DNA of 64,000 bases, taken from Paragordius varius (Eukaryota; Animalia; Nematomorpha). A program made the translations under genes and the position numbers. The stretch spans positions 1,550,001 through 1,614,000 of the forward strand of contig OZ176053.1 in assembly GCA_964247055.1 (NCBI GenBank), read 5' to 3'. Below, in pieces: positions 1 through 64,000 of the stretch (the stretch's first letter is position 1; every line of letters begins with the position of its first letter). The notes below the pieces were generated by a model. It was not told the DNA's origin. It searched no databases and worked only from the letters and a program-made list of their open reading frames with translations.

Positions 1-84
1 GATATATTGTGATTATTTTACATTTTAAACCCAATTTTTAATTAAAAAACTTTTAAACTAAAAAATATTTTTTTGGTGTTTTAG

Positions 85-762
85 GGTGAAAATGGTTGGA
101 TGAAAATTGTGACGAGCGCAACACATGACGGGAAAGGGAATGATTATAATTTAGGTTTTATATTTTTGCTCATAAATATACATAATTTTGATTTGAAATG
201 TTATAGTAACAATGTATAAAATAAATAATTGAATAAGGTAATTACAAAATAAAAAATAATAGAAATATTATTTAATTAAACAAGGGGTTTTATAATTTGT
301 TGATTGTTTTAAAGATTAATTAGTATAATGTTTGTGCTAAATAAATTGACTTAACACATTAATTAAATCTTTTATACTAAAACCTTGCGCAATTTTACAT
401 TATATTAAATAATTGAATGATTTAAACAGAAGCCCTTTTTAGTAGCGACAAAGTTTTAAATAATTTTTTTACATGAAAATAACATCGATATTAACAAAAT
501 TGTTGTTGAACTCCATTATATAATGTTATAAACGAAGAAAATTAAACTAAAAAAACTGATATCCAAATGATATATATGCTACTTTCAACTTAAATTTCAA
601 TTCAATTTTCGTTTTGAATTAGGAATTGAAACTGAGTGTGCTTATGCGTTGGCCGAACCTGATCCTGTACCATTCAATGAAACTTCTTTGTTGGTTTCAG
701 AGCATTTTGCAAAGCGAAATAATATAATTTACGAGAATGATATATATTTTAATACATTTTAA
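85..762 (+). CDS. CTSZ: Cathepsin Z/X, last two exons (85-154, 623-762); gene starts upstream of the window
   Basis: Spliced translation GENGWMKIVTSATHDGKGNDYNL-GIETECAYALAEPDPVPF... matches the cathepsin Z C-terminus ([30 protein letters not shown]); GT-AG intron 155-622 is phase-consistent; TAA at 760-762. Confidence 0.9.
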
Positions 763-1091
763 CACAATTTAAACATACAATACTGACATTATTTTATACT
801 TTTTATAACATACATTTATTCGCTTTTAAACTAACATAGATTTATTCATATTTTAATATTTTTAATATATTTTCAAAAAAATAGTATTCATGGTACTCTT
901 CTTATTCACATAACTGTTAAGCTCAAATTTTTTATTATTTCACATATAACTATAATCATGAAACAAATAATAAATATTTTTGTTAGATATATTATTATTT
1001 TGTTTTTGTCTCTGATTTCAATTTTGGATGTTTTTGTTGAAAAAAAAGGTTTTGGATTAAACGGTTTTGATAGCGATATTTTTGGTTAATA

Positions 1092-1316
1092 CAGTATGCA
1101 TTTTAATGGTTCCTTATTTCACACTATAGTTGGGCAAATCGCAACACAGTGGTGTATGAAAAAATATAACAATATGTTGAATAAACAATAATATTTTCCA
1201 TTCTTACATTACATTGTTTATTTTATTCAATATTTTGTTGTCGTTTTTCCATACACTACTGTGTTGCAAATTGCCCAAATATAGTGAGATAAAAGCAACC
1301 ATTAAAATGCATGCTG
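1092..1316. mobile_element. Fold-back MITE with TA target duplication (Tc1/mariner-like)
   Basis: CAGTATGCATTTTAATGGTT... / ...AACCATTAAAATGCATGCTG long imperfect inverted repeat, flanked by TA at 1090-1091 and 1317-1318. Confidence 0.75.
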
Positions 1317-1588
1317 TAAATTTTATAATTAAAAAACAAAAATAATTGAAATATAAGGTTTATATTTTTTAAAAAAATATAATCCCAATAAATTTAAAAT
1401 CGTATTCTCAATTGCCAAATAACGCTGGTAAAAAAATATTACAAAAATGTAAATAAGCTTTATTCAATATTTATTTTACATTTCAAACGTGTTAATAATA
1501 AAGTGCATTGGTTAAGGGGTCTTAAAAACATTTGTCTACAATATTAATTGTTTTTACATATATTAATTCGAGAAGTTTCGATAAAATA

Positions 1589-3229
1589 TTAATGTTTTTT
1601 ATCATTACTATCACATGTTTTGTAAAGATTATTGGCACCAATATAAGCAATAAGTTCATCAGGGACCAGGTATTTAATTGATTGACCCTTTGAGATGGCT
1701 ACTCTAAAATTTATAATAATTATTAATTAATTTTTTTTGCTACACAAAATTTAGTTTTTAATACAATAAAAATTATTAATAAAAATTAATATTTTGGTTA
1801 AATACTGATAATCTTTATTAGGTATAAATGATATTTTTACCGTAAAGCAGTTGAACTTATTTCGTTTGGAACAGGGTCTGACACAATATGGATTTGATCC
1901 TATTTTGTATACACAAATAAATAAATACATTGAAAAATCTTAATTTTTATGTGGCGTCCAACTAATTATAATGCATTTTTGACATTAATTATAATGATTT
2001 TAGTAAGACTAAAATCAAAATATTCTTCATGTCTTTACCATATTATAATTTGAAATTTTTAAATTTATAATAAGAGGTTTACTTAAAAATCTGTTTATAG
2101 TGGTTTTTGACCGTAATCAATTGTTTTCAAATACGCCATTTACTTTACAATGTTAATCTCTTAAACACTTTAGCAATTTTATTATAAATGATTAAAATGT
2201 ATATCGTATACCAGATCATAAAATATGAAATTTTTACCCTTAGCGGTTCCAACATTGGTAATTTATCAAAAACATTTTGTATGTTTGATCCGAACCGTGT
2301 AACGACAACCAATCCAAATTGCGTTATGATATCATGAATCTTAACATTTACATATTAGTTTATTAGTAAAATCAATTAAAAATAATATTATTAGTAATAT
2401 TCCATTTACAATTCAAATTCACCCTTAATTAATTCAAATTCACCCTCGAACTATTCAAATTCACCCTTAAATAAATTATATATTTTTTAAGATTAAAAAT
2501 TACTTATATATTTATATATTTTTAATTTCGTTTGAATTTAAATGCTGAAAAAATAATAAACTATGGCATAAATATATATTTTATATTAATAATGAGTTAT
2601 ATTAATTACAAAATATATTTTTAAGGTGAATTTGAATTGTTCCTCGGTGAATTCGAATTGTAAATGGTATATATATATATTTACATTTTGTTAAGAAGTT
2701 TTATTGAAAAGCGCTATCGCTATTCTATGATAAATATTTTACATGTTTATGGTCCCAAAGATTCGGAACGAGAAATGTTTCAAACATATCAGCTCCACAC
2801 AATAACATTAAATTAGCTTTGAAAACATTAAGAAGCAATGTACTTGAAGTTGAGAAGGTCGTTTTTAATTGTGATAATACATCATAAGTTTTGGACCAAT
2901 CTTTCTGATCACTTTCCCATGAACTCATTCTTTAAGAGACTAAATAATTATTAAAAGTACCTAATCCAATCTGATGATTGTAAAGCTATTGTAATCATGT
3001 CTCGCCTTTGTTTAGCAGGTACAAGGTTCTACCAAATAAAATATATGCAAAACCTTTTTGAAATAACCATCACTGACGGGAGAAATATAACTTTCGGTAA
3101 CGTCAAAGTTTTTGGCACTTAAATAATCTCTAGCGATTTCTAAATAAATTATTTTATACCAAACATCCGCAAATGCATGTAATTTATTGGATTGAAAGAC
3201 CCGCATGATAGGAGAGCGGTTTTATTCAT
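1589..3229 (-). CDS. NMNAT: Nicotinamide mononucleotide adenylyltransferase, 7 exons (3229-3160, 3139-3054, 3028-2961, 2929-2743, 2339-2238, 1899-1841, 1703-1589)
   Basis: Spliced protein has CGSFNPINYMHLRMFE, ISPVSDGY, WES, LLCGAD, FGLVVVTR, NEISSTALR and SIKYLVPD motifs; all six introns are GT-AG and restore the frame (20, 25, 31, 403, 338, 137 nt). Confidence 0.95.
2399..2670. mobile_element. MITE family A (TACCATTTACAATTCAAATTCACCCT termini, internal ~21-bp repeats) in NMNAT intron 4
   Basis: Inverted termini CCATTTACAATTC / GAATTGTAAATGG with subterminal AATTCAAATTCACCCT repeats; other copies in the window. Confidence 0.8.
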
Positions 3230-3861
3230 CATACGTTTATAATACAGGCGTATTAACATAAGGAAAAGGGATTGAGGCGAAGGCAATTTCCGCAAAAAAT
3301 GTTTGGGCTAAATTTCTGAATTTCAAATTGTCAAAAGATCAAGAATATTAAATAATATTGAATAATTATGAAAATATTATTTTTAAACAAGTTAGGCACA
3401 CAGTATGGTAAAAAACTTTATAAATAATAAAGATCGCATCGATAAAAACGTTAAGAGGCGCTAGGTTTTCGTAAACTAAAATTGGATAAAATTTCTAGAT
3501 TTAATTATATTTTCTACCCACAATTATAATAAATGTAAGGTCAAACTTGAAAAAAAAACAATTTTTTTTAAAAATATTTATACTTGTAAAATTATTCAAT
3601 ACTGATCAAAAAAGACATTAACATTCAATAAATTTAACATAATGATTTAAGGCAATACTTATTACAATATAAAAAGATAAGTGATATTATCACAAATATT
3701 GGGCGCTTTTTATTATACATTTTATAAATAATAAATTTTTCGAATCGCATTCAAACTGTTAAAAACACTTTTTTTATATGTAATACCAGGTATTCTGTCA
3801 TCATGTTTATTAAATAAAATAACAATATACAGAGTCATGATAATAATATCTCAAGGTCTAT

Positions 3862-6246
3862 TAGGGTGACCAAACGTCTCGCTTTTGGCGGGACAGTCCC
3901 GCTTTTTCACACTTTGTCGCGCGTCCCGCTACGTTTTTGAAATGTCCCGCTTTTTCACGATATAAAAAAATTTTTAATACATTAAATTTAATGAAAAAAT
4001 TTTTTTTTATCCCTTTATATTTTTATCACTGAAAAATCTATATCAATTTTATGTTTAAATCAAAAATGTTTATTTTTTTCGAATTTATATCATATGATTA
4101 TACACTTTGCTTCCTACTCCTTATGCCAACATTATCAAAAAGAATTAATACCACAAATCGGTAGCTTATACGTTTACTCCAGATTAATGTGATAAAATAT
4201 TTTTTTATACTAATATTTTAGTTTTATTACCTGCCAACATCATCAAAAAGACAAATTAATACCACAAATCGGTAGCTTATACGTTCACTCCAGAAAATTA
4301 AGGTAATATAATATTTTTTATACTAATATTAGTTTAAAAATATGAGTACTAAAAGAGGTTGTTAATTCAACAATGAATGAAATGAATCATTTGTTAAATG
4401 TTCTTTATGCGAGGGGGAAATCACCCTAGTACATGGCGGCAAGCATGATATTACAAAGCATCTGGAAACATGGAAACATAAAGAATGTTTAGATATGGCT
4501 GCATCGCTATTTATATCGAAAAACCGCTTTTGGAGAGGAAGAAAATAATTTGACACTAGCCGAAGGCGTTTTATCTTTTCACGCCGTTAATCACAATCAT
4601 TCCTTTAGATCTATGGATTGTACCTGACAGGTTATTCGTACCTTATTCAATAAATTTACATGCGCCCGTACAAAGGCTGAAGCCATTGTAGTTGTCCTTT
4701 CGCCACATGGATTTTCTGAAATACAAAAAGATTTGCTGAAAATTATTTCATATCGCTATACTCTGATGCATAAAATTACAAGGAAACAAAATTTCCCACT
4801 TTAATAAGACATTTTGATCCAGCGGAGTAAATAAAATATTTCATTTCTCTACCCTGTCAAAATTCTGACATAATTTTTAATTCAATAATGGAAAAAATTA
4901 TTTAAAAGACAAAATCATCGCATGTTGCGCTGACAACACCAATACGAACTTCGGTGGAAAAGTAAGGAGGGAAACAAAAAATATCTCATAAATTAGCAGA
5001 TAATCTTAATAAAGACATTATTGGCGTTGGGTGCTCAGCGCATAACACACAACGCTATTCAAACAGCTGCTGATTTGTTACCCCTAGATGTGGAAGTTGT
5101 TAAAATATACTCCTATTTTTATATATACACGGTACGCGTTGAAACGTTTAAGGAATTGTGAAAATGCAGAAGTTCAATATCAAAAATGCTTGGATACTGT
5201 AAAACTCGTTAGTTCGCTCTTCTGATAGCTCTCGAAAGAATTTTAAAAATGTATGATCCTTTAAAATCCCATTTTTTATCACAGGACAAATGTCCTACAT
5301 TTTTTAAAAAAGTTTGTTGGAAGTGATTCTTCAAAAATATGGTTAGAGTTCCTACATAATCAAGCCTCCCTTTCAAAATGTTATTGAATTGATAGAAGGT
5401 GACAAAATTTCGGCAATCGAAATAGCCAATGAAGTTAGTAACCTAAAATTCCAATGTCAAAAAAGGTTAAAAAAAATTTATACCATTAACCATCAGCAAT
5501 ATTATAAATAATTTAGAAAAACAAGGCTTAATAAATCGACAAGATGTCCTGCACCATATAAAATGTTTTATACAAATTGAAAGACTGGACGGTGCAATTC
5601 AATGAAATCGATCATTTTCATCGGATAATTAAAACCAGAATAATTGGTGCGATGTTCAAAAATTATTTAAATACTTCTGCATCTCCCAAAAATTTCCAAA
5701 AAATAATCTTTCACAAAATGAACTTTTTTCTGAAGTATTATTAGTTAAAAAATATATTAATAGTGAAAAGTTTAAATTATAAACAACAGAAATGCAGTAG
5801 AAAAGAAATGGTCAGGAATTTTTCATTATTTTGAACCAAACTAGTTCCATACAATAATATTTTAAAAAATGGGGAATTTGCACTATCTTTACATTGAACA
5901 ACGCTCCTACTGAGAGCGTTTTTCCCACGGTAAATCAGGTGTGGACACGAAAAAATCAAATTTAATTGTTGAAACTTTAAAGGCCATTTTATCTGTCAAA
6001 TATAATTTGACAAATTCTTGTGAAGACCAATATTATATAAAATGATAACAATCCGCTAAAACGCATTCACTCAAATAAAAAATATACCAAAGAATAAAAT
6101 ATTTTTTTATATTTATAAAATTGCGTTAAAAACAAATCATACAATGAATTTTTTGCATAAAAATTTTTGGTTGTACCTCCCTTTCCATGCCCCCCCCCTT
6201 TCTCAGATTTGTCCCCCTTTTTCGTTCAAAAAATCTGGTCACCCTA
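3862..6246 (+). mobile_element. Full-length decayed hAT-superfamily DNA transposon with 5-bp TSD (hAT5-like)
   Basis: TIR TAGGGTGACCA (3862-3872) / TGGTCACCCTA (6236-6246); TCTAT duplicated at 3857-3861 and 6247-6251; GTCCCG-type subterminal repeats; internal transposase remnants. Confidence 0.9.
4370..6095 (+). pseudogene. hAT transposase pseudogene (stops and frameshifts)
   Basis: Fragments CSLCEGEITLVHGGKHDITKHL, HNHSFRSMDCT, CARTKAEAIV, ADNTNTNFGG, GVGCSAH, KTR*FAL and a C-terminal NAPTE/R..VN.VWT dimerisation-like motif. Confidence 0.85.
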
Positions 6247-9098
6247 TCTATAATGTTTAACTTTCACTATTAAAGCCTGATACCCATTTGATTGGAAAAT
6301 TATCAGTTCGGTTATCAAAAACTAAAAATTTGATATGCCATTTAATGTTATAATTTGCTGAAACTGTTGACGCAGTTATTTATGGATTTTTTAAAATCAG
6401 AACTCTCCGATCCGATCACAAATATCATGACAAAGGTGTCGCTTCACATAACCAAAAACTCACTAAAAATACTCAGGAAATAGCCATAAATTAAAGAAAT
6501 ATCAAACGAGGATTTAACATACGAAACAACATTACTAAACATAATAAATGGATATATTTATTTTATTATATTTAACCTGTTGAATATGTATAAATATTTG
6601 GCTATATATGCGATTTATTAATAAATTATAAAAAACAAATCACTTTTGAAAACTATCACTTTGTTCTTTTTAAATTATGTTATTTTGGTAAAATATAACA
6701 CAGTTATTATTTGGGAGGTGATAGCTTATGCTTTTTACCAATTAAATAAATCATAGGCTTATATGTGTCCAATTATCATACCTGTTCCACACCATAAAGC
6801 TATTGGCATTTGTGACGCCTGGTCCACCCAAATAACCCAATAAAATCAAATTAAAGTCTTTTTTATAAGATTTGATAAAGGTAGGCAGAAGTGTTTAACC
6901 TGAGCCCGTAAATAATCATTCAGTTTAATCCATTAAAAAAATGTTTTCTATAAATTGCAATTGAAATTCGCAATTTTTTTAACTTTATAGAAAATTAAAC
7001 CTGGGTTAAAAGCAAGTTTTTCCTCTTTTTGTACACCATTTATCATGAGTTTTTTCCAATATACAGTAGAGAAGAGCACTATTATAAGACAAACCTATAT
7101 TTTAGGCCATATTGTATTTATTTAATTTACATGTCAGTAGCTATATATGAGATTTTTTATTAGTTACATATTTGAAACTTCATGATCTTTCATTTTTTTC
7201 CTAGTTTACCTTATAGGTTAGTTTTGTATCCCAAAATGTAAATATAAACCACAGGAAAGTTATTTTAGTTAAAACTTAATTCTCAAACATTGTTTTCATA
7301 TACTAGATAAAGATTACATTTTAGCAGTTTATAAAATCCAGAGAAAGCATGAAACACTGATTTCAAATTTAATAAATATCAAGTTTTTGCAAGATGGAAC
7401 TTGAAATCTACTTAAGTTAAAATACATTTTCTAATATTTTTATTTATTTCCCTGTTGCATTAGCGATTCAAAAAAAATTATAGAAAAAAACAAGGCAAAA
7501 AAGTTTGACATAAGTATTTTTTTATAATTATACATCCCAAAAAAATCACCACTCCGCCCTTAATACCTTAAATACTTTATATGAAATTTATATTTGAAAT
7601 TGCTCTTCGATATAAATTTGCCCTAGGTCATGAAGTGTTAAAGTTTGATAAATATATTATTAAAAATCAATTCCATTTTAATTTTAAATTCATAGTATGT
7701 ACAAAACATGTGTTATTTTTAAATACTTAAAACTATCATAAACAAACATTGTTTAAAAATAGATTTATATAAAAATACTACATGGTCAAGTAACCAAGAT
7801 AAAATATTTTTTATAGTAATAGTTAACCAAATCGATAAAAAACATTAAAAAGAGGTTAGATAACATAAATATTTTTATTGAACTTTTTGTGATAAATTTG
7901 GTATAAATACCTATCTAGAGATTAAAAAAATATATAATATTTTAAAGTTGGAATGTTAAATTTGGCATCGACTGTATTAGTATTTTTATTCCAATGGACA
8001 AGGATATCTGCATACAACTTTTGTGAGCATTTACAATTCTATTTTATCCAACATACATATTTTTTTGTGAAATAAAATGACAGATGACACGTTAAAATAG
8101 TTTAAATTAAAATGGGGTTTAGTTACAAATATGATAATAGGTATCCATATTTTAGGCGTATGAAAAAGTACATGGTTTAAATATGTTATTTTGATATAAT
8201 TCTTTATTTTTTTGAATACATTAAATCAATGAGTTTTATTAATCATTTTTTGAGAATTTGATAGTAATCAAACATAAGCTTTCAGATTCCCGAAAACTAA
8301 TGACCTGTGCAAAGATATGTTATGAAATACATAATGTTATAATCGCTAAAACGGTTACAGATAATCTAAATAAATGAATCTTTTTTTAAAAGCTTATAGG
8401 TAAAAAAAAGGAACTCTTTTTGTGTACTAAATTTTATCAAAATTTTTGACATGTTAACAAAATGTGTGGTTTTGACATACGGCTGGAATGCTTTACGATA
8501 CGAATTGATTTGGATTCAAGCTGCAGACTGGATTAAGTCTAATCTGTGTATAACAGTATAAAAATATTTATCAATTAAAATTTTCTTTTTATGGTTTTAA
8601 GGATGGAGACCTCATAGCTAATTTATTGTTAGATATATATATATATATATATTAATTCTAAAAATATAAATTTTGTAAATCCCAATTTTAACCAAATACG
8701 TAAAAATAATAAAGGGGGAAGTTCGATATGAAACAAAACGGCACATTCTTTTTTGACCAATTTACAGTACTGTTTGGGTAAAAAACAACCAAAGGGTTTA
8801 ATTGAACAATATTTTCTTATTTCTGAACAACGATTTAAATATTTAATTATGGACAATTATGCTTTATACTATATGCTACTGTATTCCCTATTTGCGAACT
8901 ATAAAGGGGGTAAACATAAGCCTAGAAAATAAAAAATAATTTAGTACAAACGTTTTCTTGGGGTATTACCCCGATTAGAAGTTTTTCGAATAAGTTCAAA
9001 TTAAATATACCAAAAAAGAAGCGAATAAAGCTAGTTGAAGTTTTCACATTTTTAAATAAAAATAGGAAATACGATAAAAATTTAAACGAAACGTTTAA

Positions 9099-10208
9099 CA
9101 CTTGGATACAACACATTTATTTCAGTCTATCGATTCAAATTGGGGTAATTGGATGCCCCAGGCTTATTTAAAATTAACTTTAAAAAATATGGAAGGAATT
9201 AAAAGCATGGCTAAATTTTCCCCTATTCAAATTGGGGTATCTAAATACCCCAGACTATATTTAAATTAGATTTTTTAACAAACTACTGAACGAAATGGTC
9301 CCAATTTAAATTTATGCTTCTATCTAATAAAAATATATAAATAAGCCTAATTATTTAAAAATAATTTGGTTTTAAATAAAACCCATATCAAACTACTTGG
9401 ACGCCATTTTTATTTTATAACATTTTTGCAAATAATCGAATTTATTTGATTTTACTAAAATGAAAGCTAATTTTTTATTTAACTCACATCTAACATTGAG
9501 AGAAACAGAAAAAAAGGTTTATTTTGTATTATTTTTAAATTTAGCTAATGCACACGTGTCATGTTGACTAAATTATTAACTTGAGATTTTACATAAAAAT
9601 AAGTAATATCAACTATTTTTGAATGAAATTTTTTATATATTTCGGTTCATTGGTGTTTTAAATGTGCAAATTTTTGCCATGGTTTTTTCATTCCATATTT
9701 TTTAAAGTATTTAGTTTAAACAGGCCTGGGGTATCCAACTACCCCAATTTGAATCAAAGGACTGAAATGAATTTGTTGTATTTAAGTGTTAATAAACCGA
9801 AATATATGAAAAAATTTATTTAAAAATACTTATATTACCTATTTTAATGTAAATTCGAGATAAAAATTTCGTCGTAACATATGTGCATTGGCTAAGTTGA
9901 AAATAATATAAAATAAACCACTTTTTCTATTTCTATCAATGTTAGATGTAATTTAAATAAAAAGTTAGCTTTAATTTTAACGTTAAAATCAAATAAACAC
10001 GATATTTTGCAAAATTTGGTAAAATAAAAATGGCGTCGAAGTAGTTTGACATACCTTTTTTTTCAAAACAAAATTTTATTAAGATATTTTGGCTTTTTAT
10101 ATAATTTTAGGATAGCATAAAATTTAATTGGGACCGCTTCCTTCAGTAGTTTTTTAAAAATATTAACTTAAATTTGTCTGGGTTATGATTCCAATTTGAA
10201 TCCAAGTG
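9099..10208. mobile_element. TTAA-targeting (piggyBac-like) MITE family B, with a second copy of the same family nested in opposite orientation (~9225-9788)
   Basis: Outer TTAA|CACTTGGATAC... matches the 40426-41003 copy; inner copy matches 14516-15094 and ends AAGTG|TTAA at 9788-9792, after which the outer element resumes. Confidence 0.8.
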
Positions 10209-10420
10209 TAAAAAGTAAAAGACAATAATACTATTTTATAAAAAACAACCATATGAACCTTGATTTGTAAATATAATTTTAATGTTTGAAACCTAAAATA
10301 TGATATGGAGGTAAAAGTTGGTAAAAGACTCAATTTCTTTTTACAATAATTTAACTTATATAGAAAAAAAAATTAAGGATTAAAAAATATGGTTTCCTTA
10401 TAAATAATATAAGCCTTTTA

Positions 10421-10647
10421 CAGTCATGTATCCTTTATTTATCAAAAATTTATTTTCTTTCGTCAAAGTATAAATATTTGTTAAAGAATGGAAAAAACAA
10501 GAGCTCTATGGTATAAACAATATCATATTCATCAAAAAATTATAAGAATTACCATAGAGCCCTTGTTTTTTCCATTCTTTAACAAATATTTATAACCATT
10601 TAACGAAAAAAAAATAAATTTTTGATAAAATAAAGGATACATGACTA
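10421..10647. mobile_element. Fold-back MITE with TA TSD
   Basis: CAGTCATGTATCCTTTATT... / ...ATAAAGGATACATGACTA near-perfect ~100-bp inverted arms, flanked by TA. Confidence 0.8.
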
Positions 10648-11037
10648 TACTTTTTATGTTAAGCCATTAGAATTTCATTATTTACTATAACATAAAAAAA
10701 TTACTCAAATAAAAGATGCAAATAAGGATTTTGACAAAAGCGCCACCGTAAAAAAATATGTATTACCTTTACTAGGTCAAATGTATATAAAATTCAGATT
10801 TATAAGCTATAAAAGTAACTAAATTGTTGGAATTTTATTATTTCTCTAAATAAAATATGGGGAAATATTGCTGAAGTTGGAAGGTTCGGTTTAAATAAAT
10901 TTTTTTGCCTACTTGAAAAAACGCTATAAAATTTTATACAAATAGCTAACTACTATCAATTTTAAATATAATTTTAATAAAAGTAAATTTAATCAAATTT
11001 TAAATGTTTATGCAGTTATAATTATTTTTTTAGCATA

Positions 11038-11241
11038 CAGCGACATATCTCACTATGAGGTCCAAAAACTTTCTATATCCGGATTTACATTTGACTATCA
11101 TTGCGCAATAAATATTTCAATCGTTAGGCCAAATGTTACAGTATCTCAAAGACAGGAAACTTCTTTGAGGATATTTGAAATAATATATAATCGACCGCTT
11201 CATCGATTAGGACGTCTTGTCCGGCACAATCAATTTTATGT
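11038..11241. repeat. Dispersed ~200-bp repeat (family D); inverted copy at ~41925-42110
   Basis: GCATACAG...TCCAAAAACTTCTATATCCGGATTTACATTT...TTGCGCAA aligns to the reverse complement of 42000-42110. Confidence 0.7.
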
Positions 11242-11331
11242 AAGAACTCTATATATTATATTTAATTAAATTAGCAAAATGTTTGTAATTAAAGTTTACA
11301 CGAAATCACCATTAAATTTATTTCCCAAATA

Positions 11332-11562
11332 CAGTAAAAAATTAAAATATACGGACAAAACATAAAAAAATAAAAGATATATTTTACACGATCCATAATG
11401 TCTCGATTTTTCCATATAGAATATTTAATTACATTTGTAAAATATATAATTGATTCTTAAAATCTTACCAATTTACATTCCTATATCCTAATTTGAATTT
11501 CAAAACAATGAAGACCTAATATCGTGTTTACTTACGTTTTGTCCGTACAATTATTTGTACTG
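11332..11562. mobile_element. MITE family C (CAGTAAAAATT...TACGGACAAAACG termini, TA TSD)
   Basis: Inverted termini with TA flanks; same family at 27390-27671, 46899-47191 and a half copy ending at 55349. Confidence 0.8.
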
Positions 11563-11637
11563 TAATATAAAATATTAAAGCTAAATTTATTACAAATTTT
11601 ACAACTCACTATCTTGATTTATATACATATAATGTAG

Positions 11638-13233
11638 TTTGATCAAGCCAACGCATGGAATGGCAACTATGAATTATCTACTGATAAAACCTATTTAATA
11701 TTTGTGGAAGCGACCCCGAAATATCGATGGGATCATCTGGTTTATAAACAGCTAATGTTTGATTGCAAAGGTAATTATAATTTTTTTAAGTAACTTTTTA
11801 AATTATTTTTTGATATTTTTAAACAAAATTATATTTATATATTTATATATTTAGGTGTGATATAAAGAAATTATAATATTAAAAAAGCATGATATAAGGA
11901 ATTAATACATGCGATCATTAAATCACAAATTTTGATTATTATAGATAAAATGTTATGTAAAAAAGCTCAAATCCTTAAAATAAAATATTTTGTAAATAAC
12001 AAAATAAATTTATTGTCCAAAATAATTAAAATTTGGGTTGGTATTTATTTTTTATCAATCTTTACCCTTTAATATAATTAGAGTGCGCGTCATAAGTTTT
12101 TTGAAAAACTTCATATTTAAACATTTATTTTAAAGACAAAAAGCTTTTGTAATTTGTACATCGGAAATTAATTATAATTGGAAATGTGTAATATTAAAAC
12201 GCCAGTAGGTCAAAAAAATAGCGTTAATTAAAAAAATATTAAATGTTAATAAGGAATTTTAAATTTTAAGAATATATATTTATAAGATATATTTTATTGA
12301 CTTAATTATTGTATTATCATATATAATGAGAATAAAACACCAAAATTGCCCAATAAAAACATTTGATATTTACACCTTATGTTTGGATCGATTCCCCCCT
12401 TATCTTTTTTGATTTATTCGACATTCATTTTTTATAATTTGATTAAATATATATCGTAAAGTTTTTTAAAAATGATTTTAGATTCCGTACAACAACTCAA
12501 TTACCCCAGGATATACATTTCTGAGTTCAAAGTAACTTATACCGCTGAAACAGGATCGTACAATGTAACCGCCAAATTGGATATGAATGATATGGTCCAC
12601 TTTGGTTTAGCTATAAACAGTTACGAAAGCAAAATAACGCCTTTAAATCACTTCCGAACCAATAATACTAAACGCTGGGTTTTACTTCTCTCTAGTAGTT
12701 TTTTTGAAATCTCAAAAGCGCGTAAATTATTATTGTTCTATTACACATTATAAATTATATCGTACATTACTGTTATCTATAAGATAAAAAAAATTGTCTA
12801 ACAAATGTTTATTGCATTTCGTACACCTTTAAACAATTCAAATCACCTTCGAACAATCAAAATTCAGCTTTGAACAATTCAAATTCACCCCAAAATAAAT
12901 TATGTGTAGTTGAAAATTGGAAATTAATATTTAAAAAATAAAAATTTGATTAAAATTAGTATAATACTATAAAAATAATCAACTATGTCACAAAGATATA
13001 TTTCATAATAATGATGAGTTATATTAGTTCTAAAATGGTAATTGTTCAAGGGTGAATTTGAATTGTTTAAGGGTGAATTAGAATTATTCAAGGGTGAATT
13101 GGAATTGTTAGGGTTTTTGTTCAAGGGTTAATTTATATTGTTCAAGGGTGAATTTGAATTCAAGAGTAAATTTGAATTGTCCAAGGGTGAATTTTAATGG
13201 GTTAAGAGTGAATTCGAATCAAGGGTGAATTTG

Positions 13234-13279
<46 letters not shown>

Positions 13280-13428
13280 GACAAATGGAATTCAATGATA
13301 ATTTGGTATTTTATGATAACGAAATCCTTGAATGGGTCGAAATGATATATTCAGTGGCTCCCATTATTGATGGTCGTGTCAATCATATTTATGCTTCCAA
13401 GAAAATTATTTGGAGACAACAAAAATAA
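11638..13428 (+). CDS. Probable orphan multi-exon gene, 5' end not resolved (exons 11638-11771, 12482-12678, 13276-13428)
   Basis: Three stop-free, GC-enriched segments bounded by AG/GT join in matching phases (1, then 0) to give ~160 aa, FDQANAWNGNYELS...KKIIWRQQK*; no family recognised. Confidence 0.6.
12822..13238. mobile_element. MITE family A copy with expanded 21-bp internal repeat array
   Basis: At least 8 AAGGGTGAATTTGAATTGTTC-like units at 13040-13235; followed by a (TA)n tract. Confidence 0.75.
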
Positions 13429-13764
13429 CTTTTACAATATATATTTTATATTTATTAACCGCCACAATAAATGAAGCCAAACCATGTTTTATTCTTTATT
13501 TTCCTAACTCTCCATAAAACCACGTGTCTTGCAAGTCACTTTTTTTGGAAAAAAAGTATTACCTATTTACCGCCAATTATGTCGACCCAGAGATTATTTT
13601 TTGATAAAACTTAATGGGAAAAAGATCAAACATCGTTATTCGGGAGATAATCGAAGTTTTTAACCTGAACAATTCTAAATTTTGTTTTTAAAGCGGCAAA
13701 TGTAAAAATTAAATGGTGTATGAAGATTTGTTTTTAACCGATTTATTGGTTAAAAAATATACGA

Positions 13765-14160
13765 AGGGGTTAACACAAATGGCTTCGCGAGCTGCATTTT
13801 GCCGCAAAATCACCTGCGATGCACTTGTACAGATTTATATAAGACCATAAAATGCAAGCACAATTTAACATTTTTTTCTACGACTTGCCAATTGGATAAA
13901 CTAATTTAAAAAATTGATAAATAAATATTATACTAAGATTTTGTAAGCATATATTAGCAAATAATGGATTTCCAAATTTTTCCCGGGTCGCACATAAAGT
14001 CTCTAAGGGCCGCATGTTGACATTTTTGAGAGTAGTTGTTATAAAATATTTCTTATCCATGTTGCAGGCACCTAATGAATATAAATAAATTTTTAATTCC
14101 TTCATACATATCAAATACTTTAAATAAATGTTTACTCAAACACCACGGCCGCATGTGGTC
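13765..14160. mobile_element. Degenerate hAT-type MITE remnant
   Basis: ACACAAATGGCTTCGCGAGCTGCAT... and GGCCGCATG motifs shared with 29947-30285 and 60769-61099. Confidence 0.5.
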
Positions 14161-14288
14161 ATAAAAGTGCTTTTTATAGCCCCAAAATAATTATTAAATT
14201 TTGAAAAACTTAAATAGAAATAAAAATATCTAATAATGTTTTAAAAAGCATAATATTTATCGGTCCTGCACTTCAAAAGTGTCATTGA

Positions 14289-14393
14289 ATACTTCAAGTT
14301 GATCCTTGAATATTTCAATATGCTTTTTAAACACTTCAAGTTAATCCTTCAACACTTCAAGTAGGTCGTTGAACATTTCTAGTTTGCGGTTTT
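14289..14393. repeat. Minisatellite, ~5 x 21 bp (AACACTTCAAGTTAATCCTTC-like)
   Basis: Five consecutive 21-bp units visible; the unit resembles the family A internal repeat AACAATTCAAATTCACCCTTG. Confidence 0.7.
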
Positions 14394-14515
14394 TTTAACT
14401 TTCATCCAAATCGTATATCATTCATCTATTTTATCATTTTTAACTATTTTCTTTATTTAACACAAACTTTTAAATCAATATCATTTTTATCATTGAAATC
14501 GTATACCTTCTTTAA

Positions 14516-15094
14516 CACTTCAATTCAAATTGGGGTATCTAAATACCCCAGACAAAATTTGAGTTAGGATTTTTAAAAAACTACTGAAGAAAACGGTCCC
14601 AATTTAAATTTTTGCTTCTATCCTAATAAAAATTATATAAAAATGATAAAATATCTAGAAAAATATTCATTTTGAAAAAAAAAGTTACATGTCAAACTAC
14701 TCCGGCGCCATTTTTATTTTAAAAAATCTTTGCCAAATATCGTCTTCATTTAATTTTAAAGGTAAAATTAAAGCTAACTTTTTCTTTAAATTACATCTAA
14801 TATTGATGGAAATAGAAAATGCGGTTTATTTTGTAATATTTTTGAATTTTACCATTGCACACATGTCACGTTCAATAAATTTTTACCTTTCGGTTTTAGC
14901 TTAAAATAAGTAATATCAAGTATTTTCGAAATTTTTTTATATATTTCTGTTTATTAATGTTACATAAGTGCAAAATTTTGCCATGGTTTCGATTTCTTCC
15001 ATATTTTTAAAGAATTTAATTTTATGCACGCCTGGGGTATTTAACTACCCCATTTTGAATCGAAGGACTAAAATGAATGTGATGTATCCAAGTG
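14516..15094. mobile_element. TTAA-targeting MITE family B
   Basis: TTAA|CACTT...AAGTG|TTAA; ~580 bp; reverse complement of 40426-41003. Confidence 0.85.
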
Positions 15095-15964
15095 TTAATA
15101 CTTTCTAAAATATTTTTTATATTATTAAGATTTTTACATATAAATAAAAAACACACAAGTTTCTGGGTCATTAATTAGAGCTAGTAATAATTTTGTTGGA
15201 AAAATTTAATTTGAAAGAAAAAAGTGGTTTTCAGATAAAATTCATTTATTTTTAGTAAATAAACACAAAATGTATAAATAAATAGTGTTAAAATATAAAA
15301 AAAATACATGCAAAAATTATGGATAAATTTTTTATAAATTTTAAGCACCATTTTGAAGTGTTAAAAGACCAAAATGTTTAATTAACTTGAAATATTCAAA
15401 AACTTGCACTGTTAAGGACACTCGCATGGTATATATGTTCTTGCCTCTACAAAAAAATAATTTTTTGCATTTCGATTTTGGTGAGTACCATTAATTATAA
15501 CGAAACATATATAATTTATTTAATCGATGATTGGTTGGTGAACTCTGCATCTCTATAATAAAAGTATTTTTAAAGTAATCATGATAGGGATATTGTAATT
15601 TAATATTTGCATTTTATAGTCTTTCGGGAGTACTACGAAAAGTATAAATCAATAAAACCCTTTTACCAAATTTTTTTGGATTCACTAAATTTAATGACAC
15701 AATACAAATATTTTTAACTTTAAAATATTTATGATTACAACACCAATAATTAATCATTGTTAAGGTTTGTTTTAATTAAAATAAGTAATCCTTTAATATG
15801 TTTGGAAATAACAAAACTTCAAAATAATTTTTTCCATATTATATTTTTTTTTTCTTTTAATTATAATTTATTGAGTTTTAAAAAAATATTTTATCGATTT
15901 TAAAGGTTATTACGGTTTTTGACAGCCTACACAATATGTTTTAGCGAATGGCCATTTAATTTAT

Positions 15965-18900
15965 ATGTATGCTGCTAGTAAATATTTATTAAATTATCCT
16001 CATAGTAGTTTTGCCTCCATCTACAAAATTAATAAAAAATCCACACCTACATCTAAAAATGTTATAAAATCTAATGTATGGACAACATCTACAAACAAAT
16101 TTACCATTTACAAAAAAATAAATAATACATCATATACTCCATCGAAAGATACCAGATCTTTAAATTCACGTAATTCAACACATACACAACTATCCGCTTG
16201 TCGAGAAAAGATATTAAAGAAGTATAAAATACGATATGTTGAAAAATCAAAAGCTTCTCCTATTGCTTACAAAACCGTTAGTCGGCAAAAGTCAATTAAG
16301 CATACACCATATAACAAAATATCTCCTTATAAAACTAAATATGTAAATAATGTATCTTATGATGTATCCCGGTATTTTAATAATTAATTTTTTTAGATAT
16401 ATACTCAAACGGAGTAAATGTGTGTTGTTGCAAAAATCTTTTACATCCAATGACAAATCGGTAACTTTTGATAAAAAGTCTGCCAATTGTAAAAAGCATT
16501 GCATCTTTTTTAATCGCTTTGGAAGGTGTACTAGATCACCTCATTGTCCATACATTCACGATGTCAAAAAGATTACTGTTTGTGTTAGGTAAAATTTAAA
16601 TTATCGACTTATTCAAATTTTTGCAAATTTATTATATAATTTTTACGAACCACAGAACTATATGATCTATTAAAGATTTAGCCGATTTTATTTATTTTCA
16701 ATATTGTAAATGTACATGGCTAAAAAATGTTGATCCACTTTTTGGATACATCCGCCCTTTTATATAAATTATAAAAATAGCCATAAAAAAGTGCTCATTT
16801 TTGAAGTTTATTAATCTTTAAGTTTATATAATTTTTTTTCATATAATTATTGTTAGGTATCTCAGAGGTAGTTGTTCTGTAGTGAATTGTCCATTTTCTC
16901 ACAAAATTTCGAGTAAAACAAAGTTGCCGGTTTGTAAATACTTTCTTCGTGGAGGTTTATGCGACAAAACAGCTGATGTTTGTCCATACCCCCACATATA
17001 CTATGGCCCCTCAACTAATAATGTTACTTCAAACAACATTAACAAAAACCCTTACATCAAAAGAAATACTAAGGTTAGGCATTTTTTTGGTATTGTTTAC
17101 AATAATAAAAAAATTAATAAAAAAAGAAGTAAAAATACAGCTTAATTTGCATGGAATTATAACATTAGAGACCCTCAGTTTCACATATCTTAGAATTATA
17201 TGGATATGTAGAAAAAATTCTGCAAAAAATGACACTTTTGCTTTTAAAAGCATGTCTTTTTATAAATAAAACTTTGGCCTTTTATCTTTACTCTCCGTAT
17301 AGCAATTGCTGTTGTAAAAGTTTTACCTTGCATAATTTTTATCTTATTATTTTTAGATCCAAGCAAAGTACAAACCCCCAAATTTACTGTCTTATGTAAC
17401 AAAACGAAGAAGTTTTACACCATTGAATTATTCCTCTTGCTCTGCGTAAAAACTTTTTTTTCGATTTTTGTTTTGTCAAATTATTATGTAAATATGTATT
17501 CCGCTTATATATATATATATATTATCATCAATCATTTTTGTAAGTCGTTTCTTCATGGTTTTGTAATTTGAGGCAAGGTTTTACGGATTATATGCCCTTA
17601 TAAACCAACCCCTTTAACTCAGAGGTGAGGGTACCTTATTCGCTGCACCAGGCTAGAGAATGTCTAAAAAGACTACGATTTTCTCAAATCGACCTCCTCC
17701 GTTGGCCTTACACATCGTGTAAGTTTCCGGACATCACCACGTGGAGGTGGAGGTAGGATTTTGTATAAAAGATAATAATAATAATTTACAAATACAACCA
17801 GAATTAATTAAATCCATATGGCAAAAATATATGGAGCAAAATCTAAACAACCCTTTAACACCCATAATAAATTCTGACCGAGATCCCTGTTGTGGCCCAT
17901 TAAATACATTCACAATACAAGAAATTGAGATTGCTTTAGACCAAATGAAATCAAACAAGGCTTCGGGCCCTAGTGAACTATGTTTTGATATCATTAAATT
18001 AATACCCAATATAACCATGCTTCTAACAAATTTATTTAACAAAATAATAGATGAAATGAAAATACCCAAAGACTGGGAAAAAAGCATTATATTTCCCATT
18101 TTCAAAAATAAAGGAGATATCCTAACCTGTTCCTCATACAGGCCCTTAAAACTTCTTGAACATGGGTTAAAAATTTTTGAAATGTGCCTCAAAAATCGTA
18201 TCATCCAGCTCATATCAATTAATCCAATGCAATTCGCCTTTTCAGCGGACAAAAGCACAATCGATCCAATTTTCCTACTCAGACAATTACAAGATAAATA
18301 CCGAGCAAAAGGTCGTAAACTATTTCACCTTTTTGTCGATTTAGAAAAGGCTTACGACTCAGTACCTAGAGCACTAATAATAGAATCACTGCGCTACAAC
18401 AACGTAGATGAATATACCATTAAGTTAATTATGTTAATCTACACTAACTCAATCAGTTGTGTTCTTACTCCTGTTGGGAATTCAGAGTATTTTAGTATAA
18501 ATACTGGGCTGCATCAGGGATCTGTCCTTAGCCCACTTCTTTTTATAGCTATAATTGATTACATAACAAAAGATATGAGAGAAGGTCTGCCTTATGAAAT
18601 TCTTTATGCAGACGACCTCATAATCACTGCCGAAGATATTTCAATACTCGAAAATAAATATCTTATATGGTCAAAACAATTACATAAATACGGTCTTAAA
18701 ATCAATACAAACAAAACTAAAATTCTAATCACAGGAGATGAACATAAAACTATAAAGTTCCCATGCCCAGTGTGCACCACTGAGGTAAAACTAAACTCAC
18801 TTTGTTGTACAAAATGCAGAAATTGGGTCCATAAAAAATGTTCCAACATAAAAGGAAAGTTAATTAATAATAATAATTTCATCTGCACACCATGTGCTTC

Positions 18901-19537
18901 ATCAATACCACAGCCAATATCGAATCCACGTACTATAAACTTTAATGGAGATAAACTAGAAGTGGTAACATCTTTTCCATATCTGGGCGATTATATAGCA
19001 TCTGATGGTTCTTTGAGGGATGCCATTTCTCATAGAATCAGACAAGGATGGGCCAAATTCAATCAATTAAAATATATTTTAACTAATAAAAATATCAAAT
19101 CGAATCACAAGATAAAGATTTACAAAATGGGAATAAGACCAGCTATGACATACGCTACAGAAACCTGGGCCCTTACAGCAACAGACCTAAATAGACTTAC
19201 TAGAGCTGAAAATCACATGCTCAAAATCTGCAACAATAATTTTGATAATACCATAGAAGAAGATGAACCCATAGCTCTATTCATCCAGCGCAATCGATTG
19301 CGATATTACGGACATATTCAACGTATGAATTCCGATAACTGGGTCCAAAAAATACAACATTTAAATATACCCGGCCCAAACAGAAAAGGCCGCCCTAAGC
19401 TCACATGGTCCAAACAGCTGACCCAAGATCTATCACACTTCAATATTGAACACGAACAAGTCTTTGATAGGACATTGTTCAGGAAGTTGGTGCATGGAAA
19501 CCCCAGATACCCTGGGACCTAAAATGAATGGATGGAT

Positions 19538-19570
<33 letters not shown>

Positions 19571-20057
19571 AATCTTGATTATATTACATTTTAAACTAAT
19601 TATTTTAATTTTTGTGATTTTAAATTTTATATATAATACATTACACACCCTCAATACAGATTATCTAAAAAGTATACCAAAACAAATACATCATTGTCCA
19701 AGGGCCATTTAAACAAAAGCCGCCACACCTATAAACGGCCAGTAGATTCGTATAAAAAAATATTTAGCGGCAATAATAAAAAGACCAAAACAGAAAATAA
19801 ATACGATCCAAATTTTAAATTTCCTAACGTGCCTCCAATCATTCGATTAACAAAGGGCAATGCCGAAAAATCTTTAAAAAAATCCGCAAAAACAAATTTA
19901 ACCAACAATAAAAAACAAAAATCCCTAAAAGGTAAATGTAAAAATAATTTATTTGATACAAAAAAAGTTTTACACTTTTTGAACAATATATATTTTAGAT
20001 GAGATTAGTGATAGTGAAATGGAAAAGTTATTACAAAACTTTTTTAAACCCAAATAA
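15965..20057 (+). CDS. ZC3H3: CCCH zinc-finger protein ZC3H3-like (exons ~15965-16371, 16397-16588, 16857-17073, 17357-17445, 19660-19931, 19999-20057)
   Basis: CIFFNRFGRCTRSPHCPYIHD..KITVCVRYLRGSC..NCPFSH...LPVCKYFLRG..C...CPYPH matches ZC3H3 fingers 1-3; phases are consistent across all GT-AG introns; the start codon and downstream low-complexity exons are less certain. Confidence 0.8.
17524..17757 (-). mobile_element. Short non-autonomous retroposon (SINE/SIDE-like), 5'-truncated, antisense in ZC3H3 intron 4
   Basis: Minus strand runs ribozyme-like core, hairpin, GGGGTTGG..AAGGGCAT..CCGTAAAA, CCATGAAG, then an ATGATTGATGAT tail abutting (TA)n; tail shared with 53650-53720 and 22211-22274. 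Confidence 0.65.
17693..17757 (-). ncRNA. HDV-like (nested double-pseudoknot) ribozyme core lacking its P1 5' strand
   Basis: CCTACCTCC(P2) ACC(P3) TCCACGT(L3) GGT(P3') GATGTCC(P1') GG(P1.1') AAA CTTACAC-GAT-GTGTAAG(P4) GCCAAC(J4/2) GGAGGAGG(P2'): order and pairing match the HDV fold. Confidence 0.7.
17758..19540 (+). mobile_element. 5'-truncated RTE-type non-LTR retrotransposon (intact RT ORF to 19522, no endonuclease domain), sense in ZC3H3 intron 4
   Basis: CIKD...IWQKYMEQNLN pre-RT region, KASGPS, YRPLKLL, FVDLEKAYDSVP, GLHQGSVLSPLLF, YADD, FPYLG; 3' tail ATGAATGGATGGATGGA then (TA)n. Confidence 0.93.
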
Positions 20058-20249
20058 CCCAGTGTACGTTCGGATATACCGCCTCTCCTTAGAGCTCTAT
20101 GCAATTTGCCCTAAACCGTGTCAGTAATTTATTTTTTTTAAATTAAATTAAATTTATTATATCTAATGTTGTACAATAAAATAAATGTTTGATAAAATAA
20201 ATTTTATGAATTAATGTTTAAAAACGATTTATATTACTAGGAACTAATA

Positions 20250-20463
20250 TACCATTTATACTTTTTCAAATTCACCCTGAAATAAATTTTTAAATACTAC
20301 TAATGTTTAATATTAAATAAATGAAATTTTATCTAAAAAACTGAAAAAATAGAAAACCAAGCCATAAAGATATATTTCATATTAATAATGAGTGTCAGCC
20401 CGAAAACAAATAATTTATTTTTAGGGTGTAAATAGTTCGAGGGTAAATTCTAATTGTAAATAT
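20250..20463. mobile_element. MITE family A copy
   Basis: TACCATTT...CAAATTCACCCT left end and AGGGT...AATTGTAAAT right end. Confidence 0.7.
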
Positions 20464-21137
20464 TATATTTTTGTTTCTTAAACAAATCTCTATATCTGGT
20501 AAAAAATATTAAAGGTAGTAATTATATTTCAAAACTCCTTATAATACCTTGAAGATAAATAAGCCTTTTTCAAAGAAATGTGCTGAATTTTGAAAATTTA
20601 ATTTACTATTAATAATTAATTGTTAAATCTTCTTTGTGAATGTGGTGCAGAACTACTGTAAATTCTATCTTTACATTTGTTCTTTAAACTGTTTTTAAGA
20701 ATATAATAAATAGTAATGACAAGTGGTTTTCATATGAAATTACAACATATATTTAATACACTGTAATTATTATATTTTTGAGCTGACACAACGGATATAA
20801 TTTATGACCGGTCAGGCACTTTTCAGATAATCATCCAAGTTTAAAAATTTACATTAAAATAATTATTCCATCAACCTAAATTAATCACACAACAACATTA
20901 ATATTTATAATTTTGGTTGAACAAAATATTTTTTTGTCATTGGAATAATTTCTATTATTGCAAATATAATTCAGCTAAAATTAAATGAATTTATTGGGTG
21001 AATTTTCGATTATTACTACTAATCTTTGTCAAATGTAAAAAATAAAACTTAATTATAAACTATTTTGCTAAAATACCCATTATAAATCATGAATAAAAGA
21101 TAGTAAATAATTTATTTTAGTTAAGAATAAATAGTAG

Positions 21138-24100
21138 TTATGCAAAAAATAGTACAAATATAAGAACAAAAATAATAAGGATTGCAAATATTTTAATCAT
21201 TAACCAACGGTTGGAGGATAAACTACGGAAATATCTCAGGATTTCTGTGTGAGCGCCTTCGATGCTTAATACGGTAGATTCAACATGCGTATCAATTCTA
21301 AATATTTTGCATATATCAATGATAATTTTTTTTAATTTGCCGATATTTCCAAAACCTTGACAGCGTAATAAAAGTAAGATATTAAATGATAAAAAAAATT
21401 GAAACAAAATTTTACCAAAATATCATCGCTACAAGTTAGAGTATTAAAATTTTTCGTTAAATATGTAGGTTTATAAGAAAATATCAATAGTTAGATATAC
21501 AGTTTAAATTCACCCTAAAATATATTATGTGTTTTTTGAGATTAATATTACTGCATTTTAAAATTTTGTATGTGATCAAATTAATACTGAAAAAATAATA
21601 TGCCATAAAATATCTAATTTTAATGATGAGTTAGTTATATTAGACCCATTTTTTTAGGGCAAATTTAAATTGTTCAATGAATTTGAATTGTAAATGGTAT
21701 ATTAAAATTAATTATAAAATATATGATTGTAAATTTGTTTAGCAAAAAAATTTCAACCAGTATTTATTTTCTGGTTGCAAGTTAGTAAGGGCATCCTCAT
21801 AACACTTAATTAATGGTAAATTGATAAAAGAATACAACTGTATTCACTAAATATTATATCTAGATTTAGTACAAGGAAAATTAAAGTTATTTTATGAAGA
21901 ATTTGCTAAATCTAAATTTTAGGTTATTGCTATTAATTATTCTAATTAATAACCGCCATCTACTTTATATAACTTTAAAAAAATCTAAGTTGTCATAAGC
22001 TAATGCAATAAATTTCAGTATTCTGTAACATTTATATATAGTTTTGCCAAAAATTTCAAAAAAGCGCATGTAATTAATAAAAAAAATTATTTTAATAATG
22101 TTTCAATAGTATTTACCGAACAAGTTTTACGATACTTAGTTAATCAATCATAAGTTAAAATAGTATAATGTTTAATCAACTGCTAAAAGTAATAGGTCGT
22201 TAAGATATTATGTAGGTCGATGGAACTTTTTTGATCAAGCTTGGCAAAGTTTAGATTTTATATGCCCTTAAATTTTAACACTCCATAACCTTTTGGAGGT
22301 AGTTTTATATCCTAGAGCGACTAAAAATTTGAATATATTAAAGGGTACTTAAAGTATAAAGCCGTATTAAAAAATGCGTTCTTTAGCCTTTTAAACGCAT
22401 GTTACAATTTTTAAAAAAAGATTGTAAAAAAAACCTTATCTCAAACTTTTTTGCATTTTAAATTTTTTTATATCGCTATTGCAATAGGCAAATAAATGTA
22501 CATTATAATTAGAAAATGTAAATAATTAACTTTAAAAGCTTTCCTACTACACCTTACCAGCAAAAACTAGCTATACTTTGATTTTAATATCAGCTATTTC
22601 TTTCAATCGTGTTTTAGAGTTAGAATCTAGAAAGTCACAAAACTTTAAGAAATATCAGCTTTTTTATCTAATACATGAGAACAATGGTTGATAATTAAAT
22701 TTTAACTAAAAATACTTTGTGTAGTTTATTTACAAAACGAGCTCTAAAATATAAGGACCCAAAAAGTAAACTAGGACAAAAAAGTGAAAAGGTAATGAAA
22801 TGTTAATGTAAAAAATTAAATTAATAAATACAATTATAAACAGCTTTTAAAACTTTGTTTTTGATTAGTTTTGCTTAAATGTTACTTGAATAACTCATTT
22901 TCAAGCGTTAAAAAATTATATTCTTTCGATAATCGGTAAAAACCTTGACACTCTTTAAATTTAGTTAATATCCAACAAATTTCTACCTTTGTATAACTTC
23001 CTCCTGTTCCCTCACCATCGTAGCCAATTGGGTAAAAAGACCACCCAGTTCAATAATGGTACTTTCTACGCTTTGTATTGCGGCTGAACGACTTTCATCA
23101 TACACGGATGTGGTTTGGTCTTCACGAATAGCTAGCGTTTGAATTTGATGAGTTTTTGGATAATTATTCGAATTATTGTTATCTGGCATATCAAGAGCCA
23201 CATTATGATCGGATAATTGTGAGCTTTTTGTACTACTTGAACTAAGGTTACCAAGTGCATTTGGGCGCGTTCGTGAAGGCGGTTGATGATAGGAATGGGG
23301 TGGTGAAGCCATTACAGATTTTTCTAAACTTGTCGTAAAACGAGAGAGAGCAAAAGATTAGAGTTAAAGAAAAATACAATAATGGTAAATGAGGGATTGA
23401 TTATGTTTTGTAATATAACAGTTGTTAAATCCGTAAGATAATGATAAACGAAAATTAAATAGAAAATGAATTGAAAGTTTTATTTATTAACAGAAATTAT
23501 AAATGATATGGGAAATCCTTTCGTCAAAGTTTCGTGCTTGTTAGCACTCATCAGTACAACACAACTAGTTAACTAATTGGGGTTTTTACATAACGATTTC
23601 GTGATATTATATCTATCCAAATATGCAATTTTGTTATGCATTCGGTTATACAATTTAAAATTAAATTGAAAATCTGAAAACAAACTGAAAATTAACATTA
23701 GGTTTGACCCTTATATTAACTGTTATTTCTATTACCTTTTAAAATTGATATTTCTTTGTAATTGTATAAAATTACTTATACCCCCTTTCACAATCTTATT
23801 TATACCAAATTATCAGGTAAAATGCAATATGTATATGAGTCACATTCTTCAAACGAACAATATATTTTTGTTTATCATACTTACGAAATCTGAGGAATTC
23901 TCCTGCAGCAGACGATGAACCGCCATTCTGAATTCCACTTTCTGCCGTGAGTGTTCTGGCTTTTTGGGTCGCAGTTTCAAACAGAGCATCGGCTCTTTGT
24001 TGCCGTTCTTTTAATACCTGAATGAAAATAAAAATAATTTTTAATTTAACTCAAAACAAAATATATATCTAAAAAAGTTTTCACAAAAAAGATCGTAATA

Positions 24101-25121
24101 CAATTATAAATTAATAATGATTAAATTGATTAAATTCCACAATTAAATCATGGTAAGGGCATTCATTATAAACTAATAAAAACCTCGGAACGTTTCTCAA
24201 GAATGGATTTGAAATCATTGGATGCGGACGCCAATTTTGTCTAAAAATATATTTCGATACGATATACATTAAAATACGCTTGAAAATAATTTCATCTTAA
24301 ATGGAATATAACTTTTAAAATAGTGTTCATAATTTTTAACCGTTTATTTTTCTGACAATGTTCTGATAAAATTACATTTCTATCAAATGGAAAGTTTATA
24401 GTTAACAATGAATGTGAAAATAGGAAAAATGGTAAAATAATTCACATTGTTTGATATATGTTTTAGGGCTCTTCTGAAAGTTAAAAGGTGGAATAAATGT
24501 ATAGCAAATGTGAAAATGGTGATTTATTAATTTTACGTATAGAAGACAAAAATTAAACTAATGGTGGGTAAAATAATATTACTTGTAAATTATAAAGAAT
24601 AGAATTGGAATGTTTGTCACGATGTTTATTAGCGATGGATGTGGATTGACTTTTTAAAATCTAACATTATATATTTATTAATGTTTACTTTTGATAATTG
24701 CATGATTTTGGTATTTAAACCTGACATATCGGATTTTATAATAGCAGTTAATTCAGCGATTTCGCGACTTTTATCGTCAAATAAAGATTTGTTTGAGGCC
24801 ACTAAAGATTTCAAAATCAAAAAAATAATATTTTTGGATAAAAATCACAAATCAAATTACATAATGTAAGTTTTTCCAACTTAACATAAGTGTTTGCTAG
24901 GTCACCACTGATTTCCCTAAAAAATAAAGAAAAAATTAACTTCGCCAAATGTCCAAATTCCGCTGATTGTTTTAAGGCTAGAGTTCTTTGGTTTGAATTG
25001 ACATTGGTTATAGGATGAGGTGATCCTATCATCTAATAAACTTAAAAATAACTAGAACCTGTCTTGACTGCAAGGATTTTATGGTGCTGTAAAATTCATA
25101 CGTGCGATCCCTGTTATCCAT
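21138..25121 (-). CDS. STX5: Syntaxin-5, 9 exons (25121-25059, 25032-24941, 24916-24861, 24801-24689, 24660-24583, 24240-24184, 24017-23885, 23323-22987, 21297-21138)
   Basis: MDNRDRTYEF N-terminus, KLEKLTLL...SLFDDK..EIAELT..IK.D Habc region, KLASASNDFKSILEKR, SNARE motif IQSVESTIIELGGLFTQLATMVREQEEVIQRID and TM tail SNRWLMIKIF; GT-AG introns of 26, 24, 59, 28, 342, 166, 561 and 1689 nt. Confidence 0.95.
21500..21699. mobile_element. MITE family A copy in STX5 intron 8
   Basis: AAATTCACCCT left arm and GAATTGTAAATGGTA right terminus. Confidence 0.7.
22211..22274 (-). repeat. 3'-tail fragment of the ribozyme-associated short retroposon
   Basis: TGTAGGTCG...GGCAAAGTTT...ATTTTATATGCCCTTAAA resembles TGTAAGTCG...GGCAAGGTTTT...ATTATATGCCCTTATAA at 17539-17603. 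Confidence 0.5.
22279..22802. mobile_element. TTAA-targeting MITE family F
   Basis: TTAA|CACTCCATAACCTTTTGG...AAAAGGTAATGAAATG|TTAA; related copies at ~42160-42578, 52343-52836 (inverted), ~59590-59900, ~60410-61260 and ~7185-7500. Confidence 0.75.
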
Positions 25122-25857
25122 AATTTTAAAATTTTGGTTGCGTGTAGAAGCAACCTTTATATGTGGCCTAATATAATAAAGTCACCATGTGACAAATATA
25201 AATAAAATTGTAGCAGCTAGCAAAATTTAAAGGCCATAATTAATTTTGCCTTTGATTATATTGTGAATGTCTGGGGTACAATTAAAGATTTTTAACGCAA
25301 TAAAAGCGCTATTAATATATATTATCTAGTCATCTCAGTTAAATGTGTGTAAACACTCTCGTACAAAAAGGTATCCATGTTCATCTTTTTATTTATTCAA
25401 TAATAAAAATTATTTATAATAATATTAAATTATGATCGAAAGATGTCAGGTTTATCATGGTATTCTTGGATGCAAGAGCCATCAAAAAAGACACTGTGAT
25501 TCTTATTTCCTTTAAATATAATGTTTTCTAATATAAAATATCATAAAATATAATGATTACATGTTTTAGGCTTCTATGAAGAGAATTAACGAATATCTTT
25601 AAAAATATAGAATCATAAATTCAAAAATATCTATTAGTTTTCCGTGTAATTCCATTAAAATAAAAAATTTCTCATTGCCATTTTTTCTAATTATTTTACA
25701 TTTAAATCATCAACACGCACAATGCGCTTCGCGAAGAGTGATTTAAGAAAGTTGTTTAAAATTTTGAAGGAGGTGCTGCATATCAAACGGCAAAATTTGC
25801 GCATATTTTATTAATTAATTTTTTAGTTGGACTTCATTCCAAAAAATATCATTAAAA

Positions 25858-26466
25858 TATATAATCACATAAAAAAAGCAAAATAATATTTTTAACAAAA
25901 ATATTTTTTAGATGTCGCGAAAGTCCTAAATTTTTTTGCTCCTCTAAAATGGGCTGATTTTCGTAAAATTAAAGTGAAAATGCAGGGAATAAGTGATAAA
26001 CAATTAAATATGCTAAATTTTGATATCAATTTAAAATATTTCTGTTCAATAATTAAAATTTAAAGTTTTGTTGAAGAGTACCTCGTCCTATTTTTGGGCC
26101 GGAGGGAAACGGCATAAAAGTGCTTTAAGATATTATAAAAACACTTTTTCTATATAATTCAATGATGCTAAAATTGCTTTAGAATGTTGATTTAAGGGTG
26201 GTCTAATTTATGATGTTTAAGAATTTTTTTCAAAACAATTTCACATTAAAGATGAATAAATATTTTGATTATCATCAAATAGAATTAGTGTTATAGATAA
26301 AACTGTTTTATACCTTTTCTATCATGCTTAAAAATAGTATGATATTATTGGAAAATGTATGCATTTATTTTATATTTTTCTCGCGAAGAGCAAAAAATTT
26401 AGAACTTTCGGAGCCCACATCTAAAATGTAAATTTTTTTGTTTTGCTTTTATATATATTATGATAT
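25858..26466. mobile_element. ~600-bp MITE family E
   Basis: Terminal inverted arms ATAAAAAAAGCAAAATAAT.../...TTTTGCTTTTATATAT; homologous to 31021-31720, with an inverted partial copy at ~26540-27130. Confidence 0.65.
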
Positions 26467-27389
26467 ATTTCAATAAAATTTTGGGAATTAAACATTTTGC
26501 TTTAAAAATATTACTATATATTATAAACTACTTATAAAAAGCTAAACAAGTCACAAAAAAATTGAATTTTGGGTGTGGGCCCCTAAAATCATATTTTTTG
26601 CCCGTCTAAAGTAGGCAGGTTGTCTTAAAAGGCGAAAGCGTCGAGAGACTGCCCAATAAAAACTAAAGTAAAATAGCTTAATTTTGTCAGCAAAAATTTT
26701 CCGAAATAATGATTTGTTTACAAATTTAATTTATAGCGTGAAGCGGATTTTATGGTGGTTTGATTATAGGGAAACGGTATAAATACAGTTAAAGTTACTA
26801 TTTAAACCTTTTTTTATATATATATTCGATAATGCCATACATATTAGTTATAAAATTTTAATTGGTTCATTTGCTCGTAAATTTAAGTCAATATGTGTTA
26901 TAAAACATTTTATATTTATTAATTTGAGGACGAACGAACAATTTAATCAAAATTATGAGGCTAAATATTCAACATCATCGAATTGTATAGTATAAGTGTT
27001 TTTTAATATCTGAAAGCGTTTTTGTACCGTTTCCACATGCCTCTAAATAGTGTGAAATACGCCTATTTTGCAAAGAATAAAATTTTTGAACAAGATGTGC
27101 ATTTTTTAAAAAAATGTTTTTTTATGCCATAATCTAGCATTTGGCTTTTTTGTCTTTATTTTAAAACCAATACCTTTTACTAGGGCTAGAAAATGTGGGA
27201 TTTTAAGAGCCCGAAAATTTTACAATAATAATGTTTAGGTTTTAAATATTATATCATATACTAAAATAATATTTTTTGGTATAGCATTCAACTTTTTTCT
27301 AACTTTTGTCATACCAAATTTGCATTGATTTTGCAATTTTACGATATCGAGCAATTACCACAAAATTGCAAAAAAAACTTTCTTATATA

Positions 27390-27671
27390 CAGTAAAAGTT
27401 AAAATTTTACGGACAAAACGTAAAAATATAAAGAAAAATATTTTTTCTAAAAACAACCATATTTTTTTCAAATTCAATTTATTTTAATTTTAATTGTTTT
27501 AGGTAAAATATGGATTTGATATGTAAATTGATACACACCAAATAATATCATTTAAAAAAGTAATCAAGTAGTTTATATAAGTATTATGGTTTAAATAAGT
27601 AGGTGTCTTTTAGAAAAAAATATTTGTCTTTATATTTTTACGTTTTGTCCGTATAATTTCAATCTTTACTG
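27390..27671. mobile_element. MITE family C
   Basis: TA|CAGTAAAAGTT...TACGGACAAAACG / CGTTTTGTCCGTA...TTTACTG|TA. Confidence 0.85.
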
Positions 27672-28544
27672 TAATTACTCGTAAACGCCAAAACCAAAAG
27701 CACCATATGAATCTAATTTATCTATTAGAATATAAATATTTCATCAGGATATTTACGCAATGTAATTCAATGATGCTGAACATATCCATCCAATCATAAT
27801 TTTCGGAAGATTTGTTTGTATTCAATTTTAAATTAAATAAAAATTGTTCACAAAAATCTACTAAGGTTTGAAGATTTTAATTACATAATGTGATGAAAAT
27901 GTGGGGCAATATAAAAGTGTATTTATGACATGTAAAGTGTTTTAACGTTTTTATACTCCAAAAAATCATAAAAATAAATTCGGCTAAAAATTTAAATAGT
28001 GATACTGGATCCTCATCCGTTTGTTGGTTAACATTTTTTATATATTAAAAAAACAAATATTGATAATTAATATATGTTTTATATTATTTAATGTTAAAAA
28101 CCGCGGTTTTATTAGTTTTTAGTTTGTCTAATTAGTGGAATTAAAAAGATTTGTATTGGATTGAAGCATTAAAAATTTAAAATCCAGCATGATAAAGCAT
28201 TGAATGGGTTAGTAAAAGATTTTGACCACACCACAAATCAGTATATCAAAATATCATATAGATAAAAACTAATATTTAAGCCATATATTTTCGGAACATA
28301 TTTTTCAAAAATACATTGTTCGATTTTTATAAAAACATTATATAAAAGTTTAAATAAATACTGGTTCAGAGAAAACCAACTATAAATCAACCTATTTATG
28401 TCTGATACCTTGATATACGACCATATATATTTTGATATGGTTAAATAGATAAAAATAAAATAAAAATTTATTAGCAATTAATTTTTTAACAATCATTAAG
28501 TTTATAGTTAAAGTAATTATTGTTTACGCGCAAAAAAACTTAAA

Positions 28545-29033
28545 ATGGAGCCAGATACCGATAATGATGATGAGGGACACATTAATGCAGACAATGTTGG
28601 AGCTAAAGATCCAGTAAAAGCAACTAAGTTGACGTACAAAGCTATGGGCATTACAAACAACAATGAGGCTTGGAAAAAATTATCGAGTAATGTTGCAATG
28701 ATTGCGGGATTGCGAAAAAATAATATTATAAGCACCACCAATGATAACCAACAATCAAATCATCAAGAAAATAGGACAAATAATTTTGCTTCACATAATG
28801 AAGTGCCCACTGTCTTGAATTTAAGGCAAGCTAAAATTCCCGAAACCAAATTAGTAAGCGCGAAGGAAAATATAGATAAAATTCCGATTTATAATGAACA
28901 ACCACAAATGGTAAAGCCATTTGTTACAGAAGAAAAAATAGTTCCATTAGTAACGCTCACCCCTATAATGATAAATACTGCAGCAACTAAATCTCCCAAA
29001 AAACGAAGTAAATGGTGGCTGTGCTCAATATGA
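28545..29033 (+). CDS. Orphan 162-aa ORF (single-exon gene or terminal exon)
   Basis: Long stop-free ORF with coding-like composition in AT-rich DNA; frame is also open from a possible acceptor at 28513; no family recognised. Confidence 0.65.
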   Translation: MEPDTDNDDEGHINADNVGAKDPVKATKLTYKAMGITNNNEAWKKLSSNVAMIAGLRKNNIISTTNDNQQSNHQENRTNNFASHNEVPTVLNLRQAKIPETKLVSAKENIDKIPIYNEQPQMVKPFVTEEKIVPLVTLTPIMINTAATKSPKKRSKWWLCSI

Positions 29034-29946
29034 TATATGAGTAGTAAAATTTAAAAAAATCATAGCATTTATACACACTTTTATGTTATAATTTTTAATA
29101 AGGAATCCATCCTAAGATTATTAAGTTTAAAACTATAACAAATCGGAGATTGATATTCTTAAATAGTTGGAAACAATACTGATTAATTTAAATTTTATTT
29201 AGCGCCAGTGATCTTTGACAAATCCTGTTTTCAAAAATATTTTCTCGAGTTTAAAGTAATGGTATTAAAAATTTGAAATAATATAGTAATCAGGCATAGA
29301 TTAATTAATAAATAGTGTTTTTAACCATTTTAACAGGTTTCAATGCGTTGAGATATCATCTAAGAAAATATATTAATATATTACATATATTAAGCATAAT
29401 CTGCTAAAATTGTTATTGAACATAAGCTATTGCTAATTTCGATCTTCGGTTAATACGTTAAAAATGGATAAATATAAAACATCTGTAATTAAAACAAAAC
29501 CAACACAAATATCGGATATAAATTTATATTGGACAATTATTTGAGAGATTTTTTTGAATCACCAGATTTAAATAAAGTGGACACCCTCATAATAATTCCG
29601 TTTGTGTTGAATCCATGGCTTAATATCAGCATCATGATCTTTTTGAGAAAAAACTTTTTTAAATAATGTTTGTATAAATCCTACTAAGATGTTTTTAAAT
29701 ATGATAAATGATAATATTTTTGGCAAATTGTGTGATATCCATATCCACACATTAGTAAGCTTGTACGTTATATAATAATCAATTTCAAACGATCATAAAC
29801 TAAGTTATCTTTTAAAATCTAAAAATATTATCATTAGCAATAGTATAAGGGGGGTGTAATTAGGTCATGTAATGCGCGTTGAGCAGACCTGAATTCGCCC
29901 ATTAGAATAACCATGTAAATGAGCTAGAAAATACATCATATTATTC

Positions 29947-30285
29947 CAGGGGTGTCCCACACAAATGACTTCGCAGGCCGCATTTGTGACTTAAAAAATC
30001 CGACGGGCTGCATTTCAAAAATATATATAGGCCTTAATAAATTATTTATTATGTTCTTAAGCATACGAATAAAAAAAATTTACCACAACAATAAAATCCT
30101 ATTTCCTTTAAACAAATTTTGTACTCCATAGTCAAAATTCGGAAAGACGTTTTCAGTTAATTCGTTTAATAAATATCAATTTCGCTTAGATTTTGTAAAT
30201 AGCATTTTTTAATTATTATATTTTATATTTGATATTTTCCAATTTTTCGTAGGCTGCAAATCCAGAGGGCCGCGTTCATTATCCC
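29947..30285. mobile_element. hAT-type MITE remnant
   Basis: CAGGGGTGTCCCAC...GCAGGCCGCAT left end and GGCTGCAAATCCAGAGGGCCGCG right subterminal motif. Confidence 0.55.
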
Positions 30286-30359
30286 ACTTTTGGCTCTAAA
30301 TTTTTCCATCTCAAAGATTGCCTTAAACGACATTTATGATATTTAAGCCATTTACTTAC

Positions 30360-30595
30360 GTTATTTTGATCAATCTAGCTCCCCTAGATTGATATCCGCT
30401 AAAATTGGTATAATTGAAAATATTGTTCATCCTAATTCTGCACTCTTTAGGTGCACCACTAAACCTTGGTATCTGTGGCTCGATTGAGCTAAATTTCATT
30501 GTCGCCTTAGTAAGGCATAGTGTTAGATATAACACTGATATTCTAGGAGATGTATTATCCAGAATCGTGGTATTGAAAAGAGAAACAAGAGAAAC
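30360..30595 (-). CDS. Candidate internal exon of an unidentified gene
   Basis: TTTAG acceptor, 78 open codons (VSLVSLFNTTILDN...GARLIKIT), strong GTAAGT donor; partner exons not resolved. Confidence 0.4.
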
Positions 30596-31020
30596 CTAAA
30601 ATATTTATTTAAAATATGAGTTTTGATTTTTTAAATGAGAACTAAAAATATACTAAATATTACCTCCATAATATGTAGCAGCTCTTGTAAAAATAAAAAA
30701 CATAGAAATAAAATATTTAAATGGGATCCTTTGTATTCCTTTAACACTTTGATTATTGGGGTATATGACACCAGACATTTAAATATATATTTGGTATTCC
30801 TTCCATCTTATTGAATAAATAATTAAGTCAAAAATAAAAATTGTTTTGAAAAGCTCCATATCAAACTATTTAGTTTTATTATTTTAACTCTAAATTCAAG
30901 TTAATTTTTATTAAAATTATATCTAACAATGATTTAAATAGAAAATGTGATAAGTGCATTCATATATGTAGCTAATGTACATGTCATGTTGGCAATTTTT
31001 TAAAACGCTTCATTACAAAA

Positions 31021-31720
31021 AATATATCCCTATAAAAAGCAAAATAATATTTAAATAATATTTTAATTTTTAGATATAGGCACCGAAAGTCCCAAATTTT
31101 TTCGCTCGTCTAAAATCGGCTAGTTCTCTTAAATTAAATGAAATGCCGGAAGTGCGGGATATATGTTAATTATTGAGATAAATTTTTTTTTTGAAAAATC
31201 ATACTTTTTATAAAAATATAATTATAGCAAAATTTTGGTGAAGCCTACTTCATAACTATTTTTAAACATGATGGAAACGGTATAAAAACGCCTTTAGATT
31301 ATCCAAAAATACTTTTGCTATATACTTCGATGATCAGTTTTAATTTAGAGGGTGATTTATTTTAATTGACAATTTATATTTGAGATCAATCTAAGCGAAC
31401 GAATAAATTAGAATTCTACGGTAAAGGAAATGTTTAGCATCATTAAGTTATAAAAAGGGTTTTTATAATAGCTATTATACCTAAAAATATGATAAAGTAC
31501 GCTTTAACAAAATTTTTAAAAAAATTAAAATTTTAAATAAAGTACACATTTTTTAAAATTTAGTTAAAATTTAGGATAATTATAAAAGTTTTATCGCGGA
31601 ACCCCGGGTTTTTGCGTTTTAAAAAATATCTTTAATAAAGCGAATATTTGGGAGCAGAACTCACATATAAAAATTAAAATAAAATATTATTTTGCTTTTT
31701 ATATGTAGTTCATGATATAT
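31021..31720. mobile_element. MITE family E copy
   Basis: ATAAAAAGCAAAATAATATT... / ...AATATTATTTTGCTTTTTATAT arms; interior similar to 25858-26466. Confidence 0.65.
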
Positions 31721-31941
31721 TATAGTGATATATTTTGGAATAAAGCAATCTTTTACCAAAAATTTTTATTAAAAAATGTGCTCATATTTTGCCATTTTCT
31801 GATATGGAACACATACTACAAAAGGGTAAATAACTTTCTTATATCATTAGTAGGGTCAAAACTAAAAGCACTGATACACCTGATATATTTTCTATCAGAA
31901 TACATATATATGCTTTAATATATATATATATTAAAGATATA

Positions 31942-32100
31942 TACCATTTACAATTCTAATACCCTTTAACATTTAAATTACCCTTGAATAATTTAAATTC
32001 ACAATCGAATAATTCATATTCACCCTCATGTAATTTATATGTTTTTTATAATTAAAATAAATCTATATGTTTAATTTTTTAAAAAATAAAATTATGTTCT
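31942..32100. mobile_element. MITE family A left-end fragment
   Basis: TACCATTTACAATTC followed by degenerate ~21-bp repeats. Confidence 0.6.
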
Positions 32101-32554
32101 AAAATAAAATAATGCTAAATAATAAACTATCCCATATTGTAAAATAAAAAACCGAAAATAATTTTAACATATTACTATAAACTTTATGAACCGAATATTA
32201 TGATTGTGGTCATCCAAGTTTTTAAGCGTTAGTATAAATATTTTTAAATTGTTTCATGTTGAATCAATCGATTTTTATTTTCACAGCAAACTCGTCCTAA
32301 TTTAAATTTTGTGAATATATTTTTTAAATTATCTACTGATTTAGAGTTAGTTTAACATGTGTTTTTAACAACAAAAGCTTTTAGATCACTGGATCAATGA
32401 ATTTCTTTTTAAAACTTTTTTGTACTTAAGAATATTTGGGATGAAATAGTGCAATAATTCTCATAGAAATACTCATGATGCATTTATAAATCTACCCTGT
32501 TGTATTTCGGATAACACCGCATTTATATTTCGAACGCTAGTCCATTTAAAATAA

Positions 32555-34531
32555 ATGTCGCAATCTCATCCAAAAAGTAATTCTCCCAATGTTTGGGATG
32601 AACATGACCTCAAAAGCAAGCAAATATATAGTCCAGAGCCACTTAACCAATCTGAAGCAATAGATTTGTATAAACAAAGATTAACTAGGTTTGAATTAAC
32701 CGAAATTTCCGAATATGATCAAATTTATTATTTGGGTGAAAATGCAAATAAAGTCGGGGGAAATTCGCTAGATAAAGATAACAATTTCGGATATGATGAT
32801 GAGAATGGCAGTTATATTCCAGTTATCCACGATCATATAAAATATCGATATGAGATCCTCAAGGTTATTGGCAAGGGTAGTTTTGGTAGCGTTCTTAAAG
32901 TCTATGATCATAAAAATTCGCAATATTTGGCCCTTAAAATTGTTAGGAATGAAGCCCGATTCCATAAACAAGTCCAGGAAGAAATTAAAATCTTGGAAAT
33001 TTTAAAAAAGCTGGATAAAGAGTCAACGCACAACATTATTCACATTCTAGATAATTTTTTATTTCGCAATCATCAATGTATGGTTTTTGAATTGCTTAGC
33101 TACAATTTATACGAACTTATTAAGAAAAATAAATTTCAAGGTTTTAGCCTACAAATTATTCGCAAATTTGCATATTCCATCTTACAGTGCTTGGATTTGC
33201 TTCATTTGCACAAAATTATACATTGCGATCTTAAGCCAGAAAACATTTTATTGAAACAACCGGGACGCACAGGGATTAAAATTATTGATTTTGGTTCCAG
33301 CTGCTTTGAAACAGAAATAGTTTACACGTATATACAATCGCGTTTTTATCGCGCACCTGAAATTATCCTTGGATGCACATACAATTGTGCCATTGATATG
33401 TGGAGTTTTGGTTGCATATTGGCCGAATTATTTACTGGTTATCCCATTTTTCCGGGCGAAAGTGAAAGTGATCAACTTGCTCTGATTATAGAACTCCTTG
33501 GAATGCCAGCTGATAAATTGTTGGAAAGGGCTAAACGTGTTAAGCACTTTTTCACTTCTAAAGGTATCCCTCGGTATTGTAGTACGAGCCAAGCCGCTGA
33601 TGGTTCCACCATTCTCCTTGGGGGCCGTAGCAAGCGTGGGAAAATCCGAGGCCCTCCAGGCAGTAAAGATTTAATGACAGCCCTTAAGGGCTGCAAAGAT
33701 GTCTTGTTTATCGATTTTGTCCGTCGATGCTTGGTGTGGGACCCTAAGACGCGAATGAATCCCACCCAAGCCTTGAAACATCAATGGCTTCGGAAACGTG
33801 TGCTGCCCAAAACGCCTTCAAATCCAACGCTCCTAGCAAATGGTACCAATAGCAATGCAAATGCATCGACAAATGTTCCCTTAGCCACTTCGATAACATA
33901 CCATAATCAAAATGGTAGTAACAGTGATAAAAATGATTTGAGTAACAACAAAATGTCGTTAGAACACCAACTCAATACAACATCCACAACAATGAAAGAT
34001 GATTTTTCTACGAAAGAAACTTCATCATCTGGAGTATCGTCTGATACCAAACGATCATTACACGATGAACCGATACATGACACGCAGCACAATAGTACAA
34101 ATGGTGAAGAGAAACTAATTAACCCGGCTAATCAAAACGGTGGAGTTAACAATTCTGCTAATATTGTAAATGAACACAATTCGGCATATTTTCCTCCCTT
34201 ATCTTCTTCTCCAGCAAATTATGCCAATCCCATTTTCCCAACAAACAATTTTGCAGAATTGACAAATGGTGTAAAAATGGCTTCTCGAAATATACTCAAT
34301 AATAATTATCCCTACATGGCTTTTAATGGTCCTACCAACCATGTAAATGACAACGGGTTGCATCCAATCCCACCCACAATTCATCCTATTCCACAACAAC
34401 CTCAACAACGTAGTGTCTCAAATTTTTTTATGTTTAAACGAAATTTTTTGAATCCGACATCTGGTACCACTCAAGGTAGTGGTGGCGGTTTAGAGCAAGG
34501 AGGTATTATTGGTTTAACTAATTTCAAGTAA
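32555..34531 (+). CDS. DYRK2: Class II dual-specificity tyrosine-regulated kinase, single-exon ORF
   Basis: DH-box [54 protein letters not shown], and the DYRK2/3-type insert [13 protein letters not shown]. Confidence 0.93.
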
Positions 34532-36817
34532 TCCTTGGTTATAAAAGCACTTTGCATTGCGTTACATACTGTTTGACAAGCGTTTCAATTTATTTTTTGG
34601 AAAATGGTTATATCATCTTGGTATTAATCTTATAACTTGAATTAGCATTGATCATTGATATATCAAGAGGGTATTTAAGATAAATTATCCACAAAATCTC
34701 ATCATTTATATTTACAACAGTATTCAGTATTTCACACATCACTCCTTGTGCATTTATGATATAATTTTGTTTGTTTTAATTCATTGAATTTTATGCCAAA
34801 TTTCGACAAAAACTGACTACTTTTTGTATTTTTACCGCGCTGCCTCATTAACTTTTAATATTATAACGAAAAATTAACTATCTGCCGCTAAACTATATGA
34901 CCTTTTTTTAATTTTCCTTACACATTCCATACACTCATGTTCTGGAAGATCTTTTATACATTATGGTTTTTTACGGCTTTAAATGGCTTTTTTTATGTTT
35001 TTTTCATTAATTCGCACTAATACTGTAATTGATTACAAATACAGTTTGTGTGGTATATGTCATTTGTGCTTGGTTTATTTTGTTGTAAAAGCTAAATCTG
35101 TATCATACATGCATTATGCTAACTAATATGAATCTCATCTCAAGACGATTAATCTATAAATCTCTCCCCTCCCCCATACTATTTTGACATGCCTACAAAT
35201 TAAATTTTGTAAGTGTTTTTTTTCAACGGAAATTGTTTTCATTTTATCAAACAATACCAAATCTTTCATGTTTGCCTAATAATGATATATTAACACATGA
35301 ATCAGCTATCTTTTAATTTTGCATTAATACTTTTATTTAATATGTATGTATACACCTATATGCCCACACGCCCATTTTTTATATGGTAATACATTGTATG
35401 CCATATAAGGCGTAAAACAATGAAGAAATTATGTTAAACACTAAGCAATATCACTAAAACTTAAATCTGTCTCCTTTGCGCTAAAACTGTATGTTTTTTG
35501 AGATTATAAAAATTGGATTACTTTTTCAAAAAGATGATTGGAAAGCGGTTTACAAAATGCATTATACTAGTTAATTGTAATGATATTATTATCTTTATTT
35601 AGATAAATTTTCATGACCTAACTGTTTTCAATGTGTATTTTAACTATATTTATATGCCCATCAGCTTAAATATCATTATTTAGTAGACATTTAAAGCTTT
35701 TTACATATTTTAACAATATAGTTTCAATACCCATTTTTGTATTCTCTGCATTTATTTTTATATATCCAACTTTTTAATTTAATTCTGCTGCTGGCTCTAT
35801 GTTCCTAGCTCCGGGCATGTACAACTCATATTAGCTAATTTTTGGTCCGTATATTTAGAAACTATTTATTATAATTATATTTATATGTTTAGTTAGTTTT
35901 AATTATTTAATTACCGACATATTTAATATTTAGTTAAAGCTTATATCTACTTTTATCTATGTATCAATCATTAGTAATTAATAACTTTTATGTATATGAT
36001 GACTCTTATTACTTATTTAATGTTTATAATAAATAAATGATAAAATTGTATTTTCTCAAATTTTCTAATTAAAGTTTAAAATATTATAAAAACACTAATC
36101 TACATAATCATACTGAAGAAAGTCTCCTTAAATGGATAAATTAAATATTTTTAGTTAAAAAAATATATTAAATTTAGGGGTTTTAAATTTAAAGAATGAA
36201 AAACAGAAGGATGCTAACTTACAATTAATATAACAAGTCGGAAATTTAATATTTGATAGATAAATATTTGATTTGTTGCATTGGTTTAAACTTGTATAAA
36301 CAAACAAACGAACTCTACCTCAATTTTAAGACATGTCTAAAATGTTGAATTAGGTAGAACAAAATTTTTCAGGATGTATTAAAAAATATATTGGCTTTGT
36401 ATCTAAATTTATTTATAAACATTCTTTAAATTTAAACCCTCCAAATTTTAAACATAGAAACACATAGTATTAAAATTATGTATCCATTGTTTATTACACA
36501 ATATAATAAATCCAATTGAACATATTTGTTTTGCAATTTCCTGTTTTATTTTAAGGTCTCTTTTAGGTTTCCACAAGATGTTAAGTGATGCAATTTAAAA
36601 CACAGTAACAAAGGTTATTAATGGCCATTTGGAATTTTAAATAGCTCAAAAGAGACATCTCTGTTAGAAATTTTCATTTTTATTAAAATTGTGAAGGAAA
36701 ACACACACCTGTTGGCAATGGAAAATAATGATAGAAATAATTTTAACGTAACTATTAAGAAAGAAAAAATTAATGAATACCAAGAACATGTATATACTAA
36801 ATATCATTTTAACCATG

Positions 36818-37031
36818 CAGTGGTGTAGCTAGTGGGAATACTTAAAGGGGCGCCAGGTTTCAAATAAAAATAATTTTATTTCCAAAAAATGGGTAAATTA
36901 TTTTTAATACTAAATAAAAAATCACCCATTTAATAGTGGTCATCAACAAGGTTTAAAAATAGCTATAAAGGGGATAAAGGCGCCATCACGGATTCATTTA
37001 CCAGATGGCAGAAATGCAAGTTACACCTCTG
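36818..37031. mobile_element. hAT-type MITE with 8-bp TSD
   Basis: CAGTGGTGTAGCT / AGTTACACCTCTG termini; TSD TAACCATG / TAATCATG (7 of 8 match). Confidence 0.75.
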
Positions 37032-39343
37032 TAATCATGTAAAAACCGAAATGCCAAATAAATAATTTTTTACTGTATTATAAAACAATTGAACAGCTTT
37101 GTAATTATTTATACTCGCGTTGAACTGAATTAGAAATTTTGGTTATTTACAAAGGATATTGACTACGAAATATATTTCATTTTTTTGTAAAATTTGGAAT
37201 TAAATATATTAGCCCTATACCTATATCTGTATAAGGCTAATATAACTTCCATTTTTTATCTGCAATAAATTACGCCTAACGGTATCTAAAAAAATAATAA
37301 AGCGTTTTAACTGCATATATTATATGGTTTTGCATAAAAATCTTAAAATTATAAAAATATGGCTTAAATCCTATATAAATTGAATTAATTAAAAAAGTAA
37401 TCCCTTACATAACTGCTTAATAAAAAAATCGATTTTTAAATTTTTCATTATTAAAAATAATAATAATTTTATCCATATTTTGAATTATAACCAGTGATAT
37501 AAAGGTTCTGTACTTTTTTTGGAACAGTCCGGTTTGATTTTAGAATTTTGAAAAAATTATTTATATAATGTTAACCGTCGTTTTGATATTCTAATAATAA
37601 ATATTTTTCTCCGAGTATAATGTCGCATATTCTATTTATATTTTTGAAGGCTGAATTATTTGCTGATAAGAATATGACTAACCGCTTTAAGAATGAATCA
37701 GAAAATAGATCATATAACCAAACAACATTTAAAATTTAACCATTATTTTGCACATATAATTCTTGGCGAAACCGGGCTTTTTTGATCGAGCCTGACCCAA
37801 AACTTTAGTCTTAATTGGTTTGAATTAATCACTCTTTTTCTGGATAATAAAATGTAAATATCAAAAAAATTATTTAAATTAATTAAAATAATTTGCAAAA
37901 AATCAAACCGTGAAAACTTAAGAATGCGGTCTAGATCAAGAGTCTTTGTAAAAGTGCAAATACATGAAATTTCAAATCATTATATGTTTTTACTATATCG
38001 CATGTGACATTATATATCAAGAATTTGCAACTTATTAGTTTTGAAAGCCTGGCATGAACTTATATATTTTTTGAAAAAAAATACTAGTTATGATAATATT
38101 TGGTATTAAACCGGAGATAATGGTTTGTATTAACGCTTCATAAGATCCTGTGATATTTAAAAATGCTCTAAAGGGCATTTTTTCAACACCCCAGTGTGGC
38201 GGTTTGATAGATTTGAAGGTAGGCTGTAATAAGCATCTCGTTAACATATACATCTAGTTCTGATAAACTATTTTGGTACCATGTCAAAAACTATTTTGAA
38301 AGTTAATCATAAAATATGTATATATAGATGGCAGGGTTTTTAAATGATTATAATTTTAGAATAAAGGAGGATTTTGCACAAATAGCTATAAAGTCTCTCA
38401 ACATATTTGAACTATTTTAAAAAAAAATAATGTATTTTGATATTTACATGTATATCTAAAAAAATGTGAAAGAAGTTTGACCATCCCCATATATAATTAT
38501 TGATATTCGTTCCCTTGATAATTTTCATTATCAAGATTTTATGATATCATATAAAATATTCGGTATAATTTCACTCTTAATTTCTTAATTAAGATTTTAA
38601 TTTTACACACAGTTATTTGAGTATCCAATTATTCTAATATTATTTTTAAAGCAACTGAGGTGAAGTGTTTTAATTGGTAAATCCTCGCAATCGAAACCAA
38701 TAAAACGTTCTTTAAAGTCTCAAAAGTGAGCGTTTAGATTTAATTAGAATAGACTTCAAAATTTCACGTGTACTTTGTATACTCGCTTGCTAAATAAGGC
38801 TTACACAAAATCAATTTATCAAAATACAATTCCATGTTTAGATAGTATATTGTCATTAGTAACTCAAAAATCCCAAAATATATTAAACGAAGGAAACACA
38901 GCCAATCGGTTCATATCTGGTCTTTCCATAACTCTAATATGATAATATGCTCTACAATAATTTTAAAATGGAGAATTAATTGATATCTGCAAGGTGATTA
39001 TTAATATGGTTATAAGATGGTTTGATCCACATTTTATGTTGGCAATTGTAAAACAAAGTTTTTCCATAAAATAAAAATGTTACAGGAAAATATTGTTTTA
39101 GCAACTACTTCGTAATTATTCATACACGCATTTACGATTGACCAACAATAATGTGAATTAGCCAGCAAAAATAAGGACAGAAAAAACACTTAAATAGTTA
39201 TACCCTTAAAACAATTAAAGAAAAAAAATTATATCAAGAAAATTTATTTGTTCTAAGAGTGATTATAAATGTTAAATAATTGGATTGTCATTGATATATT
39301 GATATGCATTGATTGTTTTTAAGAAAAAAAAAATAAAAAAAAC

Positions 39344-39425
39344 TGGCAGCGGTGGGATTTGAACCCACGCCTCCGAGGAGACTGGTGCCTTAAACCAGCG
39401 CCTTAGACCGCTCGGCCACGCTACC
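39344..39425 (-). tRNA. tRNA-Leu (anticodon AAG)
   Basis: GGTAGCGTGGCCGAGCGGTCTAAGGCGCTGGTTTAAGGCACCAGTCTCCTCGGAGGCGTGGGTTCAAATCCCACCGCTGCCA: 82 nt, long variable arm, anticodon loop TT-AAG-GC, downstream oligo-T terminator. Confidence 0.96.
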
Positions 39426-39451
39426 GTTGTCAGTTGAGGTATTATTGAAGT

Positions 39452-40372
39452 TTATGTATTCTTCTTGCAGCATTGGGAGGGGAAAGCGGACCAATTATAT
39501 TCGTAAATGGGTTTAACATTGTAAGATTTATCACAGATTTTACCAGATTGTGTATACAAGTCATATAAATGCAACATTTCTTCGGATGATTGTTTGTGCA
39601 TCACAATGTACCGTTCATCACATCCTCGAGATATGTATTCAGTATTAAATTCAATTCGATGAATGCGTTGAGTCTTTAGAGAAGCAGTCCATACACCCAA
39701 ACTTGTATCCTCGTTATTATATATTTTTAGAATGTCTGAATTTTGAGAAATGAAACTTACAATATCTTTGGATAACACGTATCCACCGCCTCTAGCATAA
39801 GGAAGATACCTATCACACAGAAACCATGATTTTTCTTCCCATTTTCCTTCTTTATACACATGGGCATCGCCTACAAAATAACCTAAATATATGCTTTGAT
39901 TGTCAAATTTGTGAAGGAGAGCATTTAATTTATCTGTTATTACATATGTATCATCGTCAGCTTTAAAAATAAACTGGAATTTAAGATATGTATTGGCATA
40001 TTTTAACATGTACATTAATTTGGTACTAATTAATTTGTAATCTTCTTCAATATCTTTCAAAAAAACCAAATCGTTATAAAGATAATTTTCATGTGTTAAC
40101 TCTGCCAACATTTTTTGATCAATATTTTTGGTTCCTATAAAAAAATAATGACCGAATTGAGAATCATTATATCTTAGCCAGGTATTTCTCATAATATCCC
40201 TTCGATATAAATTTCCTGGCGATGTCATTATCAAAAATATAGTCTTTTTTTCGTCACATTTGTTCGGATTATTAAAAATTAATACTGATTTATATATAAC
40301 ATATAAGGAACAAGAAATTAAGACTAATATTTTAAAATTATTTGAACCAACACATTTAACACGCGAAAGCAT
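39452..40372 (-). CDS. B3GALT6: Beta-1,3-galactosyltransferase 6 (GT31), intronless; ATG at 40372
   Basis: Type II TM segment, IMTSPGNLYRRDIMRNTW, FKADDDTYV, WEEKSWFLCDRYLPYARGGGYVLS, EDTSLGVW, SRGC, YEYNWSAFPSQCC. Confidence 0.92.
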   Translation of the reverse strand: MLSRVKCVGSNNFKILVLISCSLYVIYKSVLIFNNPNKCDEKKTIFLIMTSPGNLYRRDIMRNTWLRYNDSQFGHYFFIGTKNIDQKMLAELTHENYLYNDLVFLKDIEEDYKLISTKLMYMLKYANTYLKFQFIFKADDDTYVITDKLNALLHKFDNQSIYLGYFVGDAHVYKEGKWEEKSWFLCDRYLPYARGGGYVLSKDIVSFISQNSDILKIYNNEDTSLGVWTASLKTQRIHRIEFNTEYISRGCDERYIVMHKQSSEEMLHLYDLYTQSGKICDKSYNVKPIYEYNWSAFPSQCCKKNT

Positions 40373-40425
40373 AATGTATGTATTAAATTTCAATCAAGCA
40401 ATCACATGGACTGATAGAATATTAA

Positions 40426-41003
40426 CACTTGGATACGACATACTCATTTTAGTCCTTCGATTCAAATTGGGGTAGTTGGATACCCCAGGCCTGTTTGAAA
40501 TCAAATACTTTAAAAAGTATGGAAGGAATCGAATCCATGGAAAAACTTTGCACTTATATAACATTAATAAACCGAAAATATAAAAAATTTTATTGAAAAA
40601 TACTTGATATTACTTATTTTTAGCTAAAACCGAAAGGTAAAAATTTCGTCAACCTGACATTTGTCAAATGGTAAAATTAAAAAATACTACAAAATAAACC
40701 GCTTTTTCTATTTCTAACAATGTTAGATGTAATTTATATTAAAAATTAGCTTTAGTTTTACCCTTATTAAATGAAGACGATATTTTGCAAAAATTTTGTA
40801 AAATAAAAATGGCGTCGAAGTAGTTTGAGATGGAACTTTTTTTTCAAAACAAAATTTTATCAAGATATTTTGGCATATTTAAATAATTTATATTAGGATA
40901 GAAGAATAAATTTATATTGGGACCGTTTCCTTCAGTAGTTTTTTAAAAATATTAATTTAAATTTTGTCTGGGGTATTTAGATACCCCAATTTGAATCGAA
41001 GTG
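40426..41003. mobile_element. TTAA-targeting MITE family B
   Basis: TTAA at 40422-40425 and 41004-41007 flanking CACTT...AAGTG. Confidence 0.85.
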
Positions 41004-42159
41004 TTAAAATAATGTTTGAGAAGATTATATTAAAGGTTTTTTCTAAAGAATAATATCGAATATAATTTTAAAATTTAAATACATAGGCGCCTTTAATTAC
41101 AGACCTTAAAATATTTTTTTATTATTAGGTGTGTTCACGAATTTTACCGGTTTTTAGTAAAAAAAATAGTAATTTAATCCCTTTATATATTTTGACAATC
41201 TCTCAGGGATTATCAATGCCGTGCTAGAAAATTGATTGTCTAATATAGAAAACCATTTGTCAAGCCTATTTCCACGTCTTAGAAAATTAAGTGCTGCTTC
41301 ACAAGGGCCTGTTCCATTAATGCGTCGTATCAGTCACTTGGCGGCAGGACAGGAGTTAGCGGATGTGGTAATATATCCGATTTAAAGGTTTTATTTACTG
41401 TTTTTACTGTGTCAATCGAAGGATTGCCATTTAACAAAATTACTCGAGAAAGTTTTCTGGTGTCAATTACTTAAAGGATTTGGACATATTATTATCCATT
41501 TTTTCTATACGTAAACTGTTATATAAACTAAAAATTGAAGATGCTTATCTTTTTATATAAAATTTGTAACAAATTGAGCTTTAAAACATTTACGGTAAAA
41601 ATTGATATTATTAGAAAGTAAAAAGATAAAGACACTATTTTTTCGAAAGACAGGTCATTTTTTTGAAATTAAATCTGTAAATATAACTCATTGTTTTAAA
41701 TTTCAAAGTATTAGTGAATTGGTAACACAAGAAATTATATATTATAAATTGTAATAATTTATACAAAACTTAGGGTTTTAAAAGTATTGTTGTCTTATAA
41801 TTTTTGCGTTTTGTCAGTATATTAAAATTTTTTACTGTGATCGGGAAATAAATGAACACTATTGCCAAATTTATGAATAAAAAAGATTTTTGCTAATTAA
41901 TATATAAATATATTTTGTATAATATATGAAATTGAGTGTCGGACAAGCATATCGATGAAAGGGTCAACTCAAAAATCCGCGAAGTATTTTCCTACCTTTG
42001 AGATACTGCAACAAGCGGTTTAACGATTAAAATATTTTGCGCAATGATAATTAAATGTAAATCCGGTTATAGAAAGTTTTTGGACTTTATTTTGAGATAT
42101 GTAACTGTATGCTCATAATAAAAATTAATATAATCCCAGAAAACAAAATTTAAAGTTAA

Positions 42160-42578
42160 TTAGTTTTTTATATGATATTAATTAGTAACATTGTGCGAAT
42201 GCAATTATAGCTTTTTTTAAAGGCGCATTGTACAAATTTTTTAAAAATGTAAAATATAAAAAAACCTCTCAAACTTTGTCGCTGTTTTTTCCATAAATTT
42301 TTAAGTCACTAATCCAAAAAGCAAAGAAAAGTATGGTTAGAAAATATAAATAACTTTAAAAAGCTTTCAGGATACATTTCACCAGCAAAAACTTGGATTT
42401 TGATTTTATCATCTGTTCGTTTCCATCGTGTTTTGGAGTTGTCCCAATTTTAGACTCTACAAGTTACAAAACTGTGGAATTTTATCTCTTAGCTAAAACT
42501 GTAGTTCTTTTCAAAATTTAGCACTGGGTTATAAAATATCCAAGGTAAACTGGGAAAATAGGTGAAAAGGTAATGGTG
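42160..42578. mobile_element. MITE family F copy (left end degenerate)
   Basis: CTCAAACTTTG...ACCAGCAAAAACT...ATCGTGTTTT...GTGAAAAGGTAATGGTG|TTAA, homologous to 22279-22802. Confidence 0.65.
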
Positions 42579-42760
42579 TTAAAAAATAAATAAAATATTG
42601 CGACTCGGTTTTAATTTGTAATTTTTTACCATTTAAACATATTTAACAGCCCAGAGAACAAATAGTTTATAATGAACATTAATTATTTTGCAATTAGCTC
42701 GTGCATTCATAGTGTGAATATGCCTTCTGGTTATTGTAATAAAAGACTGGAAGGAGGATA

Positions 42761-43660
42761 TGTATATATTTATAAAAATGGAAAATGCTGGCTTTGTGAC
42801 CTGTTTCCGTAAAACCGGTAGATCTATTCAAATCTAAATGTCGAAAAAATACAATCATTAATAAATGCCCCAACAATAGCTTCGCCCTTTTTTGAAATAG
42901 ACCCCCAGTTTGGGCCCACCCCGTGTAAAAACGGTTTTTTTAAAAAACAAAAGTCCACAAAAATCGTGTCTTTGAGAGAATTTTCCGGAGAACGTGTTAG
43001 ACCATTCAATATCAAATACGATTTCTGTTTACTTATTTTCGATTGCGCTGAACATAGTCGGCTCGCTTTTTTAATTTAGGCCCTCTTTTTACCCGCTCTC
43101 CCCGTAAAATGCCATTTTTTTCAAATAACAAAGTTCACAAAAATAATTTTTTAAATCTATTTTTGGCCCAAGGTATGAGACTGTAAATAAGGATTCCACG
43201 TATTCCCTGTTATAAGGCAAAAATTTTAGTCAAGCGTTTCTTTGATGATAGCTGCTGAGTAAGTAACTACCCGCGAAAAACTGACCCTTCATATAGAAAT
43301 AGCGTGCTTTTGGGGCTAAATTTCACAAAACTTATCAGGCCATATGAGTTCAATAGCTGCTTAAAGTATAACCCGTAAAAGGTCAAAAATTTTAATCGAG
43401 CGGATTTTTTGAATTAGCCGTTAAATAGGCTCTTTACTCCCTAAAAAATGCGCTATCATTGAACTATTATTTAATTTTGAAGTTATTCTTCCATAAACTA
43501 TTAGGAATTAACGATGATTCCAGGTATAAAGGCAAATATTTTTATATAAGTACATTTTTATTTTGGCCTCTGGGTAGGGGGCTACCCGCCTGCAACTGCG
43601 CCATCATATCGATACAGCATGCCTTGAGAGCCAAATTTCAGTATGAGACTATGTGAATCA
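42761..43660 (+). mobile_element. Non-autonomous Helitron-like element, 3'-truncated
   Basis: 5' end T(G)TATATATTTATAAAAATGG shared with 43893 and 63632; body is the reverse complement of ~62860-63632. Confidence 0.6.
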
Positions 43661-43892
43661 TTTTAAAACTTTGTGCCGCATAATAAAATTGCTTATTAAA
43701 TCAAAAATATATTATGCTCATTTCAAATAAAATTGTCTATCTCAATATTCAAACGAGACAATCAAATGATCAATCTGACTTTATTGATTTTAAACATAAA
43801 ATCGTATTAGTTTATTGTTTTATTATTTATTCATCTATCATATGTATAGGAAGTTAACAAATATATGGATAATAAAACATTATTTATGGTAA

Positions 43893-44219
43893 TCTATATA
43901 TTTATAAAAATGGAAAATGCTGGCTTTATGATCTGTTTCCGGAAAACCGGTAGACCCATTCAAATCCAAATGTCGAAAAAATACATTCATTAATAAATGC
44001 CCCGACAATAGCTTCTCCCCCAAGTAAACAATAGATTAGTATGAATGCACGCGTTAAAATTCCTATGAGATCATAGCTATTAACTAATGTTTCCAAATTA
44101 TCCACATATGTGGATCATTTTATTGTCCCTTTTTTCAAATAGCCTCCCCCCCCCCCCCCCCCCCCCCAAGAAGTCCGAAGAACTTCCTCGGGTTGCGTAG
44201 CAGCACGAGATTTGCGCTA

Positions 44220-44220
<1 letters not shown>
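43893..44220 (+). mobile_element. Short internally deleted Helitron-like element with both termini
   Basis: A|TCTATATATTTATAAAAATGG... start and ...GC-rich subterminal stretch...GCGCTAG|T end, i.e. TC...CTAG inserted between A and T without TSD. Confidence 0.7.
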
Positions 44221-44254
<34 letters not shown>

Positions 44255-44429
44255 TAAATATCCGTATTTTATTTTGTAACCTTTTTGTGTGCAAATATAT
44301 AATTACTTGGGTGCAAAATTTTTTAGAATAGGTTATTTGGCCCAATCATTTGCAATCAGAAAGGGATTTAATTACACTATAATACCTTAACTTAAAATTT
44401 TTCTTTTTATAAATTAAATGATTCTGTAT

Positions 44430-45460
44430 ATCAGGCTCTAAATGTAATCATAATAGAATCTAGGTTTTTGTCAATATAAGGTATATTATGTAATTTCCTA
44501 GATCCCAGGACATAACATGCGCGAATTTTTTGCCATTTTTTAGAAACTGATTTTTCCATTGATATCTGTAAACAATTTTAGGATTGTTTCTGGAGGGTTC
44601 TAGACCAGATAATACAGTCATAGTTAAAAACAACTTGAAAAAATTAAAACAACATTTCTTATCATATAATTTGATAAAAAAAATATTTATTAGTATTTAA
44701 GGAATATCAAAATTTTATTTTAACTTAAGTAGGTCACGGTTAATAATACCTGGTCCGCGGATATGTTTATCCCTACTAATATATTAGAACTTAAGCGCAT
44801 TCGAAAAGTTAGTAAAGATAATGCAAAATGCCTTAAAATGGGCTCTATAAAACATATTAAACACTCTAACCGGATTTATTGGTTAATATTTGGTAGTTGA
44901 GAATATGTTAATGCGAACAAAAAAAATTTTAAAATAACGATATCTTTAAATATAATTTTTGCTGGTAACAAACAAGGTTGGTTAGTATCATCCAAAATAA
45001 AGTAAATGTTTATTCCATCATATTTGATAAGATCAGTTTTTTACATAGAATGGAAACTCTAACTTTATCTTTTGTTTACGTATATCTATAATTTTTTAGG
45101 CGAATATGGCCGTATTTAAATATCGTAGTTAAAATTAAAATAGAGACTACGCCTAAAAACATGAAGAAAAATATCCTTTACCAAAGGAACCATACATTGT
45201 TAAACCTTAATCATTATATCCTATATAAACTATTTGATTACAATTGTAACATACATAATTGATTTGTTTTACCACTTTTTATTTCATACTTTGCAATTTA
45301 AAACAATGACAAAAAAAATTAAGTTTAAAATATAGCGGGTCTTTTATAGAAAAAATTTTATGTCTGTATAGTTTCAATTTTTATCGGTACTTTAAATATA
45401 GATTTTTATGAAAAATCAGCCCGAGTATTTCGTCAAAGCCTAATCGAAGTTGTTCTTGAA
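44430..45460 (-). CDS. Candidate unidentified multi-exon gene (exon-like segments only)
   Basis: Several open AG/GT-bounded segments (e.g. MYGSF-GVVSILILTTIFKYGHIRL across a possible 29-nt intron 45181-45153; PILRHFALSLLTFRMR...ADQ; ISMEKSVSKKWQKIRAC); could not be joined into one frame. Confidence 0.3.
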
Positions 45461-46345
45461 ACTAAAACGGTTTAAAGAATATATCTGATTGATACTTATT
45501 CAAGTTTAATTAAATTAGCCAATATTTTTTTAAAAGTAGACGATGCCTCCTGTTTTTTTAAAGTTTTTAAGCCTTGTATTTTAAAACAATATCATATGGC
45601 CAATTATAGTGACTTGTAAAAATATCCATTGTTGATTGTCCAAATTAACTTCGAAGTTTTTACATTTTTTTTAAAAAAATAACATTCTTTGCAGTTAACA
45701 TTTTAACAGGATATTGTCACAAATTATACATTAAGATATAATTAAAGACATAAGGAAGCCTTTTAGTCTATATATATAAATGTTTATGTTTGTAATAATC
45801 GATGTTTTGATGTTGAAGTTTATACTTATGTTTATTAAAACTGTGTTTGTTACAATACTCATTTCTTACCTAATTTTACTATTTTTGTATGGATATTCAG
45901 ATTTCCCTATATTTTACAAAAATATTCGAATATATTATCCATTAATAAAAGCAAAAATCGGTAATTTCAACCAAATTTAACTTTTATCAATCTGAAACAG
46001 GGGTATGTTCAACACCCGGCCCTCCGAAATATTTTCTGTCCGTAGAAAATTACATAAATACAAAATACTAAGTTTCCTAATTTTCCTAAAAATATGCTAT
46101 TTTTGAAATCTTATGGCAGACGGGCCGCATTCAAAATATATGTATGGACATTAATATACATATTTTATCCAATGTCAAACATAAGACTGTAAAATAATCA
46201 AGAACACTATCTATTTTTTTCACCAATTTTTGCCATTTTGTTGCCGAATTTGGAGGGGCTTATTCAGAAAATTATTAAAAGGGTCGCATGTGGTCAGCGG
46301 GTTGATCCAACGGTTAGATCACTTCAGGCGGGTTTATTTGCTGAA

Positions 46346-49300
46346 ATGCTGAAATCGCGATATACATATATATATTTTTATTTAGGCTATTTTTTGAATG
46401 GTACTGCTTTTTTGATATGAAATATTTTAATTTTTTAGATATTAACACTTATCATATTAATATTTCAAGCAAAATAGTTTTTATGGAAAATCGTATTTAC
46501 CATTTTTTATCCGCTTTTGCATAATTGCACAAAATCGAAAGATGTGTAAGATTATTATTTTGAAGCGTTTTATAAAATATAAAATTGGCTAGTTTATATA
46601 GAAAAAAAATTTAACTAATAAAAAGTAATATATATACAGGTCCAAAATTGACATCAACCAGCTATGGTGAAGAATTAACAAGCTATAATAACTTGACCTA
46701 CCCCTCGCTAGTATCGATGGAAGTTGAAAACCATACATCTATCGACACTGAAAGAAGAAAAGAAAGAGATATATTTGACATGAGTTCTTTGGGAGTCACT
46801 GAATATAAACTAAATCGTTATATATCGGCACCAAATTTTAATTACAATGGTTCGCTTTCTACATTAGAAACAAATGCGAATCAGGTTGTAACCTCATAGA
46901 GTAAAAATTGAAATTATACGGACAAAACGTTAAAATAAAAAGACAAATATTTTTACTAAAAGACAACCTACTTTTTAAAACCTTAATGTTACCCATATAA
47001 GCTTTTTAGTTACGATTGGAAAATATAGAATTGATTGTGTTAGTATTATTTTATATCTTTATTTCACATTTTGCCATTAACAATGAGTTATATCGATATA
47101 AATCTAGATTTAAAAAGTATGGCTGTCTTTTAGGAAAAAAAAATTGTCTTTATATTTTTACGTTTTGTCCGTATAATTTCAATTTTTATTGTAATAGTTT
47201 TGTCTCACGTGGGCATAATAAAATAATTTGCCATCAGGTTAAAATTTAAATATAAAATATTTACATAATATGTGGTTGTATCCAATTAAATTGGTGATTA
47301 AGGTAAGATCTTCGATATTCTCTATACCCTGAGATTAGAATTTTCTAAGGTGAAATTATCTCAACTGATTTAATTTTAAAAACGATATTCTGATGGTTTC
47401 ATATATAATTAGTATTGCTAAATAACACTATTTCTAGGCTAGAGTTAAACCTCAAAACGCTGCTTAATAATTAATACTTGTAAAATAAATTTTTGAATAG
47501 TTTATTTTCTAATGCCAAGCTAACTTCCCATTTATATAAAGCAAAATATTTTTTATGCAAAGCACAGCAGGACCCAAATGTACGGCATTTAAAACAACCC
47601 CTAATTTTATTTTGGAATCCAATATTTTCGCTATGGCAAGCCAAACGCGCCATGAAATATTGCAAAAAATATTTAATATCTAAACATGGTCTCAATCCAA
47701 ATGACATGCGCTCAAATAGTGCTGGCAATCGACAAGCAGAACAAGAGTTATGTAAAATTACGTCGAAAAGATCCAAATTTATCGAAAGTGACCTGGTAGT
47801 ATTTCATCCGTTTCAATTATCTTTTGATGATCTTCCATTTACAGACAATGGTGGTATTGATAATGCTAATAATTATGAAAGAAGTAATCAAAAATGGATA
47901 TTTGTATCACGGGAATCGCCTGCTAATCTTAAGGGTCGCCTTCTGCCAAATAAAATTAAATCAGTTCAAGGCAAAAATGCTGCTTTGTATGGATTGAGGG
48001 GCATACCCAATAAATTATTTCCTTACCCATCTATAAGTTGGTGGGAAAAGAAATTTGATTGGATAATAACTTACAATACGGTTCCAACAAGTGATTTCAC
48101 CTACCCATATGGGGAACGTTTGAAAATCAATGACACAAATGATTACAGTATGGTTGATATGGATCAATTCAAAACAAGAAAACTGATTGTTGGTTTAACT
48201 TTTTTAGATTTGTCATTATATGTAAAAATTTTGATTTAAAGTGTAATTTTGAAGAGTGAATTTAAAATGTAAATGGTGCATGTATTTATTAAATTTTTAA
48301 AAGTGTTAATTATCTTTTTTGTATCTTAATAAGAATTGTGAAAAAATATATGAAAATGTTGATCACTCCATATTACAACATAATCAAATTCTTTTTAAGC
48401 TTAAATTATTGGACATTTCAGGCAAAAAATTTTTAGGCATATTTTATAAAAGTTGTTTTGATTTCTAGGCGGTATTATCCATAATTTTTTATCGACTCAC
48501 TATGCCCATTTGATGCTAGTTTAAATGTTAGCCATAGTTTTTTTATATATTTATAATATGAGCATATTAATATTTTTAGCCGTTGTAAGTAACTGCCAAT
48601 CCAAAAAACGATTGGATTTCATTCATAAACTCAAAGCATTGATACCAGAAATGGATTTGTTTGGAAAGTGCTTTAATAACCCGATTTGCGTAAAATCTAC
48701 AAAAAGCACAACGAGTAAGGAGGTTAACGATAAGTTATAGCTTTTAAACATATATCGCAAGGGAGTAATCCCTTATATTCAAAGTCAGAACACAAATTAG
48801 AATATAACTATAAGCTAATTGATTTCCAAAACGATTGAGTCAATCAACATTTACTAATCCAAATTTTATCGCTTGGTTTTTAAATAGCATGTTTATAATA
48901 TTTTATTCATAAATTTTATATATTTTACGCCATAGGTTGCCCAAAAAAATCATACATGTCTCCATGATCTAATATCCGAATATAAATTTATGGTGAGCAT
49001 CGAAAATAGTGATAAATGCCCAGATTACATAACAGAAAAATATTGGTCGTTGCCTCTTGAAACCGGGGCGATACCCATAGTTGGTGGAAGTAAGAAAGAA
49101 ACGTATAAAAAATTAGCCATCCCAAACTCTTATATTCATATCGCTGATTATGCAACAATATCTGAATTGGCTGAGCACATTACAAAGATTGGAAGTGGAA
49201 TAAAGCAATTATTACCTTATTTAGATTGGCGAAACAGATGGAAATATAAAAACTCGAAAACTGATATTTGGTGCGAGGTTTGTTACAAAGCGTATATCAA

Positions 49301-49409
49301 CAAAAATCAGAAAGCGCAACAAAGTAATGTAGCTAAATCAGATGAAGGGATATTGAAAAATGGGTCTAAATTAAAACAATGGTGGGAAGGATGTGATAAT
49401 TATTTCTAG
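46346..49409 (+). CDS. Alpha-1,3-fucosyltransferase (GT10 family); exons ~46346-46400, 46640-46884, ~47570-48192, 48580-48722, 48936-49409
   Basis: ILFWNP, SDLVVFH, QKWIFVSRESP, FDWIITY...SDFTYPYG, KLIV-AVVSNC, RLDF, DLFGKC, YKFMVSIENS..PDYITEKYW, GAIPIVGG, PNSYIHIADY motifs; the first two exons and the exon 3 acceptor are less certain. Confidence 0.88.
46899..47191. mobile_element. MITE family C in FUT intron
   Basis: TA|GAGTAAAAATTGAAATTATACGGACAAAACG / CGTTTTGTCCGTATAATTTCAATTTTTATTG|TA. Confidence 0.8.
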
Positions 49410-50946
49410 CAAATTTATGGTTATACTTTCCATATCTATATATTTATCAAATATTAGTCATATAAATAAATCTATGCATATGGTTTGACAAAAAACTGCC
49501 ATTCGCATGGTGCTTTTAGTTTTGAGGCTTAAGAGGAATTTATGCAATTAATTTTCCATTGCCACAATATTCTATAAAATACTGTTTCATCTTTTAATAA
49601 AACTTGTTAATGTATTATAGTGATACTCACACCGCGTCCTGCAGTCCTAAAAGTCTTTTTTTGGCCGTGAATTTATTAAATTTTTGGTGTATTTGCGCAT
49701 AAATTCTGCTGTGTCATTGTGAGACATTCATCTGTATTTTGTGGTGCACTGCCCTTGAGACAAGATAGATATTTTTTGAAGCCCTTTAAATTTTTTTGAG
49801 GTGAGTATTACAGGTTTAAAAGATAAGGATCATTCATGTATTTTAAATTTATTAAGCAGCAGTAAACTGTTGTTAATTTAGAATAGAACAAAAAATAGGA
49901 TGATTTTTTATTAAAAATTGTGTCCCCTAAAAAAGTACTTTTGTTTCGACCATCTCACAGTGAACCCGAAAAGAGCGCAAAAATCGTGAAGATTAAACCT
50001 AACGAACTTATATTATCCAGTAAAATAAATTAAAAAATTTTTATGATGGAGAAAAACATAATAGCCTATTTAGCATAGCATTTCCCATTTTACAATAGAT
50101 TAAAATACAGAAAGGCTTTTCGTGGCATTTGCTCAATTTTGTAAGTTTAAGCTTAAAAGGAATGATAAATATTTAGTTACAAAGTCGCTTTTGAAAATTC
50201 CCACATATTATTTACAGCTATGTAAGAGATTAAAACATTTATGAATACATTTTAATTGCACATTCAGAATATAATTTAAAATATCCCATATAACTATGTT
50301 CATTAATTTTAATTGGCGCTGCTTATTCACTTCAGCAAGATTGTTGTTACTTTCAATATGTATTCTCATTTTAAACCTCTAAGTAAAGACTTTTATATTT
50401 TTTGCAGAAAAAATAAGAGCCATCGTTTTTGCATTTAATGTTTTTTAGTTTATTTTTATTAATTGCTATTGGAAAAGATTACAATAAGTATCCATTTAAA
50501 AAATTTAAAGGTCGATTTTTGATTTGTAACTAAACATTCATTAAATAAAATTTAAAAAGTTTATTTGTATCATTAATGTGTATAAAAAAATATGATAAAC
50601 TTATTTTATAGGGGTTAAACTTTAATTTATTGAGCAATCTTATATATTATAGAGATATAATTAATTATTGGATGCAATTAAAAGTTAAAAAAATTGTAAT
50701 CTTTATTAAGTTAATTTACCGGTTATTAATGCATTGAAGGCGCTAGAGCTCTAAATAACCTATCATTTTTTATCATTGGAGATTTAACATTAAAGTTTGC
50801 AACCAAATATTTATATTTGGTTAAGATGGTTAATTACTACATATCAATCACGAGGAAAAAAAACCAAACCTTTCTACAAATCCAAATTATATAATTTGTA
50901 TCTAAATAATATATAAAATTTATTAAAGTTGGTTTCATCTTTATGT

Positions 50947-51796
50947 TCATTTAGTATCAACACTCTCGGTTTGTAATCCTATTAAGTATAAAGAAATATC
51001 ATATATTTAAAAATATGAAAAACGGGAACATTGATTTAAAATACGAGATTGCTTTTAAATTGACTAAATATGTAGCAAATGTGATAAAAACAACTTATTT
51101 AAAATGCTAAAACTCAAAAAATGCTCAATAAATTATAGGAATAATTAAAAAACAACCAATTTTAAATCAAAAATTTTTTATTGTAAAATATAAGAAAAGT
51201 AACCATGAATTTGAAAGTTTAAATTAAAAATAACAAAAAATAAATATACCCTTGTACGAAGTTACTGGAACATGTGTCACCAATGTATAAAGCTTATTAG
51301 GGCTATCCTCGTCCTCATTCCTTTTACGGGCCAATCTAACTCTCACACGAAACGGAACGCTCCTAATTAAAAAATAATTTCCTAAAATCTTATGATTAGG
51401 ATTAACTAGGTTCTCTATATAATTAGACATAAGCTGTCAAAGAAATTTTTTTTTCAATAAATTATAAAGCGTATTTGTATCCAAATGTAAAAATATTAAC
51501 AAATGTCATTAATCGAAATTTAAAATTAATTTTTAATTTAATATACCTAATTCCACGGGACCATATTTGCCGATTGAGTTTAACGTCAATCCTAACATCA
51601 TCAGTCCCCATTGTTTGTTTAGCGAACTTTTTAATTTCTTTTATAGCACGTGGTGCTCGATAACGCCAACCACTTTACATTAATAATAAAAAACTTACAC
51701 CCCATGAATTCTTTTGTGCAAATTTATTGTGTGCTCACGAGTTACAACTTCATTTAAGGATTTGGTTTTTTTGGATATTTTCTTTTTACCAGCCAT
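50947..51796 (-). CDS. RPL31: 60S ribosomal protein L31 (eL31), 4 exons (51796-51699, 51672-51547, 51362-51250, 50978-50947)
   Basis: [35 protein letters not shown]...[43 protein letters not shown]; introns of 26, 184 and 271 nt; TGA stop. Confidence 0.96.
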
Positions 51797-52342
51797 ATGA
51801 GGAGGAAAAAGGGCGTACTATTTAAAGTAAATATTATGTCTTTTTAAATATAATTTATAAATTATATGAAAGATTCGATAATCCATTTAATTTGGTTTAT
51901 ATGTTAGATTAATTATAATATTTAAAAATGGGCATGTCTTAATCTAATATTAGCATTTAAATTTAGTGTATTTTACCACTTTCACGTCAATATTATTATA
52001 AAATATGATAGATACAACGGGTTATAATAACTTCTTAAATATTAGGAACAGATTATTAAAAGTAGAGCGATGATTTGGCAACTTTTCCCTATTATATTTT
52101 AGTTATAACATTAAATTTACACTTCAGACGTTTTATTGTGCATATATATGGTCACTTTTTTGGTCTTAGATTTTTCAAATTTAATATCACAAGATAGTTT
52201 TGGTAAATTAAGGTTTTAATTACTTAAATTGTTTTATAGTAATAACAAATTAAACTTTTGACCTTAAATCCAATTGAAGTAAAAAGTTTTTTACAATTAA
52301 TGTTAACAAAAATTAGCTATGATAATTATTTTCATTATTTAA

Positions 52343-52836
52343 CAGTTTATTATTTTGTATTCTACTTTACTTTTTGGGTTAGTATATATTTAAGGACTTA
52401 AAAGTTATTTTGACATAAAAATTAATTATCAAACATTCTTCTCATGTATTTAATAAAAATGCTTATATTTACAGTTTTGTGACTTCTGTCTAAACTTAAA
52501 ACACAAAACACGATTGAAACGAATAGCTGATATTAAAAACAAAATATATCAAGTTTTTGCTGGTATGTAACCTAAAAGCTTCTTAATGTTAAATACTTAC
52601 ATTTTCTAACCATAATATACATTTATTCTGTTTCATTAGCGAATTAAAAAAATTTATAGTAAGCGGCAAATAAGTTTGAGATGAGTTTTTTAATTTACAT
52701 TAAAAATTTTATTATAAATTGCCCCTAAAAGACTCAACAAAGAATATTTTTAATTTCGGTTTAATAAAATACTTATTAAGATATTCAAATCTCAAATCGC
52801 TCTGAGATATAAAACTCTCCAAAAGGTAATGGAGTG
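52343..52836. mobile_element. MITE family F, inverted copy
   Basis: Ends CCAAAAGGTAATGGAGTG|TTAA; reverse complement of 22279-22802. Confidence 0.7.
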
Positions 52837-53413
52837 TTAATACAGTATAATCACTTAAAGAAACAAAAGAATATGATAGCATTTAACATTTAATAAAATA
52901 TTTATTTGTAAAAATGCCCCCAAAACTTTTTTTTACCTAGTTTAATATTAAAACGTTATTTAGATTATTATACTCTCATAAGTTTTTCGTTTGTTTTGCC
53001 AGACTTGCGTTAAATTTTTTAAAATACTGTAAAAATAATATAATTAAAAGACAAATTATCGATTCATTAATATCTTTATTTTCAAGTTTTAGTTCTTGAT
53101 CATATATTCACATAGATATAAATTTTGAGTTTAGAGCTCTCATAGAACCAAAAACAAATACAATGATAGAAATTAAATTGCTTTTCAAATTTTTTAAATA
53201 TATCCAAAAACAATTTTATATATTATTGGAAAAAACTGCATGTTAACAGTGATTAATTTCATCTAACATACAAATTTCATAATAAATCATCAGATCTTAA
53301 CTTATAATTCTAATAAAATTTTATACATTATAGTAAAAATAATTTTGTGTGATTTAAGATTCAAAATATAAATGGAGATTTAATGTTATAGATTTATAAT
53401 ATAAAACATTCAC

Positions 53414-53720
53414 GCTAAATCCTATTTGCCACCTCCCCGCGGAGTTAGCAGACTGAAGATGCGCTTAAGACGGCCAGCTTCCTAATGATCTGCAAAACCA
53501 ATAGTTCTGCACAAGGCTAGGTGTAAAAATCGACCTAACCATATAATTTTACTGCCAACTAAGTCCTATTACCACCTCGCCGTGGTGTTGGTTGGGGGAA
53601 GAAAATCCATTAACGGCAAAGTCCATATTTCTAATTCTGTAAAATTATTAGTTGTACACAAGGGCATGTATTACATAAGCCGTCTCAACTGACCATGAAG
53701 GAATATAATGGATATGATAA
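53414..53720 (+). mobile_element. Older copy of the ribozyme-associated short retroposon, with two tandem degenerate HDV-like cores
   Basis: CCTATTTGCC-ACC-TCCCCGC-GG-AGTTAGC (53421-53449) and CCTATTACC-ACC-TCGCCGT-GGT-GTTGGT-T-GG (53565-53595); tail AAGGGCAT...CTCAA...CCATGAAG...GATATGAT as in the 17524-17757 copy. Confidence 0.55.
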
Positions 53721-54319
53721 TTTCGTGGAAAGAAAACTACGATTCCTGTCATATTATTACCTAAATCTCATCATATTTTATAGAATAAACTTTAATCAAA
53801 TAAGCGCGATATATTGGGTGCGCTGTGTTTTTTGTACAAATGTTGTAATTACAAACGAAAACTATATTTGTTAATCAATGTTATATAAAACTGGTAACAT
53901 AACGAATACATTAAAGATTGAATGTTCAATTGATATATCTCCGTCAGTGGAAAAATGATATACTTAATGATAAAATATATCTAAAAATCAATATTAATAA
54001 TGATATACAAATATCGTTTCGTTAAAAATTATTTATTTAACAAATACAGCATTGCACTATGGTATAGTATAGAGTTTTGATTATGCAACAATGTTATATA
54101 CAAAATATTTAATATTATAAAGGCAGATAATAAATATTTCCTGATTAGTTGTGATCATGTAAACCAATTCTTGTTGTAATCTTCATCAATCTATTGGTAA
54201 ACATATTAGTATCAATAAGGGTTAATGTTAAAATTAATGATGCGAAACATAAAAAAGTGTTCAAAATATTATTTATAATCATTCAAAAAGCTACTTATTT
54301 TGTGAATGAAAACTTTATA

Positions 54320-54549
54320 TACCATTTACAATTCAATCCTTGAACAATTTAAATACCCTCGAACGATTCAATTTCACCGGATTAAACATTACATATATTG
54401 TTTTATATTTTTTAAAAAAAGAAAAGTTTAAATTTGAAATAACACTGAAAAAATAAATTATGCCAAGATATATTTCATTTTAATAATAATTTATATTAGC
54501 CCCATAACACATAATTTATTTTTAGGGTGAATTTGAATTATAAATGGTA
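54320..54549. mobile_element. MITE family A, intact copy ~120 nt downstream of the TMX3 stop
   Basis: TA|TACCATTTACAATTC ... GAATTATAAATGGTA|TA. Confidence 0.85.
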
Positions 54550-54669
54550 TATCAAAGCCAACCTCATTTAGAATTTAGAATCACTTTGTAAAAATAAATT
54601 TCGGTTAAAAATAGCAGGCATTGTTTTAATCATACCATTTTGCTTTTTATTATTCCCATGGTTATAAGA

Positions 54670-57580
54670 TCATTTTATATTGGGTGGTAAATTACGACGT
54701 TTCCGTAAGTGTTCATTAGAGTCTAATTCGACATCATCGCCTCGAATATCAGAAGAGATTGGTATTTCATTTGTAATTTCACGTACACTATTATAATCAT
54801 GCTGATAATTTAAAGCAGTCGCCATCATATTTTCCCTTTCAGATGTAGTTGAAATTGTTGAGGTATTGCTACTATAATTATCACTATCATATTCTAAATG
54901 TTCTAACTCTTCCTCATTCTCGGATGATTCGTGTGTTGAATTCGAGCCAGAGATCAGGGCCCAAAAAACAAAGGAAAATAAACCGATAGGTAAGCCAAAT
55001 ATAATGGTTGATAAAATGGGTTGTGCCATAAACATGTCCTATTACATACAAATTGTAAAAAATTACAGTGAAAACTAAAATTCTTCGGGGAAAACGTAAA
55101 AATATACTAAAGAACAACCATACTTTTTAAATTTTGATTTATTTCAATATAACACTCATTGTTTTGAATGGCAAAGCGTGAATTAGAGATAGATATATAA
55201 TTCAAACACAATCAATTCTATATTTACAATTGTAACAAAGTAGTAGCTTATATGGGAAGTATTTAGGTTTTAAAAAGTATGGTTTTCTTTTAGATAAAAA
55301 TATGTTTTTATATTTTTATGTTTTGTCCGTATAATTTCAATTTTTACTGTAATAAAAACTATAATTTTATTTTATAACAAATTTATACATTAAGTATTGT
55401 GAAAAATGTTTTAATATAACTTCAAAGTTTTTATATGTTTTGATTAATAAAAATATTTTTTAGAATACTGATAGAACATTACTTTTTTTATGCCTTTAAA
55501 TATAAGAGCCGATGGTGTAAAATAAATAAAAAACTGATTCATGTTTTAGAAAAAACCAATAATTATAATCATATTTCTTAAAATTGATTCATTAATCATT
55601 AGATAAAACAATACCTTAATTGTTTTGTAAATTTTAAAGGTTTGTCGATATATTTTGGCCGTCAAGGATCTACCCCCTTTTCGATCAAAATGCATCGTTC
55701 CAATAGTAAATGTTTGTGTCGTATAATTTGCCTCTAACATATGGTAATCAGTAATGAACTGTAAAAAATCCAAAAAATCACGATAAAGTCGATTATCTGG
55801 AGTTTTTTCAATTAATGTTGTTTCGTTCATGAAATTAATTTTGGCAGTAGGAAACGTAAAGTAAGAGAGATCAGTTAAATTATATGCTAGAATGAATGGG
55901 GGATCCAGTTCTGAACTTATTAATTGAGATATGTAATCTTTATCGGAGGTGTAGGTAAACCAATATTTGCTAATGTGAAAAATATAAAAGTTAAGATCAA
56001 AAAAATGGGAAAAATATTTTACTGTGCGACATATTTATAATAAAGATTCGATAAGTAAGCTATTAAAACTTACGAATCGAATTTGGGTTTATGATTGAGA
56101 GCAATATCTTCAACCATATCGTAGTATGACTTGTGTTGCGGATTAACTTGGTTGTTTATATAAGTCTGTAAAACAATATAAAGAGGTTACTATATATATA
56201 AATATCCTTAAAACTTTATTGCTTAAAGTTTATTAATAAACTATAAAAGGTTGTTGCCAAAAAATTAATTAACTAAATGGCGTCAATTAATTTTAGTGTT
56301 GAGGAGTTTATAGAAAAGTGTCACGCTTAATAAGAAAAAGTGATAGGAAATCAAAAATAATTAGAAAATTAAAAACCAAAGATAAATTATTGAAATATGA
56401 TTAAATAATAGTCCTAATATCCAGACAATTAATCGTAAAAAAAATTAATTAAATAAATTTTATTGATTGAAGTGTTAACATTTATAATCAAAAATTTCCC
56501 ATTTTTTATGGAAATTAATTCAATATCCTCAATATATATATATAAAGTTTTGCGTTTCGTTTTCCTAAAATCATACCTGAATGTAAGTTATAATAAGTAA
56601 TTTGTGACACCAAACAGCTCCATCAATAATTTCCCAATCTAAGCGAAAAAAACTTGGAAAACGTTGACATCGGACCCAAGTATATAAGTCTTCAACATTT
56701 ACCATATTATTGGGTTCAGTCGTACAGAGTTGCGTTAATTCAGAATCTATTTTTTTGGATTTTTATATGAAGTAAAAAACTTAAATTAAATTAATTAATG
56801 TTAAACGCATCACCCCATAATCAAAATGATATAATTAAATTAAATTCTTATACTATGATGACATGTTATAAAATTTCTCATTTTGTCCACACAACATATA
56901 AAGATGTATAATTTAAGGTAAATCCTCTTTTCATCAAAAAAATGTTATACTAAATCGTTTATAAAATATGTAAAATTTATTATTTTGTATAATTATAACA
57001 AGCATATAAAAGCAAAATAAAAATGCTTTAGTGTTAATTAAATAATTTTACATGTACCGTCAAACTTTGGAAAATTATTTAATTTAGTTTTCTTGCTTGT
57101 AAATTAATTATTAAACCTAAAAAATAATAAATACCAGTCAAATTTGTATTATCTTCCGTGGTACAATATTGTTGTAAGTTGTTACGAGTTAAATAAGGAT
57201 AAATGCGATTGTCTTTAAAAACAAAGTAAACAGGATCTGTAAGCACAAAATTTGACCCAACTTCGGATGAATTCGTTAATGCTTTCTGTTTTTGAACAGG
57301 GGCTTTAAGTATATTTTTGTAATCCTAAATAAGAAAAAACAGAAAAAACTAAAATTATTTATGCAAAAAACCTATTTTTACTGAAAAATTGAATAAAAAA
57401 ATATTTTTATCAATACCATAGGTAAATGATTTGCATTCATTTCGTAGAAATATGTGGTAGTGTATAATTCTTTGGCTACATGTGCAAAAGCGTCCTGTAA
57501 ATTGATATTTAAAATTAAGTTTTCCTATAAAGTTTCGTCCGTACTACTTTTAAAAAGAGTTAATTTTTATAAAGAAAGTT

Positions 57581-57612
<32 letters not shown>

Positions 57613-59353
57613 TATGGTCTTTTAAAATTATCCGATATGTACATTTCGAGGATAAACTGCCATATAAGCGAAATAAAAATTGAAAATGCATCCAAAATAA
57701 CCCCGACAAACGCACATACAATTCTTGATTAGGCGCATTTTGCTGAAGTTTATAATATCGATAAACGACCATTAAGAATAAATTATCGAGCGTCTAAGGT
57801 ATATCTTTATAATATTTATATAAAAAGTGTTCGTATGTCCATATAACTTTCATTGTGATTTTTACCTTTTCCAACAAATATTATCGTATTACATGTCTCT
57901 AACTGAAGTCGTAGAGTTAAGAGGGTATTATATATTACACACAAATAAGCTTACACATTGAAAATCCAGGTATTGTTGTAAAATGAAACGGTTAAATCTC
58001 ACAAAAGATGGATATCTGTTCTTAGCTAATTATTACCTATTCCTAAACAAATCTAAAAGTTAAAAATTTCCATACAAAACAACTAAAATTGACCAATATG
58101 ATCATAAGATATTATTACAATATTATAAATGTTCTCAAATTAATAACCAAATAAGAATAAGTAACTGGGCATTTTGCTTTTTCCGATATATTGCGTACGA
58201 ACATTAATTGATTTTTATAATCCATTCTTAAACTCCTTAAATGAACAAATTATGGATCAATATTGTCATACTTTAATTTGTAAATTATAATATATTAATA
58301 TAAAATGCTTTACGTATTTATATTTAAGTTATAAAAAGTATTTTTAAACCAAATTTTATTTTATACCTTTAAATGATTATCGGTTTGATCAGGCTGTCGA
58401 ACATGTAAGAAAAAAACACCATTTCCATGCACATTCATTAACTTTTCAAAATGGTTGACCGAACTAATTTGGCGCACAGGGGGCCCTTTAACTTTGTCTA
58501 TAAACACTAAAATGTTTTCTATGTCACGAGCCCCGGTATAAGTATGTTGAGTTTTTCCTTTATTCGTTATGCTATTATGAGACATAAAAATAAATTGGAT
58601 GTTTTAGTAAAACATTAATTATTCAGAACTAGAGCGGGTTTGTTTTCGAGGTCCACCTTTTTAAACTAAAAAATAATTTTAGTGTCATGGTTTATAATAG
58701 ATTTCCAAAATTTTTTTATATGTTATATAGCTTAAAACATTGAAAAAATTTAATAAAATTTCATTTAAAAAAACATTAGAATCAAGTTAAATTTACTTTG
58801 GTACCGTTTTGTTGCAACATTACCGTTTAATAAAAATAATAGCCCCGGTTCTATATAACTAATCCTTGAGTAAAGTAATATTTTACAATATATTGTAAAA
58901 GATTAAAAATCAGTTATACCTATGTTCCTTAAATTAAGATGTTGCCTATAAAAATTATTAAATAATAATCTTAACAATTTGTCTAAATTATCCGAAATCA
59001 GTAGATTAAATTACAAAATGATAGTGGGAAATCCCTGGATATCAAAATGTGAAGCCACTGCTCTATGCATTGTCGCATCAATTCTGGCAACATTGATATC
59101 TGATTGATGTAAAATGTTATATAATTTGATCCAGGTTGGCTCAATTTCTCTACAATGTCCACACCATGGTGCATAAAACTAAAGAATGAAGCAAAAAATA
59201 TACCAATACTAGCCAGTTACCATTCACGTATTCATTCAAAAAGCTTATGTTTAAGTCAAAAAATTAATACTTTCCATTTAGATCAAATATTTTATTTCCT
59301 GATGAAACCCATAACCCGTAAATAGCCCATAAAAATAAATACAACACTATCAT
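54670..59353 (-). CDS. TMX3: Thioredoxin-related transmembrane protein 3 (PDI family), 10 exons (59353-59271, 59243-59204, 59178-59015, 58571-58367, 57494-57417, 57324-57135, 56746-56577, 56165-56074, 55969-55615, 55038-54670)
   Basis: Signal peptide, WLVLFYAPWCGHC, VARIDAT, GFPTI, YTGARD, DLYTWVRCQRFP, GGRSL..KIYR, FGLPIGLFSFVFWAL TM and acidic tail; introns of 27, 25, 443, 872, 92, 388, 411, 104 and 576 nt. Confidence 0.9.
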
Positions 59354-60409
59354 GTGTTGATCCACATGATTTTGAATATGTGTGATCAAAGAAAAACGGT
59401 ATATTATTAACACATCGATTCAAATTAAGGTGCCGAAATACTTGTTTATTTAATTAAAGATATAATTAAATTTTTCTGTTAAATCACATCCAACATTGAT
59501 AGAAATAAATATTGGTTTATTTTGCAATATTTTTTAATTTAGCCAATTCACACATGTTACGTTGACTAAGTTTTTACCTGAGATTGTAATTTAAATATCC
59601 CTTTTAGGCGCATTATACAATTTTTATTAAAAAAGGAAAAATTGCATAAAATCCTCATCTCAAACTTTGTCTCTCTATTTTTTTAAATTGCTCATGCAAA
59701 AGTCAGATAAATTATATTATACAGATGTAATTAATTAAAAGGCTTTCAGACTATATTTTAGCCGGAAAAGTTTTATATTTTAGTTTATTGTAGCTGTTTG
59801 TTTCAATCGTGCTTCGGATCTGTAATTTTAATAAAAGTCACTTAAACTGTAAAAAATAAGCCTTTTTCTAAAACATGAAAACAATGTCTGAAAATAAATA
59901 AAATAATTTTTATAACTAGAGTTTATTTCATACTTGAACTTCAGCATTGAACACTATACCAATAAATTTAGAAGGTATTAAAATTTTTATTTTTATTGTT
60001 ACCTTTTCATTTATTGTTAATACGGTAACATTTGGGATACTTTTGTATTCCAAAGCTTAAAAGATTCGGAAGTTGTTTTGGTTAAGATTAAATGATTAAG
60101 CATTGTTCTTCGGTATTAAATAAAAATTTTACATTCTAACAGTTTTCAACCTCCACATAATCGAAATATCCAAAATCCGATTTCAAACAGCTGATTATAA
60201 ACTTGAACAATTTACTCTAACACTTTCATTTTAAAAATTTCAAATTGTAATTATTTAATTTTATGACCATATTATTATTTAGGATAAAAAATCGGAAAAA
60301 ATGACAGTAAAAATTTTCAGAAGCGGAATCAAATTTTTTAATATTCTTGAATGATTGGACTAATATGCCAAAATGCGCGTATTTTAAAATTTATAATACT
60401 TTTTTTAAT

Positions 60410-61260
60410 GTCACATTATTACCTTTTGGATTAGTTTTATATCCCATGATTTGAAATATAAATTTTCAAACACTATTTAAGAATTAAACCGAATATTAAA
60501 ATATTCTTAGCCTTTTAACGCATTATACATTAAATTTTTTAATAAATGTAAAATTTTGAAAAATCCTCATCTCACACATTTTCGGTGCCATTTAAATTTT
60601 TTAGAATCGGTAATGCAACACGCAAATAAATGTGTATTATAGAAAATGTAAAAAAGTAATTTTTAGAAGCTCTTAGGCTATATTTTACCAGAAAAAAACC
60701 TTATATATTTTGATTTTAATATAACATGTTTGTTTCAATGTTTTATCTTGTCCCGATAAACTCTGGAACGGGTGTTCAACACAAATGGCTCTGCAGGTCG
60801 CATTAAAACTGGCCGCATTCCAAATATATATGTATATATATATATATATATTAATATATATAGGCATTTATAAAATTAGATTTCAAACATAAAATTATGA
60901 AAAGAAAACGGAATGTAACAATTTTTTTGATTCTTGATATTTGGATAGACATATTTTAAAAAAATTGTTTTAGGAATATCAATTTTACCAAGATTTTGTG
61001 AACATGTTTTGCAAATTATGGATTCTGATTTTTTGCAGACCTCTCAGAAAGTCTCACAAGGCCGCATGCGGCCCGTGGGCCGCGCGTTGGCCACCTTTGC
61101 TCAAAAGATGTAAAAAATATATTCTCTATCTAATACATGAAAAATTTTTGATAATTAGGATATAATTAAAATAGTTATCAAAGTAGTTAATTTACGATGA
61201 GCTTGGGATGTTAAACTACTTTAATATACTAGGACAAAAAGTGAAAATATGAAATGGTAT
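60410..61260. mobile_element. MITE family F split by a nested hAT-type MITE
   Basis: Left half (TTACCTTTTGG...ATCTCACAC...TTTCAATG) and right half (CTAATACATGA...CTAGGACAAAAAGTGAAA) flank 60769-61099. Confidence 0.6.
60769..61099. mobile_element. hAT-type MITE
   Basis: GGGTGTTCAACACAAATGG...GGCCGCAT left arm and GGCCGCATGCGGCCCGTGGGCCGCGCGTTGGCCACC right arm. Confidence 0.65.
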
Positions 61261-61436
61261 TCATATGTAAATCACTCTGAGATTAAAAAATTACCTTAAG
61301 ATAATTTTAGCATTATGTCAGCCTTTGGATAATAAAATGCTAATGATTAGACAAAATTCATGGATATAATATAAAATTTAAATATAATGGTACTGTCCCA
61401 CCTTTCCCATATTCCCAATCTTTTAATAATATAAAG

Positions 61437-61723
61437 CCGGGGTGTCTAAAGTGGTGACCGCGGCATCTCAAAAAATGACCGTCTAAAAATATTTAAAATT
61501 TTTTTTAGCACTTTATATTTTTTAGCCTTAAGGTGTAACTAAATAATTATTATTAATTAGCGTAAATCTTGGGGGCAGGGGGGAGAGCAAATTTTTTTGC
61601 CATACTGCACTCCAATTAATTTATCATGATCTCATAATTTTGGCGAAAAATAGCCTCAAAAAAATATTGATGAGCATAATCCTCTCATGACATTTTGACC
61701 TTCGTCACCGGTTAGATGCCCGG
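61437..61723. mobile_element. hAT-type MITE
   Basis: CCGGGGTGTCTAAAGTGGTGAC / GTCACCGGTTAGATGCCCGG imperfect TIRs; TSD not evident. Confidence 0.55.
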
Positions 61724-62099
61724 AGAAATTTAGGAGTCCTGTTTAGATAATGTAAATCCATATGGCTCAGAGACAGAAATTTTCAAAGATATTTAAGAAA
61801 TTAATCAGTATATCTATTAAACATAAGGAACAGGCCTTTAAACCCTTTGGGACTGTCCTCAAATTGATCACTTTTCCATTCTATATAACTATATATCGTC
61901 AACAAAATTACAATAACTATAAATTATTATCGTAGTTCCAATAATTCAAAATTAATATCCAATCAAAAGAGGATTTATAATAGAATAATTCGCTTCTAAT
62001 GGGGTTAATGTTATATACATTTAGCCTGTAGCAAAGAAAAACGCAAATCCGTTTATTTTAACACATATATTGGCAACTGATGGCAGCCTAGCTTATAGA

Positions 62100-63632
62100 G
62101 TCAAACCTTTTTAGTGCGGACTTATTTTGTGATTTGACCCTTATATTACCTCTTTTTGTGCGATTTAAACCTTTTTAACTTTTTTTGTGCGGATATTTTT
62201 TTTGTTATAAATTAAAATAAAACCGATTTTTTTAATATTTTTTTGCCCAATATAACTATATTTAAAAATATTAAGAACACTTATTAAAAAACCACCGAAA
62301 AACTTTTTTGTGCGAAATTTTCATGGATTCCATATGTTCCTATAAGTTATTAGAAAAATTGCTTCAAAACTAAAAAATTGTTCTATGGGGGCGCTTTAGG
62401 GCGCAAAACCTTACTTAGCGACTCATTAAAATAACGTACTAAAATATTTGTTTTTTTAAGGGGAATAAATATTTTAGAGCCTTATTGAACTCACATTGTC
62501 TCATAGGTTTGCTGAAACTTGGCTTCAAAGGCATGCTGTATCGATATGCTGACGCAGTTTTTCGCCGGTAGCCCGCTATAGGGGCGAAACAAAAAAACGC
62601 TCGATTAAAAATTTTCCCTTAATTCGGGTAATACCTGGATTCATATTTAATTTCTCGTGGAATTTTCGATAATTGCCTCAAAACCAAAAAGTCATTCTAT
62701 GGTGGCGCCTTTTTCAGGGTAAGGGCCTAAATAAGGGGTAATTAATCAAACCGCTCCAATTTGTCTTTTTACGGGTAATATTTTAAGCCCTTATTGATTT
62801 CATATGGCCTTTTCTAAAATTTGTCTCTAAGTCATGCTGTATCGATATGGTGGCGCAGTTGTAGGCGGGTAGCCCAGTTCCCAGAGGCCAAAAGAAATCG
62901 ATAAAAAAATTTGCCTTTATAGGGGAAAACCTAGAATAATCATTCAAACATGTTCGTAATAGTCTTTGGAAGAATAGCTTAAAAAATAATAGGTCAATAG
63001 CGCATTTTTTAGGACGTAAAGGGCCTAATTAACGGCTAATTTTCAAAACGTACGGCAATTTTTGCCTTGTTACGGGAAATATTTTAAGCATCTTTTGAAC
63101 TCATATGGCCTGTTTTCTGAAATTTTGCCCCAAAGCCACGCTATTTCGATATGATGGGTCAGTTTTTAGCGGGAATCTCCATACCCAGCAGCCAATATAA
63201 AAAACGCACGACCAAAATTTTTGCCTTCGAATAGGGAATATCTGGAATCCTCATTAAATTTTTACGGTCTCATACCCTGGGCGAAAAATATATTCAAAAA
63301 ATTATTTTTGTGAACAGTTTTTTTGAAAAAAATGGCATTTTACGGGAGGGGTAAAAAGGGGGCCTAAATTAAAAAAGCGAGCTGATGTTCGGCGCAATCG
63401 AAAATAAATTAAAAAAAATATTTAAAATCGAATGTTCCAACACAATTTTTGTGGATTCGAGTTTCACAACCGTTTTTACACGAGGTGGGCCCGAACTGGG
63501 GGCCTAATTCAAAAAAAGGGCGAAGCTATTCGGGGCATTCATTAATGATTATATTTTTTCGTTTGTATTTAAATGGGTCTTCCATTCCGGAAACAGATCA
63601 CAGAGCAGGCATTTTCCATTTTTATAAATAGA
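62100..63632 (-). mobile_element. Helitron-like element with ~300-bp internal tandem repeats
   Basis: Minus-strand 5' end A|TCTATTTATAAAAATGG at 63632; three or more diverged units starting AATATTTT at ~62470, 62778 and 63078; 3' terminus not identified. Confidence 0.6.
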
Positions 63633-63908
63633 TAATATATTTAGGTGATGATTTATTTTCTAAAGAAAAGCTAGCGACAAAAAAGCGTGAACACCCCTTG
63701 TATAATGGAAAAAATAATATTTGCATCAGAGTTATTAGTTAGTTCAGGAAATATTTAAAAACTTGTGTTTCCACAATGACATCACGACAAAATATACTAA
63801 TATGTTTTAATATTTTTCAAAAAAGTAAAATAATCAATTTTGTGACATTATTTATAAATACACCCATTGTGTGCCGATTACTCTATATATTTGAAAATCA
63901 ACAATCAA

Positions 63909-63955
<47 letters not shown>

Positions 63956-64000
63956 TATATATATACAATTTTACAATAAATGATTTATTGATTGTGTTGT

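Follow-up and report, generated by a model that had tools for sequence, protein, structure and literature searches.

The minus strand at positions 17693-17763 of the window (the whole 64,000-nt stretch of DNA analysed here) very probably holds the remains of a decapitated ribozyme of the drz-Agam-1 type. The ribozyme belonged to the head of a ~3.4-kb RTE-like retrotransposon and would have reached its present site, as a dead relic, in a single insertion of the twin-priming kind. Intact copies of the same element elsewhere in the genome carry the helix strand that the window copy has lost, and the missing 3' half of the element lies directly beside the remnant, in the opposite orientation.

Results

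The parent retrotransposon

The ribozyme forms the first ~77 nt of an element of ~3.4 kb, two copies of which, both of the same ribozyme family as the window copy (family A), are 99.3% identical across about 3.45 kb. A 5' UTR of 213 nt is followed by a single ORF of 1061 aa (element nt 214-3399). The predicted protein matches the Pfam models Exo_endo_phos and Exo_endo_phos_2 over residues 87-309 and RVT_1 over residues 592-807, with Exo_endo_phos and RVT_1 above their cut-offs; a PHD-like Cys-rich finger follows the reverse transcriptase (RT) domain, with a Pfam PHD match that falls below the cut-off. In the family-A element a (GGAT)n tail is reached within ~25 nt of the ORF stop. A related element with a 998-aa ORF is headed by ribozymes of a second family, family B. 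A compact size (~3.2-3.5 kb), a single ORF combining APE and RT, a very short 3' UTR and a microsatellite tail that replaces poly(A) are traits of RTE-type LINEs, and we call the element RTE-like, a provisional clade assignment drawn from architecture alone. The ORF product shares no more than 33% identity with the closest proteins in the databases, which are unnamed. The two nearest (P0001 and P0002, 33% identity) come from ~3.1-kb metagenome contigs that gave no HDV-like match at E <= 1.

The preliminary description of this DNA had associated the fold with the heads of retrotransposon RNAs, and this is where it lies: the APE+RT element starts at the ribozyme's G1. Similarity between copies sets in at this base (within 0-8 nt) and extends downstream, and the sequence upstream is different for each copy. 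All 13 family-A heads begin within element nt 1-12, as expected of a template RNA whose first base is set by ribozyme cleavage. In their upstream flanks, members of the element family show a preference for TA-rich targets.

An inverted insertion in the window

With a full-length copy as query, blastn resolves the window insertion into two pieces of opposite orientation that abut at a 2-nt junction (Table 1). The 5'-ward piece, on the minus strand, retains element nt 7-250, the longer piece, on the plus strand, retains nt 1639-3424, and nt 251-1638 are missing. The longer piece bears an open C-terminal reading frame that encodes RT and the PHD-like finger, and its (GGAT)n tail ends near 19541. 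At the other end, where the remaining copies run on past element nt 250, the window switches to (TA)n. The 2 nt common to both pieces represent a microhomology, which is weak evidence.

The insertion is flanked by (TA)n on both sides, and the repeat nature of this sequence prevents the sizing of a target-site duplication. Judging from the sequence, the left (TA)n and the right (AT)n are probably the halves of one (TA)n target that became duplicated, and the left tract is probably also the site at which internal priming occurred, through microhomology with the end of the element piece (...GATAATA).

Table 1. Positions in the window of the insertion, its borders, the parts of the ribozyme remnant and the neighbouring reading frames
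Feature	Positions	Strand	Description	Basis
CCCH zinc-finger ORFs	16350-17145	+	last recognisable finger ORF stops at 17145	
Left border	17506-17522		(TA)n, entered from element ...GATAATA	sequence
Inverted 5' segment	17520-17763	-	element nt 7-250: ribozyme remnant, rest of 5' UTR, first 12 codons (ATG 17556-17554)	blastn, 99.6% over 244 nt
HDV-like ribozyme remnant	17693-17763	-	element nt 7-77	sequence, RF01787 alignment, P1 pairing 1/7, intact copies
Last base of P1 5' strand	17763	-	within ribozyme remnant	
J1/2	17762-17758	-	AAAAT; within ribozyme remnant	
P2	17757-17749 / 17700-17693	-	8/8 paired, one bulged A	direct reading
P3	17748-17746 / 17738-17736	-	ACC/GGU, 3 bp	
L3	17745-17739	-	UCCACGU, 7 nt	
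P1 3' strand	17735-17729	-	GAUGUCC	
P1.1 strand	17728-17727	-	GG	
P4	17723-17717 / 17713-17707	-	perfect, 7 bp, loop GAT	
J4/2	17706-17701	-	GCCAAC; cytosine of C-N-A-A at 17705	
Inversion junction	17762-17763		2 nt (TG on +) common to both pieces	both blast alignments
Direct 3' segment	17762-19547	+	element nt 1639-3424	blastn, 99.2% over 1786 nt; ORF, Pfam, tail sequence
ORF of 3' segment	17741-19522	+	593 aa, stop 19520-19522	
Right border	19540-19568		(AT)n, directly after (GGAT)n tail	sequence

These data modify one point of the preliminary description, according to which the ribozyme had been 5'-truncated at a LINE junction. The truncation is real, but it does not mark the border of a foreign element. 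Since the adjoining plus-strand RT reading frame is the element's own 3' half, the presumed LINE junction is internal to one insertion and corresponds to an inversion junction within the same element. An antisense 5'-ward piece placed 5' of a sense 3' piece, together with an internal deletion and a flanking target repeat, constitutes the signature known from twin priming in L1. Among the 13 family-A heads, that of the window is the only inverted one; a different head-adjacent inverted arrangement is found at another locus (L015).

One could envision that the same layout arose from two independent insertions placed head to head, one of a 5'-truncated copy on the plus strand and the other of a minus-strand copy from which a later deletion removed everything beyond nt 250. 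A preference for TA-rich targets makes repeated hits at a single microsatellite possible, and the arrangement at L015 could be taken as a precedent. We nevertheless find this account improbable, for it requires that the two copies abut exactly, with no target DNA between them, and that the subsequent deletion end in (TA)n. Moreover, both pieces are young to the same degree, at 99.6% and 99.2% identity to the full-length copy, and the specific combination of an antisense 5'-ward piece on the 5' side with an internal deletion is that of twin priming.

The inverted join might alternatively be an error of assembly inside a repeat family whose members are 99% identical. The join is known from the assembly, and among the short-read contig pieces listed for four public runs none bridges 17762/17763 with at least 31 nt on each side. 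However, unitigs are by design interrupted where repeats begin and end, the flanks stand at single-copy depth and are continuous with the block, and the join combines microhomology with the geometry of a biological event. In addition, the assembly comprises 44 contigs and is probably based on long reads. Together, these points make an artefact very unlikely. In the same four runs the summed contig depth of the block, a quantity not equivalent to copy number, is 10-190x that of the flanks and rises toward the 3' end, which fits a multi-copy LINE subject to 5' truncation.

It is also worth considering that the minus-strand piece (17520-17763) could be complete in itself, as a member of a new family of short SINE-like retroposons that join an RTE-like tail to a ribozyme head. 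In favour of this reading are the length of just 244 nt, the ribozyme at the start of the piece and its near-identity to other copies. Yet in every other copy the sequence runs on past nt 250 through the full-length (3.4-kb) element, and none of the 13 family-A heads provides a further example of the same 250-nt end. The piece ends in (TA)n, its strand lacking a (GGAT)n tail, whereas the missing 3' half adjoins it in the opposite orientation. The existence of such a family must be rated as highly improbable, and a single, internally inverted insertion of the RTE-like element is the reading that we retain.

The insertion begins 375 nt beyond the stop of the last recognisable CCCH-finger ORF. 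As the preliminary description had noted, the ribozyme lies on the strand opposite these reading frames, and it would therefore be missing from the transcript of that gene. The same description had placed the site in an intron of ZC3H3; what the analysis saw of such a gene are the plus-strand CCCH zinc-finger ORFs at 16350-17145, and both the name ZC3H3 and the intron are putative.

The ribozyme remnant

Reading the minus strand from 17757 to 17693 gave a sequence identical, base by base, to the one transcribed in the preliminary description, and all the helices listed there could be located (Table 1). P2, P3, P1.1 and P4 follow each other in the order of the nested double pseudoknot. The cytosine at 17705, in the C-N-A-A stretch of J4/2, would be the catalytic-type cytosine, a role assigned by analogy with HDV and CPEB3. 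When the window was scanned blind with all Rfam families, two matches exceeded their gathering scores: one tRNA and RF01787 (drz-Agam-1, an HDV-like ribozyme). The latter covers 17693-17769 on the minus strand and scores 38.4 bits, just 1.4 bits over the gathering score of 37 (E-value 4e-4 for the whole window, 4.4e-6 in a local scan). Thermodynamic folding of the nested part gave a non-significant z-score of -1.5 (MFE) and did not discriminate the sequence from chance. What supports the fold is thus the covariance model together with covariation, and not folding energies.

The stretch in which the model places the P1 5' strand (17769-17763, TTTATAC) pairs with the P1 3' strand, GATGTCC, at one of seven positions. 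The P1 5' strand is thus absent from the window, in agreement with the preliminary description, which had also predicted from the 3' strand what the lost partner should be: GGACATC. This very heptamer is present in four full-length family-A copies (L003, L005, L007 and L008), directly before AAAAT-CCTACCTCC, and P1 is paired at 7/7 positions in intact copies. The window copy lacks the first 6 nt of the P1 5' strand, including the cleavage-site G1, and the inversion junction occupies their place. Without G1, and with a single base left of the seven in the P1 5' strand, the active double pseudoknot cannot form and the window copy is a dead relic. Deprived of G1, of the context of the scissile phosphate and of P1, it is almost certainly inactive in cis, a conclusion for which the preliminary description had settled on "probably".

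Sequences that could replace the lost strand occur farther upstream. The minus-strand heptamer GGAUAUC at 18122-18116 could pair with GAUGUCC at all seven positions (six Watson-Crick pairs and one G-U), and three further, wobble-rich 7-mers lie at 18067, 18007 and 17863; the distance to the core is 100-360 nt. Four 7-mers capable of 7/7 pairing within 640 nt compare with roughly 0.4 expected, by a hand estimate. Conceivably, the inversion placed a new P1 strand upstream of the core, so that an antisense transcript would fold with an insert of 100-360 nt in J1/2 and cut at a new site; the result would be a natural ribozyme re-armed by a retrotransposon rearrangement. We hold this to be a very slim prospect. 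A long unstructured linker in J1/2 reportedly works against the activity of HDV-like ribozymes (PMC4908430). The 7-mers lie antisense to the ORF of the element, a place where selection for ribozyme function could not have acted, and we treat them as chance occurrences.

Ribozyme families and covariation

The 110-Mb genome contains 94 instances of the pattern ACCTCCNCGNGGT-N7-GG, which describes the core, and a single instance of its reversed control. The genome-wide covariance-model search proposed in the preliminary description returned 25 matches to RF01787, 19 of them above the cut-off, with a best score of 50.6 bits. Full-length family-A copies score between 39.6 and 44.7 bits, and the full-length loci L026 and L027 likewise score with this model.

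At least four families can be told apart among the cores from their P1 3' strand. Family A, to which the window copy belongs (GATGTCC), counts 13 copies, family B (GTTGGYY), in which we include a variant, B', ~49, family C (GCACCCT) 30 and family D two. The two strands of P1 change together from one family to the next: GGCCAAC faces GTTGGCY in family B and GGGGTGC faces GCACCCT in family C. Over 18 distinct heads, the P1 pseudoknot is paired at 97.6%, and both partners change at five of its seven pairs. The observed covariation score was reached by none of 500 shuffles, and controls in which the strands were slid against each other were 25-50% paired. P2, with its bulged A, is paired at 8/8 positions in A, B, B' and C through four different pairs of sequences, with compensatory changes at six of the eight pairs. 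Pairs in P1 were counted on the gap-free first 43 nt of the heads and those in P2 by a script that parsed the sequences; a MAFFT alignment of the full ribozyme misaligned the 3' halves of A and B and was left out of these counts.

The covariation among copies that the preliminary description had anticipated is therefore found in P1 and P2. It is not found in P3, which, like P1.1, is invariant among the heads and hence uninformative in this respect. The sequence observations that the description had named as refuting, an absence of copies with a complementary P1 5' strand and an absence of covariation, are contradicted by these results. The C-N-A-A-C sequence of J4/2 is kept in A, B, B' and C. 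P4, on the other hand, varies from a 7-bp stem in A to a GNRA hairpin of 4-5 bp in B and another 5-bp stem in B', and is absent in C; such free variation fits a peripheral helix. At the family level the HDV-like fold is well supported. That it might be a chance look-alike unrelated to ribozymes, as the folding z-score and the narrow Rfam score of the window copy might suggest when taken by themselves, is hardly conceivable in view of the excess of genomic cores over the control, the compensatory P1 and P2 changes across four families, the finding of the predicted P1 strand in intact copies and the position of the fold exactly at the 5' ends of the elements.

Discussion

The association of HDV-like ribozymes with RTE elements is already known, and the window copy is an ordinary, inactive relic of this known system. 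Ribozymes of this class are found at the 5' ends of R2, L1Tc, baggins and RTE elements, which have no promoter of their own, and free the element RNA from co-transcripts (PMC6765202; Ruminski et al. 2011, as summarised in PMC6765202; PMC3185411; PMC3774820). By analogy, the ribozyme of intact copies of the present element would cut read-through transcripts just 5' of G1. The cut would set the 5' end of the element RNA without the need for a promoter of its own, as in R2, L1Tc, baggins and RTE. The likeness extends to several features. In the present element, too, the ribozyme constitutes the first ~77 nt, with a predicted cleavage site at the element's first base, the sequence is conserved downstream of this base and differs for each copy upstream of it, and a single APE+RT ORF is accompanied by no evident promoter. 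Unlike those elements, the present one is known from sequence alone, its protein reaches no more than 33% identity with any match, and a PHD-like finger follows the RT domain.

The closest relative of the ribozyme itself is drz-Agam-1 from Anopheles gambiae (RF01787). The two share the order of their parts: P1, a short A-rich J1/2, P2, a P3 of 3 bp (ACC/GGU), a 7-nt L3 (UCCNCGN), the P1 3' strand, the GG of P1.1, P4, a J4/2 with C-N-A-A and the P2 3' strand. In the cmscan alignment their cores are nearly identical (ACAAAAUCCU...ACCUCCNCGUGGUG...CCGGA). In contrast, the sequences of P1, P2 and P4 differ, the host is worm-like and AT-rich, and no mosquito, and the window copy has lost the P1 5' strand. 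Also unlike drz-Agam-1, the ribozyme has sister families in the same genome in which P4 is a short GNRA-capped stem or does not exist.

The product of twin priming is an element split into two inverted parts, missing internal sequence and enclosed by target-site duplications (PMC2837659). The model of Ostertag and Kazazian for 5' inversions of human L1 is described in PMC2837659 and PMC2912911. A similar event would account for the layout in the window as the outcome of one insertion into a (TA)n tract. First-strand cDNA synthesis, starting from the tail, would have halted at nt 1639. [quoted passage not shown] Joining of the two cDNAs would then have brought antisense nt 250-7 against sense nt 1639-3424. 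With human L1 inversions the window insertion has in common the opposed fragments, of which the 5'-ward one is antisense and on the 5' side, the internal deletion, the short microhomology at the junction and, probably, the flanking target repeat. It differs from them in involving an RTE-like element, in having a microsatellite tail instead of poly(A) and in that the duplication cannot be delimited in (TA)n. A further difference is that the inverted cDNA reached to within 6 nt of the RNA 5' end that the ribozyme would define. This last property lends indirect support to a processed 5' end at G1.

Taken as a single locus, the relic carries little weight, being an inactive piece of mobile DNA that lies antisense to a neighbouring gene. 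Its value is that of a worked example, in which a missing P1 strand was predicted from sequence only and then confirmed by intact copies. The layout of the insertion suggests that inversion of the twin-priming type also operates in an RTE-like family. Finally, the genome holds at least four co-varying lineages of HDV-like ribozymes, positioned exactly where RTE-like elements have their 5' ends, which make up a natural covariation set for this fold, and the minimal form of family C, devoid of P4, offers candidates for very small active ribozymes.

Variant heads, Cys-rich finger and insertion sites of the RTE-like elements

In the genome assembly, a minimal HDV-like head that lacks P4 occurs about 30 times (family C; for example L033:60-130, and the copies at L035 and L038). 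In these heads UUAAUA links the P1.1 GG to the downstream J4/2 sequence CCAAC, and P1 (GGGGUGC/GCACCCU) is perfectly paired, with a G1-U wobble at the first base of the element. Family C heads were not among the top matches to the Rfam drz-Agam-1 model (RF01787). Decay of the ribozyme core is illustrated by a tandem pair of family-B-like heads within the window. The P3' strand of the first has changed from GGT to GGA and L3 of the second carries a C to G change; as a result of these mutations, neither head fits the core pattern or gives an Rfam match.

Features located in the window and at L026, a genomic copy of the element
Feature	Location	Strand	Remarks
tRNA gene	window 39344-39425	-	82 nt vs 71-position model, 56 bits
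Decayed family-B-like heads, tandem pair	window 53417-53524 and 53554-53717	+	75-81% identical to nt 2-172 of element B
PHD/C1-like Cys-rich finger	L026:6443-9628, residues 810-853	-	Pfam
PHD/C1-like Cys-rich finger	window 17741-19522, residues 342-385	+	Pfam

In both element families, a Cys-rich finger lies immediately C-terminal of the RT domain (Pfam PHD, E = 2e-4 to 4e-4, with a C1_1 match in family B). Such a finger is not a known feature of classical RTE elements.

The tRNA gene in the window is longer than its model; the extra length may come from an intron or from a long variable arm.

At L015 (G000:C2:12933242-12936311) and L037, part of the head (nt ~8-28) is repeated ahead of G1, immediately upstream of a full head. 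L015 also carries part of element B (nt ~430-1570) in antisense orientation just upstream of a sense head, a layout that differs from that of twin priming. Insertions of these RTE-like elements very often adjoin (TA)n tracts (upstream flanks of many copies: L008, L013, L016, L043 and L046, and window 17506-17522), which suggests that the element endonuclease has a target preference for TA repeats.
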